From positions 1,860,001-1,924,000 of the forward strand of contig OU015569.1 of the NCBI GenBank assembly GCA_907165135.1: a DNA stretch of 64,000 nt. Reading direction: 5' to 3'. Below the pieces are notes generated by a model. It saw nothing but the letters and a program-made list of their open reading frames with translations, made no database searches and had not been told where the DNA came from. The stretch's first letter is position 1. The number at the start of each line of letters is the position of its first letter. The stretch comes from Oikopleura dioica. Taxonomy: Eukaryota > Animalia > Chordata. The translations under genes were made by a program, and so were the position numbers. This document shows, one piece after another, positions 1 through 64,000 of this stretch.

Positions 1-8
1 AAATATAA

Positions 9-1751
9 ATTCAATTATTTGCCAAAAAGTATCCCATCTCAGTTATTCACGGCCTCAATACGAATCAAGAACGAGACTTTTTTCTTCATCATGATTCCAA
101 GGAAAAAGTCCACGAAGCAAAGAGAAACGAAATCGGAAAAGAAAAACAAATGATCAAAATTCTCCACGGCCGGAATTACGGACATTTGCGAACTCAAAAT
201 CCACAATTCAACTTCAAGTTCCACTTTGTATCCGCCTTCAATCACCGTGCTGGAAGAAAGTCTCCTAATTTCATCACTGAAATTGCAAGAGTACTTTCAT
301 CTTATCCCCATCCAGCAGAGTGGACAATAATCCTTCCAAAATACCAACAAAACATTGGCAATCCGAACTGGCTCGATCACCTGACTGGATTGGAAGGCAA
401 CTATTTAGTCTGCGCAAAAGAAGGAAAACTTGCGGTGGGGAGTGAGCGACGCAAGCATTTTGTCGCCTTAGCTGAGGATTTAGAAGACTTGAAAGAGGAA
501 GACTTAAAAACCTGCGTTGACGATGCTTTTGCGATCAAAACCTCACTCTTGAAAGATTTGTTAGCGGCTAAGAATTACAGCGTTAGTTTGTCGACGGAGA
601 TGTTACTTGACGAAGCGCTTTTTGACGAGAACAAGACCTTTCTCTCCAGTTGGCTCTATTACCGGTCACAGGTAAGGGACTAAAAAATTATCAGATTAGA
701 GGTTCTAGTCGTCAAGTCTCAAAAATTCGGAAACGAAGTTTGTCGATTTCGAAGAGTTACGTCAGAAGTCCTTGCAACATACTCATGCCGTCGGATTCGA
801 AACGAGCCAGAAGCCAAACTGTCTTGTTCGCAAAAACTGATTGAATTCTTCCCGACTAAATCCGACCAGCTCCCCGATATCTATCTCCAGAACGAAAATC
901 AAGCGCGAGAAGTGATACTTCGCCACCCATTAAAATCTTGCAAGGAAAAGAAAAAACTGCTGGTTCTTGTAAAAACGTCTCCAATTGCTAGTCAACGCGC
1001 AATCAGAGACTTTTATCGACAATTTTTCGCAGCATTTTTAGGTGATCAAGAATACAGCTTGGTTTTCGTTATTGGAGCGAAGGGACTTTCGGACTCTTCT
1101 GGGGAGCTAAAAGCCGAAATTGAACTCAACGACGACTTCCTGATCGCCCTCTTCGAAGATAGCTATGAAAGCTTGCCCCACAAAACTTTTGCGACTCTGC
1201 AATATTTGACGGGCGTCTGCAAAGACAAATTCGAGTACTTGCTCTTCATCGACGACGATACCCTTCTGGACCTGGAGCGGATTTCTCAATTTCTTCTTTC
1301 TTCTGATTCCAGCTCGCCTTTCATCCGCTGCCTGCCTGGCAACTATCTATCTCTGGACGCAGCTCCCTACACTGGAAAATACTTTCTTTTCCCGGAAATG
1401 TGGCCGGTCGACTACAAACCGCCGAAATACTGCAACGGACAATGCTCGCTCTGGTCCAAAACAGCTGTAACACGCGTTTTCAAGGAAGCTCTGCGGACCG
1501 ACAGACGAGAATTTAGACTAGAAGACTTCTTCTTCAGCGGAATTCTGCGCGAAAAAGCGCGAGTTCATAATGTCAAGGGGCTCAAATACACGAACAAAGA
1601 CGGAGTTTCCGCTGGCTTGTGTCGACATTTCCCTAAAAATGGATTGGCAGACTTTATAAGCAAGAATTTCGAAGATGATGGCAATAAAACGAGAAAACTG
1701 AAAATAAAGGACGTCAATTTTCTGGATAATGTCTTTCTGGATGCTTTTTAA
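9..1751 (+). CDS. Glycosyltransferase family 31 (beta-1,3-galactosyltransferase-like) with a long unassigned N-terminal region; 5' end probably outside the window
   Basis: ORF 912-1751 has the GT31 motifs LLVLVKTS, FEDSYESLPHKTF, FIDDD, PPKYCNG and LEDFFFSGILR. The frame is open from base 9 through ORF 150-683. A GT-AG intron at 671-711 joins it in frame to the GT31 exon. Confidence 0.75.
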
Positions 1752-1946
1752 TTGCAATTGACTCTTCCTTGATTTCAACTGATCATTAACAATTTAAGAA
1801 AATCGTTGCCAAAAGCGTTATTAGGAGTTATATCGAGCACGTCATTATGAACATATCAATAACTCGAATAAACAATTCTGATCGTTCTATTCTTCTAATT
1901 GCACGAGAGACTTTTCCTCGATTCTATCATTCCCATTCGGCAGAAA

Positions 1947-2797
1947 ATGAGCTACGATGACTCTCTTGAAGAGTGCCAGCACGAGCACGTTTTCGAGCGT
2001 CTTGCAAAGAGATACGTTCAGCCCGGCGCTGATGTCCACGTGGGAGCAGCCGACGGAGAGTATTGCATCAGTGACTTGCGTTATTTTGGATCGCTCAAGA
2101 ACTCGCGCCACGTGATCACGCACTTTTTTGCGGACTTCTTACTCTTGGATTCGGCCTCGTTGTTGTCATCAGGAAGACTTTTCGGTTTGTTTCTGACTTG
2201 AATTGATAAAATAATTTTATCAGGTGGAGTTTCGTGGAATGTCTGTACATTGGCGCTGTCCAAATAAGTGCTTCCGTCGCTATTTTTATGAGGAAAGACA
2301 AGAAGCTTCTTGTAATTATGGTATCAGTGATTTTCTTTTTGAACTGCTTTCTTTGCGGCTCGATTCTTACGAGATTCGCCATTGAACGAGATCGACTTGA
2401 AGGTACTCTTGAAATGAAAAAATCATCATCTCGAAAACATATTTTAGAGATTCGGCATTACCACGCTGATTCACCTGGATTGTGGTCAATAATAGTCTGC
2501 CTTCTCAGGAAATTTGAAAAGCATTTTTGAGAATAATTTTTTTTCTTTTGATATTTTCAATCAAAAGTGCACTCGTGGAAATTGTCCTTGGCTTGTCCTC
2601 TCTAGGAGCATGCTTGCGCTACGCAGATTCGATGGGTGAGCCATTTTATTAAACAAAACGATTAACGATTATTTTCAGACAATCTGCGTTATCGATTGAA
2701 GATTTACCAGCTGGCGACTGAGGTGAACAACATCTCGGAGTTGATCAGTCCGAGCTCCTCGCTCGAGTCCTTTCTCAAAGGAATAGTCGCACACTAA
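1947..2797 (+). CDS. Possible multi-exon gene of unknown function
   Basis: Short ORFs separated by short GT...AG segments, one hydrophobic stretch, and an AATAAA near 3072. No recognisable motif; the exon chain is not fully resolved. Confidence 0.2.
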
Positions 2798-3230
2798 CAA
2801 ACACACTAACACTAGCACGCACTCTATTCATCGATTGTACACTTCAATACAGTCATAATGCCTTCACCAGCATTCGAGAGCTACTGCCAGTCGTCGAAGA
2901 GACTTGGAGCGTCTGGGAGCAACAATAGCACGCCCATCATTTTGGATTCTAATGGCATCCCGATCTCGAAAAACGCTCCTTCAGACACTGAATTTGACAT
3001 GTGACATGTGATATTCACCAGTAATAACTCTCACTGTAACTAACAAATTTTAAACGTCATTGTAATTGTGTAAATAAAGTTTCACAAATCAATGTGCAAA
3101 AAGAATTACTGGGATAGATTGTTGTCTATTCTATTGTCTAAACTTTAGACTCTAAAGTCAATAGAATTAAATTAAGAATCCGGACCTGCGTGACGAAATA
3201 TTGCGCGCACTCTCAGCGGACTCACTTGCG

Positions 3231-3508
3231 ATGGACAAAAAGGGACGAGGTAAGTGTGCGCTTGCTTAAGTGAGTGCGAATTGAGTGTTCAGCGTGTAGA
3301 GGAGAACCGCTCGTGCACAACAGATCAAAGCTAGGTATCGCCGCAACACGAGAACAAGTCATTTTAAGGCGTCGGCCAACGAGGCGGCTTCGGCAACAAC
3401 AATGGCGACTCGGGTGGCGAAGGCGATGAAGAGGATGAGTCGAATCCTCCTTCAATCGGAGACGAGTTTGAACTTGATCTCCAGGAACGGCTCCTGCTAC
3501 TCACTTGA
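3231..3508 (+). CDS. Putative two-exon small acidic/Gly-rich ORF (~52 aa)
   Basis: ATG 3231, donor GTAAGT 3250, acceptor TTTAAG ending 3368, stop 3506-3508. Spliced product MDKKGRGVGQRGGFGNNNGDSGGEGDEEDESNPPSIGDEFELDLQERLLLLT. Confidence 0.3.
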
Positions 3509-3759
3509 AAGATACGTAATACTGCAAAATTCTCCGAGTGAAGCAGCAATCGGAGCCATTTTCAAAGATGGACGATTTGAACGCTGAAATGGAAATAACA
3601 GAAGCGCCGAGTCCAAATGATAACGATTGATTTCCGAAATTGAGAGAATTAATAAAAGCTTGGAAGTTTAATAAACATTAGAAATTTATTTACAGCTCAT
3701 ATAAAATGACAGTTATTAGCATGTTCCAGTAGGTCGAGTTGCTCCATCTAGACAGCATT

Positions 3760-4562
3760 CTAGTCGACCGGAGTGGTAGGGATGACGCTGAAGTCCTTCT
3801 CCGCAGCATTGAACTGGGTCTTCCTTGTTGTCTGCATTTTTGAATGCGCCCGAGATCTTGCTATTTCGGTTTTCGTTTGACTTCGATGACTTTGGAGAAG
3901 AGTTGATAAGCTAAAAACGAGATCATTTTCCTTGCTACATCTTCGCGTTACCTGTTGGATTCCGCAAGTTTCTTGTCTATCGAAGCCATTAAGTTTGTGA
4001 AACCGCGCTTTCCATGAATTCCGAGCAGCGAAAATTTCATTTGCAAAATCAAGATCTAGTCGACAAAGGTCACCCGCACAAGTTCCCACTGGATTTTCTT
4101 AAAAAAAATTAATAATTATTCGTCGATTAATTTAGGCTTACCGCATGTTGCACGTCCTTTGGTGTCGGTGACCCACTCGTACTCGGTATCGGGCGTGCAG
4201 CCGTCGAAATCTCGCTTCAAACATTGATAGCTTTTGAAAAGCTGCATGCAGATTGTGTCGATCTCGTCGACGGGTTCTCCTGTTCCGACCCAGAAGTCAG
4301 ATTTCATTGATTCCATTGTTGGCGTGCAGTAGCAACCGTAATTACGATAACGCTCCTCGCCTCGGACACTCGATCCACGAGCATCGAGATCATCATCATC
4401 ATCGTGATCCTCATCGTCGTGTTCGTGTTCGTGGTCTTCTTCATCTTCGTGCTCGTGGTCTTCCTCATCGTGGTTGCTTCCAGCAGCGGACTTGAGAACG
4501 ACGGGTGTTTCGATAGCGATGAGGTCGATATCGCGGAGGGAAAGCAATCTAAAGACATGCAA
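3760..4562 (-). CDS. Secretory phospholipase A2-like domain protein with a His/Asp/Glu-rich N-terminal tract, probably non-catalytic
   Basis: YRNYGCYC...GTGEPVDEIDTICMQLFKSYQC...C...C is the sPLA2 Ca-loop/cysteine pattern. A GT-AG intron near 4091-4140 joins it to VGTCAGDLCRLDLDFA. The start codon is unresolved. Confidence 0.65.
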
Positions 4563-4679
4563 TCAACGTCACGAAATAAAATTAATATCCTTATCATTTC
4601 ACCATTTTCCCTTCTCTTCTCATTAAAATCGCGCACAATCGCGAATAAATCTAAACTCAGTCTAATTCGAAAAAAAGCA

Positions 4680-4988
4680 ATGGACAGCAGTGGAGACTCT
4701 CCAGTAGAGATCGAGGAGAATCATCATTTGAATGATACTCGTCAAGTTGATGAAAAAGGACCCTTTGATTCTTTTTTACAGACTTTGGCTACGGAAGTTA
4801 CTGTTCAATTCTGGGTTCTCGTGCTCTTTGGGCTAGTCATTTTCGTCGTTGTACTCGGTGAGTTCGATATTTATGGAATTAAAATAACTTTTCATCATTT
4901 AGTTCGATGTGGGGGCTGCTGCTGTTGCCCTCGATCGAGGCGACTTTCTCGTCCTCGGCAGCCTTACAGAATGAATTTCAACTACTAA
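4680..4988 (+). CDS. Small single-pass membrane protein with juxtamembrane Cys cluster
   Basis: MDSSGD...FWVLVLFGLVIFVVVL, then a GTGAG...TTTAG intron (~4859-4901), then VRCGGCCCCPRSRRLSR and a stop at 4988. Confidence 0.45.
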   Translation: MDSSGDSPVEIEENHHLNDTRQVDEKGPFDSFLQTLATEVTVQFWVLVLFGLVIFVVVLGEFDIYGIKITFHHLVRCGGCCCCPRSRRLSRPRQPYRMNFNY

Positions 4989-4994
4989 GTCAAC

Positions 4995-5186
4995 TCAGAA
5001 TCTCAGAAGCAGAATAAACTCTTATATTTCGACTTACTTAGAGGAGAATCGAAGAACGGTAGCAGGCGTCAGGGGAACATAAGGCATCGCCGTGGTCATT
5101 TCAAACTCCTCGAGCTCCAGTTCAGGGTATCCTGGATGGGGATGAGCTCCGGCGAGGACAGCAAGGGTAGCAATAGTTGTTTTCAT
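4995..5186 (-). CDS. Putative small secreted peptide (~51 aa)
   Basis: MKTTIATLAVLAGA (signal-peptide-like) HPHPGYPELELEEFEMTTAMPYVPLTPATVLRFSSK, a 36-nt GTAAGT...GAG intron, then F and stop. Confidence 0.4.
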
Positions 5187-6039
5187 TATAAGTATTTATA
5201 ATCTCTGGAGAAGTTAAAAAAAAGAGTTGGTTTGCCGAATTATTCCCTTTCGGTTGAGTGCTGATTTTCTCAGCTATTAGATTGTTTTTATGCGCTGGCC
5301 AACGTGCGAGAAACAAAACAGATAATGTTCAACAGGTGAGCTGGACATTTTCTGATAACTGACACTCGAGGAAAACATTATGACTTTCTTCAAGTTATGA
5401 AATACGAGATCTATTTGATATTTGGTGAAAGAGGTGAAGATGGACCAGATGAGGTGTCTGAAGCCGGAGAAACTGGTACCAACAATTTGAGAGGCTTCTC
5501 AAAATAATTGAAAGAATATGATTCATATTATATGAATATTTCTTCCGTCTTTTGCGGGTAAGTGCTGATGATTGCGAGATCGAAATTTGGTGAGTTTTTT
5601 TTTTATCTCTATTGAGTGTCTTTTGTAGAGAGGTAAGTTTATATTTGCATTTGCGTTTTGATGACAGGTTTTGTGTAGCTGGTGTGTATCTCCGTGTGAC
5701 GGGAGGGGCTTTCAGTGGAAATGGGGGGTGGAGGAGACTGCTTTCTCTGGATTGACTGCCACTCGCCCGAGAAATGTTTCGAAAGCAACTACCCGTGAAA
5801 ACGAAACTTATGTCTCTTCTGAATCACATTGACCTACAGCCTATTCTACAGTGTCGTTCTGTAATGAGATTTTATTCTCAGAAATTCATTTGGGACTTAT
5901 CATATCTTCGAGGTCCTTTTCCAAAAGCTCCAGCTGATATTTCGCTTGATCAAGATCCTCTTAAAATTCATTTATAAATTTAAGGCACTAAATAAATCAT
6001 AAAACTTCGAAGTTCAAAGATAGAACATCAAACTCACTC

Positions 6040-6340
6040 TTTATCTTTGCTAAGTTTGGCTTGGAATCGTCTCCGCTGCCTTCCGAATTCTCAATTTTCG
6101 GAAGAAGAGCTTCAATTTTCACGACTTTGCCGTCTTCACCCCCATTGTCAAGAGTCGAAAGTTGCAGTTCCAAAATCTCTCCAGATGATTCTCCCGCTGT
6201 TCCTAGATTTGCGCAACTCTCTCTGAATTAAAAAAAAAATAAGAAAAATTAGTTTGGAAACAAATCACTTGCGCTTGTCGGTAGCGAATTCAAGAAGACA
6301 TTCCAGTACGCGTGCTCGTTTTTCTTGAACTTTTTATGCT
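6040..6340 (-). CDS. Two in-frame exons of an unidentified gene
   Basis: EKRARVLECLLEFATDKR, a GT...TTCAG intron, then KESCANLGTAGESSGEILELQLSTLDNGGEDGKVVKIEALLPK, followed by a GTGAG donor. No known motif. Confidence 0.25.
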
Positions 6341-6458
6341 TCTCAATGAGAAGTTCTCATAAAGAATTTCTACTCTGCTCGACAACCTGTGTAGACAACC
6401 TGAGTCAGGGTCTGGAATCAGTTAAATGGACAGCTGCGTATCGTTTTTTCTGTAAAAG

Positions 6459-6503
6459 CGCCTGGTCTGGGACGGTCAAAAATACGCCTGGTTTGGGACG
6501 GTC
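6459..6503. repeat. Two 19-bp direct repeats (CGCCTGGTYTGGGACGGTC) 7 bp apart
   Basis: Copies at 6459-6477 and 6485-6503 differ at one base. Confidence 0.7.
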
Positions 6504-7656
6504 GGGCCGTTTAAAGATCAAAGGCACACGCCCAGGGGTGATTTTTAACTTATTGGAAGCGAAATTGGCGAATAAACGAAACTTCAAAGCGGCTTTTCAT
6601 TCAGACCCTGTTTCAGGTTTTCTTGAGATTAGATCCATCATATGGTCCATGTGTATTTAAATTTTAATCCTCGTGATGATAACCCTATCAAATTAGTTGT
6701 TGAAAATTTACTGCCTCTTGATTTTCAGTATTCTTTTTGAAGCATTTCCTGAAAGACTCTCTGCGGAAATAAACAGCGCTATGAAAAAAATAAGAAGTCC
6801 GATTTGTCCTCTCATTGTGAGTTTTGTCTCTTGTTCAAAAAGGGGATGATCTGGCAGGGCTAATAAGAGGGGGCTCAAATTGGACAATTATATTAGAGAA
6901 GTCGCAGTAATAGAGCCTCATTCGATTTACACTCATACTTTCAAGCGCATTCAAAACTTTTTTCATTGTTAAAAACTTTTTCATTTTTTTGAAAAGAGGA
7001 TTTTTTATAAAGAGCATTAAAATTAAATAACTCAAAAAAAATTAACAATAATTATTTTTGCAGTGAAGAAATCGTTCAATCTCACACGTGACAGAAGTTC
7101 AAACTTTGGGGATGAGATTGAATAGGACGCGAAATCGGAACACGCGTCGTCTCCATTTTTATTGACTCTGACAGCATCTTTTGTATCCTTCCAGAACAAA
7201 TAGATAAGGTTTATTTAACTCCGGGCTAAAATAATCTAAAAACTTGGAGCAGAATCTAGGGCACAGGAAAAATCACGTGCTCATCTAATTCCTGAATTCT
7301 CGGACATAGAAATGGTCGTATTTTCTTCTGGATTCTATTCAGCCTAATTTGCCTTTGGATCTCATTTATCGAGGCGCACTTGACACACAGCAGGGAGCCC
7401 GACTAAGAGTGATAAGAACTAGGCAACCGGCGGCGAAAAGTGTTTTCCAAAGGAAGTGATCTCCTGCCACCATTTAGCCCAGTTTTCTTCTCCACTTCAG
7501 CTTCCGGATCGTTGATGTTTGACGAGCACCACCTGAAATACCTTGGTAGAAAATTTTATCATCGCAGAAGAAAGTTCGTTCTTTTTTTAACTTAAAAGTT
7601 TAAAGAAATTTTCTTAAAGGTTATCAAATAAAGATAAAAAACCAAGCGGTATTTCT

Positions 7657-8011
7657 GGGTAATGGCGGGATCGGGTCTTTATAAAGATTGGGTCTTTTTG
7701 AAAAGACTCATTCCCGCCGTCACCGCGCGGTACCGGCGGGATCGGGTCTTTGTAGAGACTTTCTCAACTTGCCAAGTACAGTTGAAACAAAAAAAAGTTT
7801 AAACTGTTCGATCAATGAGTTCCCTAGAAAATAAGCGCGAAGCGCACGCTCGCTCTGGAAATAGTTTAAAATACCATTTTCACTTATTCTAGGTTCCTCG
7901 AAAAAGACCCAATCTTTTTTTCTCGAAAATAAAAGATCCATTGCTTCAAAAAAAGACCCAGTCTTTGCGCAAAGACCCAATCTTTATAAAGACCCAATCC
8001 CGCCGTCAACC
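7657..8011. mobile_element. 355-bp MITE with 41-bp terminal inverted repeats and 8-bp target-site duplication
   Basis: Left TIR 7657-7697 matches the reverse complement of 7971-8011 at 37/41 positions. GTATTTCT flanks both sides (7649-7656 and 8012-8019). Internal GGGTCTTT/AAAGACCC sub-repeats; no coding capacity. Confidence 0.85.
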
Positions 8012-8534
8012 GTATTTCTAGCAGAGCCTTTCATTAGGCAATTTACTTCTTTAGTCTGCAAACCTCCGAAAATGGGCCAGAATAATAAGCAAGTTTGAAT
8101 TAGAAAATTTAAACTTTGTATTATGAAAACATTCAAGTTAAAAGTATAAAAGCTTGATTTATTCTATATCTTCTGTTATCTTATTCAGCTCTTTAAAAAT
8201 TCTCGAAGAGCGTTAAAATCAGCTATTATATCTAAGTAAATATTTTGGCCGGATTTGAAGGGTAGTTTTTGATTAGCTTGTGGCTTGTAAACACCTTCCA
8301 TTGTAAAGGAGCGGATTAGCGGAGCTGCAAGACCATTTTTGAAGCAACAAGGAGACTATAGGTGGCCAATTGTCCCGATTATTGCGCCGCGCTGCTTCGG
8401 AGCCCCATCTGGAGGTCGGAAATCGAGAAGGGCAAAAGTCCACAAGTCCAAAAATTACAAATCATCAACATAAACTTCTTATCAATTCGAAATTAATTGA
8501 ATTAAAAGCAAGAGACGAGAAAAAACGACGGTCG

Positions 8535-10184
8535 ATGGAGAACTTTAATGCCACTTACGAGCCGGAGCAACTTCTTCACAAATCTGGTGAGGGAGATTTT
8601 TTAGCCAAAGAGAGTCAAGTCGGATTATTTTCATCATTTTCTCTAATATTGAGCTTTCTTTCTTTCTGAACTGATTTTAAGAATCAGTTAGAAAATTCAA
8701 CAAGAAAAATGGCGCTGTTTTTTGTCTAAAGATTCTGAAATTAGTTATAAAAAACTTGTGATATAAAATAATAAATTAAATATTAGTAGGGCTGGATCTC
8801 TCCGAAAGCGGTGGCGAGATGAACCAGTTGGGAGGACACTTCGTGAACGGACGTCCACTGCCAAATCACACTCGAACCAAGGTAAACTGAACTTTTCCAA
8901 GTTGAGTCATTGACGGAATTAATTGTCAGATCGTGGAAATGGCCCGAGAAGGAACGCGTCCATGCGACATCTCGAGACGGCTGCGCGTCAGCCACGGCTG
9001 CGTCTCCAAAATACTTCAACGGTAGTTTTCCTCTACAAATTGTATTCATTTCCGTTACTCGACGCTTAGGTTCAACGAGACTGGCTCAATCCTTCCCGGT
9101 TCTATTGGCGGTTCGAAGCCGCGGGTGACTACTCCGCAGATCGTCAACAAAATCAGAAGCTACAAAAGACTCGATCCAGGTAATTTAAACAATCATAGGA
9201 ATTTTGGTTTCATGAGAGATTAGGATATTTTTGAGTCTTTTCTTTCTTTCCACTTCTACCTCACTTCCGCAATCGCACAATATACCCATCTCGTTCCCAC
9301 TGCCATGAACAAACACGATGGTTTCAATCCTATTTCTCTAAATTAAATAACTTTTTTTTCTAATCAAATTTGAATTAAGGAATGTTTGCCTGGGAAATCA
9401 GAGACCGTTTGATAGAAGACAAGGTGTGCGACGGGAATTCTGCTCCTTCTGTATCTTCCATTTCACGCATTTTGCGCAACAAAATCGGCAACATCTTCTA
9501 CTCCAGGCAGGAAGACGAAGACGAGACACCACCAGCGAAGAGTCAGCGAACTCGTAAAAGAAACCGACCGCAGCAGGACCCTTCTTTTGTTCAAGGTTCC
9601 GGCGAATTTTCGATTCATTTTTCGTAAAACTGATTTAGCAAAACAAGAAAACAAACTCTACTCTCCACCGCCGAGCGTAAATCACCTTCTTGGCGCGAGC
9701 GCTAACTCTACCGGACGTTTCATCGCTGGCAGTCCTGGAAGCTCTCTCTCCGAAACGGTGAGTTATCAATCAGATTAGAAAGAATGCAGTTAGTTTCATT
9801 TCCTTGATCTTGATGTCTAACTTGAACTATTCTTTAGTCTGGATCTTCTACTCCCGGCCAGGTCTTTCCAAAGCAAGAGCCGGATTTATCCGCTCAGATC
9901 TGTCCGATCCCTCTGGAGCACCAAACTGCGTACCCCGCTTATCACCAGCCCTTTCCTTACTACCCAATGCCTTACCAACCGCAGCACCACCACCTCAACG
10001 CGCAACATGGACACCAAAGCGCGAGTTACGAAGCAGCTCATTGCTTCGCGCAAAACCACAAGTTCTTCAATGGCCTTCCGGTAACTACCAAAAGCACGAG
10101 CGAAGAGTGTTAATCATTTTTAAGCTGAATCACTACATCAGTTTCGAGCAACAAAACGACATTATGAACAACACACAGCTCTGA
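8535..10184 (+). CDS. Pax1/9: Paired-box transcription factor Pax1/9
   Basis: Spliced paired domain [21 protein letters not shown]|[31 protein letters not shown]|[22 protein letters not shown]...DPG|[10 protein letters not shown]...[14 protein letters not shown], with Pax1/9-type residues. Octapeptide-like PSVNHLLG; no homeodomain. All modelled introns are GT-AG. Confidence 0.95.
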
Positions 10185-12937
10185 TCTCTCCTCAAAAAGA
10201 AAAAAACTAAATGCCAATCATCAGACCCTTTTTTCTTTCAGATTCTGCACAACTCTTGTCAATAAAAGCGCCTTCCAAGATATTGAAAATTCATTGTTGT
10301 TTGATTATTTTTTTTTATTAATAATTTATCTGTTTGGTCAACTTAAACTTTTGGAAAAAGAAAGGCGATAAATTTATTTTGAAAATATTTAATATGATTT
10401 TATTTAATTAAATAGTTGAAGTAAATTTTTCTTATAATTTATTTTGAGATATGAATTTGCGTTTGGCTAGTTTGGATTGATATTGTCGGTAGTTTGTTTA
10501 ATTTGTTGCCAAAGATTGGCGATTAGAATTTGATCGCGGCGTAATTAGCTGCAGGGGACTGATTGTTCCTGTCGCTAATTGCGGAGTGTGCCCTAAGCCC
10601 TAAGCCCGATCGCCATCGATTGTGATTCATTACCGAAATATACTAAGCCCGGTTTAGCGGATTGTAAGAGCTCTTTGGGCAGCGTTTCCCGCACCCAAGC
10701 TGGACGAAAACCTAGAGAACTAAAACAAATCCTTTTTGCCACGATTCCTCACAACTCGCAATCATGGAAGACTCATAGGAAACGATCAACTTAGAGAATC
10801 ACTTCTGAATTCTTCAAAAAGAGAAAGTATTGTTTTGAAGAATATTCTTAAAAATAACAAGAAAAATATTAAATCCAATGTTTTTAAAATGTAGTTTTTT
10901 AGCCTTTCCAAAAGTATAAAAATAATATTTTGATCCGTGATAGAAGTAAGATTGCTGGCTGCAATCAAAGAGGAGAAGATCGAAAAATAAATAATAAAGT
11001 TGAAAGAGAACTCGCCGTATGAATGGTGGGAATGATCCATTCTAGCAGAGATAACATAGAAGAGTCTCGACCGGAGAGAGACACGAATAGCCGCAAATAT
11101 GCTGGCAGACTTTGTGATTAAAAAGTCGACGAGGAGAAGAAAAAAGGATGCAAAGCACAGCCAGGTATTTACTAAGCGAATCAGAGAAGAAACTCGAATC
11201 GGCTCTATCCCCTTATTTTTACATTGCCCGCAAACCGTATATTAAAAATGATTGTGACGCTAGAATTTCCGTGAAGCCCAATCAATCTAGCGATTCAGTC
11301 CCATAAGGAACGCTCTCAGTATAAACATAGGCATTTGAGTTCGATTGACATTTTTATAGGGTTGAGCGCGTCGCCAGCAGGCCTTCTCTGATATTATATG
11401 AGGTTATGACCCGAGTCGCACCTTCACCGTTTCGTCTTTATTACTAGCCGCGCTTTCCAAGTTTTATTGTTACAGGCAATTATCAGCTTCCATCTTGAGC
11501 TTTATTCGTCCCCAAGATTGACGGTTAATCCATTCCCGTATCGTCTCATTTTTCTCCTAAACTTTTTTAGAATTATTTTTCTAATTCTTATTTCTCATCA
11601 ATAATTTTTATGTTTTTGTAAAAGTCTCACGTGTTTTTCCCATGATCGAAAGTTCCACTGTGAGTAGAAAATAAGAGGCAGGTACAGTCAGCTGGCAGGG
11701 GTTGAGGAGCTACAGTCAGTTGGTAGTTTCACTCCGCCAAAGCCGACGTACTGTCAGTCTAAACAACTTTAACCGCTTTCAGAAGAGATCGTCTTTGCGA
11801 GACAAAACTTGTCAGATAAGGTATCAAGTACTTGCCTATCAGACTATAAGAATAGCTCCACCGAAAGAGTAAAAGGGAGAGCGCTTTTTTTGAAAAGAGA
11901 GAAAATAAGGAAAAATTATAACAAAGAGAATTTTTCATTCAAAATAAAGGTAAACCTATATTTTCCCATCAAAAGCATTACGGTACTCAGATGAAAATTT
12001 CAAAGGATTTTCAAAGGATTTAGAAAATGTACAGATTCGAAAAACTTGCAATTACAGTCTTATATTTATAATTTCGATCCAAAGTTTTTTGCACGAATAA
12101 ATGTGGCTTTGGTGTTCGAAGTGAGTGGCTAGAGCGTTTGAAGGGTTAATTGAGTACTGAGATTGCTTGGCCTGCGGCGAGTGTGAGTCGTCTTTGACTG
12201 TGTGCGTGCCCAAGGAAAATTTCTTGCGGGAGATAGACACCTCACTGGATGGGCGCTTGCCGAGAGCTCAAGCCTTTACTAGCACTGTACAGAGCTCTGT
12301 GCCCAAAACACACTTGAACCGTTTTTTCCGGCCGACTTTTCACAAGAGAGCGCGTGCCCGACCCACAGAAGTAAGAATTTATAAGGTAAAAATTGAGTGT
12401 TTACAGCCTCCAAAGTTGACGCTAGAATTTACACCTGAACGCCCCAAAAATTAAATTAACTTGGAAATTTTTTTTTCATTTATTTTATTCAGCCGCTCAA
12501 ATTTTCTTTGTCCTCCAAATCTGTGGAAAAAGAAAATCTATAAAGAAAATAAATTTTTCAAAATTAAGAATCTAAATATATTCCTTGAACTTTCGTTATT
12601 CAATTAATTAATTTTGGGTTAATTTATTATTTTTATTTAAAAAAATTATTATCAAATCTCTCGTTTTCTTTCTTTTTTTTTATCTTTTCCGGTGAAAAAA
12701 TGAACTTCAGTTTGCGACGGGTGCCATCTTTCGTGGGCAAGAAATGATTGTATCGAATAATTTATTGCTTTTACTTTTATTTTCTATTAACGGGGCTGAT
12801 ACAAAACGGTGTTGGTGGCGCCCGTGCGCCGTCGGCGGCTTTAGGCACACTGCAAGCCCGGGCATCCATGTGCGATCTTCCTATCCATGCCACGCTCTCA
12901 TCGCTGACTCTACTCACTCTGCCCGGTGTGAGAGAAT

Positions 12938-12954
12938 CATTCCAGAGCCATTCC
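12938..12954 (+). promoter_or_regulatory. Tandem CATTCC (MCAT/TEAD-type) motifs upstream of CaV1
   Basis: CATTCC at 12938-12943 and 12949-12954, ~0.7 kb upstream of the CaV1 ATG, in a long non-coding interval. Motif match only. Confidence 0.25.
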
Positions 12955-13663
12955 AATTAAAGCTCCTTTTTTGCTAAAAGAGACTCTGACTGTAACGACC
13001 ATCGCGAGGGCGAATAAGAGAGAAAGTGGAATTGATCGAACTTGCGAAATTAATTAATCGAAAAAGACAATCTCCAGCAACTCAAAAAAAAAACTGAAAA
13101 AAAACGAGAGAGAGAGGCGGCAAACCAGAGATCATAAGAAAATCTATCAAGAAGGGTCAAATTTACTTTTACTGATGTCGGGCACTCTCTGACGCTGCTT
13201 TGCCGGCGTCTGGGTGGATTTGATGGTTCAGTGGGTTCTGAATCGCGACCGGAGCAAGTCAGTCCAACTACTTTTTCTAATTTGCAAAAAGATCTTATTA
13301 TTAAAGAAAGATTTTATTTAGACAGTTATGCTTACTTTTACTAAAATTTCTATAATTATTTTATTACTAGCGTCTTTAAATTAAATCAATTGCAATTGCA
13401 AAATCCAGATTTCTTTTTTTACCGAGCGGTAGATGGCGCTAGTCAGATTTTAACCGACCATTCAGGACTCGAATCTGGCGGTGGACCTGGGCACGACTTG
13501 GGCCGCCCCGTGCCACAATCCTCTACGCCCATAAGGAACTGTTGTTCAATGTGACGGATGCTAATGATCATTTTGAGAAAAATGTTAATGCGTATCAATT
13601 GGCTGGATAAAAATCAATAGGTTAATAATTCATCCCCAGTTATGAATAACAGTGAGGAGGAGT

Positions 13664-16600
13664 ATGCAGAATGACGACACAAAGGGAATCACGAACTGGA
13701 ACACCGTACTAGCCGTGAGTAGTCTGCCAGCTTTCTTGCAGCAGAAGAAGCGTATAATCGCCCGTAGAATGCATCTGCTAAACCTGGTAGCGCGCGCGGA
13801 GGAGCAGAGCCAGGATAAATTGGCGCGCGCACCGTGGGTGCCATGATCAACCAGATAAACCGTCTGTTAATCGCTCTACCCGGTCCGCTATCATTGATAT
13901 TCTTAATTCGCGATTCGAATTTGCTCCTCCTGCCGTTGCCAAGCCCAATATCATGAGCGACACGGGACCGTTGAATCCCGGAAATATACAATTTTTCTTG
14001 AAAACTCATTTGAAACTTCAGAACGCTCAATCTGGCGGTCCAAATGTCGCACAGAAGAAAAAGCCAAAAGCTCAAACGGGGATATTTGCTAACAAGGCTC
14101 CTCGGGCCTTATTTTGCCTTACTCTCCAGAACAAATACCGCCGTTTCTGCATTAAGCTTGTTGAATTAAAGGTATTGCCAAAGTGCGTTAATTATGTATA
14201 CAGGCTCCTAATCGCCTCTCACTGGCTGATCGCGTCTTTAAGGCCTTTGATTATTTTATTCTTCTCACTATCATTGCCAACTGTATCACGCTGGGCGTCC
14301 AAACACCTTATCCGCAGAGCGACTCTGATCCCACGAATGAAAAAGTGGTAAGTTTCAACTCCATCTACCCGATTTCCGTTCTTAGCAATCTCGAAGTACT
14401 TAAGTCTGTCTACATTATTTTCGATACTACAGAAACGAGTAAAATTTCTTTTAAAAAATCAAAACTACGCGCCGGACCAACTACTCGCTAGTGATGACAA
14501 CACGCAGCGGTGATAAATGAGCACTTGGTGGCGCAGGCGGTGCTTTAAATAATGAATGAAATGCAGCATATATCCGACAGTGAATTAGGATTATATATCG
14601 ATTCATTCGATTTCTGCTTTCTTCCCGGGTGTATTCAATTTAATGTAAACAGACAAATCCCGCGGCGGACGAATCACCGTTACTAATCGCTTCGCTTCAG
14701 GAAAACATAGAATATGTATTTATGGTTATCTTCACGTTCGAGTGCGTGCTCAAAATCATCGCTTATGGATTTACGATGCATCCGAACTCCTACCTCCGCA
14801 ACGGATGGAACATCCTCGATTTCACCATTGTGATCATCGGCCTGGTGTCTACTGTCATGGAAAGAATCGTCTCCAAAACCACTGATTTCAAAGCTTTACG
14901 TGCCTTTCGAGTGCTTCGACCACTTCGCCTAGTTTCTGGAGTGCCAAGTAAGCTCCAACTCAAGCTCCCTCCTTTAATCACAGTGCTTTAGGTTTACAAG
15001 TTGTCTTGAACTCAATCTTCCGTGCTATGATTCCACTTCTCCACATTACTCTCCTGGTAAGTCGCGCGAAATGACGAGAAAGAAATATTGTTTAAAAAAT
15101 TATTTAGGTGTTTTTGTTATCGTGATTTATGCAATCATCGGCCTCGAGCTTTTCAAGGGAAAGCTCCACGCCACGTGTTACAAATTAGGAACCCAAACCT
15201 GGGTGAACGTCAGCGACCTTTATGGACCAGAAGCGCCTTTAGTATTGAAAGACCCTGGCGATTTTTCCGTCGACGAAGACGGCTCGCCCTTTCCTTGCGA
15301 TCCTCAGATAACGCAGGGAAGAGACTCTCGCTGGAAGTATCAGCCAAAGTACAGCACCAATTACAGTGACGACGACAATCACGGCCGAGTTTGTCTTGAA
15401 AACGAGCTCTGCCTCGGCCCTGCAGGAGAGGCTCATAAATTTTGCATAAAAGCTGTCATTAATATTTTTTGAAATATTCGACGAAAAACTACTTTGTATT
15501 ATTCAATTAATTGTTGAGATTTGAGTGCGATATTGCGTGCCCAAATCGCGCGTATGTGTGCCCACAGGGCATGTTAACTATTTACGAGGTTTATGATGCG
15601 ATTCAACTTGCATGGTTTGACTACACCAATGTCATGTCAGGAGCAATATAGATCCGAGCTCTTTTGAGTATGATTGAGACTGGTATTGAGCATACTGTCG
15701 CGCGGCCAAGTAATTGTTCCATACACTTCAGATAAACTGCAAGACAAGCTACAGTAGCGTTTTGCTATCGGATTTGCGCCCATACTAAATGTCAGCGCGA
15801 ATAGCACTCGTACTGAGCCAGGTTAAGCCTGTCTCACACTTGATCCAGAGACGAACATGTTCGACCCTAATAAGCCGCAAGTCGACAATTGCTACCACGA
15901 CCCGGAATGGCCCGGTTGGCGCGGTTGGGAAGGACCGCACGGCGGTATCATCAACTTCGACAACATCTTCTTCGCCATGATCACCGTCTTCCAATGCATC
16001 ACGATGGAAGGCTGGACGGACGTCCTCTACTATGTGAGTATTCTTACTGTCTAATTACAGAGTCTGACATTGCTCGCCGCAAGAGCTGATGCCCGTCACT
16101 GTCACTGCTTTCTCTGACGCGCTAGCTTCGACTGTAGCTCCCCTCCCAAATTGTTTGTTTTCGACGAAAGTTTAAAAGACACTCCCGATTTCCAAATTGT
16201 GAGTTTGGGCGTCTGTTAATAATAAAGAGGGTATTAAAATTAAATTCATCATCAACCAACCGCCCCTTACTCCGTCAGACACGCCTGGGCCGTGACAGTT
16301 GCGCCCTTGGGAGAAATTATTGCCACATTTCGATAGACAGATCGCCCAGAATGAGTGCCTGCTTTTTCTAAACAAAGATTTGATACTCTTATCTTAACGT
16401 TTCTAAATGAATTTAGGTAAATAATGCTTATGGACGATTATGGGCTCAGGGTTTCATTCCCGTGCCTACGATCTATTTCGTCAGTTTGATTATCATCGGC
16501 TCGTATTTTGTGATGAACCTAATTCTTGGTGTTCTTTCCGGAGAGTTTTCAAAGGAAAGAGAGAAGGCGCGCGCCCGAGGCGACTTCCAAAAGCTGCGCG

Positions 16601-19600
16601 AGAAGACGCAGATGGAAGCCGATTTCAAGGGCTACTTGGATTGGATCACCCGCGCTGAAGATATCGAGCCAGAGGACGACGATCTCGACGACAACTTGTC
16701 CCTGCTGAGGGAGAACTCGCGCCTCGGCAAGATGGCGATCATCGACAATCACATCGACATGCCGGATTACGCTGGCAGTGACTCCAGCTCAATCAAGCGA
16801 GCCAATTTGGGCTGGTGGGGCAAGACCAAACGCAAAATGTTTCCAGCTTGCTACAGCAAGAAAAAGTAAGTCTCGGAGTTTATGCTCGCTTGCGTAACTT
16901 GACGAACTTTTGTTGAAGGAAGAGATTAGGGAGTTGACACCCATAATAGCTTAACCGTAGAAAGGGCATCTGCGCCCCTTAATCGCTCAGAATGAGCTTG
17001 GCAATCAGCAGTAATTTACAGCTCGTGTTGTTAGCGCCTGGCCATCAAGAAGTAGTCATGGGATTGTCACTTTAGCTCTTCTTGATTGATCGTGTCCTCT
17101 TTTCCAAAAACGTAAAACTTCCATTATCCTTATTTTCTACTGCTTTATACTTTGTCAAACTTTTACGCGGGCATCATTCTAAAGTTGTCCTTAGAAGCCG
17201 TAATTGGCATCTAATTTAAGAAAGAGCTTCTTTATGAAAATAAACTTACTTAAAAAATTAATCTTTAACGGAACTAAATTAAAATTGAAGCGAGTCTTTT
17301 CGCCGCTGGAATGGACGAAACAGAAAACGCCTGCGTTTCTTGGTCAAGTCAAAATCTTTTTACTGGTTCATCATTTTCCTCGTCTTTTTAAATACTGTCG
17401 TGCAGGCCTCTGAACACTACAATCAGCCCGACTGGCTCACCAATGTTCAACGTAAGTTTAGCAGTAGCTTTTCCTTTTCTGAGATTTTCAGTTGTCGCGA
17501 ATAAAGTGCTGCTTGGGCTGTTTACGGCCGAAATGTTTCTAAAAATGTATGCTCTGGGACTTGTGACTTATTTTTCGTCATTGTTCAATCGGTTCGACTG
17601 TTTCGTCGTTTGCGGCTCCATCATCGAACTCATCCTTACCTCGGCTAATGTCCTCGAACCACTTGGAATTTCTGTTCTGCGTTGCGTACGCCTTCTGTAA
17701 CGGGATCCACCAAACAAGTCAACTTCGAGATTTAAAGAGTAAAATGTCTCCTTCGTGAGCTAGCTGGCCATTAAGAATTAATACCGAAAAAACGTTAAAG
17801 TTAGTGTTTCAATTGCGAAGCAATCCCCATGGGGCCAGTGCGGCCCGCAGAGTATCTTTTTGCATGATAATTATGGGGAAAATATTTGAGCAGAGCTTGG
17901 CCAAGTGCCAGTCTGCTGCGGCGCGATCAAGATCGAATGTGGATCCCCCCGATAGCGAATCTTTAAAGTGACCAAGTACTGGGAGTCACTGTCAAACTTA
18001 GGAAAGCCTTGACAAATGTAAACATTTAGGAATAATTAGCATTTGATCCAAATCAATAGATCGCGCTCCGGTGATTTCTAAACTAGGCTTAATTCAAAAG
18101 GAAAACTTAAATTCTTGAAGCGATTGTCAAGGCGTGAAAAAGTTGCCTCTTTATTGAATTCAATCCGTTCAATCGCCTCACTGCTTTTGCTGCTAGGACT
18201 TTTTATAATTATCTTCAGGTACGTTATAATTAATTATTTGATGAGCATAGCATTACTTATTCATGCACTATTATTATTTTCTGTGATGCAGGCTTCATTA
18301 AATACAAGAATAGGGCAGATGCAGAGGGTGATGTTTTACTGCTTCGCCTTAATGTCCTTTTCTTTTGCAATCGATAAGAATATAGATTCTAAGGATATCT
18401 AATGGATTATTCACATATTTATACGCATATAGTGTAGCCATGCCAGCTAGCGACTCGATTTCCTTCCAACAAAAAGTCGCTCTTTCACGCATCAGAAAGC
18501 ACTTAGCAATAACTATTACAGAATTACCGATTTGTAGTTTGCTTGGGATGCAACTCTTTGGTGGAAAATTCAACACAATCGACCAGGCACAGACGCGCTC
18601 GAATTTCGATGATTTTCTACACGCGCTGCTTACTGTCTTTCAAATCCTCACTGGTGAGGATTGGAATTCTGTCATGTATTCTGGAATCCAAGCTTACGAA
18701 GGTCCAGCAAAGCCATGGTTACGAATTTGAAAAAATGACTGTTGATTATGCAGTGCAAGATTTTTTTCCTTCTTGATTTTAAGGTGCCACTTTTGTAACC
18801 CTACTAAGCCACTTGGAATGGTGGTCTCAGTCTATTTTATCATTCTGTTCGTCTTCGGAAACTACATTCTGTTGAATGTTTTCCTCGCCATTGCCGTCGA
18901 TAATCTGGCTGATGCGGAAAGCCTCACTAAATCTCAGCTAGGGTCAACAGCGATCCGCCGATCGATTCTTATACTCATGCATTTATAGCTTTAGAAATAA
19001 GAAAAATGATTCCTCGCGTTGACCTAAAAACAAGAAAGAAAATGAAGAAGAAAAGAAACGCAAGAAAACTCTCCGCTTCCAGAAAATCTCAAGGGTCTTC
19101 CGAAAACGCCAAGTTGTGGAACAAGTGGAGCAACAAGTCCAACTGCCCGAAGAGGTAGAGGAGATTGACGAAGAAATCGCCGAGAACCAACATGTGCGAA
19201 TAGAAGTCACTTCCGCCTCGGACAGTGAGTCCCTTCATTTGCCTGAGGGAGACGAAGACTCGGAACCTGAAGTGCCTTCTGGGCCCCGCCCGAAACGACT
19301 TTCTGATCTGAACCTCAAGGAGAAAACGGTTCCTATGCCCAATGCGTCGGCTTTCTTCTGCTTGAGCACGACTAACCCCTTCAGGAAGATATGCCACAAG
19401 ATTGTCAACTTGAACGTCTTCAACAACATCATCCTCGCATGTATTGTCTTCTCCTCAATTACTCTTGCAATCGAAGATCCGATCGACGAGTCATCGAGGA
19501 AAAATCAAATTCTGAAGATTTTCGATTACTTCTTCACTTCAATCTTCACCATGGAAATTGTGCTCAAAGTGATCTCCTACGGTGCCATCTTCCACAAAGG

Positions 19601-22600
19601 CTCCTACATGCGATCTTGGTTCAATCTTCTGGATTTGCTCGTTGTTTGTGTCTCTTTGCTGTCGATTTTCAGCGATTCATCGACATCTGACATTTCCGTG
19701 CTCAAGATTTTGCGAGTTCTTCGAGTTCTGCGACCGCTGCGAGCCATTAATCGAGCAAAAGGACTGAAGCACGTCGTCCAGTGCGTCTTTGTTGCAATCG
19801 GTACCATTCAGAATATCATTCTCATCACTATGTTGCTCATCTTCATGTTCGCTTGTATTGGCGTCCAGTTGTTCAAAGGAAGACTTTATGCCTGCAGTGA
19901 TAATTCCAAGACGACCATGGAAGAGTGTAAAGGTAAAAAACTTAAAATTACGCTCTCATTGAATAACGAAATTTCAGGCGAATATGTGGAATTTGAAGAC
20001 AACACATTCAATAAGCCTGTTTTGCGCCAGCGCGAATGGCAGAACAGCGATTTCAACTACGACACTGTGCACGGCGCGATGCTGTCACTCTTCGTCGTGG
20101 CCACTTTTGAAGGCTGGCCAAGTCTGCTGTACAAGTAAGCGATCGTCGAAAAATTTTTATAAGGAAGCAATTATTCTGGTCCTTGTCGCGGCTGGGCGTA
20201 AATCTATTGTAATCCTAGCTAAGCTGCGTGATTCATTTACTCAAAATCAATTTCGCGCAATTTCGTCTCTCCCGTGTCTTATGGAATCGTTTTAGGTCAA
20301 TTGACTCCTGGTCGGAGGACCACGGACCGAAGTACATGGCTCGCTCTGGCGTTTCCCTCTTCTACATTGCATACATTATTGTCATTGCGTTCTTCATGAT
20401 GAACATCTTCGTCGGTTTCGTCATTGTCACCTTCCAAGAGCAAGGAGAAATGGAATATAAGAACTGCGAACTCGACAAGAATCAACGCCAGTGCTTAGGA
20501 AAGGCTTACTAAACCAACTATTTTGAAAGCTTGGGAAAAAATAAGCAGTAGTTCAAAACTTTTGCTTACTATTTGAATGAATTAAAAAGCCGTTACAAAG
20601 AATACGCGCTAAAAGCGAAACCCATTCCACGATATATGCCGTCAAATCCCTGGCAATACCGCGTTTGGCTCGTTGTCAACTCACCTTACTTCGAGTACTT
20701 TATGCTCGGCCTTATTTTATTGAATACCCTCTGTGACGGATTTCTTAATTTAATCAGATCTACGAGATTATGAAAACAGTAGAAGCTTTAAAAGCTTTCG
20801 AAATCCGTAATCAGTTTAACAGTTCAGCACGACCAACAAATCCCCAATCTAACGACCCTACTTGGCTACCTAAATGTTGTCTTCACTACGCTCTTTACCA
20901 TCGAAATGGTCTTCAAAATGGTGGCCTTCAAACCAAAAGTTAGGCAATCTAATTGATCACTGATCTAATTGAATTTCAGCATTATTTCCAAGATCCCTGG
21001 AACACTTTTGATTTCATCGTTGTTGTTGGCTCCATTGCCGACTTGTTCGCCGATTCCAAGGACAACAACCTTTCGATCAAGGTTTCTTTCTTCCGTCTAT
21101 TTCGCGTTCTTCGACTTGTCAAGGCACGGATCGCGAAATTATTAAAATGGAGCTTAATTTCATCTAATACGTCAAAATGAGATGAGTGCTATATATCCAG
21201 TTAAATCGGCAGATATTTATGCGAAGGGCTAAACAATTTGAGTAAATGACCAAAAAACGAATTAGATCGATCCTAGGATAGCTGCTTTCGCGGGGCGAAG
21301 GCATTCGGACACTGCTGTGGACCTTTGTCAAGTCAATCCGCGCTTTGCCATACGTTGCCATGTTAATCTTGCTACTCTTCTTCATCTATGGCGTTGTCGG
21401 CATGCAAATGTTTGGCACCATTCAGCCGCTCGAGCATAAAATGATCAACGAAAATAACAATTTCAAATCGGTAATCTAACTTAATTATAACACGAATGAT
21501 ACGAGTGCTTCAGTTCTTCCAGTCAATGTTGCTGCTCTTCCGCTGTATGACTGGAGAAGCATGGCAAGATATTATGCTGGACTCGGTGGCAAATCGCGAA
21601 TGTAATCAGCGCTACCTCCAGTCTTTGCCTGACCTGAAGGGAATCGACTATCCACCGATTCGCCCTGAAGACGGCGACAAAGAAAAACAGCGTCTCTTCG
21701 ATATCTACATGGAGAAGAAGTTCTCTTGCGGTTCCAACTTTGCCTACGTCTACTTTATCAGTTTCTACATGTTTTGTGCCTTCTTGATCATCAACCTTTT
21801 CGTTGCTGTCATCATGGACAATTTCGACTACCTGACGCGGGACTGGTCGATCTTGGGGCCCCATCATCTGGACGAGTTTGCCCGCATCTGGGCTGAATAT
21901 GATCACGACGCCAAGGGCAGAATCAAGCATCTGGACGTCGTTACTCTTCTGCGACGCATTCAGCCTCCTCTTGGTTTTGGACGTCTTTGTCCACACAGAG
22001 TTGCCTGCAAGCGCTTGGTCTCGATGAACATGCCGTTACAGTCTGATGGAACGGTTATGTTCAATGCTACTTTGTTTGCTCTTATCAGAACCTCGCTCAA
22101 AATAAAAACTGAAGGTAGGAAATTAATCCTCTCTTCAGCGTACTAAACTTTCATTTCAAGGAAATATTGATCAGGCAAATGAAGAACTTCGCTCTGTGAT
22201 CAAGAAGATTTGGAAGCGAACGTCCATGAAGCTACTGGATCAAGTCGTTCCTCCAGCTGGGAATGACGATGTGACAGTTGGCAAGTTCTACGCCACTTAT
22301 CTCATCCAGGTCATTTCTACTCCCAAATATTTTTTTGAATATCATTTTTAGGAATATTTCCGCAAATTCAAACAGCGGAAGTTAGAGCGTCAGACCGGTG
22401 GCCATCGAACTGCAGCCGCTCTCCAAGCCGGCATTAGGTGAATATCAGAGCGAGAGGCAAATCACTGGATTATCTTTTTTTAAGATCGCTGCAAGAACTC
22501 GGTCCAGAGATTAAGCGGGTTATCTCCTCCGACAACATCCACGCTGCTGCTGCCGCTGCCTCAGGAGAAGATGGCGACTTTGTCGACGAAACTTGTTACG

Positions 22601-23786
22601 AAGACGAGGAGCCAGTTCACAGGTCAGTCAAATTAAAAAAGTAAACGATTTTCATCTCTTTTTTCAGACGACGACATTCACTTTTTGGAAACTGGGCGAA
22701 GAATCAAAATTCACAGTTCAAAAACTCCTCTGATCCCGTTTACCACACTGTTCGTCCCTTGCAGGTCCAGAAAGTTTATCCTAAATACGACGACCCACGT
22801 GGGGAAAAGAGCTCATTCCCAACGATTACAACTACGAGAGCCACTATGGCAGTCAGGAAAGGGAGCATTTTACATCACCAAGATTCTCTTCCATGATTTC
22901 AAAATGCAACCTCTAAAAGCGCCATCAGCGTCCAGCTCATCCTCTTCAGCGAAGTGACCGTGCTCCCATCGCTGTCGAAGATGAGGACTCGTCCTTTCCA
23001 GAAGATCAGGAGTTCACTGACGAGGACATAAATACCAACAACAACCACATCGCAAATCACTCAAGTGATGCAACCTTCTTGGGCGTCGAGTAAGCCTCTT
23101 TCGAACGACAAAAACTAATCTCGCACTTTAGCCAGCCTGAATATCTCACAGATACTACAGTTTCACAGCCGCATTCACCAATTGGAGCCTTATCAAATCT
23201 CGTCAACTCTATTCGCCGCACAATGGGCCGCAAACTACCTCCTACGCCCTTCCACAAGCCCTACTTGGAGGAGTCAGTAGAAACCTTCATTCCGCAAAAT
23301 ACCTCAAGGTTGCGCCCCTCTTTCTTTTTTCTTGCTAAGCTTTCTTCCCAGGCCATCGGTTGATAGTCAAAGTTTCTACGAACGTCGCTCTCTCGGCCGG
23401 GCGAGCAACTACGAAGCCAGCGGCGCCTTCCACCAGCAGAAGTCGTACTCGTCCTCGGAATCGGACTCTAGCGACCCGACCCGCGTGCCCAAGTACAACT
23501 CGACCGTGATCGGCCGCAGCACGCGCAGCCTGATCCAGCAAGTCTTCCTCGACGAAGATCTGCCGCAACTCGCCGCCGACTCTGACATTGTCTCAATCAC
23601 GGGCAGCGAAATCGCCAACTCTTTCCAGATTCCCCTGGAGCAGCTGGAGAACGCAGCAGATGAGGTAGCCGAACATAAGAGAGACCGTTGTTCATTATTT
23701 ACTTACAGGTGATTTCGACTAGCTCACGCTACTCGCTGGAGGAGAGCGGCTTCGCCCGCACTTCCATGCCAAATTACGACAGTTGG
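13664..23786 (+). CDS. CACNA1 (CaV1): L-type voltage-gated calcium channel alpha-1 subunit (CaV1 family); last exon(s) beyond 23786 unresolved
   Basis: Four repeats with an EEEE filter (TMEGW, TGEDW, TFEGW, TGEAW). [21 protein letters not shown]; S4 segments ([33 protein letters not shown]); L-type C-terminus [21 protein letters not shown]; IQ motif [19 protein letters not shown]. More than 25 exons. Confidence 0.97.
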
Positions 23787-24309
23787 GTAGAATCGACGTG
23801 AAATTTTCCAATTTCTCCAAAAAAGAAAAAAATAACCTCCGACGATGCCTCAGCACAGATACTTTACTGTACTTCCGATTCAAAGTTCAAAACCTTTTTT
23901 CCCAAAGTTTACCTTTTTATTTTAATTTTTCACTTTCAGAAGCCATCTTACAATCGCGTTTTTGGCCCTAATAGTTTTCATTATTATTTCCCTTTAACAC
24001 TCTATTTATTTATTCAAATGACCCTAGCTGGGGAGAAGACTGTAAAGAAAAGGCTTTTAAACCGAACGAACCTGCCACCAATTAGAATATCAATAAATAT
24101 TATCAAACAAATAAACTTCTTTATGTCTTTTTGAAACTTGGCTGAAGACATAGAAGAAGAAATTTCAAAAGGCCAGGAATAGTTATCTTCGTAGTCTGGA
24201 GTTAAGAAATTCTTAATAATATATTATATATCATTTGCAGTTATTAATGAAATTATAAAAAGCGTGTTGATGGAAAATCATCGAGGAAAAGTTTTCTTGA
24301 CTTTCGAAA

Positions 24310-26417
24310 GTCAACGATAAATGCCGAGCTTTTCGAGAAACTGGCTCGAAAAATCAAAACTCGCATTTCTCTTCTTTCGAGATTGGACCAAAGTCAGTCC
24401 GCTTTTTGACTTCAGAAGAGCAGTTTGAAAGTTTTTGTGACGAGATGAGTTTGCTGAAAAAGAGACCGAAACTCAAAGGAACAGGGGAGTTACTAGCATC
24501 TTACTGTAGTAAATGCATTACGGCTTGTGATGAGTATGTAATCAATTGAAAGAGGACGCTTGAATTTTCGTTTGTGACCTCGATTGAAAGATGAAAAGGC
24601 AGCAAGGACTCAAGAAGAGCCAGTGATCCCTTCATCTGCGCCTGAAGTTCGGCAGATACCGAGCGAAATTATGTCCATCGACGTTTCTGGTTTGACTATG
24701 AAAGAGGCGGTGGAGCTACGAACGGACCAGTACAATCAATTGGTCAAAAGTACAGGCGATTTGTGAGTCACTAGTCATTTTCCCGATTTGCCAATGTGTA
24801 ACTTTGCTTTTAGGAATATCTTCGATTGCGCTCTAGAAATCGCCAACGAACGGGCGGATCTGACTCGTCAGCTTGAAACCGTGCAAGAAGACGTGCTCAA
24901 GGAAGACGTCTCGATCGGTACGAACGTGCCACTGTTTTTCATTCCTGATCGTTTTTTTCTAGCGGCGAAGGCGATTCAAATGGTAGACGCTCCCTTTCTT
25001 CTTGAAAAACAGCCTTCGATCAAAGAAGAAGATCTCCAGAAACTCGCTGCTTCTGCTGATTCGGCCCGAGCTGCTTTTAATTGGCGCGCAGATCAATTGA
25101 AAGGTATTTAAGACTCTGTAAATTATCGCTACATGAATTTTAGAATTGGAAAAGAAAGCAGATGAAAACTTCTCGGAGCAGCGGGAAAAGATCCGAGAAG
25201 AAAGCCGCGAACTGCGAAAGCAGACGGAAGAGATTTGGGAGCAAATCAGACGAGAGGACGATGCCGCCATTCAGGTCTTCAGAGGTGGACCAGGAGAGGA
25301 AGATGAAGAGGATGACTTTGGAATTGGCGAGGAAGAGTTTCGAGAAATCAACGAAATGCTTGAGGGTCTCAAGTTAGATACGGCGGTAAGACAATTAATC
25401 AAGATACATTTTTTATAAAAATTATAATTGCTAAATATATTTTGCAGGAAATTCGAGCGCGCCAAGAGGCGGAAAAGGAAGAAATGATGCGGTCGTTGGA
25501 GCAAACGCGAGTCAAGACAACGCAAAATGAAAAGATCGCGTCGCTCAAGATCGAAAAAGCGGAAAAGATGTTGGCGGAGAAAAGAGCGAAGGATGACGCG
25601 CTGAATGCGGAGATTGAGACGCTCGAGCGAGAGATTGCGGCTGAGGAGATGGTTTTCCAAACTGAAAGGTAGTTTACTTTGCTCGAAGTTAATGAGTACT
25701 ATTTTTGCAACTTTCAGGGAGAAAATAGTGCGCTTAGATGAAGAAGAAAGGGCGCTAGCCGATGACATCGCCCGACAACAAGAGGAAAGCGACGAGCTTG
25801 ATAAGCAAATCGCAGAACTCTCCAAAGTCCTTGAGGAGCAGAATGCGCTGCTCTCCCAGGAAATGGCTGAGAACGATGCCCTTGCTAAGAAAGAAGTCGA
25901 TTTGGAGAAGGAAGTTGCTGACTTAAAAAATGAGTATTCTGCAGCGCAAAACTCCATGTCGATCGGCTGGACGAACTCGATCACGCTCAGACGGGAAATC
26001 ACCGCCGGCAAGGATGATTTGGCTAGGATTTCTGAAGAATGGAAGGCGGCTGAGGAGGAGAAGGAAAAATCGAGAATGGAGCTGGAACAAAAGGTCAACC
26101 TTTTCCAAGGTAATTTTTAAAACCAAAATGGATAAGCAGTGATTATCGTTAAGAGTTGGAGAAGAAAGTCGCTTCTGAGGAGGCTTCGCTCGCGAGTGGC
26201 AAGAAAGAGCTAGAATTGGCGAAAGAAAAGTGTTCCAAATTGGGCGAAGAAAATCAAGTCGCTGAAGATTCCGCCGCTGAGCTCGACGATAACATCAAAA
26301 AGTAAGTTTTATCCTTTACTTAAAAAGTAATTTTGAATAAGGCTCACTTCTGATGTTGACCAACTCGTCGAGAAGCAGAAGCAATATGAAGCTCTTCTTG
26401 TCCCCGAAGATAATTGA
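24310..26417 (+). CDS. Multi-exon long coiled-coil protein of unknown identity
   Basis: E/K/L-rich heptad-like ORFs 25146-25418, 25442-25672 and 25605-26120 join in frame through canonical GT-AG introns. Stop at 26415-26417; 5' end uncertain. Confidence 0.65.
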
Positions 26418-26609
26418 TACAAAATACTAGTTTGAATGTCAATAAAGAAGATATCATACAATTTTCTCTGTCTGTTTGTCTTCCTCAATGATTTCGATAA
26501 CTTGTTTATCTCCTTTCTATTTCTTTTTGTTACAATTGCAACCGATTATTATTTGTTTGAAAACTCGCAGTGATTATCAACATTGACCTAGTTTCAACCG
26601 CTCAAAACC

Positions 26610-27352
26610 ATGCGCGATTGCATCCTCGACGCCATCGTCCTCGAATGCGCCACCTACCTAGCTAATCCTCATCAAGATTCCGACCTCTTTTCATTGAATA
26701 AACTTAGTTGGACTTCGCGCAAGAATGAACAATTTTAGAGGTGAAAAGACGAACTTAGATTCCACTAGATGAAAATCTCAGAGAGCTAAGCAACTTGAAG
26801 ACCGCCATTTTATTTTGCAGGTCAGACTCGTTCTCGAGAAAAAACTTTACCTAGATTTTTTTTCAGCAATATTTGCTAGAGAAAAAAAAGGAACCAGAAA
26901 TGATCGCTATTTATAAATTATTTAAAGAGGGCACTTTAGATGAAAACAACAATGAAAAAGGTAAAACAAAGAGAATTGCATACAATTATTAACGATTTTT
27001 AGACTACCAAAAATGGGTCTACCTAAAATGGGAAAAAGAAACGACCGACATTGAACACTCTTTGGGAATTCTCGACAAGCTTCGATCATTGGAAAGCAAA
27101 CTTGCCCAAGTGATCAAGGTAGGCATCTCTACTTGGGCTTAAAAAGTCAGATGTTATTCATCCATTTAGAACATCAAGAAACGACTGGATAATTTCGAGG
27201 ACAAAGTCTTTTTCGGAATCTGGAAGGCAGACGACATAATCATCAAATGGGAGAAGAGAAAGCTTGAAAGCGCTCTTGAGGAACAAATTGCTCTCGCGAA
27301 GGATATTCAGAAGTTGGAAAGCGATCTTTTCCGTTTGCTCAATGTCGCATAA
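26610..27352 (+). CDS. Small multi-exon gene of unknown function
   Basis: Short helical-looking exons separated by GT-AG introns (~26960-27002, ~27120-27168); stop 27350-27352. Confidence 0.35.
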
Positions 27353-27592
27353 TTTTACTTTCTTCAAAACTGTTCACAAACTTTAACACTGCAAAAAATT
27401 CGTAAAACAAATAAAAATTCATAAAATCCGAGAAAAACTCACTTCAATTCTCTTCCAGCAGGGGTCCTCCGCTCCGCGTGGGAAAAAGTCCTCATCTAAA
27501 ATCGGCGCGCGCAGAATTATTTCTAGATGAAAACCGGGTGATGTTTATGATTTGAGAGAAGACTTACAGTAACTGCCAGTAAAACGCGAGAA

Positions 27593-30500
27593 ATGACGAA
27601 ACGAATAAAAGTGCACGAGGAAGGTAATGTGGGTATCAGCTTTGAGGCTGGCAGATTGCTCACGTGGGGAGATTCCCTGGTCAAGGCGTGGCCCAAAGGA
27701 TTGGAAAATGAAGCTGAGGAGTTGGAATGCTTCGGCGACGTCCGACATGCCCTTTCTATCAAGCATGAAAATAAGATTTATGGTAATAGTCCTTTTAAAA
27801 CGCGTGAAGGACTGAAACTTTATTTTAGTTCACGTGACATCCGAAAGTGTCGACACTGAGACTTACGAGTGGCCTTCTTTGCTCGAGGATAAGAACTACA
27901 CTCTCTTCCGCTTTACCTGCGACATCGGCTGCATTGCCTCGCTCAAGAACGCGGAGTCCATCCAAGCAGCAGCCGGAGCCGGCGATTTCAAGGTTAAATG
28001 GAAAGACCTTCAACGGCAAAGAGAAGTGACTCTTGAAGGACACGATGCGCCTATCCTGAGCGTTGCCATTGATCCTAGAGGCAAGCTAGTATGTTCAAGC
28101 TCCTGCGACGGCTTCCTCAAAATCTGGGACTTATCAAAGGCCGAATGCATCTTCAACGAAAAGCTATTCTTCAGATCCAGCGACATCGAACACGCCAAGT
28201 GCTCGGCCAAGCTCGAGTTTGAGCCAAGAAGCGGAGAACTGCTCGCCGTTCTTGTCGAAAAGGGCGCCAAGATCTTCAATCGTTCGGACAACACTCTCCT
28301 CCACGACATTGAAGAGCCAGAAGTTCCGAAAACCCTCGCTTGGTCCAAGTGTGGCAGCGTTTTGGCCATCGCTCTCAAGACTGTGGTTAATTTTTATGAC
28401 ACAAAAAGGCAAGTTCGAGAGATAAAAATGAATTTTACATAAAACCATAGTTTCTCAAAAATCCACGAAATCTGCTCCGAAGAAAACTCTCCAATTTCCG
28501 GCATTTGCTTCACGGACAAAAGCGTTTTGATCGCCGAAAAGTCTGGAACGCTTATTTCAACCCCAACGAGCGATTTCATCACAAAAGAAATGAAAGGAAA
28601 GTCTTCTTCGCTGCCCAAACCAGTCGCGAAAATCGTCTCAGAAGAATCAGTCGCTATGTCTGTCGACGATGAAGAAAGTAGGAACAACCAATTCCTCGAC
28701 GAGGAAGCTGGAGAAGCTGGAGAGGAGGAGGAAGTGGACGATCTTGAAGCGCTCTGGGACGAAGATGCAAAATCCGAGACGGATGAGAAAGCGAATGAAG
28801 AGGGAGCGATGGAGTTCGACGAGGATTCCAACAACGCGGTCAGTCTCAACGCTGTTAGGGACAGCGTCCCTATGGATAAGCCAAGAGAATACTCTGATGG
28901 CGAAGACGATGATTTAGCTGGAGCGATCTATGAAGGCCCGCAGCCCTCGCAGATGCAAAAAGCATTCCAGCCAGGCGAGAGTCCAAATTACAATGCCAGC
29001 AGGTACCTGTGCTGGAATTCGACGGGAATCATCAAAGGAATGATCGACGAGCAGCGGGGCATTTCTACGATCATCATCGAGTTTCATGACGTGTCCGTTC
29101 ATCACTCAGTCCAGCTTGCCAATCAACACGATTTTGTTCTCGGCGATATGTCGGAACAAGGTAGATCATCAGTTAAGTATTGCTTTCATTTCTGATTTTA
29201 GCGATTATTCTCGCTTCGAAAGGTGAGCTCGAAGGCGAAGATAGAAAGAAATCAATCGTCAAAGTGATGAATTTCAAATCCTGGTGGGACAAAAACCGAG
29301 AATGGCAAGTCGAGCTTGCTAGAAGAGAAATCGCAGAGGTAGTCTGTGCTTCTACTGATTCCGTGGCTGTCGGAACCAGTGCTCGGTGAGTTTTAACTTC
29401 TTGAAACTCTCTTCTCAGATTTTATTACAGAAACATCCGGATGTTCTCGCATGCAGGTGCTCAAATCAGGCTGGTTACCGTTCCCGGTCCAATTGTAACG
29501 ATGTCGTCGAATCTCGAGCAACTATTTTATGTTTACCATCGACATCAAGGATTCGAAGGAGATCAATACATGGCATGTGGAACCATCGCAAGCAGAAGAA
29601 TCGGGAAGAAGCGACGAACAGCAAACATTCCCAGCGATGTTGCAATTTCCCCAGGAGCGAAACTGGCATGGGTAGGCTTTACCGACGAGGGAACGCCAGC
29701 TACATACGACACGACAGGCATCGTTCGAATTGGTAAGAATATCTATTAGAAAATTAAATATTATATTTTTTCAGTTGGTTGGGCTGATCGTCAATGGTTC
29801 CCGATCGCGAACATGACTACGATCAAAAAGAATTTCAAGACGGTCGACTGGTGGTACATGATTTCGATCAACGAAGGAAACAAAGAGATCGCAGCCGTAC
29901 ATTGCGAAAATGCAACCTATCCTGAGGTGCATCCGAGGCCCGAAGTTCACGTGATGAGGATAAACATGCCCCTAGTTAATCCGAAGACGGACATTTCTAT
30001 CCAAGAATCTGAATTGGTATGTTTGCCGTTTATCCAAATGATGATTTTGTTTTTAGATGATAAATGCAAATATCACAGGCACGATCGACTCTTTGAAAAA
30101 ACGTGGATATGACAACGACGACGAGATGGAAGAGCTCGTCCAGAAGCAGATCACGAAGGGCATTCTAAAGCTATTGCTCGGAGCGATTATTCAGGATGCC
30201 GATGATCGCGGCTATGAGATTTGCAAATTGTTGGAGCATCCGGGGCAGATTCAGATGGCCGTGCGACTCGCCAACAATAAGGTTTGATTTTGTTGAGATA
30301 GAATGAGGTTGAAAAACGAATCTTAGGGACGAATAAAACTGGCGGAAAGACTGAACGATCTGGCGAGAAAACGGGCGGAAGAAGACGATAGCTCTTCTGA
30401 GGAAGAAGAAGAAGAAGAGGATGAAAACGAGGATGAAGACGCGGTGGAAGAAATCGAGGAGGAAGAAGTCGTCGAGCAAGGGATTCCAGACGAAGGAATA

Positions 30501-31059
30501 GCCAACGAAGTCAGCCAAGATGGTTCTACAAGTAATTGAAGCTGTTATTGTCGAGTTACTGAGCTTGAAATTAAGTTTCGAACGTGTCGACCACGCAGGG
30601 AAGCACTCAGGAGTCACGAGAAGCTGAAGGAGATGCAAGAGCTGCGGAAGAGAGACTTGCGAGACAGAAGGCGCGCAATCCCTTTGCGCAAACGAGCACA
30701 GAGGACGATAAAGAGAATGACAAAACCACGCTTGACGAACTGCCAAAGTCGGAGGCCCAAAGATCGAAGCCAAAGACTATGAAAGACAAACTCGCCAGAT
30801 TCAGGTAAAAGAGACGCAATGAAACATTTGCGAAGTGGTTTTTAGAAGCAAGCAGAAAGCCTCTGGAGCTGCGGCGAAGTCTTCGAAGATTCAGTCCAAG
30901 ATCGCCTTCGGCAAGCGGAAAGAGCTGTCCACAGAAGAGCCAGCGACAAAAAAGCTCAAGGCCTCGGCATTAGAAGCCAGCAGTGACAACGCGAGCGGAT
31001 CAGCTGTCTCTACCTCGATGGCGATGGATGATTTCGCCGCTGGGTCTGATTCTGATTAA
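27593..31059 (+). CDS. WDHD1: WD repeat and HMG-box DNA-binding protein 1 (AND-1/Ctf4)
   Basis: N-terminal WD40 (LEGHDAPILSVAIDPRGKLVCSSSCDGFLKIWDL) and an acidic linker. The SepB/Ctf4 domain start GPQPSQMQKAFQPGESP...YLCWNSTGII...IEFHDVSVHH matches AND-1. Exons join in frame (one GC-AG intron). I did not recognise an HMG box. Confidence 0.85.
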
Positions 31060-31386
31060 ATTCTACTTTAGAGAAAAATTCTAGTTCACATTTATCACTG
31101 CCTTTATCAATAAAGTCCATCAGCCTCAATACACAAACAAGCAAATTCGAGACATTTGAAAGTTTGCCCAATATTCGTTTTTTTTAATTTTAGTTTTCTG
31201 CTCAATTCTAGTAAATCAGGGTCTCCTTTTTTTATCTTTCTTGTAATACCGCGGTAGATGTCATGCTATTCTGCCAGAAACAAAAGAATAAGACGAAAAA
31301 TTGTTAATAATTTATTTTGTAAACTTCGCTTTACAAAATAATCTCGTCGGAACAGTTACATCCATCATTCTGACTGCAGATGCGAT

Positions 31387-32136
31387 TCATTCTGTAGCAG
31401 CCTCCCGTTTCCAAGATATCTTCCCTTTCTGTCCACGCGAAAGAATGTTGCTTCTTTTTTCACTCAGTGAGAGCCTTTTCTCGAAGTTTTGCAGCGTTCT
31501 CGCGCAGTTCGTCAGGTTTGATTTGGGCTCCCATGTTGCTGACTCAAGTGGCCATCCTTTCCAGAGCACATGATATTGAATTACTCCGTTGCTGGATCGC
31601 CGCTTTCCCATGATCTCCTGGACTTCCCATTCTTTCTCCGAATCTGCTTTCTTTTTCGTTTCCTTTGTCGAATGCTTGGTTTCGTCTTTGTATTCAGTTT
31701 TCATCCGCTCAGCTTCATCAAACAACTGATTCTCGTCAATATCCTCAGCGTAGTAATTGAGTTCTCGTTTTTTCGCGGCGCGTTCTCGTCCTTGATTTTG
31801 TCGGATGTTTTCACCCCTCTCTTCCTTTACTTGAGTCTTCTTATCTTCGAAACGCGTTGGAGTAACCTTAACTACATTTTGAAGTAGGTGCTTGTCTTTC
31901 CACGGCACATATCGTTTTTTATAAGAGAGGCTATCGTCCTTTTCAAGCTTATCATCCGGGCTAAATTTCGTATGTATGATCGTGAAAACGTATCCCTGAA
32001 TGAAATCGTTTATAAATAATTATTCTTCAAAAGTTAAATTGACCTTGGAGTAGATGAAGTTATTGACAATATTTTCATCTTCCGAAATAAAATCCGCCAC
32101 TTTGGGCTTTCGTCTTTTTTCAATCTTCCTTCTCAT
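31387..32136 (-). CDS. Chromodomain-containing protein
   Basis: EWEVQEIMGKRRSSNGVIQYHVLWKGWPLESATWEPKSNLTNC, with aromatic-cage residues. An upstream exon joins in frame through a GT-AG intron. Confidence 0.85.
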
Positions 32137-32611
32137 CGTTTTGTTCCTCGAAAAATTCTCTTCCAAGCGTAAAGCGTGAAAAATTGTGGCTTCGGAAAAG
32201 AAATTTCGCTTGCAACGCAAACTTAAGAACAACGGCCCTTATTTTTGTCTGAAAAAAGTCTTCCAGACATCCTCAAAAGTTTTTTTCTACATTCAAAAAG
32301 CGCCATCAAAAGTGCGTCCAAGATTGGGAGTTACGCGTACTCAATAGCCTTTCGAGAATCAGTCGGAACGAGTCGAAAAAAACTCACTTGCTTCAAAGGA
32401 AAACCAATCAGTCCGCTTTGTTACACGTGAAGTTTCCTTTTTTTCTTTTTTTTTTTTTGAAAATGATGAATTTTTCAACTGAGGATCATGACCGAGGCAG
32501 GAAAAGAGAAAAGCGAAAAACGCAGGTAAAACCTTCTGAATTACTACTGTATTCTACGGTTACTGTAGCATGAAGAGACGTACATGACAGATTTGGAGGG
32601 GATTCTGACAG

Positions 32612-33684
32612 ATGGAGGAGAGTTTTCGTCTCAAAAACGACTCAAAATATCGCAAAGTTTCAAGAAGGAAGGGCTCTGAAAATACTTCTTGTGTAATAAT
32701 TTAATTATAACGTAATGTCAGAGTAAAAAAACGTAATTGTAAGAGCCAACAAAGACACAAAACGAGCAGAAATCACCCTCCGGAATCCCGTCCAGAAGTC
32801 CTCCTTCAAGACTCATTCAGGGTGCGCCTCGACAGTCCCAAAAGAAGACATCAAAATCAGGATTTTTACTGGAGAAGTACCTTTCGCCAGAAGCCATAAT
32901 AGTCTGTCGAAAATGCGCCAAGAGGGTTGATCCAAGACAGGACATTGCCAAGACTGTGGACATTCTAGAGCGCGAGTTCACTGTTTCTAACTGCACAAAA
33001 GTGCTTTGCAGAACATGTAAGTGATTGACTTTTTAGAGTAAACTTTCTGACACCGTTTTTCTTTCAGGTAGTGAGAGAGCTCAATCGAAACGAGAAAGCT
33101 GCATGAGACACTGTTTTGTGGAAAAATGCGAGAGGCATCCGTTGATCGAGTTTTTCATCCCGCTTTACTGCGACTGGAAAACTGTCTACCAGCCAAGGAA
33201 ATGTCAGCTACAATCAAGCACTGTTGTGACGAAGCAAATCGAGCGCGAACGAGAAAATGTCAAATTTAGCTACCAAAATTTGCAAAGAGATTCGAGAAAG
33301 ACGCAGCAAGAAATCCATCTGCACCAGAAGATTCAAAATGAATTGATGGCAAAGGAACAGGTCGCAATTACAGTATGATTAGTATTTTTCCGCAAGTAAA
33401 GATCTGATAACAGGAACGCATGTTTTCCGAAAATCTGGAAAAAGCATTCAAGGACAATAATGTTGTCGAGCAGAGAATCGCCCAGAGCAACCGATACATC
33501 CAAACCTCATCAGAACTCTCTGTAAAGCTTTCTCAATGACAGTATAACGAGTTACCGGTATATTTAGAAGCAGAGCGACATGGTACAGGAGCGAAGCAAC
33601 TATCTGACAAAGAAACTCAAAGAGGCTACCAATTTCAAAATGTCGCTTTTGGAACGGATCAAGTCGATGAACATCAACTTTTAG
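32612..33684 (+). CDS. Cys/His-rich (B-box-like) plus coiled-coil protein
   Basis: CRKC...CRTC|...CMRHCFVEKCERH...C followed by a Q/E/K-rich helix; GT-AG introns. Start uncertain. Confidence 0.4.
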
Positions 33685-33723
33685 ATGAGTTTATTTACTG
33701 CGACAATGTACAATAATAAACAA

Positions 33724-33981
33724 TCATATATACGGCATTGTGGACTTTGATGAATAAACAATAGGGCATCGTGGCTGTTGAAAGGATTGAGTTGGTGGGT
33801 GTTGAATCTTTAAAATGGGATATCCGTGCCGCTTCCTAACGGGCTGTTCAGCTGGCACTAGAACGCTCTCCAAGGACCGCGGCGAGTACTCGTAGGCGAG
33901 CAGCATCGAGCCACTGATTTCTTGTAAAAAATTCATGCACTCGATATTCAATGTTTTGGGACCAGCCGGTCGAAGCTCCAT
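33724..33981 (-). CDS. Single-exon ORF of unknown function (85 aa)
   Basis: ORF length only; no motif. Confidence 0.2.
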   Translation of the reverse strand: MELRPAGPKTLNIECMNFLQEISGSMLLAYEYSPRSLESVLVPAEQPVRKRHGYPILKIQHPPTQSFQQPRCPIVYSSKSTMPYI

Positions 33982-34020
33982 CTTCCCATTTAGAAGTTTG
34001 CCCTTTTCGTTTTTGAGATT

Positions 34021-34798
34021 ATGAGAGGATTGCTGCTCCTCCTAATAAGTGCACTCGACGCAGGTACTTTCACGTAGAGAAAGGACAAGAGATTAAACTG
34101 GATTTAAGCGATCATTCGACAGACCATCTGCAAGAACAAGAATGAGATTGACTCGGCCTCTCTTTCCGTCAATTTTGTCCAAGTTAGCATTGACGGAAAA
34201 TCGCTCGAGAAGGTGACGAAGATTCCGCTACGAAGTGCAAATGAAATCACAGATGACAATCGCATTCTAGATCAGCGTAACTATCAACACATTTTTTCGG
34301 AAATCATTAATCTTCAATTCTAGCCGTAACAAATGTCGTCTTCGAGCTGCTTATAAGAATTGGTATGAAGAGTTCCTGGATCTAATCTATCATTTTGTCC
34401 ATTTTAGAAATCGTCTGGAATACTAGAAATACCGCAGATAGGCTGTGCTTGTCTGGCCTTGAAGTTAGAAAAATAGGACTACTCCAGGCACTGGTTAAAT
34501 TTCAAGTCATTTGATAATGATTTAGAATAAGTTTTTAATAAAAATTATTTAACCGTGCAAAAGCCGATCCAAATTTTGGATGAAGTTGACGGCCAAATTT
34601 ACCAGTTCGGCTGTCCTTTTACAGATTGCGTCAAACAGAAGACAAAGTTTCTGCCTCCACGGTTAAACTTTCCTTCGAACGGAACATTCTATTCAGGAAA
34701 TACTCGCCAAAGCTGACTCAGTTGAATACAGTCAAATTTATTAACAGTCTGGGTACTTGTGGGAACACATGTTCTACAGATGTAGTAGGTGACTAACT
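34021..34798 (+). CDS. Putative secreted protein of unknown function
   Basis: Signal-like MRGLLLLLISALDA followed by several exons joined in frame by ~45-55 nt GT-AG introns. Confidence 0.35.
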
Positions 34799-35111
34799 AA
34801 AACCCTTATTTTGGCAAGAATACAAATCGCAGAGTCCTGTCGAGCTAAAAAGGGCCTCTTGAATATTTTAATCAATCTCTAGAGCGCAAATGAGGGAGAA
34901 CGATTAACTTTATCGATTAAAGACTCAAATTAATCGAGCGCCGTACTTCCATCTTTTAACTCATCGGAACTTCTTTCTTTTGCCTGTAAAAAAAGAAATA
35001 AGAAAGCCACGCTGTTCTTCACTGTTCAGTCAAAAGGCTGTAGCTCAACATAAAATTGATTGTGGAACGTGTGTCGAGTAAGCAAAAGTCGTTTCCGTAA
35101 AACTGCGAAAT

Positions 35112-36125
35112 ATGACCGACGAAAATGACCTGAAGAGTGACACGGCGGTCGGAGAATCCATCGACAAGCTCAACCGTTACTTCGACAACCTGTTCGAAGA
35201 CGTGACAAATTTTGACGGGTCACGTGCAGCCGTTTTCCGTCCTTATTCGGGCTATCTCCTGGCAGATGTTGTCTTGACATTCACGGACTGGACAGATAAT
35301 TGGCGAATTGATTTGCAAAAGCCGTCCATCATGGACTCGATGAAAACTGCGCTAGGAAATGTCAATCATCATGTTCATGAATTTTCATAATGACATCAGA
35401 AGACGCCTGTTGTTTTCAAAAAGGCATTCTGAAATCATAGAAGAGTACTGGTGACATTCCAAAGAAACCTACGAGAACTCAGTGTCCATTGAAAACTTTC
35501 CTCAATACCACGAAATGGAAACAGCCCTAATTGCCCTCTTTCCGACGCTTACTTTTTGCGGTCTCATCTTTCCCGCGTTCATCAGTTTTAAACACGAGTC
35601 GGGCCCTAAGTATGCACCCACAAACTCTTTTTCCATCTTCTTCTTTCAGCGTGACTCGAGCGTAACCGATTTTAAGACGGTGTCGGCGTTGGCTTTTTAT
35701 GATTTTTACAGTTGTGGAGACTTATTTGGACGTTCGCGTTTGGCAGAAATTCGCAACAACTGGCATGACTCTGACTGGATACGATCCAACTATTTCTAAC
35801 TTGATGATATTTTTCACCTTCATGACTTTCTTAGTCCAACTTGTGAAGTTTAATCTGGCCGTCATCCCCCACATTAAAGGCCAGATTCGCAATCACATCA
35901 GAAATCGATATCTGCAGCAACTTGACTCTAATCTTTCTAAAAGCATACAGACGAGTTAAATTCGGCGACGACAAGTACAGTGTGGACACTACAAGAACTG
36001 TTTTTAAAATTGACAGCTTCACGGCAACGTTGTATATTTTCGGCCGAGTCCCGCTCTCGTTCATTGTCCATTTTTACCTTGTGAAAATGAAAGTTCCTCG
36101 TGCCATAGGAGCGGATATCAATTAA
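35112..36125 (+). CDS. Unidentified gene (overlapping ORF pieces)
   Basis: Four consecutive ORFs and a downstream AATAAA; exon chain not resolved. Confidence 0.3.
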
Positions 36126-36514
36126 TTGTTACAAAAATAATTTCAGGGCATTAATTATAATTTGCTAGAACAAATAAATTAAATCCGTGGATCAGGTTGA
36201 GTTTTGAATAAAAAGAAAATTAAAAGATAGCCACGAAAATTGCTTTGAGATAAACTCAAAAAAGTACCACGAGAACTAACTTGGAAGCTGATCTTTCACG
36301 TGCCAATCTACCTTTATCTCTTTTGGGTCGCTTATCAGAAGGTATTTTTAACGTCTGTCGTTATATCAATTTTTAATTTTAAAAAGGTTCGAAGAAGCAT
36401 CAAAGCGACACGAGATTGCAGACTGAAACCTTCCGCACAAGTCGGCAATCCCAACTGGCAATGGGTCTGTGAACCATCACGCACCACTTGCTGACCATAT
36501 TTTAGCTCCTTGGA

Positions 36515-37280
36515 ATGCCTTATTTTCTAGCTCCATTCTACTCCATCATGCTTGTTGCTGCAACAACAAGCTATCTTCAGATGGACGAAAAATCCCAGCT
36601 CTCCCTCAAAGGCTGCATTGTCGGCCAAGTAAACATCTGCTATCCGAAAGTTTTTTTAATAGCATATTTTCAGAACCCCGTCTCACAAAATCCGCTAAGT
36701 TTTCGCTGCCTCCGCGCGGTTGACTACGCAATTCTGATCTTCTTCTCGGTCTTTATGTTGTCTGGGCTGGTCATGTTCATCTTCAGAATCATCAATAAGC
36801 AGGTAATTATTTTACTTATCCGATAATTTCTTAACTTTTTTGAAAAAAAGATGGAGCTGCTCCCCGCGCTGAACGAGGAAAGTTACTCGAGAGGAAATCG
36901 TGCTCGCGCGCAGAAATCAAAGAGGACTCAGCCAGCCGAAGAAAGCAGCGAAAAAGTACCGTGAACTTGATAATTGACAATAATTGGTTTCAGACACAAG
37001 CGGCTGTGGTTTACGACGCAGCGAAAGAGACCTCATCGAAAGTCGTCACCAAAGCTGTTAAAAGTAGGAGTGGCTACAGTATAAAGAGTATCCAATCAAA
37101 CGGGTAAGGCCGTCCTGTTACAGTCGCACGCTAATGACGGACGTAGAACTCTTTTTACAGTGTATTCAGGTCCGAAGCTTCCCGCCTCCTCGACCAAGAA
37201 ACCGAACGAACTGAGAAGGAGTCATTCAAAAGTTTTTGATGTGCCCAATTTACCTCAAAAAGTCAAATACCTTACCTGAC
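36515..37280 (+). CDS. Putative single-pass membrane protein
   Basis: N-terminal hydrophobic segment, short Cys-containing ectodomain, TM segment YAILIFFSVFMLSGLVMFIF, and a charged tail over several short exons. Confidence 0.3.
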
Positions 37281-37820
37281 CTTCTTAACAACTGCCTCTC
37301 TGACCCTACCATCGAATCAGCATAATTATGTACATTTGTTACTGTAAATAACACGCATAATAAACGCAATGGGAAAATGAATGTGGCGCATTTCACAGAA
37401 AGACAACGTTTAACATAAGCCAAGTGGTCATTGTTTGAGCTTTGTTTATACGTTAGAACGTCATGAATGTAAACAACGCAACTACTCTGATTTTCAAAAC
37501 AGCGCCTTCATCTTAAATTTTTCCTAATATTTTTTTCGCCACATACACGCGGTCAAGAAATTCCAGGATAAAAAAAAGGATTGCTCGAAAAGAAGAATGC
37601 CAGCTGAAAATGAGACTAAAAGCTCTCAAAATATGCTAAAAAAGGAATCGAACTTCTGGATACTAAAAATTCCGCGGATTACAAATTCATCACTGGACAA
37701 AAAAACGCGATTCCGATAAGAAAAGCGAGCTCGTTAAAATTTTCCATTGTTTCCAGCGAAACACAACAAACCGTAAAAACCCGATGGGCCCTACTTCTGA
37801 ATTGAAATGAAGAGTTTCTG

Positions 37821-39515
37821 ATGAGGATCAAATTTCGAGAGCTTTTCAATGTCATATATTTTATTGTGTTAGCGTTTTTGACCTTTCAAGTTGCGAAGAG
37901 AATCTTTCAAGAAAACTTCGAAATCATTCGAAAACACAATGAGCAGATCACGAAGTGGAAGCTGCTTATTATCGCTAATAGTGAGGATTGGCAGATTGTA
38001 CAGGTACTGATCTTTGTCATTGATGATTTCTGACGTTATGCTCTAGCAACAATACATAGATTTGCTTCGTCGAAAACTTCCGTCATTCGAATTTGAATTC
38101 GATTTTTTCCAGTCACCCAAGAATTCTAAATTTAATCTCGGCGATGTTTACATGCCAACAATGGCCATCCCAGCGAACTTTTTGATTCTCTTTCCAAAGC
38201 TGGACTTCTTGAAGATCGGATTTCTTCTCTCCCGCGAAATCGGCGTTTGCGCCAAGCCTATGGCGGGCAGCGATGACGTAAAATCGTGGAAAGACATGGG
38301 CAATTTTTACGAAAACGAAAATGCTGTCGACAGGCCGGACAATCCAAAGTTCGAATTCGCAGGGAGCCTGATAGAGTGCGACGGGCCACTTATCTTCGAC
38401 CAGAACGTGAAGACATTTATCGACTTGGAAATCGACGTCCGTTCCTTCAACTCTCCAACCGGCTTCTCAGACGCTGCTCGGAAGAAGTACTGGCCTCGCG
38501 AATTCATCCTCAAAGAAGTACCGAAAATCCCTTTTCACCAGTTTCATTCTCCTTCCGAGCCTATTCGATTCACTCACATTCCAAACGACGCCTGCCAAAA
38601 AATAGTCTTCCCCGTTTTTGTCAAATCTACTGTTACCAAAGTTGGTCTGCGCAATCTCATCCGCGAGAACTTTAAACTCTGGAACATTGATAGCGGCAAA
38701 CTTTTCTTCATCTTCGGCGAAACAACCCAGTCTTCCAGAGAGGCGCTAGAAAACGAGATCCAAAAGTACGACGATATCATTATCACAAGCTACGAGGACA
38801 CTTACGACAATTTACCATACAAGACATTCGGCGCGTATAAATTCATTGAAGAATATTGTAATCTGTAAGAATCTTTTATGAAGATCTTGTTGATGAGTTT
38901 TAGGGCTTCTTGGATCATCATTCATGACGACGATACATTCATCAAATACGAGCGGCAGTACGAAATCTTCAAGCGATCTAATTTCTTCCCAAAAGAGCAC
39001 CTACAGTGTATGTACGGCTACTTCACAGAAGAAGCGCCACTGAGATGGTCAAAGTACGGAGTTGGCTTTCGCGAATATCCCTTTGGCTACTACTACCCGA
39101 AATTTTGCCACGGGCCCTGCATGTCGGTAAGTTTGAATTCTAACGAAAGAGACTCGATTTGAACTATTCAGTTGTCAAAAGCAGCTGCTTCGAAAATTTA
39201 CCATCAAGCAATGATCACAAATTGGAATGGAATTATCCTTGAAGATGTTCTCTTCAGGAACAGTGTCCAAAGCGGGCAGATATACAATACAACAACGACA
39301 AATTAGGCTGCACAAAATTAAAAAAAAGTAAAATTTGAACACTGTAAACAAGTGGTATCATCCGTGAGTTGGCGAATGTAACCTCGATGGACATCGAGCG
39401 CGGAAGCTGCGAGCACATCTCCAGCCGTTTACCCTCCAAAGAAGCCGCTTTTCAAAAACTTTTAGACGCGTCGCGGAGAAAAGCTGGCGTTTCTAAACAA
39501 CCCTCGCCCGGATAA
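37821..39515 (+). CDS. Glycosyltransferase family 31 (beta-1,3-galactosyltransferase-like), type II membrane
   Basis: N-terminal TM anchor, then PVFVKST, YEDTYDNLPYKT, IIIHDDD, YPKFCHG and LEDVLFSGIIRE. Four introns, one of them GA-AG (39258-39352). Confidence 0.85.
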
Positions 39516-40788
39516 CGAATTTCCATAATTCAAAAGCAAGAACCATTAACTCTGACAGCACGCTGACGTTTGGGTCCTTATCCTTATCTTTGTGGACTCG
39601 TTAGCTAATTGTATTTTTCTCAAGCAACTGACAATAAAGAAAACCTCAACTGCACAATGTGATATGCATCGAATAATATGACGTATAAAGAGTCTTAAAT
39701 TGAGAGACTGATTATGAAATTGAAGTAGCATCTTTAATTTGGATGAAAAACTGCAAAATAGCTGCAAAAAAAACAACAAAAGACACATATTTTTGAAGAA
39801 TCAACTTTAGCATTCAAAAATAAGTTGAGATTTGAGAAATTGATTTTATTCAGAGTTCCGGAATGGTGATGGAAGTGTCCGGTATCGTCTCTCCTTTCTT
39901 TCTGCTGAACGGAGAGTCAGAAAGTTACTGCAAGAATCGGCAGCAATTGGTCTCCAGCAAGGATAATTTTCCAAACAAGTTGTCAATCGTTCCTAAATTT
40001 ATTTTATTTCAGAGTTCGTTTACGTTTCTAACTTACGTGTATTTTTTGCCTTTTCGGACTTTTTCAGCCTCTCGAAAGAGGTGAATGAAAAATTCTGAAA
40101 ACAGTCGGAGCGGAGGCTCGATTCTAGAGACGCAGTAGTGTATTTTTGACATTAACAATAAATTTTGATTCTCTGTTCTCGGGTATGAAAAATCTAGTTC
40201 TACGAACAATTATCCAAGTTTTAACAGTGTTTTTTGAATGCTTATGAAAGTTAGTTCAATGAATTTCAACATTGATAAATCGGCGCTAACAAACTCGGCA
40301 CGTTCAAGGTTCACGAAAGGGACTTGGCTTCGTAGAAATGTAAATTGTCTTTGGGTAATTGAATTAAGCCGCAATCGTCATCGAGAGCGATTCCGGTTTG
40401 CGTCAGAGCTGGCGCTGCTTTAACATGCTTCTAAATATTTGTTGCACGCGGTTCTCAGCGCCACCACCACGAATTCCTCCAAGACACACTTGGAAGGCGA
40501 GAGTGATTTGATTGTTGGAAGACGAAGAGGAATGCGAGCTTTTTTCGCTCTCGCCGCTTTGGTGATAAACCAGGCAGCAGCAAAAGAAAAGATCTTCAAA
40601 CAGATTCTTACAAAAAACACAAAATGCGAGCGCGCCAGATATGCAGGAAAGAATCAAAACTGAAAATTGAGAATAAAAAAAGAGAGAGAGAGAAAAAAAG
40701 AAATTGAAAGAATTCATTTTGGTTAACTAGAAGACCGGGAAAGAAATTGAAAATGAAGAATTACATGTAGAAGCTCATATTTTGATTC

Positions 40789-42436
40789 TTGAAAGGAAAA
40801 ATCTTCCCAATGGCGCATATAATCGACGGGGAAGAGTTCTCCGGTGAGCATTTGCTCACAAAATTCACAGAGAAAGAAAGGAAGGTGATGAAGCCCAAGC
40901 ACTGCATGCGGCGGTGCTTTCGATACGCAGGTTGTGTGGCCTTCAACTACCACTACTTTGACGATTTCGACATTTGCGAGCTCTTCTCAGCAGTCGGGCC
41001 AACAATAGAGAACACTGCTAATGTCACACGAGGCTTCTTCTCCTCCGACTGCGACGTAATTGACGATTTTTATGATTACCGCATGTCCAGAGAAGTCTCC
41101 ATCATCTTCAAAAAAGTGTCTGAGTTCGTCGACGACGAAGTCAGAAAAAATCTACTCACGGATGTTTTGACAGTCAATAATCTGCGACCAGATATGAACA
41201 ACAAGTGGAATCTAACAGCGCTCGGGCGAAATGGAGATACAGGTTTGAGCGAAGCAGAACGCTTCAAGTTCCAAGTGACGGAATTTCCACTCGGTGAGCA
41301 CACCATGTGCCATTTCAAGTTCGAAGTCGACCGAGTGGTGAGAGTTAACTCGGAACGAGATAACAGTGAGTACATAAAAGAGTTCTTCGGGTCCGACGAT
41401 GTCTTTGTCGCCAATTTGTTTAAAATCAAGTGGCCCGAGAACATAGAGCTCTATGACATCGAAGCGTCCCCGTCCGACATTCGCATTGTCTCCTCGCAAG
41501 AGTACTATGGAATGAAAGGGAGAAAGGCAGATCGCGTTGATGGTAAATGCACTGCGTTAGCAGGAGAGCTCAAGTGCACTTGCGGGCCGGGTCTTTATTG
41601 GGAAGATGGAGCGTGCAAGGACGTTGACGAGTGTCAGGATGAAGATGTCGGCAACTACATCTGCGGAAAAAATCAGGAACGGGTCGAGGAAGACAATGAA
41701 AACTGAGACTGCTGCCTTCTTTAACTCGATGTAAAGGAATGCTGGAATCAGCGCGGCTCATTCAACTGCATATCATACCCAGAGCATGACGAGTTTAAAT
41801 CCGCAGCTGCTCAGCGAATCGCCATTCTTATTGCCAGACAAGGTACTATCTACAAGAAAGTCTAGAATTTTACTATTCCCAGAAAAACTGCCAAAACGAT
41901 TCGATTACTCAACATGGGTTATGAACATCATCCTCTTCATGGACGAAATCGACAACGTTTCAATCGACGGCAACTGCACTAATCCCTTCAACTATGACCA
42001 TTTCGATTCTGCTTACGACATCGCGCGCGCTGGAGACACCAATGTATCATCAAAAAGCTATCAGCAATTCCTTTATTTTCATTTATAGATCTGGTTTCAA
42101 CAGCTTTACGAGAAAGTATTCTGGGTCTTCAAAGATTGCGACAAGTACGGGCGGATGAAAGAGTATTTCCGAAAAGTCCGCCGCCTCTATCGCCAAGGAG
42201 TGCGCTCTGGCAAAAATCCCGACATGTTTACCGACTTGAACGAGGAACACATGCTCGCGAAGTTTTCCTCGGCTGACTACGAAGAAGAAAATTACGAAGA
42301 CTACTTCCAGGAGCGCTCAAGGAAACTAGAATCAAAGTTGATATCTGCGCCTCGAAAGGAAGACCACCATCAAGCAGCTCGAAATGAATTCGAAAGCATC
42401 GACTGGAGCTGGACGGATGACTACAATTGGTCGTAG
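40789..42436 (+). CDS. PAN/apple-domain and calcium-binding EGF-domain protein
   Basis: PAN-like CMRRCFRYAGCVAFNY...CEL; EGF CTCGPGLYWEDGAC and cbEGF DVDEC...C...CWNQRGSFNC, completed across a GA-AG intron (41677-41736). Start uncertain. Confidence 0.7.
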
Positions 42437-42520
42437 ATATGTTTTATATTCACTGTACATTTTTGAGATAGCTGTAATATAACTGTAACATATACTGAAG
42501 CCGGGCTGTGAATTGATGAA

Positions 42521-44577
42521 CTAGCTGTGGTAGTCGACGACGTAAGCGAGCACGCCGAGGGGTTGGCCGATGATAATTTGAGTCCACACGAGCATGTTTC
42601 CGTAGCTTGGTCCCAGCTTTTCTCCGATGACTAGGCGATGTTAAAAGAGTTTAAGTATTGAGATGCTTTCATGAGAAAATTTTAAAACTTACAAGTAGTG
42701 ATTGGCTGCATCGGGATTTGTGTGATCATCCCAAAGAAGGAGTAGAATCGAAGTCTTTGAAGAGGAACAGAGATGAAAAGCTCGTGCATTACGGCAGAGA
42801 ACAGGAAAACTGCGCAAGCGGTCATCGCTTTTGAGCAGCCTGCACGAAGAAGAGGTTTGTAGAGATGGCGAACACACCATTTGTGCACAGGAATATTCCA
42901 AGCTTGCCAAAAGTACTGCACGTCCTTAAAAAATGAGTTTTTGGCTTTCACGTTAAAATTTTACCGTAGCGTTCCACCAGTCGCGGTAAAATTCGCGATC
43001 GCCAAATCGAAGCAACTCGGCAAGAAAGTTGAGCCAGGAATGAAAAATCAGGAAGAAAGCGCAGAACCAGACAATGTTGTTAGACACGGACATGGCGAGA
43101 AGATGATAAAGAAACTTTTGAGGACTTTCTTAGTCTCGGTTTTTAAATTTCCTTTGCGATGACGTGAAAAGATAGAATATCGGATATAAAACCGTGCCTG
43201 ATCCATCAACAGCAGCTCTGTCCATATGTGGCATCAGCCACTGCTGGATAAGCGCAATCATGAGCCAGAATAGAAAGAGAGTTTCAAACAGCCGCTTGAA
43301 AAGAAAATAAGGACGGACTTTCTCGGTTCGTGGGTATTCCATTTCATAGCACAAGGTCGGCGCCAGGATAAAATAATACAGATTCGCGGTAGTCAGATTA
43401 TTCGGATACATCATTTCAACTTGTTGATCATTATCACCAGTAGCTGTTGGCATTGAGAACCGTCGTTTTCTTTTTCGATTTTGTTTCGCGTTTTCGCTTG
43501 TTACTGTAGCTGACTTAGCACTGTACCAGCGATTTGCCTGTGCATATGACCACATCTACGATATTTCTTTGTCAGTTTTCAAAAAAATTTACCTTGAGGA
43601 AAAAAACGATAGAGAAAATTATACTGATAAACGAGGGAATGGGCATTTCCGGAGCCAGAAGAACTTGAATGCAAGGAGCAATAACGATGAGTAGACAGTT
43701 GACTACATGTGCAGTTTTTCCAGTTGATTCAGAAAGATTGCCCTGTGCCATTTGCCGCTCGATGTGCAGACTGACCAACGCGAAGAGGTTGATCTCGATA
43801 AATATCCAGGTGTTAGTCCAATGCATTGGGTCCTTTGCTAACTCCCAGAAAGAAGGCAGTACATGAATTCGAAATCCAAATGTCACAAGATTCTCCACAA
43901 ACAGTCTAAAAGCAATGATTACCTTCTTGGACATCTACGCAAACATTTGGTAATCTCCGAGTTATGCAACGCGAACTTTGATATGTTCCGAAAGGAGCCT
44001 TCTGAATAATATTTACCCGTCTAGATTTAACTTGTTTTCGAAAATGATGACGTTAAATTTCTGATGAAATTATTTCAGAATAACAATAAAATTGGCTCTA
44101 GAAATGATATGAAACTAAATATCTCAAGTTTACCTTACATTGGCGAACAAAAGCATTACTTTGAGCAAGTTGATAAAGCCCGAGAAGTTCTCCCAGTTGC
44201 TGGCGGATGACATCAACGATGGACGACTTTCATGGCAGATTTTGGTCTTTCTCTTTTCGTAGTCAGGAATGTTCGATCCAGAAGAGTACAAATTCTGCTG
44301 CGATTTAAAATTCTCTTCATGCACATCAGAGATAGACCTTTGGCTCAAGAAGCGACGACGTATTTCGTTAGCTGAAGTACTTTAACATTCTCAATTTTAA
44401 ATAAAAACATACATTTGAAGGCTTGCGGAGCCATCTTCTAGCTCTGAGGTCTCCACTCGAGATCTGGGGCAGAGAGTTGTGTACCTGAACTGTGCTGCAT
44501 GCGTATTAGCTGCAAATAAGGTAATGCAAATAAGACTGCTGATGATCGAGGTTAAGATTGAGCAAATACCCTTCCAT
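42521..44577 (-). CDS. DGAT1: Diacylglycerol O-acyltransferase 1 (MBOAT)
   Basis: [14 protein letters not shown]|[47 protein letters not shown] and GQPLGVL match DGAT1. First exon tentative. Confidence 0.92.
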
Positions 44578-44772
44578 CCTGCGTATTTTTGACCGGAAAT
44601 CGATAAGACAGAAGTCTGTCGTTTATGATGTCAAGTTCACTTTGATCACAATCCATCGCTAGCGGCAAAATAAGGTGATGTTTACTAAAGCCACCGCCCG
44701 AATTAAAAAATCAAAATCGCTTCACACATTCTCCTTAAAGAAAGAGATCGCAAGCGAAAAGAGCAACAAAAG

Positions 44773-45671
<899 letters not shown>

Positions 45672-45854
45672 GCTGCGAAATGCGTTATCACTTGCGAAAC
45701 ATTTTCAATTATAAGCCTGCAAAGAGTAGTCATTGATCCTGATTCTACACGTATTTATCTGTAATAAAAATGAAATCATAAGAAAAAGAAAGAGAGAAAC
45801 GAGTTCACACTTTCAAATCGAGTTTGGCGGCCAGTTCAAGTTCATATTTATTCT

Positions 45855-46777
45855 TTAAACAGAGTCAAGGACTGGTGGTTCGTAGGAATCAACGACTTGT
45901 CCGTCATTGGCACCGCCTTTGACGACCTTGCCGGACTCGCCGTGCATATCCAAAAGCTTGGACATATCGAATCGGGGCTTCTTGAGGACCTTCACTTTTC
46001 GGATGTAGACATCGTGGAGAGGGTAGGTGGAGGCGGCGGCCTTAAGGATCTCCTGACCAATAGAGTCGGGGAGAAGCTTGGCGACAATGTTCTTGATGTC
46101 GGAGGTGGAGACCTAGACAGATGCTATCATCAAGAACGAATGATAGAGTTCGATGAAATTACCTCTCGTCGCATGATGGTCATCATCTTCTTTCGGATGG
46201 TTCGGACCTGGGTGGTCTGAGCGTAGGTGGTCTTCTTGACCTGGTTCTGTCGCTTCTTGGTGAATCCGACAGCGAAGAGTCGAAGCTTGTATCTAATGAG
46301 ATCTTTAGAACCTTGTTGCACTGAGTTCAGGCGACTTACCCGTCAGTGGAGGTGACGTCAACGTGGGCCTCGATCTTGGTCTGCCACTTCTTGATCATGG
46401 AGCACTGCTTGTCGCGGGTGAGCTCCATACCGTGGAAGTTGGTGAGACAGTTGTCGCCCTGAACCTCCTCGCAGATGAGTCGGAACTTCTTGTAGGTGGA
46501 CTCGTCACCGTGGAGGTCAGCCTGGTTGACTTCGTAAACTCGGCCTCGGAGACCGTCAGCGGCAAGCTATAACGAGTGGTTAAGTTTGGTCGCAATTGAT
46601 AAAAAAAAGCACCTTGGTACCGGCAGATCGAGTGACGAGGGTCTGGCCAACAGTTCGGGTCTTGAAAACAGCTGGGGCCTTGACCTTGTACCATTCCTTC
46701 TTGGTGAAGGGATCAACGATCTTCTTCTTGTTACCCTTTCGGCCCTTGGTCAGTCTCTTGTTCTTACCAACCGCCAT
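45855..46777 (-). CDS. RPS3A: 40S ribosomal protein S3a (eS1)
   Basis: [12 protein letters not shown]...[14 protein letters not shown]; [14 protein letters not shown]; [15 protein letters not shown]; four exons, GT-AG. Confidence 0.98.
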
Positions 46778-46876
46778 GTTGGGTTAATGAATCCGTTAGA
46801 TCTAAATAATGATCAATTACAGAGAGGGCGTTGCAAGAACGGAATTTAACGGAATTAGGAGAAGAGGAAAGCAGAT

Positions 46877-48897
46877 TCAGGATTGGTTGGAATTATTTTC
46901 CGAGTTGATGCATTTTTGCAGCTCTTCGTAGTGATCAAACAGTTGCTGAGGGTTCATGCACTCTCGTAAAAAGCAATGGTCCAGCAGTTGTTCGTAGTGC
47001 GCCCGGTCGATGGGGTCTTTCTGAACAAAGGCATGAGGCACAGCAGCAATTAAATGTTGATTACCTTTAAGCACAGCGATATGAAATGTGCGCAGGACTC
47101 TGGGAATCGATCATCTTGGTCGAGGCCAGGAGGCGGGTCCTCCATGACCATTTTAAGAATATCGAACTGTGTAGAAGCGTTTGTGAAGGGGTGTTTTCCG
47201 TCGGCAAGCTCAATGAGGGAAACACCCAGACTCCAGATGTCTGACTTGAATGTATACCCCTCTAAAAATTAGATGAAATTAAAAAACTTCACTTGAGGCA
47301 AATTTTGATAAAAAATTTTTTCGTGCTCAGAAGAAAGAGCAGAAAATTCTGAGTTGAATGGGCTAGATTTGACCCGAAAACTTTAACTTAATGACCCCAA
47401 AAATTGCGTAACAAAGTCCAAATTAGGGCATTTTTGGTAAACTTTTGGGGAACTTTTAAGGGGGTTTCCGTTGGACTTATTCGACGTTCTATAGCTCAAA
47501 AGAATCGCCGTCAAAAATTGAGGGGGGGTTTTTAAGGGTTTTGAAAAAACTTAAGAAAAAAATTTTGACCATTTTTCGACCGGTCGGTTTGAAGGTGTTT
47601 CTCTTGGAATTTTTCAAAATCCGCAAAAACCCCCCCTCAATTTTCGATGACAATTCTTATGAGCCCAAGAACGCCGAGAAAGTCAATCAAAAACCCCTTC
47701 AAATCGGCCCCAAAGTTTTTTGAGGAAAATGACTCATAATGACGTCATTTCAAAAAATTATAGAGCCGGAAGTAGACCAATCGACTCAGAATTTTCTACT
47801 CTTTCATATGGGGCCATAAAATTTTTCTGAAAAATTTTGCCTCAAATGAGGTTTTTTAATTTCATCTTAGATAACAGCATACTCAAAAAAAGCAGTTATT
47901 TACCTCCGGCCTTGATTCTTTCAGGACTCATGTAGGGCTTGCAGCCGACATTGGTCTTAGCCATCGAATTCACCAAATTGCCGGCAATGCCGAAGTCGCA
48001 GACGAGGATCGAGACCGTGCTCTCCTGCTTCTTTATGAGAATGTTCGACGGCTTGATATCTCGGTGCATCATCTTTTTTTCGTGAAGAAATTTTATCGCG
48101 TTTAGGACAGCATGCGCCACAGATGCTAGACACTTTTATTGAATTTGAGTATTCTAAGTTCTTTGGATAAATGTTTGATAACTGGAGTGGGAAAAGGATG
48201 CGATAAATATGTTTGGCTCACCTAGAACAAAGTCATTGACACAGAGCTCGTATTGATGGGCTTTTTTATAATATAGGTCGAGGGACATGTCGCACAGTTC
48301 CATGCATATCAGGATTTCACCCTCTTTGAAAAGCGCTCCCAGATAGCTGACTGTATATGGACACTCTATTGTCGATTTGTTTACTTCAAGATCTTTCATC
48401 ATTGTTTTTTGTTCCTAGGGAACCTATCAATTAAGAAAAGAGAGCGCAGAACTTACATTATTGTCATCCTGAAATGTGATGTGCTTGACAGCGAAGACGT
48501 AGTCCGGATGAGTCCTGAGAAATGACCGAGTGACGATGCCAAAGGTCCCTTGGCCGATGTGTTCGATGTCGACGAGGTCGCGAGCATTAACATTCTGCGA
48601 AGTGCCGTCGGGAAATATTAGAGGCGCCTGCACATTGGGGATCCACCCATCTGTTCTGTTCGGCTCTCGGTTTGAAGTTTGCAGGGGGATTTTAAGCTAG
48701 AAAGACAGTAAGAATCGGGGTATTCGCAGAGGACTTACTCTGGGCCCTCTTCGGTGGAGTGCAAAGTGCTTATCTACTTAGAATTAGACGCTTTCGCGAG
48801 AAGTGATAAACAATAAAATTTGATAAGAAGATGCACCCCACCTATTTTTCTTCGCTTTCGCCTTTTTGGTCGACAAGGGTCGTTGCTCGTCACTCAT
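46877..48897 (-). CDS. MAP2K3/6: MAP kinase kinase of the MKK3/6 (p38 activator) type
   Basis: CPYTVSYLGALFKEGEILICMEL, HRDIKPSNIL, CDFGIAGNLVNSMAKTNVGCKPYMSPERI (SxxxT loop; GCKPY is MKK3/6-like), SDIWSLG, and D-site RRGPRLKIPL. First-exon junction unresolved. Confidence 0.88.
47271..47867. mobile_element. ~600-bp degenerate fold-back (long inverted repeat) element filling a MKK3/6 intron
   Basis: 47271-47302 matches the reverse complement of 47836-47867 at 30/32 positions. Similarity continues inward (47337-47365 vs ~47772-47800; ~47439-47533 vs ~47624-47719). Host intron 47262-47903. Confidence 0.8.
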
Positions 48898-49015
48898 TTC
48901 GACTCCTAGCCATTTACGCAGGGCTCAATCTAAAGCAAAGGACGATAAATTGCTGCTCGATGGGGCTTGATTCCGAAGAGGCCGAGGAACTTGTTGCAAA
49001 CACACAAAAGAAAAA

Positions 49016-49799
49016 TTACTTCTTTCTTGGGGCAGCGTTCTTGGCAGCTTCGGCGGCGTCCGCGGCCTTCTTGACTCGGGCACCCTGGAGCTTGGCGTTG
49101 GCACGGGCCATTCGGAGAGCCTGGAAAACGGAGTGCTTCTTCTCCTCGGCGGTGATAGCTCGGGCCTAATGAACAAATCAGTGGCTTGTCATCATAAAGA
49201 TAGACTTACGGGTTCCTGGGCGGTGAAGACGTGGTCCTGTCGGATTGGGAGCTGAGGAACCTGAGTGGCGGTGGCGAGTTCTTCGGCAGAGGAGTCGCCC
49301 TTGCCGGCCTTACCAGCCTTTCGTGGGAAAACGATGAGCTAAAACAAAAGTTAGACTAGTAACTAATGAGGGTGATTCACCTTGGATCGGTACTCCTTCA
49401 GTCGAGCAACGTTGGCCTGAAGACCTTCGACGGACTTGTTTCGTCGTCGAGAGTCAATGGCGATGCCAAGCTGTCGGGCTTCTCGGACGGTGAATCCGGC
49501 TCCCTTGAGTTCGTCTTGGGTGAAACCTCGTCCAGCTCGGACTCGGATGTTGTATCGAGCAGTCTGGCATCGGACAATTGGTCGAAGAGCGCCTCCGGAC
49601 GGTCGTGGGGCAATAGCGGCGGCCTACAACAGAAATAAGTAGGTTTGAATAACTCACAGAGGGTTTTCCTTACCTTGTCCTTTCGGGCATTTTGTCGTCG
49701 CTCCTTTCGAGCGGGCTGGTTGAACCAGGTTCGGACTCTTCGCTTCCAGTCCTTATGGAAGTGGGCGTTGGCCAGAATGTTGTTCCTTTTGCCAACCAT
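49016..49799 (-). CDS. RPL13: 60S ribosomal protein L13 (eL13)
   Basis: [56 protein letters not shown] and [10 protein letters not shown]; four exons, GT-AG. Confidence 0.98.
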
Positions 49800-49868
49800 G
49801 GCTTTTTGGTCCGAGCTCTGAAATTGAACAGTCGTTAGTTCTGTGTTAAAACAAGTAGTCTCTTTGCA

Positions 49869-49946
49869 GATTAAATAAGTTGGTGCCCTTAAACAGGTTA
49901 TATATCAGTTTCATCCCTTTTCGGGATTAAATAAGTTGGTGCCCTT
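49869..49946. repeat. Two exact 22-bp direct repeats GATTAAATAAGTTGGTGCCCTT
   Basis: Copies at 49869-49890 and 49925-49946, at the 3' end of the small snoRNA-host ORF. Confidence 0.8.
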
Positions 49947-50416
49947 TTCAGGTGGAATATCGATGTCGAACCCTTTTAGGGTCAACTTCAGGGAGAACTT
50001 GTGCCTGAAAGGAAACGTTAGTTTATATTTTTTGCAAGATATCATTAAATAATATATGATTTAAGTAGACACCTCAGCAACAGTGTATAATCTTGATCAA
50101 GCAGGGGTTGTCACGCTGTTCTAGTGGTCTCTGGGAGCCAATCAAAATAACTTTGGTAGCTTCCAGAAGAGCTTGACAGAAATCCAAAAGTTCTGGAATA
50201 ACTTGAGGTGACTGACAATCCAAAAGAAATCACGAGAGCCCGAGCTTGATGTACTCATAGAATGGATTTACTATTGTCATCATAGGCGTTTACACTTGTA
50301 AATTTAAATGAAACTTACACGTTCGGATGATTCTGAAGATGACCTTTCTCTACTTCAGCGTTGACCGGGTATTCCGTCCAGGAGGGCAGCATTCGCCCTA
50401 TTACGCGGATGAGCAT
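49911..50416 (-). CDS. Putative 63-aa two-exon ORF hosting snoRNA A (may be a non-coding host)
   Basis: Removing GT-AG intron 50005-50318 gives an in-frame join: MLIRVIGRMLPSWTEYPVNAEVEKGHLQNHPNVHKFSLKLTLKGFDIDIPPEKGTNLFNPEKG, then stop. No motif recognised. Confidence 0.35.
50069..50289 (-). ncRNA. Long box C/D snoRNA A (221 nt), SNORD17-like
   Basis: Terminal stem ACGCC/GGTGT; C box ATGATGA 50283-50277; guide CAATAGTAAATCCATTCT; D' ATGA 50258-50255; D box CTGA 50077-50074. Lies inside intron 50005-50318. Confidence 0.8.
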
Positions 50417-50886
50417 TCGCCCATTTCTCAAATTTTCAAATCACATCTAAAATAGTTAAGAAATTAGTTTCTTGTCGAATGCGCCGAAGAAAACGGCTGA
50501 AATTGAAGTTCTTGGAATAAATAGATAACTGTGAACTGATAAAACAGAACGGGAGGAATGTGAAGAACACTTTTTGCGCTTTAGTACTCGAAGAATTTGA
50601 GCATTCGCGCTTACTTTGTTTGAGAAGATAGGTGCTTGCTTTCAACAGTTGTGATACAGAACGAGTGAATAAGAGGGGGTGAAAGTACAGAAGGTCGGAT
50701 CAGTCGTGAATCAAGAGGAATTAGAAACAATAAGCAAAACTACAGCTCGATCGAAATGGCGGTTTGTTCGCGGTGTAACATTGAAGAATCATTTTGTTTT
50801 GTTTTTGGGTTGCAATTGAAGTTGGGATTGAAGAAAAGAATAAATAAAAACTACCCGCGATGGAGCCACTTCTGGAGCTTTTCGCT

Positions 50887-53213
50887 TCAGAAAGCCTCGC
50901 TGAAGTTTTCGTTGTTTTCGAAGTTTGCTTGGCGAGATTCTCGCAGCGAATATGACAGTGGTGAGAACTGGTTTTCAAATGTAAAACCGTCAAATGGATT
51001 GTCTGCAAAAGAGACAGTTAGTTTCGCTATCAATTATTTAGCGTGTACCTGGACCGAGAGTTCCAACAGCGGCTTGATTGACGGAATTGGGGATTGGCGA
51101 GTTTCGGAAGGACGCCTCGATGTATTTTCCATCGGTCGGTCCGTTCTAAGACAACAAATTATAAGAATTCATCAAAATATATTTCTTGGGGCGATGAATT
51201 CGCCTCAGAGGTATCGCTTGTGTTGGATTCTAATCTTGTGCGCTTGCGAGCCTCACCCGCTCACGCCCTCTCAGATATCCGTTCTTTTACACGATCATCA
51301 CCGACGATTTTAATTGTTTACGCTTGAATTATACTTGACTCACCAAATTAGGGATGAAGGGAGGGGGAATTTTCTTGGCCAGTAGCTTATCCCAAGCTAC
51401 GTCTCGGAAGAACTTGTGGCATTTGATTTCTTCCCAGTCCGACTCTCCGTGACCGAGACGCTCTTTTGGATTTTTCTGTAGGACGTGCTGCAGGAAGTCG
51501 CGCATTTCTGACCTGAAAGATAGTTTAATGATCTGTCTTTATCGTTTAATTGTAAACTTACGAGACAGAGGTTGGCAACTTGAGAGGTTTGTAAAGTATT
51601 CCTCTGTACATTTCATCAACGACACGTGAGTAGAATGGAGGCAGGCCATATACCATCTCGTAAGTGACTGCTCCAAGGCACCACCAGTCGATAGACCTGG
51701 TGTACGGTTGCTTCTTTAGTACTTCTGGAGCCAGATACTGAAGATTAACGTTATAGGCGAAATAAAGTTCTTTATAACTATTAGTTTGAAGTTATGTCCT
51801 CAGAAACGTATAATAATCCTGACCTGTCATGTGGCGATTCCTCCGCTAGAGCTCTTTTGGATCAATCGGAAATAACTTCCGACCGGTCTAAAGAGAAAGA
51901 ACCAGAGAGAAATGCTTCCTTCCGGAGAAGTCAAAGCTTGACCCAATGGCTGACAAAAGCGTTAGATAATCGCCAGGGATGATTGGTACTCAGAGAATGG
52001 ATTTACTATTGTCGTCATTGACATTTATCAGCTGTACGAAAATATAAGCAAAAAGATTTACCTCCGGCGTGCCGCAGAAGGTATCCGTTGTTGTGCCCGC
52101 TTTCATGTTGTCTTTACAGAGGCCAAAGTCAGTGAGTTTCACGTGTCCGTCCGAGTTAAGAAGGATGTTCTCTGGCTTGAGGTCGCGGTAGATCAGCTGT
52201 CTCTCGTGCATGTAGCCGATCGCGGAGCCTATTTCGGCGGAGTAAAACTTGGCTCTCGATTCTGGAAAGGTCCTGTCGCGTTGGAGGTGGAAAAAGAGCT
52301 CTCCGCTAAAATTCTGATTGAGAATTGGCGAGGTGAGTAATCGCGTGGGCGGCGCAATATTGCGCGCGCTGGAGGAATGATAACTTACCCGTTAACGTAA
52401 TCCAGGACAAAATAGAGCTTGTCCACAGTCTGGAAGGAGTATTTCAGGGAGACGAGGAAGGGGTGCTTTAGGTTGTCGATGAGCACGCGTCGTTCGCAGT
52501 TGATATGGTCGGTTTCATTCTTCTGAAGGATCTTCTTTTTCTCAAGCGTCTTGATAGCGTAGTACTTGTTTGATTGCCCGTTCATCGTCGCCAAATAAAC
52601 GCGACCGAAAGAACCTTTTCCGATCTGCATTATGTATGTGAAATCCCTAATGAAAAGTTCAGGACATAGCACCGACGGCTTGTACTTACGTTGGCGTTAG
52701 ATGACGTGATTCTGTAACTCCGAGACTGATGTCGCCGATGTGCTCGCTGGAGATGGAATACTCGCTCTTAGAAGAAGGAAGTCTCCCGTTGAGTCCTTTT
52801 GGGCCATAGAGAAACTTAGGAACGCTTTCGTGCTGCATGAAATGTCTGTTTCCGACGACCTGTTTCATCATTCGATCCAAAGTGTCCAGCCTTAATCATT
52901 TGTCTAGGAGTTGTTACTCAGGCGTTGAATTTACCTGTGAACGTAAAATTTCTTGTTGAGCTTCTGAAAAATGGCCTTTGCGCCTCTGACGGGGAGTTCG
53001 AGCTTGTCAGAGGAGACCTCTTTGTTGAGTAGCTTGCCGAGATGAATAAACTCGTTGAAGGAGCGCTGCGTGACCGACTTGTTGTTGGAGGCATCGGTGT
53101 ACGTAACCTGGGATTTCTTTCTAGCTCCCAAAGGCTTTTTGTGTACCTACCAAGTACTCGTCTGAGCTGGTTCCGTTCGGGTCGGTGACGACGCTCACCG
53201 TCGCGACAGACAT
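50887..53213 (-). CDS. SGK: PX-domain serum/glucocorticoid-regulated kinase (SGK3-like)
   Basis: PX-like N-terminus ([10 protein letters not shown]...LP); [70 protein letters not shown]|YLAPEVL; hydrophobic motif FDGFTF. Confidence 0.92.
51200..51307 (-). ncRNA. Box C/D guide RNA C (108 nt), predicted to guide U2 snRNA Cm40
   Basis: Stem TCGTC/GGCGA; C box GTGATGA 51301-51295; D' CTGA 51274-51271; D CTGA 51208-51205. The D' guide AAGAACGGATAT is complementary to U2 positions 36-47. Lies inside SGK intron 51146-51343. Confidence 0.8.
51794..52024 (-). ncRNA. Long box C/D snoRNA B (231 nt), paralogue of snoRNA A
   Basis: Stem ATGTC/GACAT; C box variant ATGACGA 52018-52012; the same 18-nt guide CAATAGTAAATCCATTCT; D' CTGA; D box CTGA 51803-51800. 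Lies inside SGK intron 51738-52061. Confidence 0.78.
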
Positions 53214-53710
53214 TATTCGATTTTCGATCTATAAATGCCAAATATTTAGATGACCGGCGATTTGTTTCAAAAATAATAAATACTGTCAGTCTGTATTTCA
53301 CAGAATATAAATAGAACGCCTGGTTAGGTGAATAGTTGACGCAGGTGGTAATCAACCTTTTTGGTTGATTAACAGTTCCGTTTGAATCCAAACGGATCGA
53401 ATGAGCCTTTCTGACTCTTTCGGCTCACATAGGCACAGGGCCGCCACTCAGGGAATTATAGCAGCCCATTTTCGCCTCTAAGGATGAACAAGTAGGGAGA
53501 CCCGGCTTCTTCGCGAAACTGGACGATGGACGGGCCCCGCGGTTCACAGCGCAAAAACATTCGACCGTCTAAAAAAGAAAAATGAAAGTGAGTTGTTGTT
53601 TTGTGGTGAAATAGAGAGCTCTTCTGAATGTGAGTGAGATATAGGCAGTGTTGATAACTGAAAAAATAATACAAAAATAGGTATCCATTTGCCGGCAGTT
53701 GTAATTTTTC

Positions 53711-56700
53711 CTAGATGCTGGGATTTGAACTTATTGTAGTCAGCTTCACTTTCTTCTTGATTTTTTTCGCCGGCCTGAAACGAAACAGTAAGGGTTTTCA
53801 CTCCTTATTTAAGAATAATTCTCGCTTATAAATCTGGACTTACTTGGCATCTGCGACGAGAGTGTCGGACACGGATTTAGCCATCAAGTCAGTTTTTCCT
53901 GCCGTTTTCGCCGCTGGTGGGAAGATGTTTCTTGATGGTCCCGGGCCGGGAGAAGCAGAACGGCTACTTGGCCCGGGAGAAGCAGCTGGGGTTGTATTCG
54001 CAGAAGAAAGTGGCGATGCATACTGAACAACTGACTTCTGCTTCGAGGCAAGATGAAGTTTCGGACCCGTCTTCTTTGTCCGCATCGGAGTAGCAGTCTT
54101 CTTCTTTACTTTGCCATCAGATGACTTGAGAGACTTCACAGAGCCGCCAGATGATGACCTGCTAGCGACCGATGATGACGAAGGAGTCTTTTTCTTCGCG
54201 CTGAGAAGAAATATCGGCGCAATCTTGACAACTTTATTCGTCGGCGTTGTCATTGTTGGAACCTCCTCGTTCGAGCTGCTCTTCGAAGTACTGGAAGATT
54301 GAGATGTCTTCGAAGATTTCTTAGAGCTCGCCTTCGGCAAAATTCCGGGCTTAGGGAGACCTTCGGGCTTCGGTAAAGCCATTTCTACATCGTCGTCGAT
54401 GATAATCGCTGCCGAAGATGAAGCTGGTTGCGCGGCCCCGCCAGGGGATTTTTCTTTTGACTCCGACAGTTTTTCGAGCTTCTCGGTGAGCATCGCTGTA
54501 TCGAGAACTTTTCGCCTTTTCTCCACGCTCTCAGCCTGATCATCTTCGAACGTCGACTTTCTCTTCTTGTCATTCTTCTTCTTTGGAATGAGCGTGTTGA
54601 CTTTTTCGGCCGGGGGAACTTTCGCGTTCGCATTCGAAACCGCCTTCGTCGCCAGTGGAGCGGCTTTCGAAGACGGAGTCTTCTTCTTGCTCTTTGCGAC
54701 GAGCTGATTGACCACGGGAAGAGCCGCTGCCTTCGTTATCTTTGGCGCAGAAATATTTTCCTTGCTTTTCCCGGAGTCGCCGATTTTCGCCTTCTGGATA
54801 CCAGTCGTCAATTTCTGCACCGGATCTTCTTTCGCCTTCGAAGCAAGCTTCTTTTTCTCCGCCTTTTTGAACGCGGCAGCGATGGAGGCAGCTTGCTTCT
54901 TCGCCTCCTTTTCTTTCTGCTTTTCGAGCTTGGCCGCTGCTCTCTCCGCATCCCTAGCCTGCTTTCTTGCTTCTTTTTCGGCTGCTTTGGCAGCAAGAAT
55001 GGCTTCTTTCTTCTTTTCGGCGCGGCGCTTCTTGACAAATGCTTCCAGTTTGACCCGCCTGTTGATAATCTTGCCGATTTTTTGTCGCATTTGGGATGGA
55101 GAATCGCTCAGAATCGGGCCCATCTTCTTCTGGTCAAGATAAACAGAGGAGATATACCCGTCGCGAGAGCTAACCATGAGATGCGTGCCACAATTTGACC
55201 AAGATGCGTCCGTCATATTCGCATAATGGTTGTCGACGATCCTTGCGATTGGGCGCATATCATGCGTGTCGTAGAGCACCACCGAGTTCTCGCAGATAGC
55301 AGCCAGAATCATGCGGTAAGGCATTTTAAGGATCGTCTCCATTTCGTACCCATCCTTGTCGAGCTTAGGCGCATAGAGCGTGGGACACCAACGAACTGCC
55401 AAAACGGGCTCGGGCGAAGCAAGGAGAAACATCGGCGTCTTCAAACTGCGGCGGGTGAAGATCGCGATGCACGTCTTTCTAGGCGGGCCCTTCGATTTTC
55501 GTCCACTTTCTCCCGAAGAGGAAGACGCAACTGTAAGAGCACTCTTCGTTTCTTCCTTATTGGCTTTTGGAGATTAGGCTCGCTAGCGTCCATCTCCATC
55601 GCTTCTGGCTTCTGCGTGTCATCATTTTTTGATTTTCGTCCCTTTTTAGAACCCTCCGACTTGTGAGGAATTTCCGCGCCGGGGCAAGCAAGAAGAAGGC
55701 CAGTTGGGCACCACTGGAGTCGCCTGACAAAACCAGCAAGATTATCATCAGCGAAGATTCGCACTGGACGGTCATGCTCTTTTGTCGGAATGACTCTCGA
55801 CACTGCCGCTTTGGAAACGAAACGGTCTTTCTTCTTCTTCTTTTTCTTCCGATCGACCCAGCAGCGCATCGAGCGATCGGCCGACAAGGTAGCAAATAGC
55901 TTTCCAAGAGGGTCGATAGCGCAGCCCTGGACGTAGTGAGTGTGATTGGTGAGCTGGGCGATTTTGGTTTTGTTCCATGGATCCCAAATGATCATCGAGT
56001 TGTCAATGCCGCAGCTGGCGAGTTTGCGACCATCGGAAGACCAGGAAAGATCCACAACGTCTTCGATGTGGCCGCGGAGAGTCGTCTCGCATTTCCAACA
56101 CTCCGAGCCCATGTCCTCATCAGGATCAGCTCCAAAGACGACTGTCGGCTTTGCGCCCGGATGGTGCACCCAAATCAAAATGTAAGAGTCGTCAGCGGCC
56201 GAGGCTGATGGAAAATTTTGAATTTGAAAGAATAAAACATGAAGTTCTTACCTAGAATAGTTTTGCCGTTTTTAGTAACAGGAGAAAAACGAACAGCACC
56301 GATTCCTTTTTCGTGACGGGAGAGCGTTGCTGTGTGCTTGATGTCGATGTCTCCGTCTCGGCGGTGGGAGATTATCCAGACTCTGGGCAGGAAAGTTGAA
56401 AGAGGGAAGATTTTAATAAATAATTGGGAGATTTTAAGAATAAATATACGGACCTTATTCATAACGAAATTTCAAATAGGTTAGAAATTTACACTTATTT
56501 TAAGAATAACTGAAAATTATGAAGCTTTTCTTACCTGACCATCGTGTCGACACCACCACTAGCCATTCGGAATCCGCATTTATCGGCTCCTTGAGCTCTC
56601 ACTCGAGCGATCTTCCGAACACCGTCGGTTGCGGCGTGATAGTTGATCGTCTTTTGCGGAACATGATGCTTGTAGGGTAGGAAATCTACCGCATGAATGG

Positions 56701-56816
56701 CCTCTTTTTTGTGCCAGATGATCTCATTCGTTCTTCGAGAAAGTTTGACAAAAATACGAACATCTCGAACGAAGAATTCAAGAAAATTATTCACAAATTG
56801 GAAAAACAACTTTCAT
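53711..56816 (-). CDS. CHAF1B: Chromatin assembly factor 1 subunit B (p60/Cac2) with a long basic low-complexity C-terminus; start codon tentative
   Basis: NEIIWHKKEAIHAVDF, MASGGVDTMVRVW, LSRHEKGIGAVRFSP, LRGHIEDVVDLSWS, HTHYVQGCAIDPLGKLFATLSADRS, LAVRWCP, LKMPYRMILA and HYANMTDASWS fit CAF-1 p60 rather than HIRA. Confidence 0.85.
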
Positions 56817-56879
56817 TAATAAATATTTAATAGAATATCGTAAATAAAATAAGAAAGATTGAAAATAAATACCAAAAAT

Positions 56880-57160
56880 TCTTCGCGCCGAAATTTATTT
56901 TTCGAGTCGTCGATTTTCTGTGTCAATCTCTAGCCTGGTTTTCGCGGAGTAAAAGCCGTGAGGACGACCTTTGGGCACTTCTACAACCTCGTCAGGTGTC
57001 GGTTCTTTTCTCTGTTTTGCTTTGGGCCTGAATCTAACATTTTTACGTTCCATTGGGGCAGATCCGAGAGGGAAAAAACTCTAAAGCGCGACTCTTTCAC
57101 TACACGTGAAGCGCGGTTGGCCAATTGGTTCGGCGAGGCGCGCCAGCTCTCGGCCAATCA
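56880..57160. promoter_or_regulatory. Likely promoter of CHAF1B and the downstream cluster (CCAAT boxes, E-box, E2F-like site)
   Basis: CCAAT/ATTGG at 57121-57128, CCAAT 57154-57158, CACGTG 57103-57108, and TTCGCGCCGAAA near 56882, all in the gap upstream of CHAF1B. Confidence 0.4.
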
Positions 57161-57874
57161 GCGCCGGGGAGAGCGCAAATACCTTCAAAAAATCCAAAGA
57201 ATACGCGCAAAGGGAAAACGAGCACGCATCTTCCCACCCTCCAGCTGATCCCCAACCTATCCCATATCAGTGCCATTAAATATTTTTTGCTATTTTAAAG
57301 TGGTTTATTAATTCAACAGAATTTTAATTCATCGTATTCTGTTTTTATTTTGAATTCTTAAATCCCAAAAGAGAATTTATCAGGGAACATTCACGTGGGT
57401 CACTACGATTGTGGAGGACTCTTCGTGTGTCTTCCAGCAGACCATTCAGACTCCTAGGGAAGAGGTCGCCAAGGGGCGCGATCTCTTTAGCGCGCCAAAT
57501 TTGAATCGCAATCGAAAAATATGAAAAACATGCAGAGATCGAGACTTTCTCGAAGACTTGGCGATCTGTGGAATGGAAAACTTTCAGCTTTTTTTACACG
57601 AAGCTTTTATTTCCTCGGTTAGAGTTTGAAAAACTCTTTTATTTTGGGAAGTTGTTTTTATTACATTTGCCAACTAATAAAAATGAAGACTTTCGAAACA
57701 TCCTTTATTTTGGAGCTTTTCGAAATGAAATTTTTATTCAAGGTATGCTTGTTTATTGGAGATGGATATCGCGCGAGTTAAAACAGGGAGAACAAAAATA
57801 AATTTCATGGATTTCTGAGGAACGAAAACAAGGTTGATTCAGACCACTTGGCAGATGTTTCGATATTTTGTTGT

Positions 57875-58868
57875 CTACTTGATGTACTTGTACATGAATC
57901 GACGGTGGAAGTCCGATCGGATAGTGTCGTTCACTGAATTAATTTTCGAGAGGCTGAAAATGCTGGGACTATTTACCGAAGTTTTTCTTCTTTTCAGGCT
58001 CTTGTCGGGCGCAGTTCTTGAAGACGACGTCGTCATCCCACCGCCGTTTCACTGCAGTTTGCGCTTTCTTTCCATCGTTGAGCAGTGGGTTGCCCCTAAA
58101 TTAAAATATTCATATAGTAGGCTTGATCATTCCTAATTGCCGCATTCTTCCTTGATCGCAAACAAATCGGATTCATATATTTTAGGGGAAAAAATATCAT
58201 AAAAGTGGACGAGAATTGATTTGATTTTGAATGCTTACTTGAGAATATTTTCCTGGCGAATTCTTTCTTCATCTTCAGCGCGAGCGGCTTCTTGTTCTTT
58301 CTTTTCTTCTTCTCGTTCAGCTTTAATCTAAAAACGCGGAATAAGCATGCCAAAAGCAAAACTTTTCACGGACCTTGTTGAGCTCGGCCAAGAGATCGGC
58401 GGTCTCGTCTTCTTCATCTGATGAGTCGTCGTCTGAGTCTTCTATCGGCTCGTCCGCGTCTATATTCCTTGTCCGAGACGAGCCTGACGTTATCGCTGAG
58501 TGCGCTACTGACGAACTCGAGCTACGAAGAACGAATAACATAAGAAACTAGCCGGATCGAGTGGACCTCACCTTGAGCCCTTGTACATTCCTCGTTCCTT
58601 GTTTCTGTCTTCTCGAGCCTTTCGCTCGGCCTGCTCGAGTTTCTTCTTGAAATCGGTCATTTCGTAGTCGGCCTCGTTTCCCTACAAGAGACTTTTCATC
58701 CCGTCAGAAGATGAAAGCCAGTACCTGTCCATCTCCTCGGTACTTGAGGGTCATTTGCGAGGGCATGTCTCGGGTAGAAACTTGCTTGGAGAGCTGACCC
58801 AAGTCAGTCTCTCCCTTCATCATTCCACCCTTCGCCGGCTCGAAGGTCGGCCGCGCTGCCGTTGTCAT
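57875..58868 (-). CDS. CWC15: Spliceosome-associated protein CWC15
   Basis: [15 protein letters not shown]...[23 protein letters not shown]; C-terminus [15 protein letters not shown]...[20 protein letters not shown]. Confidence 0.96.
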
Positions 58869-59289
58869 TTTTTACGCTTCTAAACTTTTACTCACATATT
58901 TTGTGAATAAGCAAACTTTTTGTCAGAGAATTACTAGTCGTCGAGCAGCATAGACTCTACCAGGAATATCTTTACCCTGGTTCAAATTAAAAGAAATCAT
59001 TTGTGTGACATTAAGGATAAAAGTAGTCGAAGTTTTAAACTCGAAGATCCTCATGAAAAGCATGATTATTAAAAAGAAATAAGCTCAATGCATATCTTCT
59101 TGCTAACATCATCTACCCGGTATTTTCTTGCGCGAAAGCTGCTGTATGACAAATAGAAAAGACGCATGAATTAAAAAAAGGTATTTGTTATCGTGTTGGC
59201 ACAGAAAAAAGGTCGATAAATTGTTGGAACAGGATGGAAAAATTGAATACGGACTTCCTGCATCCAACTAAGCCCAACTCTTCTAGCAT

Positions 59290-59460
59290 CTGCCTTTCGT
59301 TTCAATGTCCATGTCGGGCATCGTTGTCTCTCTTATCGACCTCCCTGTTGATAGGTGAGGAGAGGTCTCGCAAATGGTTGTAGTCATTGTTGATTTCAAC
59401 GTCGTCAGATCCGAATCTCGCATAGAACCATACTTTGGGCGCTACGCCGTCCGCCAATCT
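59290..59460 (-). CDS. Probable terminal exon of an unidentified small gene
   Basis: Acceptor near 59460 followed by LADGVAPKVWFYARFGSDDVEINNDYNHLRDL...HGH and stop; upstream exons not resolved. Confidence 0.2.
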
Positions 59461-60336
59461 AGAATTTAAAAAGAATTAAATAATGTAAGTTAGAGAATAA
59501 TAGTCTTCAGTATCTCAACGGAGATTACTGACATTTAGTGATTTTACAGGATCACCGAATAACATGAGTGCAGAAGTACAGATCTTGACAGCAGCTTCCT
59601 ATTCCATTATAGGAAGATATTACTCTGCAGAAGTTCCTGCCCCTTTCATCTCAGAGTGCTTCATTCTTCGACTTGTGATTCGAATTCTGTTAGTACTCTG
59701 ATTCGACGCATTTTCAAAAACGAATAGGGAGTAAGGTCTCCGAAGAGATCATTTCGAAAGTCATTCCGTTCAAGTCTAAAGGAGTGGAGATTAAAATAAG
59801 GACAAGTTTGCGTGGGGTTGAACTTTGCAATTTTGAAGAAAGACAATGATGCAGAGGGGACAGCTTTAAAGTGCATTTTCATATTTTTAAGTTGGTTAGT
59901 TGAAGTGGTGATGACTACAGCCCGTGTAGTTAAAGGCAGTAGTCGAGGTCGAAGTCATCGTCGTGATGACCAATCTTGAAAACACTATTTATCTCAGAGA
60001 AAATGTCGGAAAACTAAAGGCTCCTGTCTCTATTATTGCAAAAATGCAACTGAGAATAAATGACTAAAAAAGGATAATCCCGTTGATTCGCCTACGCGAG
60101 CGGAGGTGGGTTAAAAAGCTCATACGATAAGTCGCGCTCTTATTGGCTTATGCTAGTTGCCTACGATATCTGCTCACGCACGCCATCAGGGCTCAATGGT
60201 GTCCCCCGCAGCGCTACGGAACCAACCACCGCGTAAAGAAATGAGCCATCAATTCAATTACAGGCGCGAATAATCTGTATTGATTAATTATATTATAGAA
60301 TAGTAGCTCGGAATATTGTTCTAGAATTAAGTCTTT

Positions 60337-63300
60337 TTATTTCTAAAATTGAAGAAGTGGAATGCCATTTGCATACCTTTTCAAGATAAGATTTCTGATG
60401 TTGGAGTTCTTTTTCGCGGATGTTTTGGATCAGGGTGAGTCTGTGATAGGCAGGCAGAGCCTCCATGTAACTGTCACTGTGGTTGACCCGTCGTATCGAG
60501 TCCGTGAACTAGAAAAGCATTGAGTGAAAGGAGATGAGAGCTTATGCTTACGCTTAGAGTTAGACTGTGATTGAGAATTTGGGAGGTCATCGCAGCGGGA
60601 AGATTTCTGTCAGAGAGGAAGATCGGCCCTCCAGCAGCGCCGACCTCCAGGGATTTGAAATTTTCTTGCTCGTTGATTGACAACTTGTGAAAGGGTTTGA
60701 ATTTGGATGGAAGACGGGTTTTCCGCGAGACGAACTGGCTCGTCAGAACTGTGTCGACTTTCACGAGAGTTGTTGTGACTGGACGAATTATGATTTCAAC
60801 GAAAGGGAAGTCGGAGTCTTGCGTGCCTGGCATGTAAGAACCTCCACTCTCGTCCCAAGTGATCATGATTTCACGATTACCTAAATGGATTTAATAAGAA
60901 TGAAATTGCAGAAGATATGATATCTTACCGATCGTGGCCAGCTTTTGATGGTCCTTATTCGTCGGCAGTAATGTAGCGACTGTATATTGTATTTTTGAAA
61001 TATCATCGCAGTGAAGATAAGTAAACTTGCCGTGTCGTGTAAAATCAAGTCCAGAAACAGCATGATTGTGTTCGGGGCCTTTTCGTTGGAGACGAACCTT
61101 GTCTCCAAGCCCTTCCAAGAATCGCGTGTATCGGACGCTGCCGCTCGAATTGTCAAAAATATCGGACCAGTTTTTCTGTCCAGGGGCTACGTAAACCAGG
61201 GCTACTTGAATCTTCGAAAAGGGCATGTGATCATCGAGTTGCTCAAGAAGATCGGGATGTGTAGCGCGCACCGGTAAAGAATCCTCTGGATTGCGACCGC
61301 GAGGGTACGCGTTGTCGTACAGCCAGAGATAGGCGCACTCGGGCGTCAGCACTTCATTGGCGAAGCCTTCGATCGACGCGTAGTTCCTGATCATGCCAGC
61401 TGGCTTTCGAATAACTTCCATGTACGAGACGCCGCAAGACTTTACCGGAATGGAAATTGAATGAACATTGTATCCACGTATCCAGTGAAAAGTTGGGGCA
61501 CCGACGAAAAACTAAAAAAAACCCATTACCTCCTACAATTATTAAAAAATACTCACATCAGCATAAACTGGATTTTCTTCTGCAAAAACTTTGTTGCCGA
61601 GCATGTTGTGCTTGAAAACATCACGGAGTGTCACCACAAGATCTTTGTTGAAATTAAGAATCTTCTCGAGCTTCGCCAGATCTTCTTTCAGCTTTCGTTC
61701 AAGTTTCTCTTTTTCCTCTTTTCCTTTTGCGCCGAAAGAACTTCTTCTATTTTGTGATTGTTTTTCTCTAAAAATAGAGATTATGGCTGCTGGTGTATTT
61801 TATTATTTAACGAACCTGACTTTGTTTTCGATTCTGTCGATGGCGGACTTGTACAAAAGACCTGTCTTGCCATGCGAGATGAGCAGATTCAAGTAACGAG
61901 GTCGCTTTTCGATCGCAAGGCGAAAAAGAGCTTCATAACACCTGTATAAGCAAGAGTGATGTTCATGTGCTGATCTGAGGGCGTGTCTTTTTGGTCGATG
62001 TCTCCATTGAGGAAGAAGCCGAAAATTTCGAACATGTGAACATAATTGTTCGATTTACTTAACCCAGTTTTATACAAAGAAAACGCAACCAAAACGTTTA
62101 AGATAAATGAGGGACGAAGAGTTTCAAAACTGTTTCTTGTGGCCAAATTGCTCAAATCTTCACCCGTGAAGATATGGCAAAGATCAGCCCGGCGAATGAG
62201 CGCAATCAAGAACTCGAGAAACCAGGGAATATTTTCACATGGCCAGTTGCGAGCCATTTTGTGCCGGAAGTAGTCGAATATGACATCGATTAACCAACTG
62301 ACTTCTGCACCAGGCTGCGATACGCGAACCTTCCAATCTTTAGTGAGGTTCTTTTTCAATGAATTTGAGTTATGAAGGTTTCGTTGTTTGGTGATTACTG
62401 CAAGATCTAGCGGTTATCGTAACCAAAAAGCTTGAGCTCCCCCGGGACGCCAAAACGCAACCGGATTCAATGTTCGGAATACGGGCTATTTCGTTGATCG
62501 ACTTTCGATCCGCGAATGAAATGATTCCGAAACTCTAGTTTTTAAACTAGAATTTAAATTCGGTAACATCAGAGCAATTTCTATTTTATGGTTTTGGAAC
62601 CTTTCATTTGGTGGGTAATTCGACAGCTGCGATCTTGAGAGAAGTTAGACACATCGTGTTGAAATTGATTACGTTTCTCTGCTCCTGTTTGATCGACTCT
62701 GAGGCAAGCATGGGACGGCAGGCCAGTGCCGATCGCCGGATAAACGTAGCCAGTACGTTTTCAGTCTCGCCCGCCTCTGGAAGAAAGCGCTCGTAACTTA
62801 AGAATCAGTCATTCAGGATAAATTGAACGAGCGCCTTTTACCTAAAGAGCAGGCCAAAAGCTGACACGGACAAGTAATTGAGATCCTCAAGGGTGTGCGT
62901 GTCCTTCGTGTCATTTTCTGACAAATAGAGTCGATACGATTTCCAGCAGTCGACGTGCGTTTTCTCGATCGAACGCTCGGAGGAAGAGAGCGAGTAGAAT
63001 GTAAGGAAGACTTTTTGAATCGTCTTCTTCTCGAGCGAACAAAACAGACTGTGATTCTCCAGCGCCTGCTTCAGGAAGAAAACGGCATTATAAATCAAAT
63101 CAATGGAGACAAAAGAAGCGCTGGATGGCTCTGTCAGCAAGGAGATCTCGCTGTGTAGTAGTTCTAGGAGCTTTGAGATGATTCTCTCCAGTTCAGGCTA
63201 GAGACAGGAGGGTAGAACTGTGAGTCATAGAAGGAATCATACCTGGCGGAGAGCACTTCTTGGAAAGATTAACTGGTTAAATGATAACTGGTCGTTGATA

Positions 63301-64000
63301 AGGCGCAGACTGAGCAATGATTTGTAGCAATCAATTTTTTGATGATAAATAACGTTCTGAAGAGATCCATTTTCTTGTGTCTTTTGGGTTAAGTGAATCA
63401 GGTACTCGAGGACGACGGGGAAGGCACACTGGAGATGGTTGCCAAGCTTGCGTTCGCTGAGCGTGAGCAAGTGCGTGAACATAAGTGAGTTGAAATAGCG
63501 GTGCTGTTCGGGGGTGAAGCAGTGTTGAACTGGGATGGAGCAGATGGGCATTCGGGTCGAGATAAATGTGTGGATAATCGAATAACAATGTTGAACATCG
63601 GATAGAATGAGGAAATTCGTATTAGAAACTGAAATATAAATTCTTAAAACAAATAACGGTATTTTTCATCGTTACCAAGTCGAAGAAGAAGTGAGAACAA
63701 TTTTTGAAAGTCTTGAAAGTTGAGATCGAGAGGAGGCGAATTTGAATTTTGAAGTCTCTTCTGAAAGAAATTGAAGATGTCGGTTGAAAGCTGGGCACTG
63801 ATGGTCTCCGAATGCATAGTCGAAAGAAATCGCTCGATCCTGTCGGTGGCAACTGAGAGATTTTCCTTCACAAGGGCTTTTTTCAGTCCACAAGAAAAAT
63901 AAAAAGAATAGATTATTGAGCGAGCCCGTTCCTCGAGAGGCAGATAAGAAAGAATGTTGGGTTCGGTGTTGACTTTGGACTCGCCATCTTTGTACATCTT
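60337..64000 (-). CDS. TSC2: Tuberin (TSC2), Rap-GAP-fold C-terminal domain; 5' part outside the window
   Basis: TPECAYLWLYDN, SKIQVALVYVAPGQ...GSVRYTRFLEGLG, GKFTYLHCDD, VATLLPT, IG|N and FLSDRNLP (human TSC2 IVSDRNLP), which favours TSC2 over RalGAPA. Confidence 0.82.

Follow-up and report, generated by a model that had tools for sequence, protein, structure and literature searches.

Stem-closed introns outside the GT class in a CaV1 calcium-channel gene of Oikopleura dioica

Larvaceans are without U12-type snRNAs and a minor spliceosome (PMC13326754), and in Oikopleura dioica introns outside the GT/AG class make up 11–12% (PMC8008620). The cited accounts describe G*-AG introns in this species, which begin with GA, GC or GG and end with AG (Denoeud 2010 as cited in PMC8008620; PMC7072748). 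In these introns the upstream exon ends in AG or G, and an A follows the first two intron bases (PMC7072748). For another larvacean, Fritillaria borealis, the available summaries report non-canonical introns derived from MITEs (Henriet 2019 as summarised in PMC11282704 and PMC13326754).

Here we analysed a window of 64,000 nt (contig OU015569.1) from the Okinawa lineage of O. dioica, whose OKI2018_I69 assembly is Nanopore-based (PMC8008620). The plus strand of the window carries an L-type (CaV1) calcium-channel gene with exons that match CaV1.2 structures at E 4e-38 and with 7 non-GT and 13 GT introns. Comparison DNA came from Logan contigs of two other individuals, X2 and X4, and from metagenome contigs of related lineages (L-numbers). 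A preliminary description had singled out three junctions of this gene, at IVS1 (a), IIS4 (b) and IS5 (c), as keeping one extra G. We conclude that (c) is an assembly artefact and consider it likely that (a) and (b) are genuine, exactly excised, lineage-gained introns of a stem-closed non-GT class.

Junctions one base short in the CaV1 gene

The window letters at all three junctions were as the preliminary description gave them, and excising GT...AG makes the mRNA 1 nt too short at each of them. At (c), proposed as a GT-TA junction with a shared G, the shortfall lies in the assembly. An extra T stands behind position 15110 in the contigs of both X2 (depth 39) and X4 (depth 72), so the T5 run at 15111–15115 is really T6; this comparison of T5 with T6 had been set beforehand as a refutation, and it returned T6 in both individuals. 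With the run corrected, (c) qualifies as a canonical GT-AG intron of 51 nt (15057–15107, plus strand; GTAAGT...TTTAG) that yields LLVFFVIVIY in frame, and in lineage L017 an unremarkable GT-AG intron occupies the same position and phase. The Nanopore-based assembly lost one T from the T6 run, and this alone makes (c) appear one base short. The exons had been described as mostly free of frameshifts, which is partly right, but the 400 bases around (c) hold two or three homopolymer errors (+T at 15110, +A at 15447 and, in X2 only, +T at 15464).

Junctions (a) and (b) hold. The contigs of X2 cross both with 0 gaps, the 33 gap letters in the contigs of X4 all lie away from them, and the one-short structure recurs in five metagenome contigs (L007, L008 and L010 for (b); L011 and L012 for (a)). 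On the plus strand, intron (b) spans 17698–17955 (258 nt, TA...AG; one base to the left, 17697–17954, GT...TA) and intron (a) spans 20734–20814 (81 nt, TG...AG; also 20733–20813, GT...CA, or 20735–20815, GA...GT). No second copy of either was found in the 64-Mb genome.

Intron-less orthologues fix the excision. Intron (b) is present in L007, L008, L010, L013 and L004 and absent from L003 and L017, which read CTC CTG CGT ATC at its site; intron (a) is absent from L013–L016, which read CTG TGT CTG GCG. Because these orthologues give exactly LRCVRLL/RIFK and LNTLC/L(T/A)VQH (the slash marks the joint), one boundary G must stay in the mRNA at both junctions, and the core proposal of the preliminary description is upheld there by the exact conserved protein. 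Judged from this comparison of genomic sequences, exactly 258 nt must be removed at (b) and 81 nt at (a), and exact excision predicts the mRNA joints ...CGCCTTCTG/CGAATC... and ...CTCTG/TTTAAC..., respectively.

Neither intron falls among the canonical U2-type GT-AG introns, since that reading leaves the mRNA 1 nt short or deletes 3–4 residues. The combination that defines the G*-AG introns of O. dioica (a G at +1, an AG end and a product equal to that of the orthologues) is likewise found in neither. Their 5' ends read TAACGG/GTAACG in (b) and TGACGG/GTGACG in (a), and neither intron carries the U12-type combination of a 5' [AG]TATCCTT and the branch-site TCCTTAAC.

Closing stems of the non-GT introns

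Both introns have terminal stems, which the preliminary description had not seen. Within (b), positions 17702–17710 form a 9-bp perfect inverted repeat with 17939–17947, and this stem closes the MFE fold; within (a), 20736–20744 form one of the same length with 20800–20808 (all plus strand). Shuffles matching the stem numbered 0/2000 in each case. Three other plus-strand introns of the gene, all with G-start and AG-end borders, are closed in the same manner: J10 (GA-AG, 18002–18142), an intron absent from L003 and L004, with a 10-bp stem between 18006–18015 and 18124–18133; J15 (GA-AG, 20499–20600), with a 5-bp stem between 20503–20507 and 20587–20591 (shuffle p 0.05); and J18 (GC-AG, 21124–21281), with a 6-bp stem between 21128–21133 and 21268–21273 (shuffle p 0.01), an intron absent from L013 and L017, where RLVKLLSRGEG reads unbroken.

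Two further one-base-offset introns, also on the plus strand, are missing from the preliminary description. J12, in the IIS5-S6 loop, spans 18713–18808 (96 nt; CC...AG or GC...AA), with a stem between 18717–18725 and 18792–18800; its site reads AYDGPQKPLGMVV in the intron-less L013 and L004, and the corresponding site of L017 holds a stem-closed GC-AG intron. J13, in the II-III loop, spans 18938–19034 (97 nt; CT...AG or GC...AA), with a stem between 18941–18948 and 19018–19025 (shuffle p 0.003), and its site reads SQ/KE in the intron-less L013, L004 and L017. A possible alternative GG-AG reading of J13 would add one Leu.

Two RNA runs contributed 8 reads each, 90–99% identical to the window, with no reads over (a) or (b), and pattern scans for spliced forms of these two introns came back blank. 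A 96-nt skip in the CaV1 gene appears in six RNA reads of X24; the aligner put the skip at 18707/18804, where no GT-AG pair fits, and shifting it to 18712/18809 costs one A/T mismatch and makes the stem spacers 4 and 8. Being only 90–99% like the window, the reads are probably from another lineage, and the joint could therefore be an intron-less allele and not splicing.

End pairing that starts about 4 nt in from the 5' cut and stops about 8–9 nt short of the 3' cut was found in 7/7 non-GT introns, with 5'/3' spacers of 4/8 in (b), J12 and J18, 4/9 in J10 and J15, 3/9 in J13 and 2/6 in (a) (overall range 2/6, 3/9, 4/8, 4/9 and 5/9). The six that were shuffle-scored have 5–10 Watson–Crick pairs (p 0 to 0.05); for J12, the seventh, the measurement comprises the 9-bp stem and its 4/8 spacers. 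The 12 GT introns scored in the same geometry have at most 4 Watson–Crick pairs (p >0.18), and a thirteenth was identified by eye. Across (b), (a), J12, J13, J10, J15 and J18 the exon ends in G and +3 is A; the non-GT introns have N-N-A-N-G in common at the 5' end, and the 3' ends of stem-closed introns are TAG, CAG or AAG.

The pairing sequences themselves change between lineages. Intron (a) in L011 and L012 keeps its ends and stem around an unrelated interior, and four orthologous introns have a stem of different sequence, namely (b) in L013 and L004 (11–13 bp, at the same place), (a) and J12 in L017, and J15 in L013. The replaced stems in L017 and in J15 of L013 are short (p 0.04–0.09), and i1, an odd intron of L013, has only a weak stem. 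Flanking 4-mers match at 3/4 for (a), for (b) in L013 and for i1, matches that also fit the splice consensus. Together, these comparisons establish that the stems exist, are specific to non-GT introns and get replaced by other pairing sequences across lineages.

We propose that an intron-specific short helix links the two ends, anchored about 4 nt in from the 5' cut and about 8 nt in from the 3' cut, and that this helix is probably a remnant of the inverted ends of an inserted element. The 5' end would retain only A+3 and G+5 of GTAAG, after an exon-final G, the 3' end would be a normal YAG, and the first two intron bases would be free (GA, GA, GC, TA, TG, CT and CC in the CaV1 gene). An intron beginning with T or C forms a spurious GT or GC with the exon-final G, shifted left by one base, and a G then appears to be missing. 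Introns (a) and (b) would have arisen within these lineages and would be removed by the U2-type spliceosome, with the stem helping to define the sites; exact removal would restore the IIS4 and IVS1 helices. More tentatively, it is quite possible that the 5' cut of a whole Oikopleura intron class is set by the closing helix together with A+3 and G+5, and not by GU. If so, the first intron base could be U, C or A with the 3' end still AG, and a chordate with only the major spliceosome would use a structure-assisted splice-site code that breaks the G(+1)-G(-1) pairing rule.

Splice register and rival explanations

The mRNA cannot tell the possible registers apart. The preliminary description read (b) and (a) as GT-TA and GT-CA introns, with cleavage between the A and G of YAG or insertion of a G among the suggested routes; intron-less orthologues bear out the kept G, but such special mechanisms are not needed, since introns starting one base later (TA...AG and TG...AG) give the same mRNA. 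Sequence features modestly favour this later register, because it aligns (a) and (b) with this gene's GA-AG and GC-AG introns (stem from near +5 to near -9, A+3, G+5). It is less likely, though plausible, that the spliceosome instead uses a G-start donor and cuts the 3' end between the A and G of YAG, so that the G stays in exon 2. Speaking for that register, +1 is a G in every lineage and in every one-base-offset intron observed: the base left of the cut is always G, and the donor is therefore always G-start (GT, GC, GG or GA), with starts of GT, GC, GT, GT, GT and GG for (b), GT and GC for (a), GC and GG for J12, GC for J13 and GA for i1 of L013. Variation is thereby confined to +2, a position known to be free in the G*-AG introns of O. 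dioica, and the Leu codon changes in its first base but keeps G in the third (CTG vs TTG). However, conservation of an exon-end G is already known for GA-AG introns, and the G-start register needs an A at -1 beside an unused AG; we know of no spliceosome for which such a 3' end has been described. It also puts the conserved A at +4 and the conserved G at +6, which fits GTAAG less well than A+3 and G+5, and sets the spacers at 5 and 7, as against 4 and 8–9 in J10, J15 and J18. At (b), moreover, L004 (GC-AG) and L013 have one stem and one geometry yet differ at exactly this base. Either register breaks a near-universal rule of the major spliceosome: G first in the later register, G last in the earlier one.

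Use of nearby G-start, AG-end sites, leaving the protein shorter or longer at these helices, is improbable. In-frame pairs do exist, of which 17686...17955 deletes VRLL and 20733...20822 replaces CLTV with F, a change at the outer end of S1 that could be tolerated. However, none of the G-start, AG-end pairs listed restores LRCVRLLRIFK or LNTLCLTVQH, and the only in-frame GT-AG pairs delete 3–4 conserved residues at (a) and (b). At (a), G-start, AG-end alternatives that shorten IVS1 by 1–4 residues are compatible with the sequence; they cut inside or far from the stem, and it is in the AG-ending register that L011, L012 and L017 conserve the ends and stem. At (b), each alternative costs IIS4 one of its gating charges and 4 or more residues. 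The VRLL codons upstream of (b) (GTA CGC CTT CTG, GTC CGC CTA CTG, GTT CGC CTA CTG and GTT CGT TTA TTG) vary only synonymously among lineages and are therefore translated, with purifying selection in five lineages, and intron-less lineages keep full-length helices. Hardly more probable is removal outside the spliceosome by a structure-guided endonuclease and a ligase, as for tRNA, HAC1/XBP1 and euglenid nonconventional introns, with the stem as ruler. Free terminal dinucleotides, a stem near-fixed from both cuts and borders ambiguous by 1–2 nt would suit such a route, but the YAG 3' end, A+3, G+5 and the exon-end G are all spliceosomal signals, the stem spacers vary by 1–2 nt, the stem-closed class grades into GA-AG and GC-AG introns, and in the sister genus Fritillaria the U2 spliceosome takes out all non-canonical introns. 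Least probable by far is an assembly origin for all three junctions, with one base lost at each exon edge. This is true of (c), in a region with two or three homopolymer errors and a Nanopore-based assembly, but X2, X4 and the five metagenome contigs from other samples agree with the window at (a) and (b), where a missing base would fall outside any homopolymer.

The favoured reading, exact excision of stem-closed non-GT introns, places the rule-breaking in an essential, highly conserved chordate gene in which intron-less sister lineages fix excision to the base. Together with their closing stems, these introns provide a specific model, open to testing, of how O. dioica copes with its many recently gained rule-breaking introns. 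For annotation, predictors restricted to GT/GC/GA donors and AG acceptors will mis-model such genes, and homopolymer errors in an assembly can mimic a one-base offset, as at (c).

Comparison with known systems

The G*-AG introns of O. dioica are from the same species and, like the introns described here, they end in AG, follow an exon that closes with (A)G and have an A after the first two bases. Three introns of that type in the CaV1 gene (two GA-AG and one GC-AG) share the closing stem and its geometry, a feature that receives no mention in the available portions of the O. dioica accounts (PMC8008620, PMC7072748). Unlike G*-AG introns, (a), (b), J12 and J13 are without a register that gives both a G at +1 and an AG end: either they begin with T or C, or their final base is A.

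Fritillaria, as far as the published summaries describe it, offers a similar setting: a larvacean without a minor spliceosome, lineage-specific intron positions, terminal inverted repeats, freedom to begin with a base other than G and borders uncertain by a few bases. However, the summaries give the Fritillaria introns an AC or AT end and place a YAY triplet both at their 3' border and ahead of the 5' cut, an arrangement not found in the CaV1 gene, where the 3' triplet is YAG or, counting every stem-closed intron, TAG, CAG or AAG. Compared with MITE-derived introns as summarised there, (a) and (b) are single-copy in the genome and have target-site duplications of at best 3/4 bases.

Euglenid nonconventional introns likewise have variable borders, a stem near both ends that draws these together, and short repeats that blur the exact cut. 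Their stem joins +4 to +6 with -8 to -6 (CAG/CTG), a different distance from that of the CaV1 stems; the organism is unrelated and the machinery probably so, and the CaV1 introns keep spliceosomal 3' and 5' signals. In yeast RPS17B-type end pairing, pairing within the intron shortens the effective distance between its ends and compensates for weak sites. Such introns and shifted-register weak 5' sites embody the same idea, that of intron pairing aiding weak sites, but those cases keep GU at +1/+2, and the CaV1 introns do not, or else break the 3' AG rule.

The CaV1 gene and an assembly error at IS5

The window holds a four-domain L-type calcium-channel gene (CaV1) on the plus strand at approximately 14.0-23.7 kb. 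When its exons were used singly, one by one, in protein searches, they matched human CaV1.2 structures (E 4e-38), with the match stopping exactly at ...LRCVRLL. In representative and word-index protein searches the hits came from relatives and did not exceed 73% identity, with no annotated O. dioica model among them. Sequencing runs containing the window stretch were of two kinds, marine metagenomes and DNA runs of small genomes under a single species label. The Okinawa O. dioica assembly OKI2018_I69 is described as Nanopore-based and Pilon-polished (64.3 Mbp, 19 scaffolds), with introns of median length 49 bp, 11% of them non-GT/AG (PMC8008620).

The preliminary description held that GT-AG splicing leaves the mRNA 1 nt short at three junctions, (a) in IVS1 (20733-20813), (b) in IIS4 (17697-17954) and (c) in IS5 (15057-15106), and proposed GT-CA or GT-TA introns; read so as to end in AG, the same introns span 20734-20814, 17698-17955 and 15057-15107. 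The letters it transcribed at (c) agree with the sequence, and removal of 15057-15107 as a GT-AG intron from the sequence as assembled leads to a stop codon. DNA contigs of two other individuals, X2 (another sample of the same study) and X4 (a different study), both have one extra T behind 15110 (T6, not T5), and with T6 a plain intron at this site gives a product equal in length to every CaV1. A contig of a related lineage, L017, carries such an intron in the identical place and phase (CTG/GTAAGA...ATTAG/GTT ATG TTT). Junction (c) is a homopolymer error in the assembly, and serves as a worked example of how such an error can imitate a one-base-offset intron, that is, one with no register that has both a G start and an AG end. 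The shared-G intron proposed here is refuted by the additional T in X2 and X4, an outcome that the preliminary description had itself named as counter-evidence. Two further likely homopolymer errors, shown by an extra A behind 15447 in X2 and X4 and an extra T behind 15464 in X2 only, lie near the putative end of the exon after IS5; because both lie within 400 bases of (c), the earlier argument that indels are rare in this region is weakened.

Extent of excision at IVS1, IIS4 and two further introns

At (a) and (b) the transcribed letters are likewise correct, and no base is missing: X2 spans both junctions with 0 gaps, and the 33 gap letters of X4 all lie elsewhere. Protein searches with single upstream exons reached independent metagenome contigs of related lineages, in which junction (b) reads CTG/CAACGG... 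(L007), CTG/TTAAGG...ATAATAG/CGA (L008) and CTG/TGAAGG...TTGATAG/CGA (L010), while the ends of (a) in L011 and L012 are identical to those in the window. Intron (b) is absent from L003 and L017, which read CTC CTG CGT ATC (LL/RI) and must be genomic DNA because other introns are present in them; intron (a) is absent from L013-L016, which read ACA CTG TGT CTG GCG GTG CAG (LC/LAVQ). From these intron-less orthologues it follows that 258 nt of (b) and 81 nt of (a) must go and that one boundary G is kept, as had been claimed.

Enumeration of every G-start, AG-end pair showed that each loses at least four IIS4 residues at (b) and that those at (a) alter IVS1 by -1 to -4 or +7 residues. The VRLL codons, which the only GT-AG option for (b) would cut, differ between lineages by synonymous changes alone and are therefore translated. 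On this comparative evidence, (b) is the strongest case among the junctions and (a) a good but not proven one. The core of the original interpretation, the retention of one boundary G, holds for (a) and (b) and fails for (c).

Removal of (a) and (b) from the mRNA is a prediction. Two RNA runs, one bulk and the other single-cell, were aligned to the window at a likeness threshold of 92; at a lower setting, additional reads of a diverged strain might have been recovered. Each run contributed 8 reads, with 90-99% likeness to the window, and neither (a) nor (b) was covered by any of them. Gapped patterns for the spliced forms had no match in metagenome contigs. A spliced CaV1 transcript fragment from an L003-like lineage (P0388, a JGI contig of 1478 nt) contains the joint ...PACYA-N-KRLRRW..., which agrees with the prediction for the canonical intron J7 of this gene; its lineage is without intron (b), and the fragment therefore has no bearing on (b).

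In the interior of (b), at 17760-17935, L008 and L010 show 85-87% identity to the window, as against 62-66% for third codon positions of the flanking exon, and four lineages are identical over a run of >50 nt inside (b). An Rfam search with intron (b) gave no credible match. This interior may be a nested functional element.

Two one-base-offset introns were absent from the preliminary description, J12 (18713-18808, CC...AG) and J13 (18938-19034, CT...AG). Six RNA reads skip 96 nt at J12, with the aligner placing the joint at 18707/18804; a shift to 18712/18809 introduces a single A/T mismatch, in reads of 90-99% likeness, and gives distances from stem to cut (spacers) of 4 and 8. The resulting intron sits where L017 has a stem-closed GC-AG intron, and fits the intron-less sequence of L013 and L004. 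Two other placements, a CA...TA intron at the aligner's joint and a canonical intron at 18718-18783, were dropped because 18713-18808 agrees better with the stem geometry and with the orthologous intron of L017. The read-based joint is ambiguous owing to a near-repeat, C[A/T]AAGCCA, on both sides of the intron (18702-18715 and 18800-18812), and counts as support rather than proof because the RNA possibly came from a lineage without J12. The near-repeat may also be a trace of the origin of J12. For J13, three intron-less lineages read SQ/KE; a GG-AG intron adding one Leu is a possible alternative.

Closing stems and their turnover

Mapping the other CaV1 junctions by homology and against intron-less lineages gave 13 plain GT-AG introns and seven others, namely (b), (a), J12, J13, J10 (18002-18142, GA-AG), J15 (20499-20600, GA-AG) and J18 (21124-21281, GC-AG). 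The gene thus holds four one-base-offset introns next to three similarly built introns that start with G. Perfect 9-bp inverted repeats lie near the ends of (a) and of (b), and in the predicted fold of (b) the repeat closes the entire intron. In the AG-ending register, all seven non-GT introns have a stem whose outer end lies 2-4 nt from the 5' cut on one side and 6-9 nt from the 3' cut on the other; each also has N-N-A-N-G at its 5' end and a preceding exon ending in G. Scored against shuffles, six of the seven had 5-10 Watson-Crick pairs (p 0 to 0.05), compared with at most 4 pairs (p >0.18) in 12 scored GT introns, the thirteenth having been identified by eye only. The stem of the seventh, J12, measured at its final coordinates, is 9 bp including one G-U, with the same spacers of 4 and 8.

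Several attempts at generalization were abandoned. A rule that the 3' spacer exceeds the 5' spacer by 4, which would suggest a 4-bp target duplication, fits (b), (a), J18, the orthologues of (b) in L013 and L004, and i1, an odd intron in L013, but was rejected because it fails at J10, J13 and J15. A window-wide scan for a stem, an AG and an open frame was too unspecific (1,822 matches), and an ACGGAT/ATCCGT end motif common to (a), (b) and J18 defined no family across the window. Elsewhere in the window, in a different gene, 36114-36191 may be a GA...AG intron closed by a GGAT/ATCC stem with spacers of approximately 4 and 9 nt.

At four introns, (b), (a), J12 and J15, the orthologue in another lineage has a stem of different sequence. 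For (b), the window group has the stem GGGATCCAC/GTGGATCCC, whereas L013 has a helix of 13 bp, TGGCTTTAAATAA, and L004 one of 11-12 bp; the stems of (a) and J12 differ in L017, and that of J15 in L013. Intron (a) of L011 and L012 has kept its ends and stem around an unrelated interior that is 9 nt longer. We read the replacement of stems between lineages as evidence for a putative role of the stem. Because no second copy of (a) or (b) was found in the genome, we infer their origin from inserted inverted-repeat elements only by analogy with Fritillaria. Introns (b), (a), J10, J12, J13 and J18 are each absent from at least one sister lineage, and the non-GT introns are also the young ones of the gene.

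Additional introns were seen in related lineages. L013 has three (3808-3940, 4310-4420 and ~4680-4853 of its contig) within what is one 371-codon exon of the window: the first is one-base-offset (AT...AG or GA...TA), with upstream RLSD codons that vary only synonymously, and the second has a GA-AG reading and a 7-bp closing stem. In IVS4-S5 of L017, GEG and IRT are separated by an in-frame GT-AG insertion of 42 nt (13609-13650), not present in the window, which looks like a young canonical intron.

Register of the cut and known larvacean introns

The mRNA is identical whether the shared G belongs to exon 1 (TA...AG, TG...AG) or exon 2 (GT...TA, GT...CA). We lean towards the later start, which gives a normal YAG at the 3' end, aligns A+3 and G+5 with GTAAG, and yields the same spacers as in the GA-AG and GC-AG introns; at (b), moreover, L004 (GC-AG) and L013 (TC...AG) have one stem and geometry and differ at the first base only. 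The earlier register, originally proposed, is a serious if less probable competitor: it makes +1 a G in 13 of 13 intron-lineage pairs and places the variation (T, C, G, A) at +2, which was previously known to vary freely in O. dioica.

Larvaceans are reported to have lost the minor spliceosome (PMC13326754). In Fritillaria borealis, the majority of introns are described as non-canonical (AG/AC, AG/AT), with inverted repeats and target duplications, and as removed by the U2 spliceosome (PMC11282704, PMC13326754). In the literature searched, we found no description, for Oikopleura, of introns with closing stems or with a free first base; an earlier description is possible. In this gene, which is essential and conserved, sister lineages that lack the introns fix the extent of excision to the base. 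Unlike the known non-canonical introns of O. dioica, (a) and (b) have no G-start, AG-end reading, and unlike those of Fritillaria, the introns here have neither AC nor AT at the 3' end; they are a variant within the non-canonical introns of larvaceans.

Follow-up and report, generated by a model that had tools for sequence, protein, structure and literature searches.

Two long intron-encoded box C/D snoRNA genes in Oikopleura dioica and their predicted target in 28S helix 71

A 64,000-nucleotide stretch of the Oikopleura dioica genome (contig OU015569.1; hereafter the window) carries two paralogous box C/D snoRNA genes on its minus strand, here called copies A and B, which comparative sequence analysis confirms as real and unannotated. 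Genes of this kind are already known and fairly ordinary, and standard annotation overlooks both copies. We believe with reasonable confidence that the two are intron-encoded paralogues serving as a helix 71 guide for nucleotide U2550 of 28S rRNA, and that descent from a common ancestor with SNORD17 is possible.

In an intronic snoRNA the C and D boxes, together with a short terminal stem, make up a kink-turn; once the host intron has been spliced, the core proteins Snu13, Nop56, Nop58 and fibrillarin assemble there, and exonucleases then trim the intron flanks. In the mechanism that we propose, an 18-nt guide bounded by the C and D' boxes pairs with large subunit (LSU) helix 71, the 140-210 nt from D' to C' fold into a closed domain of several hairpins, so that D' comes to lie beside a degenerate C' box (AGAUUA), and fibrillarin would presumably 2'-O-methylate U2550.

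Architecture and host introns of the two genes

The original prediction described a pair of long minus-strand C/D segments with shared boxes and a shared guide, and a script that identifies C box, D box and terminal stem recovered both segments exactly (Table 1). They have in common the sequence ATGA[T/C]GACAATAGTAAATCCATTCT[A/C]TGAGTAC and align over their full length with approximately 76% column identity. All of the parts that had been listed, namely C box, guide, D' box, hairpin region, CTGA and 5-bp stem, are present in both copies. Each has the C box near its 5' end, which in copy B departs from AUGAUGA, followed by the 5' antisense element, the D' box, a self-closing domain that adjoins both D' and C', the C'-like box, a 10-nt spacer and the D box, and each is closed by a terminal stem (ACGCC/GGTGT and ATGTC/GACAT in the two window copies). 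Both internal domains are more stably folded than shuffled sequences. A plus-strand ORF at 51794-51982, already suspected of being spurious, proved to be antisense to copy B and to be interrupted by stops in the orthologue.

Table 1. Coordinates of the two snoRNA genes, their parts and their host introns in the window
Feature	Position	Strand	Remarks
Copy A, long box C/D snoRNA gene	50069..50289	-	221 nt including terminal stem
Copy A C box AUGAUGA	50277..50283	-	
Copy A 5' antisense element	50259..50276	-	same sequence as that of copy B
Copy A D' box AUGA, degenerate	50255..50258	-	variant recurs in second copy of lineage X
Copy A internal structured domain, 160 nt	50095..50254	-	closed by AUCAAGC/GCUUGAU; MFE -46.0 kcal/mol, z -2.9
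Copy A C'-like box AAGAUUA	50088..50094	-	
Copy A D box CUGA	50074..50077	-	69 nt upstream of AG at 50005
Copy A presumed host intron, ~314 nt	50005..50318	-	GTAAGT ... polypyrimidine-AG; splice sites inferred from sequence
Copy B, long box C/D snoRNA gene	51794..52024	-	231 nt including terminal stem
Copy B C box AUGACGA	52012..52018	-	lineage X orthologue: AUGAUGA
Copy B 5' antisense element CAAUAGUAAAUCCAUUCU	51994..52011	-	pairs with 28S 2547-2555 and 2557-2558
Copy B D' box CUGA	51990..51993	-	
Copy B internal structured domain, 169 nt	51821..51989	-	ends pair, bringing D' and C' together; MFE -55.8 kcal/mol, z -3.3
Copy B C'-like box AGGAUUA	51814..51820	-	A[A/G]GAUUA invariant in 8/8 copies, 10-12 nt upstream of D box
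Copy B D box CUGA	51800..51803	-	62 nt upstream of 3' splice site at 51738
Copy B host intron, 324 nt, GT..AG	51738..52061	-	in SGK3-like AGC kinase gene; splits ...FCGTPE / YLAPEVL

The intronic position proposed for both copies stands, although the lengths of 221 and 231 nt that had been assigned to the introns are those of the RNAs. Exons of the host genes were searched singly, one after another. The start codon of RPL13 follows the presumed intron of copy A at a distance of about 200 nt. Because the short ORFs flanking this copy gave no match in Pfam, it may be hosted by a non-coding leader or by an outron of the RPL13 unit. Excluding the introns that house these RNAs, those of the host genes are only ~40-55 nt long. 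Near the pair, at 51198-51309, there is an unrelated box C/D snoRNA, which is 108 nt long in the window and ~245 nt long in a second larvacean lineage (lineage Y, see below).

Seven copies residing in six different introns all keep their D box 61-87 nt ahead of the 3' splice site. The distance is 62 and 69 nt in the two window copies, and X, Y1, Y2, Y3 and Z have 61, 83, 72, 81 and 87 nt, respectively; the splice sites of copies A, Y3 and Z were read from sequence and are inferred. The 5' flanks of the same copies vary from ~0 to 180 nt. Hirose and Steitz reportedly established in 2001 a positional optimum for splicing-dependent assembly of C/D snoRNPs, with which the spacing between D box and 3' splice site agrees.

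The predicted 28S target

The native 28S rRNA, identified with Rfam in the rDNA unit, contains GAAUGGAUUAAC in the rDNA repeats, to which the guide is complementary at 11 of 12 positions, as had been anticipated from conserved LSU rRNA. The duplex consists of nine contiguous Watson-Crick pairs (2547-2555), an A:A mismatch and two more pairs. Guide positions 2-10 counted from D' are paired, and U2550 of helix 71 stands opposite position 5, in the context GCAUGAAU*GGAUUAACGAG; this is the U of GAAUGG to which the D'+5 rule had been said to point. U2550 is also the best site for the guide across the entire rDNA unit. Moreover, counted from U2550, the nucleotides at offsets -33 (A), -10 (C), +12 (A) and +23 (C) fit published neighbouring sites around chicken U3307 and human U3818. 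Given that these distances to known methylation sites match, U2550 is supported as the equivalent of human U3797 = U3818 and chicken U3307, the site assigned to SNORD17/HBI-43.

It is unlikely, in our judgement, that these RNAs are genuine C/D snoRNAs with some job other than methylating U2550, such as acting on a different RNA target or as a folding chaperone through the guide, the long internal domain or both. This explanation draws on the modest length of the contiguous duplex, on the 7% of shuffled guides that equal the score of the real guide somewhere in the rRNAs, and on the A:A mismatch, which is present in every copy along with an invariant CAAU(N)AG element 5' of the paired part that does not pair with 28S. 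The guide also has a second match of nine pairs, one of them G:U, at 28S:798 via its GUAAA part. Furthermore, a preprint describes many non-canonical chimeras formed by human SNORD17 via an internal sequence, and notes that SNORD17 was earlier reported in pre-rRNA processing. However, the duplex at U2550 is the one that ranks first in the rDNA unit and adopts the canonical register, its site is the experimentally supported target of an architecturally similar vertebrate snoRNA, and complements of the 20-nt guide elsewhere in the genome are no better than chance (5 and 2, versus 6 and 2 for a control pattern). We therefore continue to favour guidance of U2550 methylation.

The 20-mer complement of the guide occurs twice in the 64-Mb genome, in copies A and B only, and a BLAST search with copy A returned no match besides copy A itself. 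There are 19 other genome matches to AATCCATTCNNTGA. None of the eight that were inspected has a C box at guide distance, and in the remaining 11 the tetranucleotide is less D-box-like. With eight of the 19 other matches inspected, the genome appears to hold no other C/D-like guide locus in the U2550 register. Locus L007 was rejected as a further copy, as it shares a 16-mer and is otherwise without alignment. A pattern scan of JGI metagenomes for C box, guide and D' box gave 0 matches.

The second guide position presents a different picture. The 3' spacer, situated between the conserved C'-like box and the D box, measures 10-12 nt. Its best rRNA matches are at 18S 594 and 597, which 35-49% of shuffles equal, and the spacers of the various lineages have no common rRNA target. 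The spacer probably guides nothing. Divergence of the 3' guides had been taken as a hint of subfunctionalisation, an idea left without evidence because these short spacers have no significant or conserved rRNA complement. Additional pairing between the internal domain and the 28S sequence that surrounds the target was likewise evaluated, and the duplex energies were not better than those of shuffles. Of the two guide positions, just one appears to function.

Conservation among larvacean lineages

Syntenic marine-metagenome contigs from three further larvacean lineages (X, Y and Z) served as the comparison set. Boxes and guide are kept in these other larvaceans, with C, guide, D', C' and D invariant in all three lineages: the seven further copies share UGAUGACAA(N1-2)AGUAAAUCCAUUCU-NUGA, AGAUUA and CUGA. 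The orthologues have [A/G]UGAUGA as their C box, and the D box is CUGA throughout. AGAUUA presumably acts as the C' box. Another candidate for this role, RUGACAR, was rejected: it reads GAGACAA in locus L011 and is missing in lineage Z, and AGAUUA is invariant instead. The copy A counterparts in L011/L012 are 96-97% identical to the window copy, but they were set aside as evidence of constraint because they represent one lineage that is ~96% identical everywhere and is uninformative in this respect.

Outside the invariant boxes and guide, the copies diverge to 60% mean column identity. In lineages X (L024) and Z (L027), orthologues of copy B are found in that same intron of the kinase gene, and the internal domain of copy B retains conserved blocks relative to lineage X. 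Internal k-mers common to lineages show no excess over shuffles, save for the 11-mer CAGGTCTTCTG in Y and Z. The length from C box to D box ranges from 190 to 262 nt across copies (~210-220 nt in the window copies), of which 138-210 nt are the structured RNA between D' and C'.

The terminal stems have four unrelated sequences, each complementary. A stem of at least 5 bp is found in six of the seven copies, for which the null probability is 0.095 per copy; the stem measures 5 bp in each window copy, Y1-3 and Z have 6-7 bp, and the lineage X orthologue of copy B is without one. When the window is compared with lineage X, the 5' intron flank does not align, and the alignment restarts three bases inside the snoRNA 5' end, at the last base of the 5' stem strand.

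Could these be conserved intronic elements other than snoRNAs, such as regulators of splicing or small mobile elements that end in short inverted repeats? Their ends are indeed short inverted repeats, and different introns are occupied in different lineages. However, a mere two copies exist in 64 Mb, the inverted ends vary in sequence by lineage, and conservation is confined to the four boxes (C, D', C' and D) and the rRNA-complementary guide and does not extend to the ends. The constancy of the distance to the 3' splice site adds to these objections, and we consider such an explanation highly improbable. As snoRNAs, these genes offer a natural experiment on snoRNA mobility, in which the distance to the 3' splice site has remained unchanged through six introns and four lineages.

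Relationship to SNORD17 and to short guides

Vertebrate SNORD17 (HBI-43 / MBI-43, Rfam RF00567, chicken GGgCD50) is 238 nt long in mouse and in the Rfam model and 269 nt long in chicken, where it has two intronic copies and an antisense element listed as '12 nt (5')'. Its target is the helix 71 uridine of GAAU*GG at intersubunit bridge B3 (human U3797/U3818, recorded as Um/Psi-m 3797 = 3818; chicken U3307; mouse U3474), and deletion of mouse Snord17 leads to less methylation at the predicted 28S site. Human and mouse SNORD17 reside in SNX5 and the chicken gene in DKC1. The role of the long internal domain of the vertebrate RNA is debated.

The resemblance to SNORD17 that was originally proposed holds for the predicted target and the architecture, and homology is where it falls short. 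Neither copy was matched in Rfam scans (gathering threshold and E<=10) of the window region and of loci L024, L025 and L027, and the RF00567 covariance model, whose gathering threshold is 45 bits, found nothing in the whole genome at E<=10. A match to STnc550 at 50876-50974 (E 0.0086) reached 23 bits where the cut-off is 48, and was dismissed as a false positive. A literature search found no paper connecting SNORD17 with tunicates. Because the Rfam model is silent, we regard the resemblance as functional and architectural, and shared ancestry as plausible.

Whether the larvacean RNAs are instead unrelated to SNORD17, having arisen independently or from a short guide that was separately lengthened, seems to us an evenly balanced question. 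Besides the failure of RF00567 in window, genome and orthologues alike, independent origin is favoured by the different hosts, by the variation in larvacean length, and by internal k-mers that stand at shuffle level between lineages apart from the single 11-mer. In addition, the unrelated neighbouring snoRNA has also been lengthened in lineage Y, so length is weak evidence for kinship with SNORD17, and the long stretch between D' and C' may reflect a tendency of larvaceans rather than SNORD17 identity. On the other hand, the same target nucleotide is addressed by the same 5' (D') element in an RNA of similarly unusual size, the multi-copy intronic layout with changing hosts is also that of chicken, and most O. 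dioica snoRNAs are known to escape homology searches.

A bolder scenario, which we advance tentatively and rate somewhat below an even prospect, is that SNORD17 is ancient and was already long in the tunicate-vertebrate ancestor, and that the fast-evolving larvaceans kept its helix 71 guide and large internal domain while the gene was repeatedly duplicated and shifted from intron to intron within a single small gene neighbourhood. If SNORD17 orthology is true, the long internal domain is at least as old as that ancestor; if the scenario as a whole is true, the domain would have a conserved second function, for whose dissection larvaceans would be a compact system.

Homology-based surveys have reported a massive loss of snoRNA families in O. 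dioica. At least one family reported lost, or its functional equivalent, is present yet too diverged for Rfam, and the apparent loss is thus partly a detection artefact. Our analysis also predicts that methylation of the bridge B3 uridine has been retained in a highly reduced chordate genome.

These RNAs resemble canonical short C/D guides, such as the neighbouring snoRNA, in their C and D boxes, their D' and presumptive C' boxes and their terminal stem, in a guide that ends one nucleotide before D', and in lying 60-90 nt ahead of the 3' splice site; the degenerate AGAUUA box is itself shared with that neighbour. They differ in the D'-C' interval, which is 138-210 nt of structured RNA, whereas short guides have a few nucleotides there or at most some tens. 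Compared with SNORD17, through published descriptions and the Rfam model, the larvacean RNAs give no match to that model, are hosted by an SGK3-like kinase gene and in the neighbourhood of RPL13, and have only nine contiguous pairs and a conserved mismatch in their guide duplex. In other respects the two are alike: both are long, intronic box C/D RNAs (190-262 nt versus ~240-270 nt), both use a 5' antisense element upstream of D' (here 11/12 nt), both, as in chicken, occur as two copies in different introns with a host gene that is not fixed, and the helix 71 uridine targeted by SNORD17 is the one predicted for the larvacean RNAs.

Two long box C/D RNAs and their introns

The original observation of paired long intronic box C/D snoRNAs is confirmed, and its main interpretation is supported by the boxes, stems, intronic position, guide and conservation of these RNAs. 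Copies A and B are very probably real box C/D snoRNAs, previously unannotated and invisible to Rfam, of an already known kind. Added interest comes from their long internal domain and from the way they have changed introns while keeping a fixed distance to the 3' splice site. A published survey has reported heavy snoRNA loss in O. dioica; it probably overlooked these RNAs, and sequence divergence is the probable reason.

As predicted, the two minus-strand segments, 1.7 kb apart, share a head that is near-identical over 41 nt, ATGA[T/C]GA-CAATAGTAAATCCATTCT-[A/C]TGA-GTAC; they can be aligned end to end with a mean column identity of 76%. A script whose sole criteria were a C box, a CUGA farther downstream and flanks able to pair returned the predicted ends and lengths, although these lengths were wrongly given as those of the introns. 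From the 5' end, each RNA consists of a 5-bp terminal stem, a C box (AUGAUGA in copy A, AUGACGA in copy B), an 18-nt antisense element, a D' box (AUGA and CUGA, respectively), an internal domain (160 and 169 nt), A[A/G]GAUUA, a 10-nt spacer, the D box CUGA and the 3' strand of the stem. The internal domains are predicted to form closed multi-hairpin folds whose end nucleotides pair beside D' and AGAUUA, with greater stability than dinucleotide shuffles (z-scores of -2.9 for A and -3.3 for B); whole-RNA values are -1.7 and -2.7.

Only these two members of the family exist in the 64-Mb genome. Elsewhere in it, an intron-like stretch of ~100 nt contains CAATAGT, a 14-nt insert and the 16-mer AATCCATTCTATGAGT, which equals the guide and D' of copy A exactly (chance expectation 0.03 in this genome). 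Beyond the 16-mer there is no alignment to copy A, and a D box and terminal stem were sought in this stretch and not found; it may be the remnant of a decayed copy or a chance resemblance.

Features in the window, in the same genome and in other larvaceans
Feature	Location	Strand	Description
Copy A	50069-50289	-	221 nt
Copy B	51794-52024	-	231 nt
Host intron of copy B	52061-51738	-	324 nt, GT-AG
Candidate intron of copy A	50318-50005	-	GTAAGT to polypyrimidine-AG; ~200 nt upstream of RPL13 start codon (49799)
RPL13 (eL13) gene	49016-49799	-	small introns; immediately downstream of copy A
Third box C/D snoRNA	51198-51309	-	another intron of the copy B kinase gene
Third snoRNA, lineage Y	L025:5668-5915
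Third snoRNA, lineage Z	L027:6089-6181
STnc550 match (rejected)	50876-50974	+	E 0.0086; 23 bits (cut-off 48)
Long snoRNA, lineage X	L024:1172-1199		contigs L022-24; kinase exon aa identity 98%
Long snoRNA, lineage Y	L025:6109-6392, 7804-8080, 9683-9958		contigs L025/26; kinase exon aa identity 83%
Long snoRNA, lineage Z	L027:5311-5513		contigs L027-31; kinase exon aa identity 82-83%
Stretch with 16-mer	L007:290-400 (G000:C2:7994000-7994700)		same genome
rDNA	L002 (G000:C1:96000-105500)		same genome

The intron of copy B interrupts the activation-loop motif FCGTPE/YLAPEVL (slash, intron) of an AGC kinase that we class as SGK3-like because it also has a weak PX match. The predicted ORF at 51794-51982 is indeed spurious, as this antisense frame is interrupted by stops in lineage X. 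For copy A, the short ORFs on both sides gave no Pfam match, and RPL13 products derived from metatranscriptomes begin right after an AG at ~49823; its host may thus be a non-coding leader, a tiny upstream gene or an outron. This AG would fit a trans-splice acceptor.

The third snoRNA, whose D' guide is ...AAGAACGGAUAU-CUGA, is kept in lineages Y and Z and has weak Rfam matches (snoZ118, E=2; ceN89, E=7.7; in the lineage Z contig L027 additionally snoR44_J54, E=5). In the kinase 3' end, a match to the enterobacterial sRNA STnc550 was rejected as a false positive, since it lacks structure and skips most of the model.

Conservation and movement among larvaceans

Word searches used exon-sized ORFs of RPL13 and the kinase as queries, with each exon searched singly, and contigs encoding matches were then fetched from marine metagenomes (Tara Oceans, other ENA assemblies, JGI and one Logan assembly). 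Several retain the gene order CAF1B-like WD40 gene, SGK-like kinase, RPL13. Contigs L011 and L012, from the same lineage as the window (~96% nucleotide identity overall), are uninformative. All three diverged lineages carry the long snoRNA with boxes and guide kept, the check that the original prediction proposed, in at least two copies (X), three (Y) or one (Z).

In an alignment of eight copies with a mean column identity of only 60%, the columns that never vary are those of the C box, the guide AGUAAAUCCAUUCU, NUGA, GAUUA and the D box; from C to D the copies measure 190-262 nt. The terminal stems comprise four unrelated sequences, all complementary (ACGCC/GGTGT, ATGTC/GACAT, AAATCA(C)/(G)TGATTT and TTATCA/TGATAA). 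Stems of at least 5 bp occur in six of seven copies, and random flanks of the same loci reach that in 9.5%; the lineage X orthologue of copy B is without such a stem. The 5' strand AATCAC is common to the second lineage X copy and two lineage Y copies, Y2 and Y3. The alignment of the window with lineage X stops at the exon end and restarts at 52021, three bases inside the snoRNA 5' end, and the intervening 5' intron flank (35 nt in the window, ~180 nt in X) is unalignable.

Four lineages carry one to three homologous copies each in the WD40/kinase/RPL13 neighbourhood, spread over six different introns or intron-like intervals: the GTPE/YLAPE kinase intron (copy B, X and Z), the kinase intron after it (second copy of X), the last kinase intron (Y1), RPL13 intron 1 (Y2), and intervals upstream (copy A) and downstream (Y3) of RPL13. 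This distribution suggests that the long snoRNA has repeatedly been duplicated locally, relocated and lost. Several corresponding introns that lack the RNA are only ~40-50 nt long. Flank length on the 5' side varies from nearly zero to ~180 nt, and the D box lies 61-87 nt from the 3' splice site in every full copy. Splicing-coupled assembly of intronic box C/D snoRNPs reportedly works best at this distance (Hirose and Steitz 2001). Given this agreement, there is strong indirect evidence that the RNAs would be processed out of these introns.

Guide elements and the predicted 28S target

We used an rDNA unit from the same genome, with 18S, 5.8S and 28S bounds set with Rfam. The native 28S reads ...GCGCAUGAAUGGAUUAACGAGAUUCC... 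at the target, and GAATGGATTAAC is present in all listed rDNA repeats. The guide is complementary at 11 of 12 positions, as predicted, with nine Watson-Crick pairs at 2547-2555 (positions 2-10 from D'), an A:A mismatch and two more pairs. The D'+5 rule had been predicted to select the equivalent of human U3797/3818; position 5 faces U2550, and offsets to neighbouring sites agree. SNORD17 is assigned to human 28S U3797 (U3818 in newer numbering; helix 71, bridge B3), which is reported as Psi-m, and the chicken HBI-43 homologue GGgCD50 targets 28S-U3307. Chicken U3307 has neighbouring sites at -33 (A, U15/snR13), +12 (A, U79) and +23 (C, U74/snR64), and SNORD10's C3808 lies at -10; Oikopleura 28S has A, C, A and C at -33, -10, +12 and +23 from U2550. 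Because these offsets and bases agree across a conserved, gap-free region, we infer that U2550 is the homologous uridine.

Nowhere else in the rDNA unit, including its spacers, does the guide match as well. The score at U2550 is equalled by 7% of shuffled guides, so the match is modest taken alone, and it gains weight from the identity of the site. Deletion of mouse Snord17 reduces methylation at the predicted mouse site. On balance, we consider it likely that copies A and B guide Um at 28S U2550.

Near the start of contig 1, the rDNA units repeat in tandem every 8.7 kb. Near 18S position 600, most eukaryotes have GCGUAUAUUAAAG; the native sequence is GCGUAUACUAAAG.

In the 3' half, A[A/G]GAUUA is invariant in all copies, 10-12 nt upstream of D, and the third snoRNA has the same hexamer at the expected C' position, aligned to UGAUUA of the snoZ118 model; for this reason we interpret A[A/G]GAUUA as a degenerate C' box. 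The original prediction took diverged 3' guides as a hint of subfunctionalisation, which finds no support here: the 10-12 nt after this box vary among copies and lineages, their rRNA complementarity reaches at most 7-8 nt at unrelated places, and 3' spacers, 20 nt included, score no better than shuffles against the rRNAs.

Relation to vertebrate SNORD17

The Rfam SNORD17 model (RF00567), proposed earlier as a check, gave no match at E<=10 in the window, its orthologues or the whole genome. For kinship, length is weak evidence, because the unrelated third snoRNA is 108 nt here and ~245 nt in lineage Y, owing to a large D'-C' insert. Even among larvacean lineages, internal-domain similarity is barely detectable: an 11-mer hairpin motif, CAGGTCTTCTG, is common to Y and Z, and other internal-domain k-mers are shared between lineages at chance level. 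Orthology with SNORD17 has slightly less than even odds, and functional equivalence is more likely. The larvacean RNAs resemble SNORD17 in their predicted target nucleotide, in the use of the 5' antisense element (12 nt in chicken), in their unusual size (mouse SNORD17 and the Rfam model both measure 238 nt, the chicken RNA 269 nt) and in having several intronic copies with unstable host genes, whereas the host genes themselves differ.
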